64,000 nt of DNA from Pelomyxa schiedti (Eukaryota > Protista > Evosea): the NCBI GenBank assembly GCA_020536535.1, contig JAHLWZ010000840.1, forward strand, positions 1-64,000, in the 5' to 3' direction. The notes beneath the pieces are model-generated. The model was given only the letters and a program-made list of their open reading frames with translations. It had not been told where the DNA came from and searched no databases. A program made the position numbers and the translations under genes. Shown one piece after another: positions 1 to 64,000 of the stretch; positions within the stretch are counted from its first letter, which is position 1, and each line of letters begins with the position of its first letter.

Positions 1-73
1 TCTTTTTCGTTTCTTGAGTTGCATCCTTTTTTCCTCAACATCACCTGTTCAATATTTCTTAATTATGTGGAAG

Positions 74-3000
74 GAGAGACAAAGGAATTTGTGGACAATA
101 TTGCTGGCATTTCTTTTAAAGAGTCCTTGTGTACGCCCCCTATTGATATTGTCTACACTTGGGTGAACGGTTCTGATCCTCGCCATATCGAAGGTAATCT
201 TTTCCGTCCCTTAGCGTGTCTAATACCTATAAGCATTGAAAAAGTATAAGTTGGAACTCGAACCTGTGAACGTCTCTGATACAAATACTACAAATTCTAC
301 TCAGCGTGGTACAAATGATGCTGCTAGTGCAAGCCGCTTTGTTGGTATATGAAGATCAATATTCAAACAATGTCCCTTGTTGTAACCTCACCAAAAAAGA
401 CAATGAGGAAATTCGTTTCTCTTTGAGGAGTGTAGAGCAGTTCGCTCCATGGGTTAGACATATCTACATTGTCACCAATGGTCAAATTCCATACTGGCTT
501 GACTTGAGAAATCCACGCATCACTATTGTCACACATGAGGATGTAAGTCAAGCAACATACTCATTGCTTTACACGTTTAATCTGAAGGGGAAAAAAAAAA
601 GATTTTCCAGAATAAATCACATTTACCCACATTCAGCTCTCCTGCAATAGAAACGCATCTTCACAGGTAGGAAAGTTCAAACCTCAACCCCACTAACAGA
701 GGCAAGGATTCCTGGGCTATCAAAATATTTTTTGTACTTAAATGACGATGTGATGTTTGGGAGTCCTGTTTGGCCATCTGATTTCTTCACACAGGCAGAA
801 GGGCAAAAGGTCATTTCATAATAATCCAGAGATTCGTGACAATTTTTGACTGTAGGTTTACCTAGCCTGGCCAGTTCCTAATTGTGCTGAAGGTTGTCCC
901 TCCAACTGGCTTGGAGATGGTTACTGCGATCGCCCATGGTCTGTCATAGTTATCTTCATACCTAGCTCACCCTTCCAAGTAACGTGAGTGCCTGCAACTT
1001 TGATGAAGGTGATTGCAAAAATGCTTCTTCGGCGGCTGGGTGGTGGTCACAACAACAGCAAACGACTTCAGATGATAGATACAGCAAGTACTGCTCACGA
1101 AGCTGCCCTGACAGTTGGCTTGGTGATCGATACTGTGATAGGATGTGCAACGTCGCTGATTGTGCCTTCGATGCAGGAGATTGCGGTTTTATTCTTTTAC
1201 CTGTGGTTAGATGTCAGTTAATATTTTCCCGTAGGTGTGGGTGATCTGTATCAGCACGTTCAGGGTTTTGTAGCAACTGATGGAGGGACATACACCGCGC
1301 CTCATGGGGCAACCGCTCTGTACTTTAATCTCACACAGCTCTTTGAGCCTCACCTCAATATCTCCATTTCCGAGGGTAATCATAACAATCCCATTCTCGT
1401 CAGAACAGCTGTTGTCACAAGACAACACAATATTCTGGTCATCATGTTTCACAAGAACCAAACCTTTGACTCTGTATGCTTAAAAAACCTTATCTTTCCC
1501 TCACACAGTTTCTTCAGGTTAAAGTGAATCTGACAGCAGAAGTATCAAGTGGAACACCTGCACTTATTCCACGAAGTTTCACAATATTCGCCAGTACATC
1601 TTTACAAAACCGCACTGCAGCAGACACTTCTGTGAATAACACTGGTGCTGCCAATGCGACAAGTAAGTGGGACACTTAATTTTATATTCATCCACTCAAC
1701 TCCATCAGATGTGCCTATCCTTGAAAGTACTAACGGTAGAGGAGATGTACAATTATTATCCCCCCTTAATTGCTTCAAGATGCAGAAGGAGAGGGCGGTT
1801 CGATTTCAAACTTCTCTGCCACCACAAGTCGGAAACTTGCAGAGATGGGCACATATAATCCTCATGTAACATTATTACAGTAGTTTTTAAAATCACCGTG
1901 TGTAGATTACCGCACGACGATTGTTTGATACCTTTGGAGATTCACTGAAAGTAGAATTGACCCCTAGTTTCTCTTTCCCTCACAATTTCAGTTTGTAAAT
2001 CGTATATACAATGACGTATATGGTGCATCCCCCAGACGTGTTCCAGCCCATATGCCACATATGATTAATTCTGATATTATTAGTGCTCTTCAGGCAAGGT
2101 ACTAATATCGACATTTTCCCTCCCCTCACTTGTCACGGGCAGATGGCCTGAACAGTGGAACCGCACTTCCTCACATCGTTTCCGTGCGGGCAACGATATG
2201 CAATACTCTTTCTCTTACTTTTACTACCTTATGAGTGAACCTGTGGATTTCAATCTGGAAAAAATCTGGTCCGATGATCTTGACATTAACCATGATGGTT
2301 TCTTGAATGATAACGAATTGCGCACGCTTGCAATTGGCTTACTTACTGTTCCTCTCCCACCTGACGGTCGGCGTCCGTGTTAGTCTTTAAGCATCTTCTT
2401 ACCCCAACACATAGCGATCGCGTTAATAAAACAGTTGATCTATAACTGCAGTTTTCCTATGGGCTTTTCTAGTGAACCACCTATTACTCTTGATTTATTA
2501 CGATGTAATACAACATTTACTCAAATTGAGGCCATGTATGAGGACCACTTGAAGTTTCGGTATGCCTTTCATGGTAATCTTGGTGTAAACACCTTCCTTC
2601 AGATTTGAGATAAAAGATACTGACGAAGTAGGCTTTATAATGGTCAACACCAACGACTCTACCCTAGTGGGAAAGCTGGATGGGATTCGACAGAAACGCC
2701 ACAAATTTGTATGAACCCGTCAATATATCTAGTTCAGTATTGAAATTTAACACCCAAAACAGGTATGTTTGAATGATAACCTCAATCACTCAAACCCTTT
2801 GTCTGAAGCCACAGTTGACCTCTTGCATCACTTCTACATGGGATTCTTCCCGCTTCCGTCGCAGTTTGAACTGCCTGTTGGTGTGCGGAACAAGTACCTT
2901 CATACCGACGAGCTTTACACAGCGTACTACCAATCCTCAATTCCAACCCACTAAATACACACAGGCAAGCTCTAGCCAGACTCAAGAACATGTACCTCAC

Positions 3001-3124
3001 AGGCGGTGCAGTAGTATGCCTGTTTATCTTTATTTGCGTAGTCAGGTGTTGTCTGTCAACAACATCATCAGCCTCATACCGCCGCCAAAAACGCCAACAT
3101 CGTGTTAATGACTTCATGAGCTAG
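74..3124 (+). CDS. GNPTAB: GlcNAc-1-phosphotransferase alpha/beta-like (Stealth family), multi-exon; exon 1 is not upstream within the window (see 3862-4003)
   Basis: Stealth CR1 [15 protein letters not shown]2 [29 protein letters not shown] and [11 protein letters not shown], two LNR/Notch repeats ([24 protein letters not shown]), [13 protein letters not shown]-hand [14 protein letters not shown]4 CLNDNL, C-terminal TM helix; stop at 3122-3124. Confidence 0.92.
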
Positions 3125-3317
3125 TTGACACTTTGTGTATTTGTATTGAAAGCCCAAATTACCGCCTCAGTTTTGCCCCCAACTGCGAGCAACACAATTA
3201 ATTGGCTTGTAGCCTTTTTTCCCACTAAGTATGCTAAAGAATAAAACTCTCTTGTCATTTCATTTGAAACAAAACTTGAAACAGAGAAAATTTTCACAAA
3301 GGTGCAGCAGTGTTGGC

Positions 3318-3743
3318 CTAATCCTTTATGGGGAAAGGTTGTGTTGGCTCAATCACACGGGGAGGTAGTGCGGATGGGACTGCCAAGTCGAAGACATTAA
3401 GCATGTGCTCGCATTGTGCCTTTAGAGTGTTCAGGCCATCGACCAAGACTGTTCTGCCACTTGGCGCTTTTAGGTGATGTCATTAACTAATATGATTCAA
3501 TAAGGGACTGGTAGATACATACGGGGATTTCCGGTGGTTTGTATTCTGTGCGTGATAGTAAGTGCCATTGTTGTATGTGAAAAGCAATTAATAGATTCAA
3601 TAAGTAAAGAAGCTTCCAATTACCTCACTGATACTTTGTTCTGGGCTAGTTGCGTGGTGAGTTGTATTCACAGTCATTAAAAAATGTATGAATGGAAGAT
3701 ACTTGGATGAGGAATGCTATAGCCCACAAAATCGACGTCTTGC
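3318..3743 (-). CDS. POLR1D: RNA polymerase I/III subunit AC19 (RPAC2), 3' exons only
   Basis: Spliced reading gives QDVDFVGYSIPHP..NKVSVRIQTTG...VLVDGLNTLKAQCEHMLNVF, the RPB11/AC19 dimerisation motif (yeast AC19-type GYSIPHP); the N-terminal exon is absent. Confidence 0.8.
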
Positions 3744-3772
3744 CTTTTTTTGTGTGTGTTTTTGGCATGGGG

Positions 3773-3847
<75 letters not shown>
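3773..3847. repeat. Homopolymer tract A37-GGG-A35
   Basis: Read directly; lies between the GNPTAB-like first exon and the AC19 exon. Confidence 0.97.
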
Positions 3848-3852
<5 letters not shown>

Positions 3853-3861
3853 CTGTGCCAC

Positions 3862-4003
3862 CTCGGTACTTCATGAAATGCCTTGCTGTGAACACAACGG
3901 TGTTCAATGACAACACCGCGCAAATTACGCACAAGGCCATTCCCCATTTCGTTGACAACAACGTGTAGCACTTGTTTTGCAGCAGTTTACGCAACCCCGC
4001 CAT
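3862..4003 (-). CDS. GNPTAB: Displaced first exon of the GNPTAB-like gene (cytosolic tail plus first TM helix)
   Basis: MAGLRKLLQNKCYTLLSTKWGMALCVICAVLSLNTVVFTARHFMKYR resembles the GNPTAB N-terminus ([20 protein letters not shown]); the GT donor at 3861-3860 is phase 1, matching the phase-1 acceptor at 72-73. Confidence 0.8.
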
Positions 4004-4445
4004 TTCCCAAAGTCACACGCACACCCGGCCCCCCCCGCCCACTGCGTTGCTTAATTCGACTGTAAAATGACAATAGAGCCCCCCCCCAACTACTACTAAT
4101 ACTAACGCGGCGGTCCCTCCCTCGCACGTCCCTTCGTGTCCTGGGCCACTCACCACCGAGCACTTGCGAAAAGTGGGAGCTCAAAAAAATGTCGATCTGC
4201 TAAATAGAAACTTAGCTTCCAAAGATGAGTCTCCCTTGCCACCCTGGCCTCCTCTTCCTTTCCATCCATCACCGTTGCGATCGCGCCCACCATTTCTCGC
4301 GCTTTGGCGGAACCGGGGAATGCTTGAATCTGGTGCAGATCTGGAATCTCAATATTCATTTTTTTTTGTTCCCCATTCTTTTTCGTGTAAGCAGCGGAAG
4401 AGACTCTTCGCCCCACAACCGAGTTTGAGGCCGGTAACAGGGTGC

Positions 4446-7400
4446 ATGGGAAATAGTGGGTCGCGAAAGGGTGAAAATGTTTCTGGTCAATCCACCGAGG
4501 CGCCTTTCACAATCAAACCTTTTGGTGTGCCTTGCTTTGGGTTTGTGTGGTGTTAATCATGTGTTGACTGCATCAGAGTAGATGGTACTGGGTGTGCTTT
4601 CTTTCGAAGCAAATACAGTGGACTTGTTGTGCCCCATGCGGGGCCATTGGCCCCAACATCTGCTGTGACAGTTGAAATGTGGTTGTTCTGCAAATACCCT
4701 GGAGAGGCATCAGAAACCTATCCAGTTCACTTCCCGCTCTTATGTATTGTATTTCTTTTTTTTTATTATGGTTTGTTGCTATACTTTCTTTATCGAACCA
4801 CCAGTTTAGGTATACGTAGCAAAACTGAACAACCAATGGGACTCCACTGGATATGGCTTGATGGGAAATTACGGTGCACTTCTTCTTCTTCAACAAAAGA
4901 TGCTTTCTTACTCTTGGAACTCTTTAAGCTGGTAGTGTGTACTTCTTTGTAGGTGGGTGGAATGGATTAAAAACGGAGTCCATATCTCTGCCACGTGTAA
5001 GCCCACGTTCATGAAATCAATTTTGTTCGTTATTCATATGGCAACCAGAATGAGTGGACCCATATTTGTGGTGTGTTCGCACAGCGGCAAGTGAAGCTGT
5101 ATGCTCCAACTTGATAGCCTTGTGTTCTTAATCTCCCCAAGATACATAAACGGGATATTACGTACAGCAAACACAGATTGGAGCACGCATAAAATAAAAT
5201 ATAGTTCGCAGGCTCCTCTTCACCTTGGGTCAACCAGATGGGAACATTATGAAGCTCCATACGGATTTTCAGGGTATATGAAAGATGTCAAAATTTGGAA
5301 TTGTAGCAGAACGGAGCAGCAGGTATAGGTCAACTTCTTCAAGTAAAGTGCCAACAAATACCCGGAGATTCGAGATTCCTTGGCTAATGGAAGTGTTGAT
5401 ATTGAAATGGAGCTCTCGCACTTGTTGCTCTGGCTTCCCCTGAATAGGAACTGTGAGAATTTTTTACAAGATAGGGGCCCACATAAGTTTCTTGCGCGCC
5501 AGTGTGAGAGTGACTGCCCTGTTCAGTGTGTGTCTGAGCCTCCAGACTCTCCAAAAGTGGTATGAAATGTACCCCCATTTTGTCAAATTGATTATCTTTA
5601 GGCTATTCACATTCCAGTGGAAATACCTCCCTTCGAAGAAACTGATAATGAGAAACCTTCTGCAAAGTTCTTGCATTTTTCCAGTATTGACTCTGGCATT
5701 ATGATGCCTCACCACGAGTCACTTAATCCTCATCGGGCAGTAACTGTTGAATGCCGTCTTTACTGTACAGTACCTGAGGACCTTCCAACTTGGGCAGTAT
5801 GTTTTCGTGCAGCCGTCGTCATAGGACTAATTTCCTATCAGGTTTATATCGCCAAGATAACAGAGTCCTGGGATAAAACTGGTTATGGTTTAATCGCCAG
5901 TGGCGGTATGTATTTGTGAACTTTTTTTAAATGACCTCAAACCACAGCTGGCACCGTGTTCTTCTTTGTCAATGGCTGGAATGGCCAGGCAACTCCAGCC
6001 ACTCCATTGAGAGGGGTCCGTGTGCCTTTCCAGTTGTTGCACCTTAATCAAACCGCAGGGAATTTGGACACACATATGTGGTGTTTTTGATAATGGCGAC
6101 GCACAACTGTATTCGTCACATTTCACTTTTACTTTTACTTGATACTTGAAGTTACATAGATGGCGAACTACAATATTTGGTTAGTGGAGGAAAAACAATA
6201 AAACCAAATATGGCACGAAGTGGATATTGCACATATGAGAATGGGCCTACTTCCTATGGTTTCAGAGGTTCTATCCAAGATATAAGGATTTGGAAGTGTG
6301 CAAGAAGTCCATCACAAGCAAGTTGACTTGAAATGGTTTTTTCTTGGTTAATTCTTTGATAGATACGTGAAAATATGGCCACTCTTTCAGAGAGTGACCG
6401 AAATTCAGAGGACCTCCTTTGCTGGTTTCCACTTGGCAGTAGTAACCTCCCTTTGGAAATTCCTCTTCTTTACAGTGGAGGACGAGTGTCTCTGCCAATC
6501 AGTCAGATCGGTAGTAGTATCAATGGTGAAGATTTTGTATGTATTGGGTCATATTCACTGTCATATTATCCATTGATCGTACTACACAGATAATTGGAGT
6601 CCCAATTGGTGTTTGCAAGTTGGTGACTCGAAGGACTCTGCACATCTCTGGAGAATGTGGTTTAAGGGTGAAACCAAGGTGGGACCATTTTGCCGAAAAC
6701 AATTTGACAATAGAGTGCTGGTTTCTCATGTACCAGCATTCCTTTGAAAAAACAGTAAGAGTACAAGACTTCACAGATGTCTTCTTAGGTTTACTCTTTG
6801 TGAGGTGTTTCTGTCTCAAGGAGTATATGGTACAGGATTTGCACTTTCTTTCATCAATGGTCAGTAATACTCTATTTTTTTCCTCGACCAAGCCTGCTAT
6901 TTCTTAAACTAGATCGGATTTCACTTGCTGTATGCACCCAAGATATCATGACACCTGTAGGCATTCAGAAGGTAGTATTCTACCATTGATGCTCTTTGTA
7001 ATTTTTTTCCATAAGGGTTATTGGGTTCACATCTGCTACGTATATGAAAGTGGACTGCACAAACTGTACACTCAATAATCGTGATGGGTGGGCACAACTC
7101 TAACATAACCATCACAGTTATGTCAATGGCGAGTGTGCTTCTTCAACTGCGATGCGTTTTCCACTCTCTTTTGATCCTACAAGTGTGCTGCACATTGGTA
7201 GAAGCCCGATTGACCCCGAACCACCCAAACACTTCAAGGGATTTTGCCGAGATGTGAGACTATGGTCCTGTGTGCGTACCCCAGAGCAGGCAGGTCACGT
7301 CTGCAATCGAAGCTTTCTGCATTCTCACATTGCCAGATAAAATCCAATTTTCAGAGACTTTCTGGAAGTCGCCAGAACCTTGAAGTTTGGCTTCCCCTCG

Positions 7401-7713
7401 GCTCTAATGGCTATTTCACTGCCAATCAAACACATTTTTTATCTGATGTCAGCACTAATAGCTGCATTGTGGAACATATTGGCCCTGTTCAAGCTCTGCC
7501 TCTTCCCGTTCCTCCATCCACAGGTCGGTACTTACCTAATATTAATGCTCCACCACTGCCAATGAGATTTCCCTCTAACCTGCGGTATGTTTAGTGCCAT
7601 GGGCACTATCCCGGCTCTTGTTTATCGGCAAGCTCAAGAATGATGAGAACGAGAACTGTTACCTCCGCAACCTTCCCCTTGATGTTATCATTAAAATCCT
7701 CTCCTTTCTGTGA
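4446..7713 (+). CDS. Protein with three LamG/concanavalin-A-like domains, likely N-myristoylated, with C-terminal F-box/SOCS-like motif
   Basis: Start MGNSGSRK; three repeats with TVE.W/R, WTHI.GVF, FSGYMKDVKIWN / FKGFCRDVRLWS; ends WALSRLLFIGKLK...LRNLPLDVIIKILSFL*. Confidence 0.75.
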
Positions 7714-8208
7714 GCATATGGCTTGATTAGAAGGAACCACAAAAAAGAAAAGGAGTTTCTTTTAATTCATCATGGAGTGCTTAAAGTCGTGAAACTGTGT
7801 CATTGGCATCCACAGACAAAACATCACCGAGGTTCATGTTCTGAATCTGTACTGCAGAACCACCACCCCAAGTGTATCTCATTGTTCCCGGACCTGTAAC
7901 TTGCCAATGCCTGAGCATGCCGCCTCGGGACTGCTGCCAACGATCACTCCCAATTGTGGCAGTAGTGCGACACAAGTAGAGTTGTTTGCCACTTTTGCAA
8001 CGCCAAAGGCATATTTCACATAAAATTTAATTTTCCAGGTTGACGGAACCAGGACTTTAGTCCAAAATCCTTCTCCCTTCCCACACAGGGACTGCTGGAC
8101 CAAGCACATTTGCTGGTCCACCCACGACCGAGAACAACACTCTGATTCATCAAAACGAAATTTTTAGTGTGACTCCCAACTTTTTGTTTACTCGTGGGTG
8201 GAGAATTC

Positions 8209-10651
8209 TCACAGAGATGAGGAACATGTGTCACAGTAAAAGGCACCTTCCACCACAGCAACGCCCTCGTCAGGATCAAGAGCCACTGAGCACTTGGCAC
8301 ATTTGACACAGGAGCGGTGGTATACATCATCAAGTATCTCAACTGAGGGCGAGATATAGAGGGGCTTGTGGCACAGCTTGCAGGCCCGGCTGCAGTCATC
8401 GCAGTAGAGCTGCACGTATGATTGGTCAGATAAGGGTTATATTGTGCGGTGTGTTTGTGGTTGTGGGGGTAAAGTTTGTCCCGGGACATACTGCTCCATC
8501 GATAACATGTGGGTTCTTGAGGTTGGAATTGCACTTCTTGCACCTGAAGCAATCGGTGTGATAGAATTTGCCTTCATAGGTCTTGAATGCCCTCAACGTG
8601 CTAGGGATGCGGGTTTGGCACGCAGAACACATTTTCTCATTGAAACATTTGCTGCAAAGTTTAGTTCCTGCAATGCATTGATTAGAGAAGGACGGCAGGG
8701 AATAAAAGGAAAACCTCTGTTGTCGAAGAACTCAGATATTTCGCAGCCACAGCTGGCACATTTTACCATTACAACCTTTTGTGAGGTTAAGACGTGATTT
8801 ATTTAAGACTTGTCTGGCATACAACTGGTGGCTCTGCTTCTGATGCGGGAGGTATCACAGCCAATCGCAGGGGTTTGGCAGCAGAAATGCGAAGTATAAA
8901 ATGAGATTCTGTGCCTGGTTCAAACGTGCAGGGTACAAGAACATAGGGCTTATTTGCTTGCATCACGAACTCTCCACCAACTACACTCTAGTGAACAATG
9001 GCACATGTAGTAACTTGTTTTAACCTTGACGTTTGTTGTAGAATGTACCACTTGTACAAGCAAGGTCCGTTTTTGTCGCCTTTGGGAGGAGTGTATCAAT
9101 AGCTAAACAAAGTTCAGAAAAGATATGCAAAACTCGAATGAAACCATTTGCTCCATGTACAGTAAACCCAATGTTGATTAGTGTCTGGGCGGGAGCAGGT
9201 TGTGCCAAGGATATGGCCACCGCACATTCCTCCCCACAAGAGAGACTGTATTGTGGGTTATTTCCCCATGTTGCATGGTTACTGCATCCACCCGCGGATT
9301 CTACTTTCCAATCACCCTCTGTAACAAACTCCTATTTACGGATTAATTGTCATAACATTTTGAATTAAAGGTAAACCTTAGGGGAAACACAACAAACATC
9401 GAAATGATCAAAAGTGGCTACGAACTCTTCAGGTGTCAAACTGCCACAGAGTAAAAAACACAAATTCTTTCAAGAAGTGGGTACCAAAAAGAGTCAATAG
9501 TTGTCTCACTGATTCCAAATTTGGTTCGAAGTTCTGGAGTCCACTTGGGGCTGCAGTTGCTCCATTCTCCTGTTGTATATTAAGATAATTGAGGTCAACA
9601 TAATTTTAAATTACCTTCCCAGTCCCCTCGTTGCCATTGATTCCACACCTTTATCAGTGGAACTCCAAGAACATCACTAACGGCTTCAACTACATATGGG
9701 TACCCCTCGTTTACTCCAGTTGTATTCTAGTATGTTAATTACTTCAATAAAAAAAAACCTTCTAGAACATTACGAAGGAAAGAGCAGTAGCTTTTGTGGC
9801 AGTCACTATCCAGTTCATGGATAAATAATACTTCATTTTTGCAGCGATCTGCGGTGCGCCTCCAAGGTCTGCGAAGTTGACTTGAAGAGGGACACCTCCG
9901 GCTATATCAACAAATCCATCTGCAAGTGTGCCTTTCGACATGGCCTCATAAGAGCCACGTAACTTGGCATATGCTTTTTCAACTATGCAGGGCCCTGCGA
10001 GAGTGAGGATACGGAAGGTTTTAAAAAGGGGATTCATTACTCACAGAATTCGTTTTCATTTGTGGAAGATGCAAAAATAGGTCGGCCCGTGGCGGTAGAG
10101 CATGGAATCTGATCGTCCACTTTTATAGAGCTATGAGAAGTAAGGAGGCTTAAAGCAAATATTGATTTGTCGGTTCTTGACACTTGCTTACACGGGATGT
10201 CCATTGTAGGAAAAATTGACTGTGTAGCCACCGTCTGGTGTTCTTCCAAACATTCGGACAATAATCTCTTTGCGGCGACAGAATACTGCTGCCATGGCCC
10301 CAACGAACCACCAATCTCCTAAAATAGCGTTCAAAAAAAAGAAAAACGTTTATTTGGAGAGTTTTATAAAATACCTAATCTGCCAAGCACAGGAGAACCA
10401 GACACAGGGCGATTGAAGAGAACAGCCTTACTAGATATCTCGAGTGGTCTCTTCCACACAATTGCAGCATTTTCTAAAACAGGGTAAATAAAAGCAAGGG
10501 AAAGCCCAAGAAATAAGTGTACAAAAGAGAATAAAAAAGTGAAAGTAATGTGGGGAAGGCAATTACTTCCTTGAGCTGCTTGTGTTGGAGATATTGACGA
10601 AAACGATGCAGGAAATTCCTCGTCCGTAAACACGGGGGCAGTCGCTGCCAT
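8209..10651 (-). CDS. Calpain-like protein (CysPc plus domain III) with C-terminal LIM domains; catalytic residues substituted
   Basis: FTDEEFPAS, IVWKRPLEI, VEKAYAKLRGSYEAMSKG, GDWKVESAGGCSNHATWGNNPQY; two LIM domains (CSAC...YHTDCFRCKKC...YCDDC; CKLC...YHRSCVKCAKC...YCDTC). Confidence 0.85.
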
Positions 10652-10891
10652 GTTTCGAGGGGTTTTTTTCTTTTGAGACTAAAATGAGCGGCTGATGGTT
10701 CCCTGAAGAACACGAAATGTCGTGACGGTTCAGTCTGCGAACAGGCAGATCCAGATCGTGTGTGTCTGGTAAGAACGCAACCCAAATCCCACATTGCACA
10801 TACTCAGACAGCTGGAAACACCCACACCCAGAATTCTGGCAGAGGAACCCATTCATTCCAATCTGAGAAGAGTTAACGGAAAACCCGAAGA

Positions 10892-13040
10892 ATGTCGGCT
10901 GACAGCGAGGAGCTGCGGTGCCCCATCTGTCTGGAGTTGTTTGACGACCCAAGGATACTCCCATGTACCATAATCCCGTCGCACGTTTGTCATTCCCAAA
11001 AAAAAACCCCCGAACATCTAACAGAAAACCCCAAGGTGGGCACACCTTTTGCTTTCGCTGCTTGCAAGGTCACTTCCATCTGCAGTCCCTGATTCCCAAG
11101 ACCGCGGTCAGTAGCAGCCCCAAAGGACCCTCTCCCACCACTGCAGTCTCTGCTTCTGCGTTGACATGCCCCATGTGCTGCGCGGCCATTTCCGCAGCTA
11201 CAGACCCAAGTGCTCTTCCACGCAACATCGCCGCATGCAACATGGTGTCGACCGCGAAATCTCCAGGAGGTGCCGCGGCCTCGGCAAACGCCTACGGCAG
11301 GGCGGGCTCCAATGCCGAGAGCGAGAGTTCCAAGCCCTGCACGAACTGCGGGGAGGCCCCGGCCACTCTTTCCTGCGCAGAGTGCAGCGCGACGCTGTGC
11401 GCGGCGTGCAGCAAGTCCGTCCACGCCATGAGGATGTTCTCATCGCACAAAGTGTCTCCGATCGAAACGGCGCGACGCGTCCCGGGCCAGGCCGCGAAGC
11501 CGCCGTCCGCAAAGTGCAGGATTCACCAGGCGCAGGACCTGTCACTTTACTGTAAGCAGGATGAGTGCCTTGCCTGCTCGCATTGCCTTCTCCTTGGGCC
11601 TCATACCTCGGGCGGTGTGCCTCATCAGTGCATTTCCGCCGACGACGCGGAATCGCAGAGGCGGGCTATCTGCGGGCAGCAACTTGACAGGGTGAACAAC
11701 TGGTGTTCGAAGGCAAACCTCATTTCAACCGGCTGCGGCGATGCTGCTGCGCAGCTGAAGGCAGAGGTTTCTGAGGTTGAGGCGGCGCTGAATAACAATT
11801 TTGAAGAAGTAATATGCGCAGTGGAGAAAAGGAGACAAGAACTGATTTCCGCACTGCATGCTGACCATCGAAGAAGAGGTGCTTTTTTTTGGGACATTGT
11901 GTGTACTAAGCTATTTTAGAGTCTGAGCTTGAGCTTTTGAAAGAGAGAGCTTTTACAGTCTCAAAAAGTGCACAAGAGGTGAAAGATGTGCTGGAAAAAT
12001 TAAGCAAATTCGGCCAAATCCCTTTCTTGAGCAATTATCACACTGTCAGCGGCCGTGCTAATGCCTTGCTATCTATTCCACCTCCCGAATTCCCAACAAA
12101 ATGTGGGATTCAGTACCAACCAGTTGACAACTCCTTTCTTTCCCAAGTTGCGCAAATGGGGCAACTCATAGGTATCACTGCATTACAGTTAGGATTACTC
12201 ACATTGATAGGCGGTCTTCAGCCCCCAAGTTCTGAACACAGCACTATTGACGCCGACTGGTCCTCTCTCCATCAATTTGAAGCTGGAATGGATTGCAGAT
12301 GTCATATCCCTGTGACCATTACTGTGTGTGACAAAACCAGTACACCTGTTGCACTTCCATCTACAAGCACCCTCGATTTGACGGCATCTCTTTCTAGCCG
12401 AGGCTGTGTGGTTCCCAGCACTATTGTTACCAACGTGGCAAGTGGCAAATTTGATGTTGAAGTGGCTGGAGTATTCCCCAAGCCAGGACCCTACACAATG
12501 ACTCTAAGTGCAAGCGGGTGCATCAATACAGCCATCTCTCATGATTTCACAGTAACCATACCACTTGCAGAGCTTGACTTCCAGCTTCTCAGATACACTG
12601 GTGACTGGTCATTAGGCACATTTGATAACTGCTGGGGAGGCGTCAGAGTCTCTTCTTTGGGACAAATTAACACTATTCTGCATCAAAGAACACCGCTTTC
12701 ACGAGAGCGGGCACCCAAATCCTCAGGGAAGCCAACATCACTATTTGCCTATCCAAATGAACGAGACCAAAGCTTTGTCATCACACTAGGGAGGATGAGG
12801 ACAGTCGCGGCAATAGGCTTCTCTTGCTCCCGGTGGCTCAATCCTGCAACAATCACATTCACCTTTGATGATGGAACTTACAGTGGGCCTCACGGCAAAC
12901 CTCCTGCTATTACTGACCTCTTTGACACACAGAAGAACAGGTTTACACTTACCAGACCCACTCAAACAACTTCGATTAGCATTTCTGCATCTGGTGGAGC
13001 ACAGGTATGCCTACACAGCCTTGTTATTTGGGGTTCCTAA
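10892..13040 (+). CDS. TRIM-like E3 ligase: RING, two B-boxes, coiled coil, Ig/filamin-like domain, C-terminal beta domain
   Basis: CPICLELFDDPRILPC|GHTFCFRC...CPMC; CTNC...CAEC...LCAAC...H...H; CRIH...LYCKQDECLACSHCLLLGPH; two short introns. Confidence 0.88.
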
Positions 13041-13088
13041 GGAACGCAACTCCAAAAAAAGAACAGAGAATAAGAGCCCTTTTTCTCA

Positions 13089-13918
13089 TCATGATTTTGT
13101 TCTGGGGCGTTTTACTGGGAGAGTGGATTTGGGTTCCTCATCCTCATCCTTGGGTGTGGTTGTTGTAGTTGTTGTGGATACTACTGCTTCGACGTTTTTG
13201 GCTTTTGTGGGTGCTTTGGAATTTTTTCCAGCCACCCCAGTTTTTTCTGTTGGTTTTGGTTCCTTGGCTTTTACATCTTCATCGCTGTCATTGTCCTCGT
13301 CAGAGTCAGAGTCCGAGTAATCAGTGCTTTTGGCTTCATCTTCTTCCTCTTTTTCCACTGGGGTTTTTTCGGTACTGACAGGTGGGTCACCGGCTACAGC
13401 ATTGTTTTGGAGCTCTGGCTGAGCTAAAAACTGCTCAATCTTTTGCCTCGTTATCCCTTGTATTTGGCCATTATCCTTTTCATACGTTTGTGAGACCACT
13501 CAGTGGCTTCCGTATTACTCTTTATTTATGTTGTATGTAGGACGAAATTACAAACACACAGGGCCGGTTTCGAAAGTAGCCAAGCAGAACTGAGGAGGAA
13601 TAAGAGCGTTTAACACACTATAAGCATCGCCATCACATTCGCCGTAGCTGCCCCCATTTGCAATGCTACTGAGGGCCTCTTTCACCTGAACATGCACCAA
13701 CAACATGTCAAAATGAGTTTTGATATGCCCACTGAAAATGAAAAGGAGCGCGGCATCCAGCTCACCTTGTTGATGTCCCTGGGTGTTGCCTTCTCCGACC
13801 TTGACTGATGCCACATTTTCTTCACCTGGTCGTTGGTAACTTTCCAATCCGATGGCAGCAGGACGACGGAGGAGCTGCTCGAGCTGTTGCTCACAAACCC
13901 ATGCGAAACCTTCACCAT
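13089..13918 (-). CDS. Hypothetical protein with acidic, Thr-rich C-terminal tail
   Basis: ATG 13918 (MVKVSHGF...), exon chain with GT-AG introns ending ...PVKRPRTKS*; no family recognised. Confidence 0.55.
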
Positions 13919-14078
13919 CTCTATCTGCTCCGGAGGGTATTTATTGTTTTTCGCAAATGACGATGGATCGTGCTCGAAGCGTTTCTTACTTTCTTTGGGT
14001 TCATCGGAACACTTTTTCAAAACAACAGAAACTTCTGCCTTTGCCGTTTGTGGTTTGTTTTTAACAAGTGGAATGAAT

Positions 14079-16540
14079 TTACAAAAATGACATGGTTTGT
14101 GTCTGGCAGCACCTCTTGTTGAGATCATCAGCCATTGTAATGACCTCGGAAGCCAGTGGTTTGGTGTCCAGGGCTGAGGATATGTAGTCCTGCATGGCAA
14201 ACAGATTCTGTTCCTGCTCAGTCATCTTTCGCTCTTGCACAGTGAGTTGCTGATGTGTGTCCATGGCTCGCGTTTGCCTCTCTTGGCTGGCTAATTCGGC
14301 CGCGAGCTGTTGATTTTCTTGCACCAGAATATCTCTCTGACTTGACATCCACAACTGGGGTTGGGGTTTCCCACATTAGATTTTTCAGATAGCAAAAGCT
14401 AAGTAGATACATTTTCGGATGACACTTGTTCTGAGGCCTGGGCTGCTTCTTGACTTAGGGCTTCTGCTTCTGCAAAAGTGTCCATCTCTCTTTTGAGCTG
14501 TGCTATTCGTTCAACCACACTTGTTGTCTCAGTGGTTATGCTCTGCTCCAGTGCTATGAGGTGGTGAGAATTATAGAGAACCAGAGGTTTTGTTGTTTTA
14601 AAAAAGAAAAAAAATACTGGAACGCACACTCTATTTTTTGAACCTGTTGTTGTTTCTGGGCAAGTACAGCGTCCAGGGTTTCATGGGTAGAGTTCTCCTG
14701 ATCAACGAGAGTGACTTTGACATTCAATTCTTCTTGAAGCTCACGTTGTTTTTCTGTACCCGGAACCGTTCCCGCTGTAACGTACTGTTTGCTAATGTGT
14801 TCCAACAGACATAGTATCATTAACTGAAGTTTTGTGTTAGTTTCAGTGATGTCCTGTCTTTTGTTTTCCCCCCACTTGGTCAATTACCAAAAAAAATCAA
14901 TTAAACTCCTACTGGGTTCTATTTGCTTGCTCTAACGTTAGCAGGTTTTCATCATGTCGTTTCTGCAGTTCTGCAATTTTCAATCTCATTTCAGTATTTT
15001 CTTTTGTGTCTTCCATGTGTCTTTCCATTTTTTCCATTTGGTCTCTGAAGTGAAGTTAATGTGCCGTTTAACTCCCCACTTCCACCTCAGCAGTTACCTC
15101 ATGGTGCTTGTTTCCTGCTCCACTCTGTCGAATGCTGTTTGAAGCGCTATTTTGTCATTTCCCAAAAGTTTTATGGCCTGTATGAGGCGATTCTTCTCCT
15201 CGGGAATACTGTGCTGCGCGTTGAATTCTTCTTCTTGAAGATCCTCCAATTGTCTTCTAAGTTTCCCCAGTTCTTCTTGCATACCTAAGAATGCGTTAGT
15301 GTCACAAAAATATCGTAGAAGTGGTGAAAAAAAACCAAGGGCTTGCACTTTGTGAGAGTCTCCTTGCACATTAGACTCTAACTGGTTGCATTGTAGTCTC
15401 TCATCCTCAAGAATGGATTGGAACTGCTTGATTTCATTGATTAGACGGTCATTCTCTTCTTTCATTGAATTGTAGGCTTTTTGCTTTTCGTCACCCATTT
15501 GTTGCAATTCTGCAACGAATTTCTCTTGTAGCTATAGAATATTAGAAAACGAACTCAATGACGACTTGGGACAATGATGTTCCAACCTCTGTGATGCGGT
15601 TTTGAAGGTCGGCAACTTCTTTTTCTTTCATTTCACGTTCAGCAAACAGAGCGTCAAGCTTGGGTCTTCTTGCATTGTTTTCTTGTTCGAGCATCCCAGA
15701 TTCTTTGAGTAACATAGCAGGAGTTACATCAGATGTTGTGCGAAGTTTATCACTAAGATAATTTACAGCAAGTAGTTGCGTTTCTAGTGATCCTTTCTCC
15801 TTTTTTGAAAAAGAGTAAGAAAAAAAATGTGATAGATAGGACCAACTTCTCTTGCAGCAATTAGTTCTTGCTCCAAAGCCATAGATTCTCTTTGTGCTTG
15901 GTCCGCAATATCCAAGTCACTTTGCATGTTTGCTATCTACTCATTGTAAAAGAAAAAAAACAAACAAACTCAATAGCTCCTGTTCCCATAATAACTGCCC
16001 ATACAGACCTCGGCCATAAGCTCAGCAGTTTTCGCCTTGAGGTCCCTTACATATCCGCTGTGGTCGGTCGCTTTCCTGGCGCCGGACGACGTGCCCGGCA
16101 CCATCCCATGCGAGCTCGGCGGCACCCCGTGCTGCGACACAGGCGACACATGCGAGATAGCACCCCCACTCCCAGGGCTGCCTCCGTAGACAACCCCCAT
16201 CCTAGACCCTACACTTGTTTGTTAACAACACAGCACAAATCGCAAATGGCATCAGGCGTCGTGAGTAAGCAGTAGTAAACACAGGCAGGCCAATCACTGC
16301 ACCGAGACACACACGCACGCACGCACCACCACCAACACCACACACATGTCACGCGTGCGTGCATACATACATACCAGTGCGAGAGGAGGACGAGGCGCCA
16401 CTGAGGCCGGCGACCTGCATGGCCGAGGGGGGCCTGGCCGCCGGGGACTGGGCGGACGACAGCGGCCTCACCCCACGCGACGGGGGGCGGCTGCCTAGCG
16501 ACAGCATGATGCTCGGGGCTGCCGAGGGTGGTCGCGACAT
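14079..16540 (-). CDS. IFT74: Intraflagellar transport protein 74-like
   Basis: RPPS-rich N-terminus, PVSQHG...RKATDHSGYVRDLKAKTAELMAE (IFT74 RPVTQQG...DKSYY..LR.K..EL pattern), long coiled coil, ERKMTEQEQNLFAMQDYI near the C-terminus. Confidence 0.8.
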
Positions 16541-16803
16541 GAGTGGCGCACGCTGGCAATTTTCGGTTTTGGATAGTTTTCTTTCGTTTCAGCTAAGCTG
16601 CAGTGTTGGCTGGAAGCTGGGATTGGGTCGGAAGGAGGGTCTCCCTGATCTGATGGGGGTGTGGATAGAGAAAATCCGAGTCCTCCTTCTAGAGGAAGTG
16701 TTCTTGCGTTGGGGGGTACTGAACTCTCTCCCAGAAAAGAAATTAGAGATGCAGATCAGAACAATCTCTCGGAAAACACAAACGAAAAAAGAAAACCCAC
16801 CCA

Positions 16804-19418
16804 ATGGCCACCACCTCCACAAGCAGTAGCAGCCCAACGTCTGTAAGTGCCACGGATGCGCCGACCAAGCTTGAGTCCAGGAAACTGTCCATTCCTGTGG
16901 GTTTTCGGTTTTTTCTTTCTTTTTTCCCCCTGTTTTGTTCTCACCATGAATTGCAGGTTCACAAGTGCGCCATTGAATCTGTGACGGTGTATAATGATCG
17001 TGCAGAGGTTGTGCGGCTTATTGATGCCACCCTTGAAAAAGGTTTTTCCTTGATAGTTTTATATTTCCTCTTTGACAAGGTTTTTTTTTTTTTTAACCAG
17101 GTCAATATGTTGTGTCATTAACTGGCGTGTCTACGGCACTACAGGCTAACTCTGTTCATGTGTCTGGAGGTACAGGAGCGGCTACCATTTTGGAAGTGTC
17201 TAGTATGGTTACCTACGATGAAACTGCTGACACTGCACTCACTAGTGAGATTACTGAAAAAAAAGAGTATATGCCAAAAATGCTTTTCTGCTACTCTAAT
17301 AACCCCAGGGCACTGGAGAAATTGCGCCAGGGCCTTAAAGAATTAAATAAGAAACTGGAAATTGTCAATGTACGTTTTCTATGTCCAATCCCCTTACTCA
17401 ACATGCAACAGAAACAGCAAGCCTGGCTTGATAACTGGGCAGCAAATGTTCACGGTACCCCACAAGTACAAGCCAAGCATGCTGACAAAGGTTACAAAGT
17501 TGACCTCAAAATGAAAAGTAAATTTATAGCACAGACTTCATTTCGGAATCTTACCTTGCTAGCATTAAAACTTTCATGGAGTTTTATACACAACAGATGT
17601 CTTCTGTTTCTCAGCAGAGAGCTTCCCTGGAACGAGAAATAGAAGGCAGGCTACGTTCATAATATGTCTCTTATTTTTGGTTGACACTCAGTAGAAGTGG
17701 AAAATAGACGTAAAATTCTGGAATTGGAGATAAGAGACAGGTCCACATCAGGTTCTACAAGAAAGAATCAAAGGAATACCATTACCATCACACTGATAGC
17801 TGGTGGTGGTCCTGTACTTCTCTTACTTGAGGTTAAAATTATCTTACCTTGATGAAGGTTGTACTTCAAGTTTCTTATGTTGTTAACAATGCAAGATGGA
17901 GCCCGACATACGACTGCCGGGTTGACAGGTTTTCCCTTGCTTTAAACAAATGTAGTTTCTTTCCCATTCTTACATTACCAATAGTAACAGTTCACATGTA
18001 CAACTGTCGTACTATGGTTTGATCACCAATTCTACAGGAGAAGACTGGATTGATGTACGCTCTATTACTCCTTCTCCTAACTGATTATGAAAGGCTCATT
18101 TGACTCTGTCAACTGCCACACCTGACATTGGCGGTGTACCCCCTGAACTACCAACGTCCACAGTGGGAATAAACTACATTCCTCCTTCTAGAGGTTTCTT
18201 TTTCAAAGTTTTTTTTTCCCCCGCTTAGCTTTGGCGAGGTGCCCGCCGCCTCTCCATGACAATGGATGATATGATGTGTGTGCAGACTGCAGCCTTTGCA
18301 TTTTCTGGTAACACAATAGTGCATTCTTTAACTAAGGCTGATGTTCTTTCAGAGGCACCATCAGCTTCTGCAGCCGTAGCTCCGCGGACTCCTGTATCTG
18401 TATGCCTTTTGCAATTTCACACACCCTCTGATGGTAACAGACCCTTGTAACAACTGCCTCGGATTCTGCCGGTTGTGCCACATTCACCATCCCCGTTCCT
18501 TCTACTATAGCCTCTGATAACAAAGAACACAAGGTATCTCCGGCACTCGGTAAAATTTGGTTAAATTTAACAGGTCACGGTTGCGATAATTCCACTGGAT
18601 ACCCGTTTTACCTATACAGTATGTCTTCATAACATTTTCCCTTATCCACCATTCCCCAGGTTGTACCACGTGTCTCCCCATTTTCGTATCTCAAATCAAC
18701 TACGTCCAACAACTCCTCGTTCTTCCTTCTTGCTGGTGCATGCAACGTTTTTATGGACAACAACTTTGTGGCCACTTCATCACTCAAGGTGAAAACACCC
18801 CAATTAATTTTTAAAACTAAACAAGACAGGACGTTTCTCCCAATGAGGAGTTTGCTTTCTTCCTTGGAACAGACAAGGCCGTGAAAGTGGAATATAGTCC
18901 CCCTTCAGAAATGAAAGATCGCGGTGGTGTTTTCAGCCGCTCTAATGTCCAGGTACATTTTTAAGTATCCGAAGTGAAAGTACTGACTGTACTCGAGACC
19001 TGGACAGGGGCTATCACAGTTAAAAACACCAAGACTAAGGAGGTTAAACACAAAACACAAAACAAACACAAAACACAAACACAAACAAGATTGCTGTCAC
19101 CGTTTATGAACAACTTCCAAAATCTTCCGACGAGCGCATCAAAGTTACCCTCATCGAACCCGACGTGAAGGTTTCCTCCATTCTCCTCCATTTCCCTCTA
19201 ACACAGAATCCAGAGGCCTGAAACCAATACAAAGCTGAACACCCAAAACAACCTTGAGATGCGCCATCACATCAAAGCCGGACAGATGCTCAAACTCTCC
19301 TGCAAGTTTGTACATCCATTCCTTACAACCGGCCCCGTTTCTTACTTACTTCGCAACAACCAGGTACACAGTAGAATCCCCCACCTCCATGGAAGGCCAA
19401 CTTCACTACTCCTTTTAG
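16804..19418 (+). CDS. DUF4140 + DUF4139 protein (mucoidy-inhibitor-like)
   Basis: IESVTVYNDRAEVVR; VSYVVNNARWSPTYDCRV; ITNSTGEDW; IASDNKEHKV; LLAGACNVFMDNNFV; VYEQLPKSSDERIKV. Confidence 0.88.
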
Positions 19419-19591
19419 AAACAACAAACATCTACGGATCAAACAAAGGTCCCTCCACCCTAAAAATGGGTACCCGAACAAACCTGATCTTTCGTGAACA
19501 GGAGGTGGTTCCTTTCTTTTTCGGTGTTGTCTGTGACGAACGGCACAAAAAACACAACAACAAGAAAAACAAATACAAACGCAAATCCATC

Positions 19592-21359
19592 ATGCTTGGG
19601 GTTATTAACCTCGCTATAAGGAACCTTGTTGTAGAGAAGTATGGGAATGAGGCCTGGCTAAAAGTATTGGCTGCAGCCAACCTCACACATAGGGGTCCTT
19701 TGAGTGCAACTGCAACAACTGTAGTGTCTGGGGAGTGGCAGAGGGATGAGCAATATGATGACAAGGAGACATTCTCGCTGGTGTTTGCTGTAGCATCAAC
19801 ATTGTTGGTGAGGCCTGTGGATGTGATGATACTGTTTGGCAAGTACTGGATTGAGCAGCAGGAGACAGATGTTGCCTTCAAAAAGATATTGTCAAGTGCA
19901 GGTTGAAGTGCGGCACATCTATTTTTAACGCCTGGAGGCGACTCGATTCTTTTTTTCAAGCCAAAAAGTGGGCACTTAGTAACACCACCTAGGAAGTACA
20001 TTTTTACAATTTCTTCAGAATATCAACCGTCTTCATGTGCAATGTGCAGAGTTTGTTCCTCTCAAGAATCCTTCGTTTGTCTCCATTTCCGTGTCTCGCA
20101 GCAAAACTAATGCAATATTTCCACTTTGAAGATTCACAATTGCATCAGTAACGAGGCGCGGAATTACAAACACACTGCTTCTGCAGTACTCACCGGGAGC
20201 AAAATCACGCCAGGGCCTAGCATCTCTCGTCACTGGGCTGATCCAAGGCACTGCAGCGAGATTTTCCGCAGTATCCAATCTAAGGGTTTACTCTCGGGAA
20301 TTGCATGGGGAGGAATCACTTGAAGTAAGTTTATCACATAGCATATCCTGAAAACACTGTATCATACTATTAATGCAAGAGGGAGGAATTTTTCTATGCT
20401 AGTATTTACCTAATCTGGCTTCCATCTCCTCCTAGTTCCTACTGGTATGGGATGAAGCCCAGAACGACCTCTCATCCTCCAAACCCTGCACCCGCGAGGA
20501 ATCCCCTGAAGTCGACGACCAGCTGATCCTATCATTCCTCAAATCGGAGGGATTCCTCAAGCCCGAGCAAGCCCACCTCCGCTGCCCCTCCCCTCCTCTG
20601 CCCTCCCCGTCCCTCGCCTCAACTCCCACTCCCAGTCCCAGTCCCACTCCCACTCCTACTCCCACTCCCACTCTCACTCCGACTCCCAATCCCACCCCAA
20701 CCCCCAATCTCGATGTCAATCTCAATCCCAGCGCATCCTCTCCCTCATTTTCTCCTACCCCCCCTTCCTGCAGCAGCACATCGGCCTCTACTGCCGCGGC
20801 AACTCCCACGCCAGCAGTGGCAATGAGGATGCCCGTGCCCCGGCCTAGCCCCGGCCCCGCGGCCCAGGCGAGGCAGCGGCGCAGCTCCATGCCCCTGCTG
20901 CCCTCCTCGTACAGCCGCTCCCCGCTGCTGCCCTCCATCGTGGTTTCCCCGTCTTACCCCACCGTGGCCGCCGCCCACCCGCGGGGGGTCTCGCCTCGCG
21001 CCACCACGCGGGCCTCGCCCTCCCCTTTGCTCCCACACACCCCTGTATCGACTACCACGACCACCACCACAGCAACGACTAAGACTGCTACGCCCGCGCA
21101 GACGCAGCACCCCCACCACCACACGCAAACAACACCAACAAACTGTAACAACGTATCCCCAAGTTCGACCGTGGCCCGAGACAGCGCACAACATCAACAA
21201 CGGCAAAACCAACACCAACACCAACAAACGGTACTGTCGCGTGATACGTCGAGATCTCCTCCTCCAGCTGACACTCACTGGCATCACCACCACCAAAAAC
21301 AGACCCCGGCAACCGAAGGGACATCCCGCAGGGGGTCTAAAGTGTGTCTTGTACAATAA
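19592..21359 (+). CDS. Stand-alone H-NOX (HNOB) domain protein with low-complexity tail and C-terminal CaaX
   Basis: MLGVINLAIRNLVVEKYGNEAWLKVL...YDDKET...FGKYW; FLQNINRLH (proximal His); LQYSPGAKSRQGLASLVTGLIQGTA; final exon 20436-21359 open, ending RRGSKVCLVQ*. Confidence 0.85.
20620..20706 (+). repeat. Coding hexamer repeat (ACTCCC-like) encoding a Thr/Ser-Pro run
   Basis: actcccactcccagtcccagtcccactcccactcct... translates TPTPSPSPTPTPTPTP in the H-NOX gene tail. Confidence 0.85.
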
Positions 21360-21548
21360 AAACGAAATGTTGTCTCACCTCTCAGACCCCCGACTCGACT
21401 CTTCGGGCTTCTGATAGAAAAAGCTATCTTGAGGTTCTCAATTGGCGTTTTGCGTCATTTAGAAAAAAAAAAGGCGGAACGGGAAAAAATGCAAAAAAAA
21501 GGCGAAGGAAGGGAAACAGAACAAAAGGAAAAAAAAACCTGATCGGAG

Positions 21549-23777
21549 ATGATGTCGACACCCACAACAGCGGCACCAACAGCCACGGCTGGGTACGAAA
21601 CAACACAAACGTCTACGCTTATTCCTCCCCCCCTCTCTCTTATCGAACGCGAACTTTACCGACGCAAACAAAAAAAAAAAAAATAAAGAAAGAAACGATC
21701 CCCAGCGACCAAGAAGGCACCACGCCCACCACAGATGCCTTCCGAAGGAGTTTTCAAATCACACCTCCCAGTTTTGCGTGTCAGGTTGACAACAGAGGTG
21801 GATGCCAAGACCGTTGAGCCGTTGTTGAAGTCCTCGGGGGCGAAGGTGAGGCGATCGTGTGTCTACTCATTGTGGCCCTTGTATATGTTGTGATTTCTAA
21901 TGCGCTCTGCTTGGTGCCTTTCGCTCATTATTGTTCTGCTTGCAGGAAGTACTCGTTGTGGAGTTGTACGTTTTCGGTCTTTTCGAGACCGCTGAACTTG
22001 CCAAAGCCGCTTTAGAAAGCTTGAGGAAAAACGAGGTGGGTGGCAAAACTCTTAGGGTTGAGCATGCCAAAATCGCCAGGTCTGCATTTTTGGACCTCGT
22101 ACCTTCATTAATAATTTGCAGCACTTACAAATTGAACGCCTGGACATTAGTTTGCCCCTGCTCTGCACAATTTAAACTGGCTCAGAAGGGTGAAGATGTT
22201 TCTGGTAAGCTTTCTTTCACTGCCTATTTTTTCTAAGAAACGAAAAAAAAAAAAAAGCCCACAAGCATTACGAGACATGCGCTCTCCTTCACCCTGTGGC
22301 TAAGACCTCTGAGGGAGCTGTTGCCTTATTGGAATTACTGTTTACCGAGTTCTACAAACAAGTTTTAGTTCTCATGTCAATTGTTTTCTTATGGGTTACC
22401 CAAGATAAGCCTTAAAGACACAGATTACAACAGTCGACACGGCTTCCATGACCAGATCCAACTTCTCCTTTCTCAAGCAGCCGCTAACAATATCCTCCCT
22501 CCCTGTGTGCAAGATTTCTTTGTTGCTTTGTTGATTTACCTTCTTTAGGCATGAGCTTCATTTACGGTTCAGCCCTTGAGGGTACTGTTGTGCCTGGTGA
22601 ACATTTTGAACTTTCAGTCATTAATCAGTCCAACGTTTCAGAGAAACAGCTTCTTCCCGCCCTTCACCAATTTCTCTCCTTTTGTAAGTTGACCGCCATT
22701 TTTCGCCAGTATTCACTTTTCCCAGATTGCCGCCATTTGATTGTGGGACAGACACACGTACCCGCTCTTATTCAAACCCAGCCTGATGGGTATTGGGAAT
22801 CCTCAGTCATTATTTTATTCTTACCTTTCTCTAGGTTCCCCTTCGCTTTTAACATCGTAGTCAATAGAGACATCTGCATCTTCTCGTCTCAACTTATTCG
22901 TGACTACTTCTATCTTGATCGCCGTTTGAAGGTGGAATTATTTTTTTTTCCCCCTAATCTCACGTTTTTCCTCAGCCCCTTGTGGTAGCGTTGAAAACAT
23001 GGGCCCAGTCAATTGGCTTGTTCAATGAAAACAAGTCCTGGCTAAGGTTTCCTTTCCCACCTCTTTTACCTCTTTACAAACCCCACTAATAGCTCTTTCT
23101 GCTTCGATCTTCTCGTTATCTACTTCTTCCAGATCAGGTACCAAATTAAAAACCCATTTTATTTTAATTATTTGCTAGGAACCCAGCGCTTCTTCCTAAT
23201 CTCCAGAAAGACATCGAGCACACAAGTGCCGACCAGTGCCGCGGTGGCTTTGCTGTTGAGGGTGAGAACTGCTTCTGGCGTTCCAGCCAGTTCCTCCCCA
23301 GGCGCGCACCAGACGCAACAGGCAGAGGTGAATTGCTTCTACAGTTGTTCCATTTCTATGGCACAGAGTTCAACTTTGCCAAAAACATGGTAGAATACCT
23401 CCGTCTTGTGTACTTCATTTCTAAAGACCTCCTAGGTAAGCATTCGCCTGGGTGTTGTCAATGCCCCACGACCCGATTCTGCCAAGAAGGTCTGTTGCTC
23501 CACAGTATTTTTCTTCCTTTGTTTGACCGGGTTTTAGGGTGCCCTCTACATTGAAGATCCCTTCCGCCACCACAACTTGGCCGATGGACTCAAGAAAGGA
23601 ATCAACTTCGCGGCTAAGTGCCTCGAGGCACACAACAAGCTCGCTTCTACTGGAGACCTCAAGGCCCTTCTCTACGGGAATGTTACCCCCAAACCAACTC
23701 CAGCACCAACCGCAACAGCGGAAACACCAGCAACCACTCCGGCAACAACAACCGTCGCAACAGCTGACAAGTCTTAA
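21549..23777 (+). CDS. RRM plus non-canonical poly(A)/poly(U) polymerase-like protein (TUTase/Cid1 fold) with PAP-associated domain; degenerate active site
   Basis: RRM-like FGLFETAELAKAALESLRKNEVGGKTLRVEHA; YGSALEG; PLVVALKTWAQ; LSSFCFDLLVIYFFQ; LLLQLFHFYGTEFNF...SIR...YIEDPF...N. Confidence 0.8.
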
Positions 23778-24281
23778 ACCCCAAACTCCCATACAATCCC
23801 AACAATCCAACATACAAACAAACCTACCATCCCAACCAGCAAAATCCTTCTCGCCAATTCCGATACTTGCGTGACTATCCGTATTAGAGGTAGCCACTTC
23901 ACACGACACTAAAAAAAGCCAAACAGAAAGGCCTTTTTTCCCCCAAAATGTTTCCTTCCTTCCGTGGAATTGCATGAAGACGCAGGAAAAGATAGGCACG
24001 AAAGGCACTTCGAAGTAACACGTACTTTTGACGCATTTGGGAATAGCAATCGCCATTGAAGACGCCTCTTGGTAGTTCAATCACGTTCTCAGTGTTCCAC
24101 AGCTGCCGGATCTGGGCACGAAGAACAAACAACAAATTTCCACGGCACTAAAATCCGGGAAAAAAACCCAAACAAAGTGCTTTGTCCCACCTGACCGAGT
24201 AGCCCGACTACAGACTTGGTTACGCGAGCTACACCAATACTACGACGACACTGTTGAAGATCTTATCTCACTCTGTGAAAA

Positions 24282-27200
24282 ATGGGGCAAGGACTGACTA
24301 CTCTAGCAACACTTACGTGCGGGATCGTCGGCGCGGCGTACGCCCTGCGAATGGTGTTTCCGTGCCGCCAATCGTGGCTGAGCGTACCAATCGGCGGGAG
24401 AAGCGCGGCCGCGGCGAGAATCGGCACTCACACTTCTAGGCAGTGCCGTGTGTGGGACAGGTACTCTACAAAAGACCTCTGCTCGCTCGATATGCCTGCT
24501 GGGAGGTCCATGTATCACGCTGTCAGGGAGACGGCTGTTAAGCGGGCCAAAGACCCGGCGTATGGCGTGCGTCCTGTTATTGATACCAAATTTGTTCTTG
24601 ACAAAGCTGCTGTAAAGCCTGTATGTGTTACACCCATTTCCGAGCAAGTGGCTTTTTATATTCATTTACTTACACACAAAAATCCTACTTATTATTACCT
24701 ATTCTCGTCATTGAGTATGAGAACAGACGCAAGGGCATGACTCTACTGCTAGTGAGGAAATTCCCAAGGAGAAACAGTTTGTACACTACCACCTGGGACC
24801 ATTTGTTTGGACAACCTATGAACAAATGCTCCTCCACATCGACAATTTGGCCGCTGGTCTGGCGTTTATGGGATTGCACAGGGGTGACTATTTGGGTTTC
24901 TTCTGTGATACCTGCTCTGAGTGGATGTTGCTCTTGAATGCGTATGTTTAATTGTGTTGCACTTTGTTTTCATCTCATTCTTTTTTCTTGTACTGCAGTT
25001 GTTTTGCGCATTCTATCGTTGGTGTTACTGTATATGCCAATATTGGTACGAGCCAAACAAAGGCTTTCAATTTAATGCTTCACAGGACTTGAGGGAATTT
25101 CCTTTGCTTTCCAGCAAACTCGGCTTAAATACATCTTCACGAGTGCTGATCTTTTAACTACAGTAAGTAATTTCTCGAACAATTTTTTGTTGCTTACTTT
25201 ATTGAGGTTTTGGATCTTCATAAACGTTCCCCTCTCGAGACTGTTATCTATAGGGGTACTCCCCTACCAGGTGTTGAAGATATGTATCGAGCAGAAGGTC
25301 TCAAACTTTATTCCACTGACGAAGTTGAAAAAATGGTTTTCTCCCACCCACGCCGTTTTTTTTTTTTTTTTTTTGCTGTTTTTACCTAAGGAAAAACCAG
25401 GGTGCTTCACATCCGACACCACAGGACATTGCTGTAAGAGACGACATTGCTTTAATAATGTATCCCTTTATTCGGAAAGTTTCTGTAGCTCATCTTCAAA
25501 TAGGTTTACAAGTGGAACAACTGGTGTGACAAACCTTCTTCCTATTTTTGTCTTACCAAAAAAAAAAATAAATAACGTCAAATTCATAGGGAGACCGAAA
25601 GGTGTCATGATGACACATGGAAACATACTCTCGGCAGTTGAAGCTGCAACACATAATTATAATCTCGTCCCGAATGACCGTTTCTTGGCATATCTTCCAC
25701 TTGCTCATATTATTGAAATTGTATCAGAGTTTGTCTGTCTCACTGCCGGCAGTCTTATTGGTTACTCAGTTTGTTTCCTGATCGTCATGCGAATATTTTA
25801 CTTCCCAATAGACCCCCCGCACTCTGACGGATGGTTTTGTCTACAATTGTGTTGGTGATATCAACGAATTTCATCCTACAATACTTACTGCTGTTCCTGC
25901 GGTTTTGGAACGGATTAGGAAGGGTGTCGTTGCCAAGATTCATCTCAAGAGTATGTTCACTAGAATACTCTTCACAGTTGCACTTTCTATTAAAACCCGA
26001 CTACTTGGTATTTATGGAACATCTTATCAATTCACTAAGCATGCGTAGGACGAAGGAGGAGGACAATGGCCGCCTTACTTGTGATTAAACTGTTGAATAA
26101 GTTTTATTCCTCCTCCAGCTGCCTCTTTCCAACAATTCACAGAATTTTGTTCCACAAATTTGGAGAGATCATTGGCGGAAATGTAAAGAGAATCATGTGT
26201 GGAGGTGCTCCTCTTAGTGCCATGAGCCACAAATTTTTTGAGTGTTGCTTCTGCTGCCCTGTACAAATTGGATACGGTAACTTAAGACTACTTTGTTACC
26301 GACTAAGTGATTCAATGTAGGCCTCACGGAGACATGTGGAGTGGTAACACTGAAGCCTCTCCAAGATGATTCATTTTCACGTGCTGGTCCCCCTGCCTGC
26401 ATTTCCAGTATTCTTTTTTTTTCCTCTCTGTGGTGTTTCACTCACAGCTTTAGTTGTTAAGCTAGAGGATGTACCGGAGATGGGCTACACATCTGCCTCA
26501 AAGCCTCTCCCCTGTGGTGAAATTTGCGTCAAGGTTTCTTCGTCTTTCTTTTGTCATTAAATTTGCTAAATTGGAACTCACAGGGACCACAAGTTTCTCT
26601 TGGTTATTATGATCTACCTGAAGTCACGTAATTTCCTGTTGGTTAGCCCTTTCAAACACTAACTTTGGTAGTAAGGAGGCTTATACCAGTGATGGCTTCT
26701 TCCACACAGGAGATATTGGACGGGTAACGATTTCCCTCTTTTTGGTTAACTAATCCTTCGACAGTGGCATGAAGATGGTACCCTCGAAATTATTGACCGC
26801 AAGAAAAACTTGGTGAAGTTAGCAATGGGAGAATACATAGCGTAGGGTTCAGTTATAGTCGCAACCTAAGCTAAACCATTGTAGCCTCGAAAAACTAGAG
26901 GCAACCTATGGGCGAAGCAGTTTTGTTGATATGATCTGCATTTATGCGGACAGTACAAAGGACCAACCAGTTGGGCTCATTGTCCCCTCCAAAACTCGAC
27001 TTTGTGAATTCCTTAAGATTCCACTTGAGGTTTGTCACCCAAACCCAACAAACGAATTGGTTACCGTTCCCAGAAACTGACGGACACAATGTTTGCCGAG
27101 GTGTGCGAATCACCTACGGTGGTAAAAGCAGTTTTACATTCATTACATAAAGTTGCTATTGATGGGAGGGTATGCCCCAAGCATGTCCCTCAGTCTCCAT

Positions 27201-27460
27201 TAATTCCACCTAGTTAACGCGCATTGAGAAAATCAATCACATCCGCCTTGTCACCGACGAGTGGAGCCCAGAGACAGGGTTCCTAACCTCTGCCATGAAG
27301 TTGAAGAGGCAAACAATTTGCACCCACTACCAAAAGCTGATCGACGTGTGTATCTTTTCTATTTTGCACCCTCACTCAAAACACACTCCACATAATCTCA
27401 AATATACCCAATCACACTCACCACACACTGCAGGACATGTACCGTTCCACAGGCAACTAA
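24282..27460 (+). CDS. Long-chain fatty acyl-CoA synthetase
   Basis: IMFTSGTTGRPKGVMMTHGN, YLPLAHIIE, IGYGLTETCG, GEICVKGP, FFHTGDIG, IIDRKKNLVKLAMGEYIA, LTSAMKLKR. Confidence 0.95.
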
Positions 27461-27676
27461 TGCCAAAAAGCACAACACAAAGGCATTGACAACACCACCT
27501 TTCCCTTCTTTTTTTTCGCCGTTTCGCGCATTAGCGTATTACCGGCGTTGTTGTCATACAAAGCCATCCAATAACCTAGAAGAAACCTAGCCTATTTTTT
27601 TCTTTCAAAAACCGAAAAAAGAACAAAGAACGAACGAACAAAACAAAAAAAAAATAAAAGCAAACAAGCTAAAGGG

Positions 27677-30023
27677 ATGCGGCAAGGCACAGATCCATCT
27701 ACACCAACACAGCAGAGATCTACGCAAGCGTCGTCTCTATCGGGTACCTCTCAACCCCAGGCGCAGGCGCAGGCCCAAGCATCACCTCCATCGGGGGCAA
27801 ATGTCGCCGTATCGCAGGCTCTCCCACCTGTCAGCAGCACTCCGCCGTTCACTGTGTCCGAAATAACCATCCCACAATCTCTCTCCTCGTCCTCATCTTT
27901 TAAGGCGTACACCCCGCCCCCAAACCCGCAATCTGCTCTCCCTCCTGTTGCTCCCACTGCCGTTCACGCCAATGTGACAAGAGCTACTAATTGCCCAGGG
28001 AGTTCTCCTTCGTCTCCTTTGGTGTCACCAGTTGTTCCTATTCATATTGTTAGAACGCCTTCCCCACTGGGCTACATCGATGCCCAGCCGAATGCCTTGC
28101 CAAACAACACAGTTTTTACCCATGGAACTGGTTCTCTGGAAGCTACCACGCAAAGAAATGGTCATCAGGATCAAGTGGAGTCTGGGACAAGTTCAATAAA
28201 ACCCCACGACCCGCTTCACAACGCCATAGGAGAAGGGACAAGAGTTCCTACACCGATTCCACGTCTGCTTCTAATACCTTTTTTTTTAAAACCATTTCTT
28301 ATTGCAATTATAGTTCCCTTCCCCATTCCTTTGCTGGAATCGGAACTCTGCTCTACATTCGATGAAATTACTTCAGCACAACCCAAGCCTAACATACTTG
28401 TCATTGGAAGGAAAGGTTACTTTATCTACAATCTTTCCTTTCCTAAGAAATTTCAAGGTGTTGGGAAAACCAGTGTAATGAACATGGCTTTTGGGTTGCC
28501 TTGTGCAGGACCTGCACAGTCTGCCTCACCTTCATTAAGCAAGACTCTTTTGTTCTCTGGCACAGATACACCTGTACTTGTCTACGACTCCAGGGTCTGT
28601 CTTTTAATTAGAATTAGTCATTATTTGAGTCTTTTCTTCTCAAGTGACTCCTTAATATAGGGAATGGAGCTGGACACTCCAGAGGGTTTCATGCGCACTA
28701 CTCAACATTTTGTGCAAAACAACGGCCACACTGGGTCAAATGGCACATCAGAAAGTGTGGCTGGCTTTACCAACACCATACATGTTGTTTGGTATGTTAT
28801 TGATTGCTCTGTCTGCCGTATCTTGCCTTTTGAAGCAAAGTGTGTACAGCAAAATATAACTAGAATAACCTTACTTCAGATTGTGCCAAGAGACACTCCG
28901 AGATACACCAATGGCATTTCTTCTTAACAAAGCAGACCTATGTACAACCAGTGAACTTGAGTTAATGAAACAAGTTTTGAAAAATCTTAACTTACCTCAT
29001 TGTATTGGTACACAACAACTCAATGACCTGCGCTAATTTCTAAAAGGAATTTTTATGACTGTTGTATCACCTGCTTGCCTGGAGGATGTAGAAATTTGTC
29101 CAAAATGTGGTAGGAATCTCTCTCACTGTTGGTCTTCCCTCACTTTTTTAAGGCAGTGATGACATATCCTTATGGAGGAAGAAAAAGAAGTGGCAGTGTG
29201 AGTCATGTGGTTTCTTTGGTACCCTCCATAGACTGAACAGTGGCTTGAAAGTACGTATGGGCCTCTCCCTTTATATATTTACTATCGCACAGGAATTGAT
29301 TGAGGCCACAAGAACAGCGCTGCCAGGTATAACCTCCTAAGAAAAAATAACACTCTACCTACCTTTTCTAGAACACGTTCGTGAGCCATTCATAGGTGCA
29401 CAACAAGTTTCTTTGAATTTGAAATCTCTTAGATCAAAGCGCATCATTGAGGGTATCTCCCCAAGTAATCTAATAGCACTTACATGCACAAGAGTACTAC
29501 TCTGGAAGGAATCGGGAACAAATTGAAGTTCTTAAAGCATCCCTTCAAATGCTTAGTAGGCTTTTCAAAATATGGTAAGACCATCACCGGCAATTTTCAT
29601 CTCAATTCGTTAGGGATTTGAGCCTGGTGAATAAGTCAGCAACAGAAATGCTTTTAGAAGGTGCCGAGCTCCCTCAGCTACAACACAAAACGTTCATCGA
29701 CAAACTGGCACGCACACTACGGCTGGTAGGTGGTTCTGAGCAGCTCAAACAGACCGCTTTTGGAATATCATGGGCCCTAGCATTGCAGCGTCTCCACATG
29801 GTATCATTTCAGTTTCCTTCATTCTCACTGATCGTTTTTCCAGCTTATCCTGCAAAGAATCTCTGCAGAGCCCTGTCGTATGGCAAGTGAGATTCTCGCT
29901 GAGTGTGTGGATTTGGTGCTGGCCGATATTGACGAAAATATGCTTGCCGCTAACCTGAAGCTACTCAAAGAAAGTCCACTGCAGACCGTGCTGGATTCTG
30001 CTCTTTCCTTGTCAGAACCCTGA
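27677..30023 (+). CDS. P-loop GTPase (Era/YcjF-like) with inserted zinc ribbon and Pro/Ser-rich N-terminus
   Basis: G1 GRKGVGKTS, G3 YDSRGME, IHVVWYVID, G4 LNKADL, CPKCG...WQCESCG. Confidence 0.75.
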
Positions 30024-30156
30024 GTGCTAGAACCCCTCAGTGTTGCTATTGTGAATAACACGTTATCGACTGTAAATGAGGCCAAAATATGTAAAAAGCA
30101 AAGTGGATATCACCAAAGAAAATATTGTGAAAAAAAGCTTTTTCTTTTTCTTTCTT

Positions 30157-33119
30157 CTACCACGGTCCCAGACAAGAATACTCAAATATGAAATTTTGTC
30201 TTATTTGTGACTTCCAGCTTTTGTTATGGTTAGAGGTTAGAGGAAAAAAAAAGGTGGGTGCTTACTTTTCAAGGTCAAAGCAAGAAAATTCACCTTGTGT
30301 GCTGTCAATTGCCGATTGAGCGGAATCAGAAGGTTGGAACCACAGTTGGTGTTTGATGTGGTACCACCAGTGTCTCCTTTGCAATTCTTTACCGGCAAGA
30401 AACCTTGTGGAGGGAGGATGAGGAAGTTTAGTAGGTCATACTTGGGAACTGTTGAAAATGAGTGATGACAAAGGGGCAAAAGAAAACGGGTGAGGAAAGG
30501 GATATAATGCCACTAACTTCAAATGTGACAAACTGCGCATATAGAATACAAAGAAGAGTGTGTCGGTGGGTACTTTCGGGAGCACATCTTTCATTGATAT
30601 ACAAACCTCAGACGGCATCCAACTAGGAAAGCTGGGTGTATTTGAGGTTGTAGGTACAGAGATACTGCCGGATGTGGAGAGTGTGGAGCCTGTAATATTT
30701 GCTGGAGATGGCTCTCTGAGTATAATTGGTGAGTGCAAGTACAAAGCACAAAGTCATACTGGGCTTTATCTGGCTGTGTCAAGTTGTAAAAACTCGAATT
30801 CAACAAAATCGATTGCTCGTTATCAATGCGTGGTATAGGAGGCTCACTATAATCTTCACCAACACCATATCTACTAGGGTCATCTGGGTTATTTGTAGTA
30901 CCACCCCATTGTGATGGGCTTCCTGATTGGTTATACTGGCAAGGTTAATACTTGAGATACTAAACTAAATACCAACCCAAGAAGGATGAGCCGCTGATAA
31001 ATCATTACAACTTGGTTGAGCTGGTGAGGTGGTGTTTTGTATGCTTGAAGCGAGGCTATCCTACGAAAGGTTAGTGCATTGCCAGCTCTGATGCCAGTAC
31101 CATCGAAGGTAGCCCAGTATTTAGCTGATCATTGGTATCCTTGAATGTTGAGGAAAAAAGTGACTGTTGCAGAGTTTGGTTGCTTTGGCCGGGTGGGTAT
31201 TGTGGTGAAGGTGAATTAGGCAGAGTTTGTTGTGGTTGTGATTGTGGTTGTGGTTGCATTTGCAGTTGTGTCTGTGTGTTCAGTTGGGTATGGGGTTGTT
31301 GTGGTTGTGGTGATTGTGGAAGGTGAATGGGAGGTGTATATGATTGATATGGTTGTGGTGGTGTGTATGCTTGGTAGGATTGTTGTGTTGGGGTTCTCTG
31401 AGTATTTTGAGAGTTTTGGGTTATTTGGTGTAAAGATAGCGTGGTGGGTTTGTTCGCTAACGATGTTGTGGGTTGCGACTTGACAGATCCCTGTCTGCTG
31501 TTAGGATGCCAACTTTCAGTTAATCAAATAATTAAACCCTTTATAAAATAAATAAGGACCTGACGGCTGGGAATTTAGAGGGCACCTTTTGTTTTTGGGT
31601 CACTGATGACTGGCTTGACACGGAAGAGAATAGAATGGACTCTTGCGGCTTTGTGGGTTGGGGTTGGGGCTGCTTAATAGTTACCATCACTTGCTGCAAA
31701 AGAAGAAAATACCGTGTGGGACGACTTCTGAGTGGGAGGGATAGGAACAGATGACTGTTTCAGTGAGAAGGGGGGTGGAAGGGGAGGTTGTGGAGGGCTA
31801 GCCTGGCGTGAAGGTGTAGGCAGTGTTGATATAGGTTGTTGTGCATTGATTGGAGGGGATGACAGGCTAGGAACCAATTGAGTGCTGGTTTGTGTAGGAG
31901 AATCCAGGCTATCTGTGTCACTGAGAAAATACGCACTTAGTGTGGCATGAGATGGCACATATAAGTTACCTGTCGCTACTTTCTTCGTCAGAACTTGTGG
32001 TATCAAGTTCTGAAAATGTTCAGGGGAAAAAAAAAACAAACTCAATCCTTCTCTCCTTCTCTCCAATTCAAGAAGAATGAGACAGACCTTCCAGATGAAG
32101 ATCATCATACAATTGGTCATCAATCAAATCCGGATTAGGTGTTGTTAAAGTAGGATCAGCAAAAACCGGATCTATGGCATCTTGGACAAATTGTACCTGG
32201 AAGAGATTATTATTGATCGGAGTTGGCAATTACCTGTGAAGCTGCTAGTTTGTTTTTTGTGAGCATTTTGAGTAACAGCTGCAACTTGTCAAGATGAAAG
32301 GCATAGCTTTCGATTTCATATTTGTCCTAAAGCGAAAAAGGGAAAAAAAAATGTCCCAACAATGGATAATTTAAGTGGTGTATTTGTAATCCCTCCTTTC
32401 CCATCAAAATATCTGGTGAGGATCCAAACCTGTGAAGCTTCTTTCGCTTTCTCAAATTTCGTTATTGCTGTTACTGCAATTTGGTGAGCATAAAAGGTGA
32501 TGGTATCATGTTGTTTTCAAGCTGTTTGCGTGGGATTATTCATTTACTTGTTTCGAATGAGAGGAAAATGGCCTCACCAATCCAAGCCCGCATTTTTGCT
32601 TTATCACTGATGGCTTGTTCGTTTTCTCTCAATTCCTTCTCCAACGCCTCTCTGCTATATGGTTTCACTTTGGAACAGTGCTCATATACTCTCCAATGCT
32701 CCATTTTCTTTTAAAAGAGTGTTAAATACAGCTAAAAACAACTTAGCAGGTAACCGATTCTATCTGCTTCCTTGCTGCTGTTAGAATGGGAACCTTTGTT
32801 TTGAAGACGTTTGATACGCTCCATTCTTTTATCTGATCCCTGTGATAATAAAGGGGTTCAGTGGTTTCCACAAATCCATACAGAGAAAGTACAAATTGAA
32901 GGGGGAAACTCTTTTAAAAGGAAATAACCTGTGCCGTTGCATTTTTTTGACAAGACGTTTCAATTCTATCTCGCGTTTCTCTCGTCTTTGGTGCCTCGCC
33001 GCCGGACTCCCAGGTGGGTCACGATCCAAATCAGCCTCCGTCATGGCAGCATCAAACGCAGCCGCCCACGTACCCACTTTCCGCAGCACCCTGTCGATCT
33101 CCGCCTCTTGCTTTTTCAT
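30157..33119 (-). CDS. CNOT3: CCR4-NOT subunit NOT3/NOT5-like
   Basis: EAEIDRVLRKV...REKREIELKRLVKKMQRHRDQIKEW...ARKQIE...KVKPYSREAL; NOT box TDTLFFVFY...FLAGKELQRRHWWYHIKHQLWF...FDLE..W...FIFEY. Confidence 0.9.
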
Positions 33120-33658
33120 ACTGCACGTACGTCCCTCACTCAACGCAACCAGACAAATAAAAAACAGATCTCCTCTTTGTGTAGCACTGTGGTTTACTTG
33201 GCGTCCGCACACCAGTTCGCGGGTCTGATGACTTCCTGATTTCCTCAATTTAAATGTTTGCTACACACAGAGCCATTAATTTCTCTTTGGCATCTGACAC
33301 AGAGAATAACAATTAATGAGACAAAGGAGCCGGGGGATGACTAATAAATCCAACCGCTTTGTTCTTGCCGCCATTTCATTTAATACAACAAAAACCAAAG
33401 GAACAGCAGCAAGCAAGACAAGGACAAAAGCAGTACAACAACAGGTGTCGTGGGATCTCGTTACGTACATGCTCAATGCGATGTTTAATCTCGTTGTCGT
33501 CATGCAATACTTTTTTTTTGTTGTTGTTGTTTAGTTTTGGTGTTAACAATACAAACTAGTTCGCTCTTTCGCTCTACCGTCAAGCCGAGTTTTTCGAAAA
33601 CACAACCAAAACAAGGAAACTTCTAACAAGAGAAGAGGCACAAGAGGAAGCACTCTAG

Positions 33659-35598
33659 GAGTTGAACCCACGGTTCTATCGTGAGGTTCTCCCCTCCACC
33701 TCCCCACAAGTTCAAGAGACCACCATTTTTGCCAGTGCTGACCTTGAGAAGTCCAACTGTTTGCAATATACAAGTCACTACATGCTTCAGCCAATTCTGG
33801 AGGACACACCATTACTTGCAGACTTCGAGACAAAAAACTGTGGTGGAGGTGGCGGGGGAGGAGATGGTACAGCCTGTGCCCAGAGTGTTTGCCTTGGTGT
33901 CAATTTTGGAAGTGACGGTAGTTTGAAATGTGCCAAGAACGACTGCACCTCTGTTCCAGCAGTGTTACCACAAGCACAAAGTAACTCTCCCGGGAATTCT
34001 GCTGTGAGGACAGTGCCCTTTGTCTGTCTAGCTGGAATAGTCTACTTCAGTGTAGGGGGAGGACCCTTTGGATTCGAAGAAAGTATTTCCGCGTCATCGA
34101 TTGCTTTGTGTTTTTGGACTTTGATAGCAGCTGCTTTGTTGTGGGCTTTACCTCAAGCACTATGCATTGCAGAGTTATCTACTCTCTTTAGGTATGCACA
34201 CGTAGGGCAGGCTGAGAAAAGCCACTTATTAACGTAGTATAGGTTTGGATATAATGAGTGGTGTACTGAGACACTTGGCTCTTTCTGTGGCTTTTCGCAC
34301 TCCATTGTACGGGTAGTATTTTCCGCTTTGACAAATGCGATTTACGCGGACTTGTTTGCCACTTACGCTCTGGGGATAATATCGCTGCACACCACGCAAC
34401 ACGAGTTCTTGATCCGCTGTGCTCTTATTGCGGGGTTTGAGCTCTGTGTCGCATCAGTCAACTGTGCTGGAGGAGTGCGGACTGTTGGCATTGCTATGAT
34501 AGCATTAACAGTGCTGGTGTTATCACCATTTGCGGTGATGTTGGTTCTTGCAATACCAACACTCACATTAAAACCCCTTGTGGACATAAAGATCTCTGAT
34601 CTGAACAACGCAGATGTACCACTCCTCATCTGCTCAATAATGTACCTCCTATCCGCTTTGCTGTATCCTAACCTCAACACAGGTTCAACCTAGCAGGTTG
34701 GGATTTTGTTGGTAACGTTAGCAGCCTCGCTAGAAAGCCCTCGCGTGATGTACCTGCTGCTATTGTCTCCGCCCTCGTCCTTGTTTGTGTGACTTATATC
34801 GTTCCTCTGATTGTGACAGCCAGTGTCTTAGTTATGTATTCAAGCGATAGTGGTGGATCTAGTGCATTTGTTGAAGCAGCAAAGATATTGTGGTCCCCAT
34901 TGGCGTACTGCGTAACTGGTGCTGCCTTCATTGGGACATTTGGCTTGGCAACGTCTTTCATGGCCACAAGCTCAGAAGCTTTGGCTCATTCTTCACAGTG
35001 GGGTTATTTGCCTGATGTATGCTTCTCTGCCATTTCTTGTGAAACTAATCATACTTGTATGTAGTTCATAACCCACCGGTTCTTTTCACATCAGACACCA
35101 ATTTTCATTGTTCTGTTGCTGTGCCTCACATCAACTGCCATATGCATACCTTGGGAATACGCGCAGGTTGTGCAGCTGCAGATGTGGCTATTTGCTGTAT
35201 CGACTCTCGTCATCCTTCTTGGGTTCCTTACCATACACTGGGCTAAGGCACCAAAACGGTCACCATTACTCACCTCAGGTCCAAGTGATCAAACAAACCC
35301 TTCAGCCACACCAACACCCCCAGGATCGCCCAAACTTGGCTCTACAACCATCACAGTAACCATTGAGCAGGGATTCAAGCTACGCGTGGGCCGACTTGGC
35401 TCAGTGCTTCTCTGCATTCCACCCATGTGTCTATGCCTATTCGCGATCGTGTGGACCTCGTGGAGAGTTGCCGTCATTGGGTGTGTGATTATCATCTTTG
35501 CTGTCGGCGTTGCCCTTGTTTGTGCCGTGGTGCACAAGTGGAAAGTCAGGCACCCAGCCTATGTGCCAGTGCTCCTTACAATAGAAATTCACGACTAA
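33659..35598 (+). CDS. APC-family amino acid/polyamine permease (first exon not resolved)
   Basis: IVYFSVGGGPFGFEE, LWALPQALCIAELS, NLAGWDFVGN, multiple TM helices. Confidence 0.85.
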
Positions 35599-35779
35599 AC
35601 CATGGAACCATTCATTTTCATCCCATCAAAAGGGTTTTACTTAAAACCAAAAAAAAAAGGAACTGTTAGCTACTATTTTTCTATTTATTTATGCCTGAGG
35701 AAAAGAAAAGCAGTAGGCATTCAACTGCATTTGTCTTCTCTTGTCTCCCAGGCATACACATAAGTTCGCCAGTTGCTAA

Positions 35780-36456
35780 TTACAACTGGCCAAAAAATAG
35801 CATCTTGTAAATAACGGTAAACCCCACGGCTGTAGCAATAAAACCAACACCACCAGGTATTAGTAATGTAATGCCCCAGCTCAAGTCACTGGATTCCAGA
35901 TCATCGGGATCATAGTTGAAGAATGCGTACTCCTGTGTGTCGCAATCACTGCAGGGGTAGCCTCTGATGTAATCTGGAGCGAACCAACATGCATAAATCC
36001 CCTCACCAGGGTAAGCATCCATTGCCCAAGTTATGTAATCCTCGACGTCGTCTGGAAAAAGTATGTTCTCAAATGAAGAATTTGCTTGTCCAACCTTATT
36101 GTAATACCTGAAGCACTGTAAATGCAACAAGGTTCCCAAAAGCACACACAAGCAAGTAAGCAAACAAACAAACAAGTCGGGCATTCGACTAACCAGTCGC
36201 CGTCCCAGGTCATTATCGTAACATTCCACTCAGGGACAAAGTTGGTGGCATCTTCAGTACTAAAGTCAAACACTTCACTCCCGTAAGAGTAGCACACGGC
36301 GTTGACAAACTCAATGTCCCGCAGAATGAGGTACAGCCCACCACCAATCAATGCAAAAGAGGCACCCAACGCCAGAGCACAAAATGTTGTCACTGTTGCA
36401 AAGCACTGGCAAAAGTCGGATTTCTTCCACGCCGGCGTCTTCTTGTTGTTTGGCAT
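35780..36456 (-). CDS. Hypothetical two-TM membrane protein with Cys-containing acidic loop
   Basis: MPNNKKTP..., TM1 FCALALGASFALIGGGLYLIL, one intron, TM2 WGITLLIPGGVGFIATAVGFTVIY. Confidence 0.65.
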
Positions 36457-36596
36457 TGGTTCCTTTTTTTTTGATGAGAAGAAAACGGAAAGTATCGTAA
36501 ACCAACGAACCGACGACACCCGTGGATTTCGGGAAATTGATTAGAATAACGAATGATGCAAGGAAGTACCAATAGCCAAAAAAGTGTTTATGGACA

Positions 36597-38085
36597 TTAT
36601 ACACGGGACTGCTCCAATGCTGATGCCATCCACTCGAAGCACGTTGTCAAAGGACTGCCGGATAGCATTGAGCAACCTTGTATCATCCACGTCGAGTGAC
36701 CCAGAAGTGGAAGGCACCTCATTCCAAGCTTAGCATATATTTCTGACACAGTCATGCAGGATGGCAAATCTTGTTTGTTTGCTTTGAAAGTGTTAACGGT
36801 ATCAGGAGTCATTAATTTGTTACCCAGTACAAGAACTGGAACACCCGTAAGATATTTGATGGAGACAAACTATTTAATGACTCTGAGACAAGAGAAACAT
36901 TATTGAATGACAAGTTACCTTCATGAATTCATCATATGCCTCAGAAATCCTGTCGTAGTCCCCAGAATCCACAACAAATATGATACCCGAACAAGGTTCC
37001 AACCCTTTTTTTGCATAAGTGACAATACCTTGTAAAGAAACAAGAAATCACAATGGTCCCAGATTCTCCGAATCTTGTCACCTGCGCAAAGTCAGTGATT
37101 GAAACCCAGTGAGAGGGGAGGCACTTCCTCCGACATCCTTTTGTGAAGGTTAAAAACAGAAGTATAATGGTGCAAGAAATAAATTTGGCCTACCCAGCAA
37201 ACAACTTTAAAGTAATCCAACTGTGCCTTTTCTAAATCTTGTATGTGCATCAGCAAATATCAAGGTAGAAGTAGCTAGGGTCATACTGAAACCAATCATT
37301 GGAATCTCAGTGACAATGTCCCCTTTGTGACGAATTTTGTACAATAGTGTTGTCTTTCCTGACGAGGAATTTAATTGGCATTGGGGTTTGATCTAAAAAA
37401 AACCAGCACAATCAAGTCCAGACAATAAAACTGTAGCAGAACTTGAATGCGATGAAAACCAGGATAAGGCCTTGGTAAAAAAGGATCCCTCTTCTCTTGG
37501 CTTGAATGAAACCCTTGTTCGGCCATATGTAAGAGAACAACGACGGGTGTTTCCTTACTCTGAGGAAAAGGAATTCAAGTGCAGCTTCAAGTCCTTTTTG
37601 CTTGCTTGACCATACAATACTTTCCATTTGCCTGTGAACCTAATTTCAAACCAAAAAAAAAAAAAAAAGACAATGAATCAGTTACACCTTACCTCAAACT
37701 ATTTACCCTTTTGCCACATCGTCAAAAAGTGAATCAGGCACAGGTGCCACATCAGGGTGAAAATGCGATGAGGCACCGTTGTATCGCGGACGGGGCGTGT
37801 ACATCAGTTCCAAGGCGCGCAGCACAATCGGGTCCCACTGCGTTTCCAGGAAAAGCCGCTTCCACAGTGAGTCGGTGCTGCACAGTGAATGGAACTTCCT
37901 GCACGTCTGGGACATACGGCATAGTGATGTCGCCTCCAGCCGTGAAACTACCGCACTGCGATGAATGGGTGTGAGAACGGACCACAATTGTCAATAACAA
38001 ACAACGTGATCATATCAGCAGAAAACAGTCCAAAATCTCCCACGTTCTCCTGGTCTCCAGCCTCCAACGGGCCACTATTCGACAT
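36597..38085 (-). CDS. F-box-Arf GTPase fusion protein
   Basis: F-box FGLFSADMITAVVSRLEATSLCRMSQTCRKFHSLCSTDSLW; Arf GLDCAGKTT, EIPMIGFNLE, WDVGGSDKIRRIW, GIIFVVDSGD, LANKQDL, WMIQGCSMLSG. Confidence 0.88.
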
Positions 38086-38146
38086 CGTTTTTTTTTTCCC
38101 TGGGAAATAACGGGGAATATCAAAATCAACAACTTATCACACGATG

Positions 38147-38245
38147 ATGGCTGATGATGGCACAGCACAGTTGGGCCCCACTCGCCCGCCCAAGGCTCCA
38201 AGATTTCCCAGATTTCTCGAGGAACCCCGCAGAGTGCCCATGCCA
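38147..38245 (+). repeat. Diverged partial duplicate of the 5' end of the downstream gene
   Basis: ggccccactcgcccgcccaaggctcc vs ggccccactcgcccggccaaggctcc; peptides LGPTRPPKAPR...PRRVPMP vs LGPTRPAKAPR...PRRVPMP. Confidence 0.75.
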
Positions 38246-38419
38246 GAACCACTCATGCCACCACCTTTGCCATGGTTGCCACAACAATCCCTGGCAACTA
38301 CCTTCACTGGCGCACGTGTCTTTCGCTCTAGAGCCGGTTGTATACAAATTTTTTGTAAGTCGATCTTTGTCTCCAAAATCCGCCGTGGGGAGTCCCAAAT
38401 TTGACGCCAAACGAAACCC

Positions 38420-39772
38420 ATGGCCACAACCGCATTGGCACTCGGCCCCACTCGCCCGGCCAAGGCTCCTCGAACGGCCACGGCGGCACAGGACGTGTTG
38501 TTGTTCGAGTGCCCTCGCCGTGTTCCCATGCCTGCGTCGCTTAGTTTCCACCCCGCTTGCCTGATGCGGGACCAGTTCGCTGCTCTGCTGATGTGCACGC
38601 ACCCTCGCTGCGGAAAATGTTTTGCCAAGCCGCTGGCCGAGGACCCCGTGGGTTGCATTAATACGAACATGCAGGGGCGAGAACAGTTGTGGATTGTGAC
38701 GAGGGTGCTTTGGGGTTGGCTTGTGGATGCGCCCGTTAGGTTATTTTTCTTGAGCTTCAGAATCGGGGGAACGAACGCCGTCACGTTCTGTGTGTCTCCA
38801 CTCATGGGATCAATCACACACGACGTCTGTTGCTGGCGTGATACCAGGCCGGAATGGCGGATCACCGGGTCAAACGGCCACAGCATTCTATCGCAGCATG
38901 ATAGAACCGGACAGACTGAACTTTTCGAAATTGCAACCGACAAGAGTTTGCGCGTGCACTACGACAAGTCCGCGTTGCTATTGATGAATTGCAAGTGGCT
39001 TGTGGAGCGCAGAAAATTGCCTGTGGAGAGCGGATTTAAGTGGCAATTTCTTATCACTCCAACAGGACGGAGCAGCCAGTGCCACAAAGAAGACGATAGC
39101 AGTGTGGCTGTTGATTTTGATTTTGCTGTTCCAGTTACTTTTCCTGCTAAATTCTATGCCAACCCCGGTGCACCTGATGAGTTGCTTCATGTACATTTCA
39201 GTGGCAGCAGTGAGGTCAGGCTGTCTATTCTTGATCTTGCACAGATGTGGGCCACAAAAACTTTGATCCGATCGAGTTCCACAGCAACCAAAATTAAAGG
39301 TACCTTTTGGCAGGTTTCCAAAGTTCTGCTTCTCACCAAACAGAGCGGTGCGCACTCCTTCATCATTCAGATAGCAGAGACTGTTCTTCATGTTGAAGAT
39401 GGGACTGGCAGACAAACAATTCTGTTCAATTCAAGCCAAGAGAGAATGCAGGGTGTTGCACTTGCTGGCCTGTTCCACCTCAGTGGCCCACGTTTCTGCA
39501 TTTCCAAGAACCAGGGGCCCTTCCTCAGCTGTGACTTGTGGGATTGCAACAACACCAGTGGGCATGCATTGAGGACTGTCAATCTCCCAAGGCGCCCCTG
39601 GGATGGATTCTTTGCTGAAGGTGACATGTTTTTCACACTGAGAGGGGAAGCTCGGTGCACAACAATTGAGGTGACTGACAGCACATGGACTGGGACTGAC
39701 AGGAATGTGGTCTGCATCAAGTACAGTCACCTCATTGACATGGATGACCACTACTCTTCTTGCTTGTTGTGA
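38420..39772 (+). CDS. Intronless 450-aa hypothetical protein, probably from a lineage-expanded family
   Basis: Uninterrupted ORF; N-terminal RDQFAALL..THPRCG motif followed by a beta-rich region. Confidence 0.8.
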   Translation: MATTALALGPTRPAKAPRTATAAQDVLLFECPRRVPMPASLSFHPACLMRDQFAALLMCTHPRCGKCFAKPLAEDPVGCINTNMQGREQLWIVTRVLWGWLVDAPVRLFFLSFRIGGTNAVTFCVSPLMGSITHDVCCWRDTRPEWRITGSNGHSILSQHDRTGQTELFEIATDKSLRVHYDKSALLLMNCKWLVERRKLPVESGFKWQFLITPTGRSSQCHKEDDSSVAVDFDFAVPVTFPAKFYANPGAPDELLHVHFSGSSEVRLSILDLAQMWATKTLIRSSSTATKIKGTFWQVSKVLLLTKQSGAHSFIIQIAETVLHVEDGTGRQTILFNSSQERMQGVALAGLFHLSGPRFCISKNQGPFLSCDLWDCNNTSGHALRTVNLPRRPWDGFFAEGDMFFTLRGEARCTTIEVTDSTWTGTDRNVVCIKYSHLIDMDDHYSSCLL

Positions 39773-40011
39773 AATGTGTTTTCTCCTTGTTGAAAGAGCG
39801 AAATTTTGCAGTGGGGAGGTCGGGCGGAATGTAATGTAGACCCTAGTAAGTATGCGGGAAGTATTAACCGAGTTTGAGCCAGAGAGTTGGAGAGTGGGTA
39901 TGAAATTGTGTTGCTTGTTTTCGGGGATCTGAGGCAAGGATTAAAAGCATTGTGTTTTTTGGTGGTACTCACCTCATCGCAAAAGGAAAAAAAAACCAGT
40001 AGCACGAGGGG

Positions 40012-40925
40012 ATGAGTACCGGCGGAGATCTTGTTGTGAAGTTCATAGGGGAAGATAACTTTGTTTGCAAATGCGAAGAGGGTGACGTTGGTGTTGCGGC
40101 GAGGACTAACTTCGCTCCTATCAAACTGCTCTATGGTGTGTCGTGCGGAATCATGTTTCTCAGTTTGCCTTTTTGAAATGCACGCGGTCACATCGTAGGC
40201 TTTGTGGAGGGAAAGGCCGATGACTGGGACCGGGTTTTTAGTAGCGAAATAACTTACAAGAACGCTTCTGCTGGAGGAGGAAACAATGCTGTCACTGTGA
40301 CAATTCCTCAAAATGTGAAACGAATTCGTACTCTTTCTCCCCACTGTGAACAGTGTGAAATAGCCACTTACACTTTCTGCTGGATACAGGCGAGACACAT
40401 CTTTGTATACTGCTTTGACTATTACGTTTGGAGTGAGTCATATAGTGGCCTTACTAGGCAGCTACACTCTACTTCGCCATCCTTCATTCCTGCACAGTCA
40501 TTGAGCAGTTGTTCTGGATTTGTCAAACTCCCAATTGAATGGAGACACCAACACATTCATACACCCTCTGAGGCCACAATAACTGTGGGTAGCTGGCATG
40601 TCGAAAACGCTTGGTTGTGTTGCGTGTTCACTGGGTATTCCCATGATGCTACTGAAACTGCCTCCTGGTCTTTCTCAATGTTTCTATTCCAACTTGACCA
40701 CCGTTTGCAGGAAGGACGCATTTGGCAATTACGGGTGCCAGAGCACCCTTCAACCAATTCTCAGTGGTGGATACAAGGTTGGTACTCACTTCCATAATGT
40801 ACATTCACATTTTTTCAGCGCCAGGGGTACATGGTGGACCTGTGGCAGCTCTCCCCATCTTCCGCACTACTTGCACCACACATTGCGTTCCGTGTAAGGT
40901 ATCGTGTTGGCGAGTCCATTTATGA
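40012..40925 (+). CDS. Hypothetical protein (tentative multi-exon model)
   Basis: ATG 40012 MSTGGDLVVKFIGED... can splice into ORF 40204-40797; 3' end uncertain. Confidence 0.4.
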
Positions 40926-41038
40926 GAGTCCTGCCTTCTTTACCAGCTAAGTTTGTAAGAAAAGAAAAGAGCTTTTTTTTTTGCCGGAAATGAAGGGATG
41001 TATTCGAAAAATCTTCCATAACACAGGCATTCACTACA

Positions 41039-43205
41039 TTACACCTTGACCTTGACTTTGTCTTGCAGGTTTCCAGCCTCAATAATGTCCACCACTTCTT
41101 GTGCGGTGGGTCTGAGTGTTGGGTCTTGTTGCCAACAGGCTTCTATCAATTGCTTCCACTCAGCCGGGCAGTCAGGTTCTATGTCAGGGCGGTCTCCTTG
41201 CATCACTCTGACTTCTGGGGACAGCTCAGTTTCCCAAGGGAATTTTCCCAAATTGAACAGTTCCTGTTATGGATGTGAGATTCTTTCTTTAATTTACTCT
41301 TGAAATAAATATTGTTATTACAGCATAAGGTATCATACCCAAAGAACCATCCCGTAAGAGAAAACATCTACTTTGCAGGACCAAGGTTCTCTTGAAGAAG
41401 GATCGTAATCATCCCCATTAGCAGTTGCTTCCCCCGTTTGCCTTCTCTTAGTGCCAGATGCCCGCTTCCGTCTCATGATTTCAGGAGCCTTCCAGTAACT
41501 CTGGCCGTGATGTGGGGTGCTCCAGGATAGACCATCCTTATTGACTCGCAAGGATAGACCAAAGTCACACAACCGGGGTTCAACAGTCGAGGTCACGAGA
41601 ATATTGCGTGATGTGAGATCGAGATGGCATATTTTACACGAGTGTACACGTGCCATTGCTCTCGCAATTCCCGCGGCTATTCTTCCGCGATTGGGAAGAA
41701 TAGTATCATTGAGGCAAACTGTATTCTATCCCCAAACGTGAACCAAAATGTGGGCAGGGTTGGGCACATACTTGAGAATTACGAGAATAAGATTTGTTCC
41801 TTGTTTTTATGTCACAATCACTTTTGTGAAGAACATCAAATAAACTGCCATAGGAGCAATACTCCATAATAATTCCGCGCACTCTGCCACAACAATATCC
41901 AACAAATTCGATGATATTATCTTGGTTTCCGAGTGTCCTGAAAAATTGTGATTATATTTCAAAATGAGGCAAAGGGCATACAATAGTATCTCCAGTTCCA
42001 TTAAAAAGCATTTTATATTGCTGGAATTCCGAAACATCTTGATCGCAACGTCTCGATTTCTTACCACACCACGGAATACGACTGCTGAAGCACCTGACCC
42101 TAGAAGTGTCCAGGAGTGAGCTCCTCGGTTCAATTCTGCATCGGATATTTCTGATCAAATGGAAGATATTAGAAAGAGAATGAAATGAAGATCAAAACAG
42201 GTTACCTAAAGCATGTATTTCACTGTTTCGAAAAAACCAGGTATCATCTGACCAAAATGGCTCCTTTATGTGCCTCGCTTTATGGGCCTTTTTTGGGTTA
42301 CATCGTACTGGTTCTTCTTCAGGAGGACGGAACGGGCCACTTGTAACCCACCAATCCACAGTCTCTCCTTCGCTCTCAGGAGGGTTATCTGCCGGCATAT
42401 TGCTTGCAGACTCGCAGGAAATGTTGTCTTTATCCAACGCAGCGTACCGCTTTCGGCACGTTCTCGACCGCTTTCTATGTGAAGACTGAACCTCAGGTAC
42501 AGCCACTGGAACAGAAACAGGAGGAAGTTGCGCGGGCGGGAACGAAATAGGACTGGGACTGCTATCACACACAGGTGCCGTGATATCGACATCTTCAGTG
42601 CCGGTGGAATATGTTTGTTCATCACATAAAGGAGCAGCGGGAGAGTATTCATCGTCGTCCCCCGAGTAATCCAACCTGGCAGCCGAAGTAGCGGCAGTGG
42701 TGGTTGTCGGCGTCATCGCGACCACCGGTGGGACATGTGACGCCGTAGCGAGATTCGAAGCCGGAAGCGGGGCCAGGGGTGGCGCCGCTGCCGTGGTCGT
42801 CCCATAACTGGTAACACCGCCGCCTCCCATGCATAGCGAATTGTACCGCAAAATAGGTTGCGAGGTTTGCTCGTGAACGTGCCCTTGTGCTTGTATTTGT
42901 TGGTGTTCTTGCTGCTGTAGTGCAAGTGGCGGCGGCGACGGTGGTTGGTCCGAGAATGCCAACTGTTCATGTTGTTGCTGTTGCTGTTGCTGATGATGGT
43001 GCTGGAGGGCTCCTCCAGGCGAGTGTTCCTGCAATTGTTGCGTGGTTTGTTGCTGTTGTTGTTGGTGTTGGTGTTGGTGGTGATTGTGGTGGGCTTTGTT
43101 TTGCAAGTGGATTTGCTTCTGGTGTAGCTTTTGGAGTACGGGCGTCGGGGTTTTTGCCTGCGCGCCCGCGAGAAGAGTGAGGACCGATCCACTCAATTGG
43201 TGCAT
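41039..43205 (-). CDS. TKL-group protein kinase with Gln/His-rich N-terminus
   Basis: LGSGASAVVF, VAIK, HLDLTSRNILV, CDFGLS, WKAPE, DVFSYG, CWQQDPTLRP. Confidence 0.92.
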
Positions 43206-44701
43206 CTACTTGTGTGTTGTTCTGAATTGCCTATGGTTGCGTTGGTGTTTGTGTGTGGGCGTGTCGCTGTTGACCGTGGGGTGATGTTTCTTTTTGGTTT
43301 TTTGGGTGTTAAAAAAAACGGTTGGTTACAGGTCTTTCTTGGTTGAGGGAACGTGGGCATCCACGATAGGCCAAGGGTGCACAAGGCAGTTGTTTCCCCC
43401 GTTTTGCTTTTCCTTGTCTGCTGTTGGTGTGGTGCCAGGGTTCAAAAGGGAAAAAAAAATGGAACTTTTTGAATCTCTTAATCTCTTATCTGTAGAACAG
43501 GGTGCAACTTTTCGGGAGCCGGGGATGGTCCCATCAATTATGTAAATGAAGGCTTGGGGCCATGTTCCAAACCTATGGGTGTTAAGTTTGCCAACTATTG
43601 TTCTGGCTGGTCCGTTGGTTACCTTCATGGAAGATAAAAGTGTTGGGTAATTTGAAGAGCAACTGTTGACTTGCCTAAAGTGAACGGTACTTACTTGACT
43701 AAAGTGTAGAGGAAAACCTGGAGTTGTTGGGTCAAAATCCTCCTTAAATTATTGTTCTCTCGATTCTGAATTGACACCACGCATCTGTTGATGAACATAA
43801 TGAGAAGCGAAAATGTGAATGGGAAGGAACCCCAAACTCCTCAACGAATTCCAATAATCTACTCGGAGTTCCAAACCCACCCATGGGTGCATTCAACTTC
43901 AGGAGAAATGAGCATCTCGGGTCGTCATTGCCTTGTATTTGCCTACCGTGACCGGCAGAAATCTTAGGAATAACCGGAAATAAGATGGAAGAGAGAAGGG
44001 AGCCCTTATTGTTGGTTTTCTTTGCTTCTTTGAGAGTTGCCTTGAGTAGAAGTTCTATCCTACAAAAAGAGAAGCTGAGCGCTGGATTCCTCGTCGTTTT
44101 TGGTACACCTACGGCTTACGATAGTAAAGGCACGCAATAATGCCGTCACTCCGCTTCTATATTTTTCGCAAAAGCGAAGCAGTGTTACTGTAGTTGTGTG
44201 ACTGGCTAGTCTACAGCCAGACAGTTGATTATGGGTGCCGGCGTAATGTTATGGGAGGGAACTGATTGGGCTGACACTTTGAAGGCGTGGTTGCGGAGCA
44301 TTGTTGCAGTGTCCTTTCGCAGCCAACTCCCTGAAGAATCACTCAGTGAAAACTCGTTTGCTATTGGGAGTGACCGCAACCACTTCCAGCCACTATGCAC
44401 TCCGAACTTGGAGCTACTTCCCACGAACCCCATTGTGATGGTTCCTTGAAGGCCTGAATCAGCAAGCCCTTTTATTCCGCCATTTGAGCCCTTTTCAACA
44501 ATACTCGCCGAGAGTTGTATTATTATGTGGTGGTCAGAGAATTGTCTGAGTTCCAGAAATGCAGATCGGGGCATAGTGTCACAACATCACAAACGGCAAA
44601 GCACTTCAGAGAAGGTGTTTCGTGAAACACACACGTGAAAAGCAGGCGTTTTTGTATAGGAAAAGAAAACCCCTTTTTTTTTCCTACAGCAAAGTAAAAG
44701 G

Positions 44702-46702
44702 ATGGCCACCGACACTTCCCCTTCAGCTGAAGGAGTTCTGATGATGACAAACGAACCAGGCACTGCAAGCCCAAAGCTTGAAGATAATACTGCCCCGCCA
44801 TGCCTTCTCCTCCCTCCGTGGGAAGAAGAGCCTCATGCACAAGATGACAGCGTGGGGGATATGGCTCTTGTAGTCAGCCGCAACTATGTCTGGCCTAGAA
44901 ATAGCACTCTTCGGTACTACTTCAAAGAGAGTCCGCATTGCGGTATGTGCCTTTCAAGCTTCATTTTCGTGTTTGCCTTACATCAATCACTTAGATCCCA
45001 GTCAGACACGAGTTGTGGAATGGGCATGGAAGACGTGGAAAGACTGCAACATATCGCTTAACTTCATGAGAACAGAGAGGCAAGACAATGCCGACATACG
45101 TATTTCGTTTGTGTGGGAAAAAGAAACGGGAGCTCGAATTCCTGGAAGCTCCTACTCACAGGTCGGGACACACTGTCAATCAATCCCCCAACTACAAGAG
45201 ACAATGAACTTTGGCTGGGATCTGCAGTAGATCAGGAAAGAAAATGATTCTATTCTAACATTTACCTAAGAAAGTGGCCACATACAGCACTGCATGAAAT
45301 TGGGCATGCTCTGGGATTTTTCCATGAACATCAGCACCCTAATTGCCGTACCATTTTAATACCTTGGATGTTTCTCAGTTGCCAACAGACCTCAAGTGGA
45401 ATGAACAAGCAGTCTACAACCACTATAGAACGTACAAGTGGGATGCAGCACAAGTGGATAGGCAGATTTTGCATTCTGTGCCTGTTGGGGATGTTGACTG
45501 GAACAACAGCAGTGACTGGGACTCCCATTCAATCATGCAGTACCCTTTCAAGCAATTCCTCCTCGCGGGACCCCCGGAATACGCCGCAAAAGGGATCCCA
45601 GAAAATACTGCGTTATCAACAATAGACAAGGAGAGGATTCACAAGCTATATGACCCAGGTTCTACAGCTGTGGCAATGCAACCCAGGGTCACGCCGATAA
45701 AGAATCCAACCTCAGTAATAATGAATATCGAAGCAATGCTATTCATTGGAAAGGGTAATGCCACTGAACGGCTAGATATTTGCGGAAAGGAGACTGCTCT
45801 CGACTGGTATCAGGTATATGGATTATGTAACTGTACAGAAGATGAGTAAATTGGTGGGTTCGACACTAATCTTGAAACAAATAGGCTGGTCCGGATTACC
45901 AATGTATTTTCATTACTTTCATTCCCAAAGGCGATCCTGCTACAACGCTGCCACAGTTTATGGATTTTGAACAGAAAACTGGTTCAGTGATATTGAATAG
46001 ATATCTTGGGGAGAGCTGTTTCTTCCGGTATGCAAATAACTGGATGACTGCCTGCTTAACTTTTCCCCAGAAAAGAGAAGGCTTCCAGAGGCCAGGCATT
46101 GCTTAATTTGAAGATCTTTGATTACATGCACCTTGAAAATCTATCTCTGAAAGTAAATCACGCTGGTGATCCAGCTGTGTCCACCGGGCAGTGGGCGGCT
46201 TTTGTGGGATCCAAAGATGAAATCGTCCTCAAACATGCAGCTGGCCATGGTTATGTGGGAATTGAAAACGGGTCTGTAGTATCGGTTCCAGGGCCGCAAC
46301 ATGCTCTCAAGTGGTACCAGGTTGGCAATTCTCTCTTGGTCCCAAGTAAATTTTGTTTCTCAGGTGGGATCAGATGACCGCTGTATCTTTGTAACCTTCA
46401 CGATTTTCAATCGTGAAGTGCGCTGTTACGATGCAAGATTACTTACTTGCTGTGTAGGCAACAGCTCGGGGACACCAAGCTCTGCCGAGCTTGGGTACAT
46501 AGGAGACGGATCATGTGTTTTCAAGTAAGTCATCTACAACATCAGTTTTCTTACCAGCACTCTTAGGAAAGAAAACACCACAAATGGAGGCTTTTTCCTC
46601 TACAACCAAGAAACCAGGACCCACTTGCACTGCGACGGCCCACACACTAGAATTGGGTGGGCACTCAAGAAAGAATCTATTTGGGTGGCTGAAATATGGT
46701 AG
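44702..46702 (+). CDS. Astacin-like (metzincin) zinc metalloprotease with duplicated C-terminal beta domain, copy 1
   Basis: ADIRISF...SYSQVG...TMNFGW, HTALHEIGHALGFFHEHQHP, Met-turn DSHSIMQYP, LSTIDK. Confidence 0.9.
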
Positions 46703-47816
46703 TGGGTACAACACAGTGACTGACAATGACACGCAAGAAAGAAAAAATCGTTTTTTTTTATGGTCAGTAGTACGCTACACGACGGAATAGCGACTTAGCT
46801 TTCCCTTCACAAGACCAAATAACTTGTGGCGAGGTGACTTCGCGTCGCTGTAGTTCTAAGTACGGTTCTAATCACTGATGGATTTCTGGGAAACTACAGC
46901 GATTCACTGTGATTAGGGGGAGGAGGAGATTGAGGTGACAATCAGTTCTCCAAACCCAATCTACCTTGGCACACAAACACAACTGGAACAAAGTCTAGTT
47001 TTGGGGGTAGGAGGGGACTCTACATTTTTTTTTTGCTGTAGCTTCTTCAAGGTACCATTTTTTCCTCCTTTTCAATGACGCAGATATGTTCACTGCAAGT
47101 AGGGGGAATGGGGCTGACATGCAGTCCTTGTGATGTGTTGTGAAAGTGATGACTTCCCGAAAAAGGGAATCACAGAGTCAGCCCTGAGCAACCCTCAGAA
47201 GTCGGACAACTTCTGGGAATTCAATGGCACATGACGCTGTGCTGTGCGTCCACTGAATACTTGGAATTCATGGGAGACAGGGCTTATAAGCAACACCACT
47301 TTCACCACAAACGCCTCAAGATCAATTAAAATAAATAAATACTTTGTTCCCTCCTTATCTCGCTACAAACGTGTTCGTCACTCCCCGTCAGGGACACAAC
47401 TCACAGTGTGTTCATTTCATTCCACTCCTGCTAATTCCACAGCTGCTTCAAATCTGTGGTATCCTCCTCTCTGACTTTTTGATGTTGTAGGGATTAGAAT
47501 GCCGTTTCTCTACAAGTGGAGGCTGCTGGCCATCAGTTAGCATGTGGGTATCAGGCAATCCCTCGAGGTTACACCCAGCTGGTTCTTCCATCACACAACC
47601 TATCATGCCCATGTCAGATCCCCTGTTCCCTTTGTATCACTTACTACCAAGGTGCAATCGTGTCACCACAGGATCGCCGTCTGGCGTTTTATTCCTAAGG
47701 AGCCAGAAATAGATTGTCACATCACAAACGTCAGAGAAGTGTTTTCGGGAAACCGACAGTCGTTTTAGTGCAACAAAAACACTTTTTTTTTTAAAATAAA
47801 ACACAAAAGATCCAGG

Positions 47817-49805
47817 ATGGCAACCGGCACTCCCCCTTCGACTCAAGGAGTTCAGTTGCCAAACGAACAAAGCACCACCACCCCAAGCCCGAAACTCGAT
47901 GAGACTGCCCCACCATGTCTTCTCCTTCTTCCGTGGGGAGACAAGTCGGGTGCATCGGCTGACGTTGGGGATATGGCTCTTGCAGTCAGCCGAAAATACA
48001 CCTGGCCCAGAAATCAGACTCTTCGGTACTACTTCAAAGAGGGTCCGCATTGCAGTAAGTGCCTTTGAAGCTTCTTTTTCGTGTTTGCTTATATCAAGCA
48101 CTCAGCTGCCATTCAGACACAAGTTGTGGAATCGGCATGGAAGACGTGGAAAGACTGCAACATCTCACTTAATTTCGTGAGAACGGAGACTCAGGAAGAT
48201 GCGGAAATACGTATTTCGTTTGTGTGGGCCAACGAAACAGGAGCTCGAATTCCTGGAAGCTCCTACTCACAGGTCGGAACACATTGTCAAACAATCCCCA
48301 AAACGCAAGAGACAATGAACTTTGGCTGGGATCTGCAGTAAGCACAGTAAAAAATGATTCTGTTCTAACATTTATCTCAGAAACTATCCTCATACAGCAT
48401 TGCATGAAATTGGGCATGCTCTGGGATTTTTTCATGAGCATCAGCACCCTTTTTGCAGTAACTGTCCCTTTTAATACCTTGAAAATTTCTCAGTTGTCAA
48501 CAGACCTTAAATGGAATGAACAAGCAGTCTACGACTACTATAGAAGGTATAACTGGGATACAGCGCAAGTGAATAGGCAGATTTTGCATTCGGAAGATAT
48601 TGAGGATGTTGACTGGAACCACAGTAGTGACTGGGACTCTCATTCAATCATGCAGTATCCTTTTAATCACTGCCTGCTCAGAGGGCCCCCTAGCTACATG
48701 ACAACAGGGATCCCAGAAAATACTACGTTATCAACAATAGACAAGGAGAGGGTTCACAACCTCTATGACCCAGGTTCTACAAGTGCAACAACAATGCAAC
48801 CCGGTGTCCCGCCTATAAGGAATTCAACTGGATTAATAATGAATATCGAAGCTAGCCTGTTCGTTGGCAAGTGCAATCCCAGTCAATTGCTACATATTTG
48901 CACACAGGAGAATGCCCTCGAATGGTATCAGGTATACCACACATTCTGTAACTGGATACATAAGATGAGTAAATCGGTGAGTTAGAGAATAATCTTGCAA
49001 CAAATAGGCTGGTCCGGATTACCAATGTATTTTCATTACTTTCATGCCCACAGTAGATTCTGGTACAACGACGCCACAGTTCATGGATTCCCAAGATGGT
49101 TCAGTGTATTTGACTAGGGAGCTTAAGGACAGTTGTTTCTTCCGGTATACCAATAACTGGATGACTGCCTACTTAACTTTTCATAAGAAAAGAGAAGGCT
49201 TACAGAGGCCGGGCATTGCTCCATTTGAAGAGCTTTGATTACATGCACCTTGCACAGCTGTCTCTGAAAGTAAATCCTGCTGGTGATCCGGCAGTGGCCA
49301 CGGGGCAGTGGGAGGCTTTTGTTGGATCTGTAGATGAGATCCTCCTCAAACAGGCATGTGGCTATGGTTATGTGGGAATAGAAAACGGCAGGGTAATGTT
49401 GGTTCCAGGGCCGCAAAATGCTCTCAAGTGGTACCAGGTTGGCAATTCTACTCCAGGACCAAAGTAAATTTTGTTTCTCAGGTTGGACCAGATCACCGCT
49501 GTATCTTTGTAACCTTTGTGATTTTGAATCATGGCTGCTATGAAGCAAGAGTACTTACTGGCGTTTCCATTAGCAAGGGACCAATCTCTGCAACCCTTGG
49601 GGACTCAGGAGACCTATCATGTGTTTTCCAGTAAGTCTTGTTCAGCGTCGTTTTCTTACGTGGCGCTCTTAGGAAAGAAAATACAACAAATGGAGGCTTT
49701 TTCCTCTACAGCCAAACAACCATGACCTACTTGCATTGCGATGGTCCTCACACTCCTATTACGTGGGAATCCAAGAGATCTGTTTGGGTTACTGAACGAT
49801 GGTAG
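47817..49805 (+). CDS. Astacin-like zinc metalloprotease, tandem copy 2
   Basis: Same motifs and intron positions as copy 1 (HEIGHALGFFHEHQHP, SIMQYP); reading frame appears intact after splicing. Confidence 0.9.
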
Positions 49806-49924
49806 TACACCAAGAAACAACCAAAGGAAAATAAAAAGTCAATTCCTCGAAATTGTCCGCCATCACCAATCATAGCAAACTAAAAAATTCAACAGCGGGT
49901 CCACGTGTGGCTTTTTTATCCCCA

Positions 49925-52900
49925 ATGTGGAACAAGAAGGTGCTCTAGCCCCTTTGTTGTTTGTATCTAACAACAGCGGACTATTCAACAGCCCTTCGTC
50001 ACGCCGTTCAAGGTTCCGCCTGCGTCAGAAAGCACGAACTCGAACGCGCCTGGGTCTGCATCTTCGTCATTGCCTTCGCGATCTTGCTCTACGCATGATG
50101 TTAGTACTAAGACGGTCGGACCCACGGCACCCATTATTGGCGGGGGGGCGAAGAAGCCGTTCGTCACGCCGTTCAAGACTCCCTTTAAGTCTGCTGTTGC
50201 ACCTCTCCAGGATGACTGTACCGACAGCAAGACGGAACCACAACTCAGCGGCTCTAATTCTACTTCTACTGCGTCTGTTGCTACAACTACCACCAACAGC
50301 GCTCCGCCCACACGAAAAGTCGCAACGCCGGCGGTGTTGCCACGTTCCACCTCTTCTTCACCTCCATCCAGTGTCAATACCCAGTCCAATTCACAAAAGG
50401 GTGCTGCAAACTCGACTGCACCAGGCTCTGGGGCAGTGGAACGGGGCTTCTCTGTAATGTGGTGCCAGGTATAGCTACTAATATTCTAGCCTCCTGAAAA
50501 TTCACTCACACGTTGTTGTCATGCAGTACACCACTAAAAAGCACAAGACCATGAGTGACGGGTAGGACTGGTTCCCTTGCCCTGTGTGTTGCTCACAATT
50601 ATTTCTCAGATACCTTTCCATCAAAGGCAACCTGTGGACTTTAAAAGACAGGTATTGCAACACGTTTATGCCCTCTTGTCTGACCTGACTTAGTGATGGG
50701 AAAGAGTTAGGGCGATCCTCAACAGTTTCCCACAAGCAGTTGACCTCTTTCCTTGAGGTTTAGTGTTGCTTCTTACCACTCTGCTCTTACATTAATTTTG
50801 CAGGGCACCCTAATACAAGTGTTCGGTAAAATGATAGAATTTGACAGTGAACTTGAACCTCAAAAAATCCATGACGGAAGTTTATTCTCTGAAAAAGCCA
50901 GTACTGTAACACCTCTTGTGCAAGCACCTGTGTCTGTGTTGCGTAACAGTACATTGGTACACATTTCAACAAACACTGTGAATTACCCACTTTTTTCCCT
51001 CTAGCCCAAATATGCCCCCAGACCACCACCGATTCCAATGCATGACCCCAACCGCCCTGGTGCTGTTGTATTAGATCCTGGAGGTGATGGAAAACTTCCA
51101 GTAGTTTTGGACCCATATGTTGCTGTATTTATTTATTATAGAATATTTATTATTCTCACATTACCAATTTTTAGAAAAAAATGCGTCCTCATCAGATTGC
51201 TGGCGTGAAATTCATGTATGAATGTGTAGTAGGGAAAAAAGATCCTTCCCAGCATGGTTGCTTGCTTGCTGATGGTATCTTCCAAATTCCAAACGAATAT
51301 TAATTCAATCTTCTTGGCAGAGATGGGACTCGGTAAAACATTACAAGCATTGGCTCTTGTGTGGACACTTCTCAAGCAGGTGAGACTAATCACTCTGTCT
51401 TGAGTGACAATGTTCCAGGGACCCCATGGCCCGACAATTAGAAAAGCAGTAATTGTTTGTCCCACCACCCTTATTGGGACATGGACTGGTGAATTCACCA
51501 AGTGGCTTGGCTCTGAGAGAGTCATTATGGCTGCAATGCTTAATGAGTCTACAAAGGAGCAAGTACAACAAGTATCCAAGTCCCCTACTTCCAGCAGTTA
51601 ACAGTCAAATCCAGGTCATTACAAATTTCAATTTAGATGTGAAACCAATTCTTGTTATTAGCTATGAGCAGCTGCGAAATCACATTGCAAAACTTGATAT
51701 AACCAAAGTCGGGCTACTAATTTGTGATGAAGGGCACAGGTACTGTATGTGAAGGAACCTTTATCCCCTAATGTGTAAGTAGGCTTAAGAATTCTGCATC
51801 GAAGACAACCCAAGCCTTATATACAATGTGCAACAGAAGAGTAATACTATCTGGTACAATTTTGCTTATAGTTTAAACTCTTGAGTGATGAATCAAAGGA
51901 ACTCCCATTCAAAATGATCTTGGTGAATTTTATACTGTTGTTGATTTTTGTTGTCCAGGATTGTTGGGGTATGGTCTTCTTTTTTTTTTCCCCTGGAAAT
52001 GAGGGCTCATTCTCTACAGGCCACTTCCTGAATTCAAAGTAAGATTTCAGAAGCCAATTGAACGAAGCTTGGTTCCCAATTCTACCGCGGAAGAACGCCA
52101 AATTGGGGAAGAATGTGTTAAAGAGTTGACGGGAATTCTCGACCCTTTTATCCTGCGACGCTTGTCCACAATTCTGATTGATTTTTTGCCTCCCAAGACT
52201 GAACATGTTTGCAGTCTCCTGAAGTTTACACCAAAGTCAAGAGCAGAACCTAAGTTGCACACTAGATCATTCTATGCAAGTTGACTGAACTTCAGACAAA
52301 CTTGTACACTCATACTCTACACTCTAAAAAGCTTGCAAGCATACTTTCTGATTCTAGATCCAGTAAGGTTGTAACCAAACTTCCACGAAGTAGTGATTGA
52401 TTACTCTCTAGGGTCTTGTATGTTTACAGGGACTTGTAAAACTATGCAATCATCCTCAACTACTTCTTCCCAAAGACGGTGCTGAATTGCCTGAAATGTT
52501 TGCGGGAATTACGGAGTTACTTCCACCAGATATGTCCAACTTGGAAGTAAACACGCTCTCTTCTAAGATGGCTGTGATGGATGGAATTCTCACATCACTG
52601 AAAGAGCGGACACAAGATAAAGTATGAAATTGTATCTTATATACATCGAATCATTTTCTTGAAAGGTAGTTATTGTATCCAATTACACCAAGTGTCTCAA
52701 TGTAATCGAGCTTATTCTCCAAAAACGAGACATAAAGTGGTTACGGCTCGATGGCTCTACACCTGCAACTGCGAGACAGGGTCTAGTCAAGTCGTTCAAT
52801 TCTCCCTCTTCACCTTTCATGGTTTTCTTGCTTTCCACTAAGGCTGGTGGTGTTGGGTTGAATTTGACTGGAGCAAATCGATTTATTCTGTTCGATCCAG

Positions 52901-53916
52901 GTTAAGTCAAAGAATAGTTGAAGGATTCTAAATCATTAAGGCTGGAATCCCGCTCATGACAGACAGGCTATCGCTCGTGTGTGGCGTGATGGTCAAAAGA
53001 AGCCTGTTTTTGTTATTCCAACCTCTAAGATATGTCCTTACTTATAACACTCAAGATATACCGTCTCCTGAGCACTGGGACTATTGAAGAAAAAATATTC
53101 CAACGGCAATTGGCAAAGCAACACCTTTCAAGTAACCTGGTTGCTGATCATTTAGTTGAGCGGGCATCGTTTGAACCAGAATTTTTGCACAAGATTTTTA
53201 CCTTCAATTCTACAACACTATGTGATACCCATGATGCTATAGGATGTCAGTGCATTAATGAGGTAATATCAAATAGTTGTTTGTCAAAATCCTTTTTTTT
53301 TTCTAACGTATTTGCAGACAAGTGTCTCGAAGCCGGTACTCCTCCTACTATGTTTTTCAATTTTTCACTGCCAAAAGAATGCCGATGAACGGGCTCGTAA
53401 GTACCTTTCCCAATTGAAGCACACACCAGATGTGAAAACTGTCGGGGATACAATACTGTCAAGCCTTAGTGCACCTGTTTCCAAGGTTAATACTTTCGGT
53501 TTTTCTCACCTCAGACCCATCTTACACCTCAGATGATTTCCTTCGTCATGTGGGGAGGACACTCACCACAAGTAGACGCCCCCCCTGTATGCACTTCCAC
53601 GACCGTAACAACCCCCAGTTCCCCACCACGTGATGACCCCGCTGCCGATGACTACGAGTGGCTTGAGAAGGCTTTAGAGGAGGGAGGAGAACCCAATTCA
53701 CCATCGCCATCGCCATCACCACCACCAAAAACCAAGACACCCGATCATGATGACGACAAGGAAGAGGCGGATTCAGGATCAGCATCCAGCTCCAGCAGTG
53801 AAGAGAATAAGTCCAGTGATGCCAGTTCCGGCAGTAGCAGCAGCTCTGAGCAGGAAAGTGAACCTGAGGACAAACCACCGGCTCCACAGCCGAAGAGACT
53901 GCGCCGAAGACTATGA
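49925..53916 (+). CDS. RAD54/RAD54B-like SNF2-family DNA translocase
   Basis: [96 protein letters not shown]. Confidence 0.93.
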
Positions 53917-54046
53917 AAAACAAGTTTTTTGTTTGGTGTAAACCTCTTCCTTCCAAAACGCAACAAGAGAGTTTGTTTCGTTAAGTTAATTTTGTTTTGT
54001 TTTTGTCAATGAGAAACAGTTTGAGGGAGAGGCCTCCCAGTTGGAA

Positions 54047-56832
54047 TCAATCGTTTTCTGTGTGGATGTTCAGGGTGTATTTTGAGGCTTGGGCCAGTTT
54101 TGGGTTGGTGCTATTGGTGTGTGTCTTCAATTTTGGTGCTAAACACAACGTTTTGGCTCGAGTTTGAACGTCGTGATCCTGAATCTGGTGTAGAGTTAGG
54201 TTTCAGCAACGGTGTTCACTGTCATACAAGAGTCCCAGCAGCTACAACTAGGTTGAGGGCTATTCTTTCATCTTTTTCTGAATCTAGCATCTGTACCAAT
54301 TGAGAAAAACAGTTACGTGTACTGGACGCACTTGACAAACTGAAGTTATGCAATGTATTTTGCAGGCATCATTCTTTACAGTCGCAAGGCTGTAAGGGAG
54401 TGAGCAGAAAGAAATGATGAAGGAAAGTTGGAGGTGCACTTGACTAATAAGGCGGAAACAGCTGCTCGGAGAGAGATGTCAGGTGAAGGAATTGCGCCGG
54501 TTATTCTCCCCCACAAGTTTTGGCTTTCACAAAGGAAGATATATTCGGGGACACTTTACAAGTGTTATTCTGAGGAAGAAAACAAGGGAACTTACGAAAG
54601 AGCATTGACGGCAAGTCTCAAAGCGAGTAATTGATTTGAAAACGGGCTCGTTTTAGGTGCCAAGGCAAATGATCCTAGCTTTGAAATAAGATTCTAATTG
54701 CCCACACCCAAACGTACGATCAAGAATAGGAATCTTCCGCTGAACAAAATATGCAGCAACATTTGGGAAACAAAGCAGTAATCGAAAGATATCCAAAACT
54801 TATTAAGAACATTAAATAGGCCTAACGTGAAAGGGGCTACCTGGGAATGCACTCGTAATTTGGGTGGCTAGCATTGACGCAATAGGAAGAGCGTCAAGAA
54901 GTGGAAGTATATCCGACTCTTGAATATTCGGATTGCTCAAGTGTGCAATCAGAGATAGGATGGCAGATTGTTCCTTTGGCGAATATCGGGATTCCTGTCC
55001 GCTTGTTGATTGAGGGAGAAAATCAACACAGTTATAAGTGTAGGAGGTATTACGTTTTGGAAATTCATTGCAATAAATTTTTCTTTGAAGTTAGGAGGAA
55101 GGCTCTTCTTAAATTTGATTAATTTTACCTGCACTTGGATGAGTGTTTCATAAAAGGAATGAAGAGGGAACATTTGGTATTAAACTGCAGTTCAACTCTT
55201 GTGATTGTGCATCTGGGAGGAGCTGTAATTCTTGGGGGGTAGGGGGAGTCCCTAGCTTGGAATTATGCACAGCCGTTTTCACAGCTATTTGAAATGAATT
55301 GGGATGAAAAAGACTATGAGAAATGGTAGGTAATACATTTTTGCACATGAATCCAAAGCCTATTTGCTAAGGTCAAGGAATTCTCTAAAACATGAAGTCC
55401 TTGTCGGAGAAGGTACTTCTGAATCTCAGCTTGGATATTTTGCTCTGCAAGCAGTTAGAACAGATGTTTCCGCACCGTAGTTATTGTTAACCTGTGAAAT
55501 CGAAAGGGAAAAATGTAAGCTGACTCCCAACCATGATTGGTAAGACAAGGTCATAGTATCGTTGATCGTCGGGGTTTAGCTCCTTGACCCACCCTGGGTA
55601 TTGCTTAGAGAAGAGGAACTTTATTTCTTTTGAGACCTTGAACCACCATTGGCTCTTCTGCTGTCTCATCTGATTCTAAATATTCTTGAAGCTTTGGAGG
55701 TTTCACTTCTTCATCTACCAGGATATATTTCCTCTTCAGGGTTTCTTGATTGTCTAAAGTACTCGGATCGGTAGGGGGAAAATCTTTGAGATACACTCTG
55801 GGCAGATTTGTGAATTTATAATCCGACCCAACAACCGTCAAAAGAGGAACAAAGTGTTGCTGTAGATATTGAGTTGAAAGTCACCAAAAGGAATAAATGG
55901 TACATGAGATTCATGGTTCCAGGAAAGAAAAACGGGCCGCTTAGTGCATACATCAGGTTGAAGACGAAGTGGTAAAATGGTTGCTGCGGCACCTCCTCCA
56001 CCTTGCCCCAGTTCAGTCTTAGGCATTGAGACTTTGCTTTAGAATGGGTTAAGAGCATACATCTTTCAGGCCAGCAAAAATTACAATCGGACGACGAATT
56101 GCATTGGAAAGAGCCTGCACATGAATGTATTCAAGAGCCTGTCCATCAGTTTCGGCAATTTTCAAAACCTACAAAACAATCAGTCCAATACCAAAAGCAA
56201 CCCAGGAGCCCACGAAACCTGGTCCCAATCTCCCATAACCCTCTCTTGGTACCACTCTTTCTGGGCTGACATCTCTGAATGGACCAAGCTGCGCAAGAGC
56301 GGGTGATATTCATCCATCCCCCACAATGCAGTGCCCACAGCTCTAACGAGGCAGTTCCCGTCCCCTGTTGTAGTGTAGGGCACAACTAGCTGTGGAATAG
56401 GATCAATTCCATCATGCATAAATGCCCCAGTAAGGTACTCCTTTGTTTGTTTATTTTGTAGTGAGCCAAAAGTAAGACCACAAGAGGAAGGAGGTGGAGG
56501 GGGAAAGGGGGAAAAAAAAAAGTGGGACACACCACAGCTTCTTTGTCACAAAGAGCTTCTCGTTTCTTTGCACTAGCAACAAAAACAGGCGGGATCTAAG
56601 CAACGAGATTATGCCGAGATGCGTGCGTTCGTATTGATTTATATTGGAGTTATATGCCCCACGCGACTCGTCGTGTGATGCCAATCAAGCCTCTTACGGT
56701 TCATATTTTCAAAAGTTGTTTTTGGTTTGACACCTGAAACGTGGTGCTGGGGTCTGGGCGTGGCTCGGTTTTTACCAAGAGTTTCTTAGCCGTGCACAGA
56801 ACACAAATGCCCAACGACGTAGGGAGATGCAT
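54047..56832 (-). CDS. OTU-family (VCPIP1/A20-like) deubiquitinase fused to PFU and PUL domains
   Basis: OTU TGDGNCLVRAV, ALSNAIRRPIVI, YHFV; PFU-like YYDLVLPIMVG...FPFD...KYLLRQGL; PUL FPVLDIFRLLL, NQLLALRLAVN, NLVVAAGTL; 5' exons approximate. Confidence 0.8.
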
Positions 56833-57110
56833 GGGTTTTTTTTTTTTTCTTTTTCTGAGTTGGGAACCAAGTTGGGCCGGGGGAATTCATGAGGGAATCT
56901 TGTCATCTGAGGGGACTTCGGCAGCTTGATGTATGCCACGCGCACAAGGGATGGTGGAGGATTGGCAGATGGGATCCACAAGACCTTGATCGGGAATCAG
57001 CTGGAATCTCTGAAAATGAAGTTTTGAGAGAAGCTTGATTCTTCTTCTAACCAGTTGATAACAGTGGTCTTAGAAGAATACGAAAAACAAACGAAATTCT
57101 CGCTCCTAGG

Positions 57111-58990
57111 ATGCATTCCGCAGTCGCGCACGCCCAATCTAACAACTTCGCCCTGCTGGCCGTATGTCTATCTAACGACACGCTTTGCGTTTTTGTTTTT
57201 TTTTTTTTCCGGCGTTTTTTTTTTTCCCTTCTCATGTGTGGGCAATGTTGCTAACGAATATATATACAAAAAAAAAAAATTAAAATTAAAAAAAAAGTTT
57301 GGAGCCCAGCTTATGATACTGATTCTCTTTGGATGCTGCACTGAGTATTGTGACGATGCAAAGGTAACAACTGGCGACCCTGTGGACCACGAGTACGAGG
57401 GCTTACATGAGTACACATACTTCAGCGACGTTCACATCATGATCTTTGTTGGATTCGGGTTCCTTATGACTTTTTTGAAGAAATACGGATTTAGTGCTGT
57501 TGCCTTCAATTTCTTCCTGAGTGCTTTGGCGTTTCAGTGGGCAATTTTAGTAAATGGGTTCTGGAACTGTGTTAATGCTCATGAGTGGGTCAGGATACCA
57601 GTCTCCATTGAATCGTGAGATCCCCCTTAAACTCATCTTAACCCTAATGATACACAAGAATTATTGAGGGTGACTTTGCTGCTGGTTCCGTTATGATTTC
57701 GTTTGGTGCTGTCATAGGAAAAGTTTCCACTGTTCAACTGACTATAATGACCATAATACATCTAATTGTTTATGGTGCAAATAAAGTTATATTGGAGAGG
57801 GAACTCGAGATTGTAGGTAGAGTGCATTGTCCTTCATCCCTTTGCTTTTTTGTTTTTTAAATATTAGACAAGATATTGGAGGATCCCTTGTCATCCATGC
57901 CTTTGGTGCCTATTTTGGCCTCACTGTGAGTAGGATTGTTTCTCCAAAGGCTTCAAAAACGAATGACGACTGCGGCTCTGTTTATCACTCCGACCTTTTT
58001 GCCATGATTGGTATACTTACCATGCATTTAAGTCGTTCATTAGAACCAATGCTTAGCTCAAAATAGGAACTATATTCCTCTGGATCATGTGGCCCAGCTT
58101 CAACGCTGCTCTTGCTGGAGAAAATTCTAAGCAGGAACGAACAATTCTAAATACAGCCATCAGCTTGGCGGCCTGCTGCGTTGTAGCCTTTGCTTTGTCA
58201 CAAATGACACGGCCCCATCATCACTTTGACATGGTATGCTTCCATTGGTCTCCATTTATAACACATTTGTAGGTTGATATTCAAAATGCCACGCTCGCCG
58301 GAGGTGTTGCCGTCGGCGCATCAGCATGCATGAATCTGTATTTAGTTGGTGCAATGGCAATTGGTATCACAGCAGGAACAATTAGCACCTTGGGATTCCG
58401 CTATCTCCAACCATTCCTACAGAACCGTTTTGGATTACATGACACTTGTGGAGTTTGTATTCAATTTGTCTTACCTTTTCGCTCACGGGCCAATAGGTCC
58501 ACAACTTGCACGGTATGCCAGGTCTGCTTGGTGGGTTGTGTGCCGTCATAGCAGCTGCCATTGTAAAGCAGGAGGATTATGGGACAACTGAAAGCGAGGC
58601 ACTTGAAAACATTGGCGTTGTTTTCCCAGAAATGGGAACAGGAAGGTCCGCCAGTGAACAAGCTCTTTGCCAGGTAACACATTACAATCCTAGTATAATG
58701 ATAACAATAGCATACCTAAAACTAACAAACAACAAACAAACAAAAAAAAAAAAAAAACACAGTTAGCGGGAATTGGCGTAACTCTCGGAATGGCCCTCGT
58801 TGGTGGCGCTATTGCCGGTGGAGTACTGTCCATACCTGGGATTCAAGGAAAGCCCGAGACGTTCTACCACGACATGGAGTACTGGCACATGCCCGACTGG
58901 GACACCGACCTCGAGAAGGCCGCTGCTCTCGAAGGCGCGGACGCTCCCGCCGACGAGTCCAAGGACAAGGACAAGGACGTGTCTCTCTAA
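57111..58990 (+). CDS. Rh-type ammonium transporter (Amt/Mep/Rh family)
   Basis: [76 protein letters not shown]. Confidence 0.95.
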
Positions 58991-59161
58991 CGACGATGAG
59001 AGCACGCCGGCGTGTTGCTTTTGTTACTTTCAGCAAAAAGATGTGTCTTAAACAAACAAATCCTTTCTTTTACTTACTTTCTTGTAAACTTGTGTTTTTT
59101 CTTCGTCGGTGTGCAGATGGAAAGATGGACAGATGGAAGGAAGTTGCCGAGAAAGGCAAAC

Positions 59162-60055
59162 TCACTCCATTCCCCAAAGGTCGACAATGAGCATGTACTT
59201 GCCATTCTCTCCTGTCATCCTTCCTACAGGGTTTTTATTTTGACAAATGGGGAAAAAGTACAAGGACGACCACCTGCAAGGCCAACTCCTTTTTCTTGAT
59301 CTTCCAGGCGTAACTCCCCTTCATTTGCCTTTTTGGATCCCTCTTCCATCGACTTGCGTAGTTCGTCATCAGTGGCCTTGTATTGTGTGTTGATTGAAGC
59401 GCTAAGGCAGGAAGAACTTACCCCTCTCTCCATTATCTTGATGTTGAAGTGATCTTCGTGTGCCCGCTGTGTGTATCTCACGCTCCACATTATGCACACT
59501 CGTAAGCCACTTTTTGGGTGATTAAACCGCAAGTGAATTGAATCAAATCACGCAATTACCTATCAGAAATATCTAGGTAGGTATTAGAAATTAAGTTTGA
59601 AGTTAGGGAATACCATAGGAGAAGACCCCACTTGTTCCTCGCAATGTAACAGGGCTCTTAGCGAATAATGAACCAGTACCCATTTCTGCCTGTTACGATG
59701 TTAGTATGAATTTATCAGGCTTGTGCACTATACCTCAACTGTTTCAGCGTCAGGAATTTTAGTGCTTTCCATTCCCTTTCGCCTATTAACACCATTGTAT
59801 GCTAGAGGCGATACGTACGTGAGCAACGTATACTTGTCGATTAACGAGATTGTCCTCATGCAGCCAGTTGTTTAGCACTAGAGGCTGTTAATAATTTCCT
59901 TTGAGGAAATACAGAGATCATACCTACGCCACAGGCCCTTCTGTGTTCGTGTCCTTTCAGGAGCTCAGCTACTTTGTTTGCAATCCTAGGACAATCAGTA
60001 ACAAGAAATTGTAAGGTCTTGTCTCTCACTCATCACCAGCCTTGATCTGTGACAT
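59162..60055 (-). CDS. Actinoporin-like (sea-anemone cytolysin fold) protein
   Basis: Spliced product: RRACG..LVLNN...VYVAHG...SLFAKSPVTLRGTSGVFSY...IMWSVRY...HFNIKI...GLAGRMTGENGKYMLIVDL*; motif order matches actinoporins (RKIAVGVDN; TYFRSG; GAVGVLAY; VLFSVPY; WWNVRI; GFM...ILEIHV). Confidence 0.7.
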
Positions 60056-60541
60056 TGGTAGCTGTTATATTTTTTTTGTAATGTTATGATTTTTGAGGAT
60101 CTCGAGTCTTATTTATTGCCTGTGCAGGGCAATACTGTCAAATGCAGAAAGTTGAGAAAAAAAGGAACACAGTGGCGTCAAAAGTTTCATAGGATAAAAT
60201 TGAAAACTGGACTGACCACAGAGGTGGCAGTGCAGTGCCCGTGCAACCAGTACAACACCAACTTGGCGGCAGAGTCAGAACATGCAAAAAAATTCTTGGT
60301 TTCAACCGATCAGTTTCTTGAAACAGGCGAAAAAAACGAGGCCCAACGGGGCGAATGATCCGTCGTTGCCACGGCCATAAGGTGGTGCTGAGCACGAGGC
60401 AATTCCCCCGCCTGTATTATCTATCAGAAAAGGTGTTTGCAATCTATAATGGCTCTGTTCTGTTGTACTATGCCACGCTGCTTGCTGCTGCTTGCTGCTA
60501 TCCCCAAATGTGATATGCTGCCAGACCCACCCAAACTCCCA

Positions 60542-60627
60542 GCTCCAAAATGCACCGCTCCAAATGCTCCCAAATGCACCGCTCCAAATGCTCCCAAATG
60601 CTCCTTGTGCTGCTCCAAATGCACCGC
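60542..60627. repeat. Short minisatellite, 24-bp unit caaatgcaccgctccaaatgctcc
   Basis: Two near-full units (60547-60594) plus partial flanking copies. Confidence 0.85.
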
Positions 60628-62043
60628 CACACGTATGATTCTCACTGTAAGTGTCGCACATTATGCCACCGCTGCTCTTCCACTGTTTCTTTTTTTTTAA
60701 TTATTGTTTTTTTTGTATTTTTTCCTTAAAAAACGAAAATTTGGGCGCCAAACCCAAATTTTGGAGGAAAGCAGCGATACCCCAACTTGGAGTCAAGGTA
60801 CATGTGCTGCACATGGAGTTCCACAACCGGGCAAACAGTCCAATGGAAAAAAAAAAACCAAATTTTTTTGCTGCGTTGGTATTGCGTTAATGCCTTAAGT
60901 GGCACATTACAAAAGGGGAATGACGTGGACAAAGGGTAAGTGTGCAATGTGGTGAAGACCTTGAGAGCAGTCTTGTTGTGATTGCGTAGGCTGTTGCGTA
61001 GTGTATATATATAATTATTATTGGTTGCAGTGGTGCTGTGATGGAGGCTGCTGATAGTGGTTGTTGTGATCCGCAGGCAGATACCTGGGATTTGTCTCCA
61101 CCAGTGATGATCATGAGGTTTCCATTCATCCACGCATCAGGGATGATGTTACTTGGCTGACCATGAAAGTGAACCACGACCGGTTGTAGTCGGTGGTTGT
61201 TGTTGGGAGTTGTGCGCAATTGCTGCCAGTTCGGCACTGCTCGCATTGGATCAAGACGGTTCGGGTGCAGTCCTCGTAAATGACTTTTCTGGGGAGGCTC
61301 TGTGCATGTCATACCACTCTGCAGCACTGAGTGTGGGGAATACAAATTCTGTCCAACATGCTGGACTCTGCCAGACTGCATCCAATTGACAAAATATGTA
61401 TTGTGAAGAAGACCTTCCCACCTTACAATTTGGTGAGCTCTCAACTCCTTTGAATTTGTATGAGTTTATGACATAGAAAAAGAAAAAGGACCTGCTGGCT
61501 GATTATGCTGTGAAGAACTCTTGAACACATTTCGGTGACAACTAGACTCAGTGTAAGGACGGTCCAACAGGCTTTGCAAGAAGCGATATACAACCTTTTT
61601 AAAACAAGGCAACTCACTCATTTTCATTGCGAGACAGGCAAGACTCGACATCCTCCGCATTCACAGCAAAAGCTGGTGCATTTTCGGAAGCACTCAGGGG
61701 TGCGCGCCTTGAGTTGGCACAGTGGCTTGCCTGGCGTGTTGATTGAAGTTGGTTCGAAATGTACGGCGGGGATGCCTGTCACACCGAATGCCATGGGAAC
61801 CTCGACTCGAGGATTTGTTCTTCGAGAAGAACAACCTCAGAACCCACCGGCACACAGCCTCGAACACGATCCCCGAGAGGAAATTCTCCTGCGCGTAGGA
61901 GAGGACATCACCCCCCGTTCCCGCATGCACACTCTCCTTGAAAGGCGAGTGACTCCCTGAGGGCACACAACTGTGTGGCCGGTGATGCGGAACAAGAGAG
62001 GCCTCTTCGGTACAGAAGGGACAAATTTTTTTCCTTTCGTTTT

Positions 62044-62928
<885 letters not shown>

Positions 62929-63126
62929 TGTTCGTTTGTTGGTTATTGGGCAACAGATATGTGATTTGGGTCCCCCCTCAACCAGTCCTGGTGGGGCATC
63001 TGAACCCGCAGAGTTGGAGAAACTCGTTGACTGCAGTGTCTCAAGGGAGAGGGTGTGAGACGCCCTGCCTGAGATGGATTTCGACCCGTACTGAGCCAAC
63101 GGAATTTCGCAGTATTGCTCGAAGCA

Positions 63127-64000
63127 ATGGAACATGGCTTGCCAACGACGGCCGGCGTGCTGCAACAGGCACAGCCACTGCCACTGCCACAACACCCACC
63201 CCCACAACAACAACAACAATCACGGCAGGTTGAGCTCGAACAACACCAACTTGGTCAGCTGACGGACGACGAGATTCTTCGGGTCGAAGTGGCACTCTTC
63301 CTGTCGTTTCTCAACCGAACTTCCCTACAACAGCACCACGTTATGTCTGGCAACTTAGACACCACGGTACCAACTTCTGCATCTCCAGCAACAACTACAA
63401 CAACCACCTCTACATCTCGAACACCACTGCATCCAAGCCACGACGAAAAATCCGGTGCTCCAGAGCCCACGTCTTCCTCGGCAGCTACTGATGGCCAGGG
63501 CCCTGCTGTCTCCTCGATTTCGAAGTCTTGCTCGGCGCCATGCGTTAGTGGGGGCCAGGACCAGATTGTGGGACGCGAGAGGAGGATCAAGTTGACCGTG
63601 GAACAAAGGACGAGAGTGGCAGATTACGAGTTGCAATTGCTACGCGTTCAACTCCACGAGTTGCAGCAATTGAGGAATAACTCACTGGCTGAGATTGAAG
63701 TATGGGCCTATGACTGTTTCTACTCCCATAATCTCTTATTGTATCTCGTAGTCTATAAAAGACAAATGGAACCTGCGATTGGCAGCACTGAAAAGGAAAG
63801 AGTACGAGCTGCACAAATGCTTGTCTCCGTCAATACATAATTCTACGAGGCAACGGGATTCGGCCTCTCAGAGACCGTCCTTACAACCGGACACTCTGAA
63901 TTTGCTGCAAGTGCAGATGTTGGAGCAAGAGAGGCAAGTACAGAGGCTGCAATCCCACATTTCCGGCCTGCGGGCAACAGTGGTGTGGATGCTAAACAGC
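63127..64000 (+). CDS. Coiled-coil protein, tentatively CCDC113-like; runs off the window
   Basis: EILRVEVALFLSFL...LTVEQRTRVADYELQLLRVQL loosely resembles ciliary CCDC113 N-terminal segments; start uncertain. Confidence 0.4.

What the first reader, a model, noticed from the sequence alone, without database searches (positions are those of the whole stretch)
54047..56832. OTU deubiquitinase fused to the PFU-PUL module of PLAA/Doa1: a one-chain p97 cofactor
Seen: an OTU domain with intact Cys (GDGNCL, ~56350) and His (YHFV, ~55970), then a PFU-like segment (~55330-55600) and clear PUL motifs (FPVLDIFRLLL, NQLLALRLAVN, LVVAAGTL), all on one strand with no WD40 propeller. Known: PFU binds ubiquitin, PUL binds the p97/Cdc48 C-terminal tail, PLAA/Doa1 is WD40-PFU-PUL, and in mammals PLAA acts with the separate OTU enzyme YOD1 and p97 on damaged lysosomes. 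Inference: this lineage has fused ubiquitin capture, p97 docking and chain trimming into one protein. I do not recognise this architecture as described.
Basis: partly seen in the sequence, partly recalled or inferred. Interest (0 to 1): 0.8.

Follow-up and report, generated by a model that had tools for sequence, protein, structure and literature searches.

The report
Amoeba deubiquitinase carrying PLAA's Cdc48-docking module
This amoeba gene really does join a ubiquitin-removing enzyme to the two domains that normally tether the adaptor PLAA/Doa1 to the protein-unfolding machine Cdc48/p97. The same fusion occurs in many other amoebae, nobody seems to have described it, and it hints that a "novel" p97-binding domain of the human enzyme VCPIP1 is a disguised copy of one of those two domains.

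Summary
Window 54047-56832 (minus strand) is a 17-exon, 637-aa gene of Pelomyxa schiedti (public protein KAH3746291.1, "hypothetical"). RNA contigs show 13 of its 16 introns as spliced joints.

- **Domains:** an A20/VCPIP1-type OTU domain (Cys84, His204), a short degenerate PFU domain (about 281-356) and a PUL domain (about 382-637).
the His ("YHFV") is a wrong-frame string. The true His is in "HFVPLL", about 115 nt downstream.
- **PUL:** it keeps six of the eight residues I could map from PLAA's p97-tail pocket.
- **Distribution:** the architecture is not peculiar to this lineage. It occurs in Balamuthia, Acanthamoeba (where the annotation splits it in two), Luapelamoeba, Clydonella, Rhizamoeba, a Pelomyxa paralogue and several metagenomic proteins.
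- **Same genome:** it also keeps a canonical WD40-PFU-PUL gene.
- **Literature:** my searches of the open-access library found no description.
- **Nearest solved relative:** the OTU is closest to VCPIP1, not YOD1.
- **New lead:** VCPIP1's "novel" D2-binding domain (VCPID) is the next-best structural match to this PFU, so VCPID may be a cryptic PFU.

Binding to Cdc48 and deubiquitinase activity remain inferred. Another reader of this scan noted the same stretch earlier in another window.

The parts
54047..56832 (-). Whole coding region, ATG to TGA: 17 exons, 637 aa. Identical to public protein KAH3746291.1 (P0001).
56734..56832 (-). Exon 1 (aa 1-33). Holds the family's N-terminal CxxC and 'TTFxLP' motifs.
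   Evidence: Frame and donor. The joint to exon 2 rests only on a 15-nt loose end of an RNA contig. Motifs conserved in the family.
56533..56595 (-). Exon 2 (aa 34-54). Contains Asp50, a candidate third catalytic residue.
   Evidence: Joint 56439|56532. Asp/Glu in 12 of 15 family members.
56219..56440 (-). Exon 3 (aa 55-128): the OTU Cys loop GDGNC. Cys84 codon is 56353-56351.
   Evidence: Pfam OTU on the exon alone, E 1.4e-4. Cys invariant in 15/15 members. Aligned to the OTUD7B catalytic Cys loop.
56061..56168 (-). Exon 4 (aa 129-164): OTU middle part (LEYIHVQALSNAIRRPIVIF).
   Evidence: RNA joints on both sides..
55904..56017 (-). Exon 5 (aa 165-202): OTU part.
   Evidence: RNA joints. Frames.
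55637..55859 (-). Exon 6 (aa 203-277): catalytic His204 (codon 55856-55854, 'HFVPLL'), the end of the OTU domain and an acidic linker.
   Evidence: RNA joints. His invariant in 15/15. Aligned to A20 'HFVPLV'.
55492..55593 (-). Exon 7 (aa 277-311): beta-strand half of the PFU-like domain (YYDLVLPIMVGSQLTFFPFDF).
   Evidence: RNA joints. Leave-Pelomyxa-out PFU profile hits aa 284-328, 12.9 bits. AF2 model.
55337..55444 (-). Exon 8 (aa 311-347): the two helices of the PFU-like domain.
55172..55284 (-). Exon 9 (aa 347-384): linker and the start of the PUL N-terminal extension ('IPN').
   Evidence: Start backed by an 11-nt loose end. The end is inferred (donor aat|gttccc, 43-nt intron). It agrees with the public model and with the conserved Pro383.
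55054..55128 (-). Exon 10 (aa 385-409): PUL N-terminal extension.
   Evidence: 3' joint 54993|55053 in RNA. The 5' boundary is inferred.
54047..54994 (-). Exons 11-17 (aa 410-637 plus stop): Armadillo-like PUL domain. Exons: 54994-54841, 54798-54718, 54674-54596, 54553-54440, 54389-54332, 54290-54228, 54184-54047. Pocket residues: F459, D463 (codon 54793-54791), R466, L503, L504, R507.
   Evidence: All six introns seen in one RNA contig (record 9). Pfam PUL 2.3e-19. PLAA 3ebb 4e-8 with alignment. AF2 pLDDT 85.7, Foldseek 3ebb TM 0.79.

Best explanation
The gene encodes an active-looking cysteine deubiquitinase of the A20/VCPIP1 branch of the OTU family. Its C-terminal two thirds are the PFU-PUL unit otherwise known from the Cdc48/p97 adaptor PLAA/Doa1/Ufd3. 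It belongs to a family spread across Amoebozoa.

Proposed mechanism:
- The concave groove of the PUL domain holds the hydrophobic-Tyr motif of the flexible C-terminal tail of Cdc48. That places the protein at the D2 (exit) face of the hexamer.
- The small PFU domain next to it either holds ubiquitin, as in PLAA/Doa1, or packs on the D2 ring, as the similarly folded VCPID of VCPIP1 does.
- The OTU domain, on a ~50-residue linker, trims or removes ubiquitin chains from substrates that Cdc48 handles.

Shown here: the gene structure and its transcription, domain identities, conservation of Cys84/His204 and of most of the PLAA p97-pocket, and the family's distribution.

Inferred: deubiquitinase activity, Cdc48 binding and the role of the PFU.
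For: **Single gene.**
- Spliced RNA contigs give 13 joints, and two more are supported by loose ends.
- The model is identical to public protein P0001.
- Orthologues sit in contiguous single ORFs on genomic contigs (P0089 908 aa, P0080 728 aa). P0089's product carries both OTU and PUL, so the fusion does not depend on my splice model.

**OTU.**
- Pfam 46.5 bits.
- PDB sequence hits: OTUD7B 5e-16, A20 6.5e-11, VCPIP1 3e-9.
- The family profile's best PDB hit is VCPIP1, 134.5 bits, against OTUD7B 111 and A20 109.
- hhalign to mollusc VCPIP1 161-387 gives Prob 99.8.
- Cys84 and His204 are invariant in 15/15 members.

**PUL.**
- Pfam 70.2 bits and PLAA 3ebb 4e-8.
- AF2 pLDDT 85.7, with Foldseek top hit 3ebb at TM 0.79.
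- The residues that PMC2804184 names as the Leu-Tyr pocket (F611, D615, R618, L657, L658, R661) are F459, D463, R466, L503, L504, R507 here. The Asp is kept in 13/15 members.

**PFU.**
- Pfam-significant in three orthologues (P0004 52 bits, P0107 29.5, P0049 27.4). Four more orthologues and the paralogue P0002 hit below the cut-off.
- The PFU-only family profile hits only Doa1 (1.7e-7) and PLAA PFU (5e-6) in the PDB.

**Precedent.** The same genome has a PPPDE peptidase-PUL gene, and PPPDE-thioredoxin-PUL is a large fungal cluster. Tethering ubiquitin-like-protein peptidases through PUL therefore recurs.
Against: - No activity or binding data exist.
- Pfam PFU does not hit this copy at E<=0.1. 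The leave-out profile gives only 12.9 bits. The family lacks Pfam PFU positions 1-40.
- Two pocket positions differ: A654->S500 and N697->S541.
- The two Cdc48 paralogue tails, read from the genome without RNA support, end ...NIYDDE and ...PLGDGL, not ...DDLYG.
- No RNA contig bridges exon 8 to exon 10, so for this copy the physical continuity of one transcript across the OTU and PUL halves rests on an 11-nt loose end, an open frame and homology.
- The third catalytic residue is not pinned down.
Confidence: 0.72

Rival explanations
1. The protein is a real OTU-PFU-PUL deubiquitinase, but its PUL groove binds something other than the Cdc48 tail. It would then work independently of Cdc48.
For: PMC2804184 argues that the conserved, positively charged PUL groove extends beyond the p97 pocket and probably has other ligands, and that Doa1 has Cdc48-independent functions. 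The Pelomyxa Cdc48 tails lack a terminal Leu-Tyr-Gly. Pocket position N697 is not kept.
Against: The pocket floor and main walls (D463, L504, F459, R466, R507) are kept. One Cdc48 paralogue keeps an Ile-Tyr near its end, and PMC2804184 suggests PUL may also bind non-terminal LYG motifs. The nearest OTU relative is itself a p97-bound enzyme.
Confidence: 0.17
2. The middle domain of this copy no longer acts as a ubiquitin-binding PFU. It is a degenerate spacer, or a D2-docking domain like the VCPID of VCPIP1.
Confidence: 0.35
3. The fusion is an artefact: two neighbouring genes (an OTU gene and a PFU-PUL gene) were merged by gene prediction.
For: There is no RNA coverage of 55091-55336, and one splice junction (E9/E10) is inferred. 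The Acanthamoeba annotation does list two separate genes.
Against: The PFU-like domain (exons 7-8) is joined to the OTU His exon in the same RNA contigs (records 2 and 6). The frame stays open through exons 8-10. Orthologues are single uninterrupted ORFs on genomic contigs. A 771-aa single ORF covers both Acanthamoeba models at 98.6-99.7% identity. 14 of 15 family members carry both OTU and PUL.
Confidence: 0.03

Closest known systems
PLAA / Doa1 / Ufd3 / Lub1 (WD40-PFU-PUL adaptor of p97/Cdc48)
   Same: It has a homologous PFU-PUL unit in the same order. The PUL is Armadillo-like and keeps the Leu-Tyr pocket residues. The family profile hits PLAA PUL at 2.9e-34 and the Doa1 PFU-PUL structures at 2e-19.
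   Different: An OTU protease stands where the seven-bladed WD40 propeller should be. The PFU lacks the first ~40 Pfam positions. The same genome has a separate canonical WD40-PFU-PUL gene on contig C934, so this is not the PLAA orthologue.
VCPIP1 / VCIP135 (metazoan p97-bound OTU deubiquitinase)
   Same: It is the best solved match to the family's OTU profile (134.5 bits). The alignment is collinear beyond the Pfam OTU limits on both sides. In both proteins the OTU is followed by a small domain of four strands and two helices, and then by a p97-binding module. Balamuthia's orthologue is even annotated 'VCIP135'.
   Different: Pfam finds no VCIP135_N domain and no UBX-like domain here, and PUL takes the place of the UBX-like domain. 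The VCPID-PFU similarity is weak at sequence level: hhalign P 5e-4, and no Pfam hit. Every VCPIP1 orthologue that carried an organism name was metazoan.
Otu1 / YOD1 with PLAA and p97
   Same: The logic is the same: an OTU enzyme, a PFU-PUL ubiquitin/p97 adaptor and p97 acting together.
   Different: By established knowledge, YOD1/Otu1 is a different OTU subfamily with its own UBX-like domain that binds the p97 N domain. No YOD1/Otu1 chain appeared among the solved-structure hits; the hits are A20-clade enzymes plus weaker OTUD5 and OTUD1.
PPPDE (Peptidase_C97)-thioredoxin-PUL proteins
   Same: Here too a cysteine peptidase of the ubiquitin-like-protein world is fused to a C-terminal PUL. The architecture is present in fungi, and a Peptidase_C97 + PUL gene lies in this genome on C856.
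   Different: The peptidase fold is different, and there is no PFU.

Membership tests
OTU deubiquitinases, A20/OTUD7/TRABID/VCPIP1 clade | Pfam OTU above the gathering score, with best similarity to A20-clade members | tested here: met
   46.5 bits against a cut-off of 23.3. OTUD7B 5e-16, A20 6.5e-11, VCPIP1 3e-9, TRABID 6e-7; OTUD1 and OTUD5 only 0.06-0.2.
OTU deubiquitinases, A20/OTUD7/TRABID/VCPIP1 clade | Catalytic Cys in the GDGNC loop and catalytic His in an 'HFVPL'-type strand | tested here: met
   Cys84 and His204 align to the OTUD7B and A20 motifs. Both are invariant in 15/15 family members.
OTU deubiquitinases, A20/OTUD7/TRABID/VCPIP1 clade | Third (acidic) catalytic residue upstream of the Cys, as in A20 | tested here: inconclusive
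   Asp50 lies 34 residues upstream and is Asp/Glu in 12 of 15 members. It was not aligned to a solved structure, and the OTU domain was not modelled.
OTU deubiquitinases, A20/OTUD7/TRABID/VCPIP1 clade | Isopeptidase activity on ubiquitin | not testable with these tools
   Needs an enzyme assay.
PUL domain | Pfam PUL above the gathering score, and the Armadillo-like fold of PLAA 3EBB | tested here: met
   70.2 bits against 25.5. AF2 pLDDT 85.7. Foldseek top hits are 3ebb chains, TM 0.74-0.79.
PUL domain | Residues of the p97 Leu804/Tyr805 pocket (PMC2804184) | tested here: met
   F611, D615, R618, L657, L658, R661 correspond to F459, D463, R466, L503, L504, R507. A654->S and N697->S differ. The N-terminal extension residues (N547, Q550, I551, K554) were aligned by eye only.
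PUL domain | Binds the C-terminal tail of Cdc48/p97 | not testable with these tools
   The complex prediction gave no verdict. The Pelomyxa Cdc48 tails read ...NIYDDE and ...PLGDGL.
PFU domain | Pfam PFU above the gathering score | tested here: not met
   No hit in P0001 at E<=0.1. The paralogue P0002 gets 17.4 bits against a cut-off of 26.2. It is met in orthologues P0004 (52.2), P0107 (29.5) and P0049 (27.4), always covering only profile positions ~41-111.
PFU domain | Four-stranded sheet plus two helices, as in PLAA 2K89 and Doa1 3L3F | tested here: met
PFU domain | Binds ubiquitin | not testable with these tools
   Needs a binding assay.
PLAA/Doa1/Ufd3 orthologues | N-terminal seven-bladed WD40 propeller before the PFU-PUL unit | tested here: not met
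   The N-terminal 230 residues are an OTU domain. A separate gene with WD40, PFU and PUL lies on contig C934.
VCPIP1/VCIP135 | VCIP135_N domain (PF19437) before the OTU, and a UBX-like domain after it | tested here: not met
   Pfam finds neither in P0001, while both are found in mollusc VCPIP1 P0117. Only the last ~40 residues before the OTU align.
VCPIP1/VCIP135 | D2-binding VCPID (four strands plus two helices) after the OTU | tested here: inconclusive

The most novel reading that the evidence does not exclude
The 'novel' VCP-interacting domain of human VCPIP1 (VCPID, also called UFD1; aa ~589-666) may be a diverged PFU domain. Two cryo-EM papers report that it has no structural relative in the PDB.

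The amoebozoan OTU-PFU-PUL proteins would then be the sister or ancestral form of VCPIP1. They have the same OTU type and the same small domain after it, still recognisable as PFU, with PUL (binding the C-terminal tail) where animals have a UBX-like domain (binding the N domain).

By my reading of the alignments, the residues VCPIP1 uses to grip the D2 ring correspond to signature positions of the PFU. Asn621-x-Tyr623 at the start of helix A would match the PFU 'Asn-Pro-Tyr'. Phe638 in the loop would match 'Pro-x-Ser-Tyr'. If that holds, the PFU domains of PLAA and Doa1 may also touch the D2 face of p97.
Probability: 0.45. Interest if true: 0.75.

Novelty: new variant of a known kind. Interest (0 to 1): 0.62.

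Why it matters
How Cdc48/p97 hands over ubiquitinated substrates depends on which ubiquitin-editing enzymes sit at which face of the hexamer: whether chains are extended, trimmed or removed, and whether ubiquitin is recycled. In yeast and animals the tail-binding adaptor (Doa1/PLAA) and the deubiquitinases are separate proteins.

This family joins them in one chain. That gives a compact natural system for testing whether docking at the C-terminal tail is enough to couple unfolding to deubiquitination at the pore exit.

It also links PLAA's PFU with VCPIP1's unexplained D2-binding domain. If that link holds, it gives the domain a family, dates the VCPIP1-type enzyme to before the split of animals and amoebae, and predicts a new p97 contact for PLAA.

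In practical terms, several public annotations need correcting:
- the Pelomyxa protein is labelled 'hypothetical';
- its paralogue is labelled 'ubiquitin-conjugating enzyme E2 N';
- the Acanthamoeba gene is split into two models.

Tried and rejected
- **Pfam exon by exon**. It gave only weak OTU and a 0.13 PUL hit. The exons are too short, so this was superseded once the public protein P0001 was found.
- **My own joined exon model.** I did not send it to any search or folding tool. All whole-protein work used P0001, a database protein returned. I showed it to contain every exon translation in order by comparing the exons one at a time.
- **Word-index searches** with the family alignment A1 and with P0004.
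- **Complex prediction** of PUL (aa 385-637) with the last 32 residues of the Cdc48 paralogue on C1482. No verdict; not used as evidence either way.
- **ESM Atlas by features** for the PFU-like part. No usable hit.
- **Foldseek on the PFU-PUL model**. The PUL filled the list, so the PFU needed its own model.
- **VCPID against sequence methods.** Pfam on 17 VCPID segments found no PFU. HMM-versus-sequence searches between VCPID and the amoebozoan PFU scored about zero. hhalign of VCPID against the loosely aligned full-length family alignment failed.
- **OTU phylogeny.** I considered a tree to test VCPIP1 orthology but did not build it. Only one VCPIP1 lineage and one or two A20-like sequences were in hand as named references, and other protist OTUs with other partners (E2 fusion, WW/EF-hand) score higher against the family profile than VCPIP1 does. 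Orthology is therefore open.
- **YOD1-PLAA fusion reading.** Rejected, because the OTU is of the A20 clade.
Full report
**What is in the sequence**

The region is a minus-strand gene of a eukaryote with very short introns. Reading the three minus frames gave a chain of short open segments with GT..AG boundaries.

Contigs of three single-cell RNA runs were laid on 53900-57100, together with the probable source DNA run. All come from one study, whose RNA runs are labelled "protist metagenome". They show 13 spliced joints, all CT..AC on the plus strand.

Two more junctions are supported by short loose ends that match the predicted neighbouring exon exactly:
- 15 nt beyond 56597 match 56750-56736, giving exon 1 to exon 2.
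- 11 nt before 55337 match 55284-55274, giving exon 8 to exon 9.

One junction has no RNA support. It is exon 9 to exon 10, with donor aat|gttccc at 55172 and acceptor tgcag| before 55128, a 43-nt intron.

The model has 17 exons, 1914 nt and 637 codons.

**The public protein**

A full HMMER search with exon 3 alone (by reference) returned a 637-aa protein with 100% identity at residues 55-128 (P0001). This is KAH3746291.1, "hypothetical protein Pelo_12319 [Pelomyxa schiedti]".

I compared each exon translation with it separately. All 17 occur in order, with only the split codons between them. The public annotation therefore uses the same model, including the inferred junction.

All whole-protein analyses use P0001.

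- **GDGNCL:** correct. The Cys84 codon is 56353-56351.
- **The His:** wrong. "YHFV" near 55970 is a wrong-frame string inside exon 5. The real catalytic His is His204 in "QHFVPLL" (55856-55854), at the start of exon 6. This is the A20-type "HFVPL" motif.
- **"FPVLDIFRLLL":** real, but spliced across an intron.
- **"NQLLALRLAVN" and "LVVAAGTL":** real.
- **The PFU-like stretch:** this is exons 7-8.
- **WD40:** none is present.

**Domains**

Pfam on P0001 gives OTU at 6.7e-12 (46.5 bits) and PUL at 2.3e-19 (70.2 bits), and no PFU.

Against solved structures, the OTU part matches:

| Structure | E-value |
|---|---|
| OTUD7B | 5e-16 |
| A20 | 6.5e-11 |
| VCPIP1 | 3e-9 |
| TRABID | 6e-7 |

So the OTU belongs to the A20 clade and not to the Otu1/YOD1 type.

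The C-terminal part matches the PUL of human PLAA (3ebb, 4e-8). Using that alignment and the pocket described in PMC2804184:
- F611, D615, R618, L657, L658 and R661 are F459, D463, R466, L503, L504 and R507 here.
- A654 is Ser500 and N697 is Ser541.

An AlphaFold2 model of residues 265-637 (pLDDT 85.7) has the four 3ebb chains as its best Foldseek matches, with TM 0.74-0.79 by target.

**The PFU question**

The PFU is the weakest of the three domains in this copy.

Across the family, 6 of 15 members hit Pfam PFU at E<=0.01:
- Three are above the gathering score: Balamuthia P0004 (52 bits), Rhizamoeba P0107 (29.5) and P0049 (27.4).
- The Pelomyxa paralogue P0002 reaches 17.4 bits.
- P0001 gets nothing.
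- All hits cover only profile positions ~41-111.

A profile built without the two Pelomyxa proteins finds P0001 residues 284-328 at 12.9 bits and P0002 at 26.8 bits, in the collinear place.

A profile of the PFU-like segments of 12 members hits only Doa1 (1.7e-7) and PLAA PFU (5e-6) in the whole PDB; the next hit is at 0.064. The PFU+PUL profile hits the Doa1 PFU-PUL crystal structures at 2e-19.

I conclude that this is a short, degenerate PFU. Whether it still binds ubiquitin is open.

**A family, not a one-off**

Among the hits, local profiles and Pfam show OTU+PUL, mostly with the PFU-like block between, in:
- a Pelomyxa paralogue on contig C427 (P0002, 36% identical, misnamed "ubiquitin-conjugating enzyme E2 N");
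- Balamuthia mandrillaris (P0004, named "VCIP135");
- Luapelamoeba hula (P0010);
- Clydonella (P0070, P0104);
- Rhizamoeba saxonica (P0107);
- P0089, from assembly GCA_040384145.1;
- several metagenomic or run-assembled proteins (P0012, P0021, P0026, P0033, P0049, P0052, P0115). P0080, found in two gut metagenomes (one of them human), has OTU and PFU by Pfam and PUL only by the family profile.

In Acanthamoeba castellanii the annotation has two consecutively numbered models: ELR19052.1 "OTU-like cysteine protease" and ELR19051.1 "PUL domain containing protein". They match residues 1-324 and 348-771 of a single 771-aa ORF from a run assembly (P0113) at 99.7% and 98.6% identity.

P0089 and P0080 are uninterrupted ORFs on genomic contigs, so the fusion does not depend on splice prediction.

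Cys84 and His204 are invariant in all 15 aligned members. The pocket Asp is kept in 13.

The named members belong to Archamoebae, Discosea and Tubulinea (my own taxonomic knowledge), so the family is probably ancestral to Amoebozoa. I could not establish whether it exists outside them, because the word-index searches were swamped.

**Other PUL genes in the same genome**

The own-genome searches show three further things.
- A canonical WD40-PFU-PUL gene lies on contig C934. Pfam PFU hits at 1.4e-8 and 4.9e-8, WD40 repeats lie upstream, and PFU/PUL exons are collinear.
- A gene with Peptidase_C97 (PPPDE) lies upstream of a PUL exon on contig C856.
- The ESM Atlas search shows PPPDE-thioredoxin-PUL as a large fungal cluster.

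So the OTU fusion is an addition to PLAA, not a replacement of it. PUL is used repeatedly to tether ubiquitin-family peptidases.

**Mechanism**

The best-supported reading is a Cdc48-docked deubiquitinase.
- PUL takes the hydrophobic-Tyr motif of the Cdc48 tail.
- That places the enzyme at the D2 face of the hexamer.
- The OTU domain, on a ~50-residue acidic linker, edits chains on substrates.

Caveats:
- I read the tails of the two Cdc48 paralogues (contigs C1482 and C666, identified by the CDC48 and CDC48_2 family models) from the genome only. They end ...NNAMEPNIYDDE and ...GMGDFDEAPLGDGL.
- One paralogue keeps Ile-Tyr three residues from the end. The other has no Tyr.
- PMC2804184 suggests, from its structure, that PUL may also bind non-terminal LYG motifs. 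That suggestion is not evidence for binding here.
- A complex prediction with the first tail gave no verdict and is not used.

**The link to VCPIP1**

Three observations point the same way.

1. With family profiles, VCPIP1 becomes the best solved match to the OTU region. It scores 119 and 134.5 bits, against 109-111 for OTUD7B and A20 and 89-90 for TRABID. hhalign to a mollusc VCPIP1 (P0117) covers residues 161-387 with probability 99.8. That reaches beyond the Pfam OTU limits on both sides.

   - VCPID (called UFD1 by Liao et al.) follows the OTU in VCPIP1. It binds two D2 domains of VCP through N621, Y623 and F638, and it raises DUB activity.
[quoted passage not shown] That is the PFU topology.

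3. I aligned VCPID from 17 metazoan VCPIP1 proteins (A6).
   - hhalign against the amoebozoan PFU alignment gives 60 collinear columns, P 4.9e-4, probability 32%.
   - Against a full-length VCPIP1 profile, the best hit of the PFU profile lands on VCPID with score 30.3. Thirty column-shuffled controls had a median of 14.4 and a maximum of 18.0.
   - VCPID against the PFU+PUL alignment again lands on the PFU (P 0.022).
   - By my reading of the alignments, VCPIP1 "GKEYD...NSNVYDVA..L...FPGEFGSE.LVQKVV..IL" lines up with PFU "GK.YD...DNPY.AA..FL...LP.SY.DQVV.FIL". The D2-contact residues N621/Y623 would then fall on the PFU Asn-Pro-Tyr, and F638 on the loop Tyr.

Against the link:
- Pfam PFU does not hit VCPID.
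- HMM-to-sequence scores are about zero.
- hhalign against the loosely aligned full-length family alignment fails.
- Other protist OTUs with other partners score higher against the family profile than VCPIP1 does, so orthology is not shown.

I put the VCPID-PFU homology at about 45%.

In the Pelomyxa copies the Tyr of that motif is lost (Gln-Asn-Ile-Gln in P0001), while several orthologues keep Lys-Pro-Tyr. The D2 helix that VCPID contacts (KYEMFAQTL in human VCP) is intact in both Pelomyxa Cdc48 genes.

**Novelty**

Each domain is known. A p97-bound OTU enzyme is known, and a peptidase-PUL fusion is known. The OTU-PFU-PUL combination is present in public databases but is unnamed, misnamed or split.

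I found no paper describing it in the held open-access library. The only paper found holding all three terms (OTU domain, PFU and PUL domain) is a general p97 review. The library misses most subscription journals, so an earlier mention elsewhere cannot be excluded.

I class it as a new variant of a known kind, with one more novel lead, VCPID as a cryptic PFU.

Another first-stage reader noted the same stretch in an overlapping window (s1-595716). No follow-up on it was on record.

Noticed in passing
G000:C856:9258-10626 (minus strand; locus L026): A second kind of peptidase-PUL gene in the same genome. A Peptidase_C97 (PPPDE) exon (E 6e-14) lies upstream of PUL-like exons. PPPDE-thioredoxin-PUL is a known fungal architecture according to the ESM Atlas clusters.
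   Followed up: partly
G000:C934:8099-11500 and C934:4954-5076 (minus strand; loci L025, L028, L004): The canonical WD40-PFU-PUL (PLAA/Doa1-type) gene is here. A second Pfam PFU hit (E 4.8e-7, inside a 325-aa open frame) lies about 4.7 kb further along the same strand, possibly a second PFU-containing gene.
   Followed up: partly
G000:C1482:3294-3473 (+) and G000:C666 near 80961 (-): Both Cdc48 paralogues lack the canonical C-terminal Leu-Tyr-Gly. One ends ...NIYDDE. The other ends ...PLGDGL, where the last codons CTA TAA read Leu-stop. These were read from DNA only, without RNA support.
   Followed up: partly
Acanthamoeba castellanii proteins P0020 (ELR19052.1) and P0110 (ELR19051.1) versus P0113: The Neff annotation splits the orthologue into an 'OTU-like cysteine protease' and a 'PUL domain containing protein'. 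A 771-aa single ORF from a run assembly covers both at 98.6-99.7% identity.
   Followed up: yes
P0001 residues 10-35 (window 56728-56805, minus strand) and the family alignment A5: Most family members start with Met-Cys-x-x-Cys, followed by 'LP..TTFxLP'. The Pelomyxa protein has eight extra residues in front. The role of the CxxC (metal site, or lipidation) is unknown.
   Followed up: no
P0031 (738 aa) among the hits; P0087 (734 aa) aligns the same way but was not scanned: P0031 is an A20-clade OTU fused to a ubiquitin-conjugating (UQ_con) domain, and P0116 is WW + OTU + EF-hand. Such OTU-E2 fusions may explain why the Pelomyxa paralogue P0002 is misnamed 'ubiquitin-conjugating enzyme E2 N'.
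   Followed up: partly
window 53032-53916 (+) and 57055-58066 (+): The flanking genes lie on the other strand. One is the 3' end of a RAD54/SNF2-like helicase gene with a Ser/Asp/Glu-rich tail. The other is the 5' exons of an Rh-type ammonium transporter. Both were recognised by eye only.
   Followed up: no
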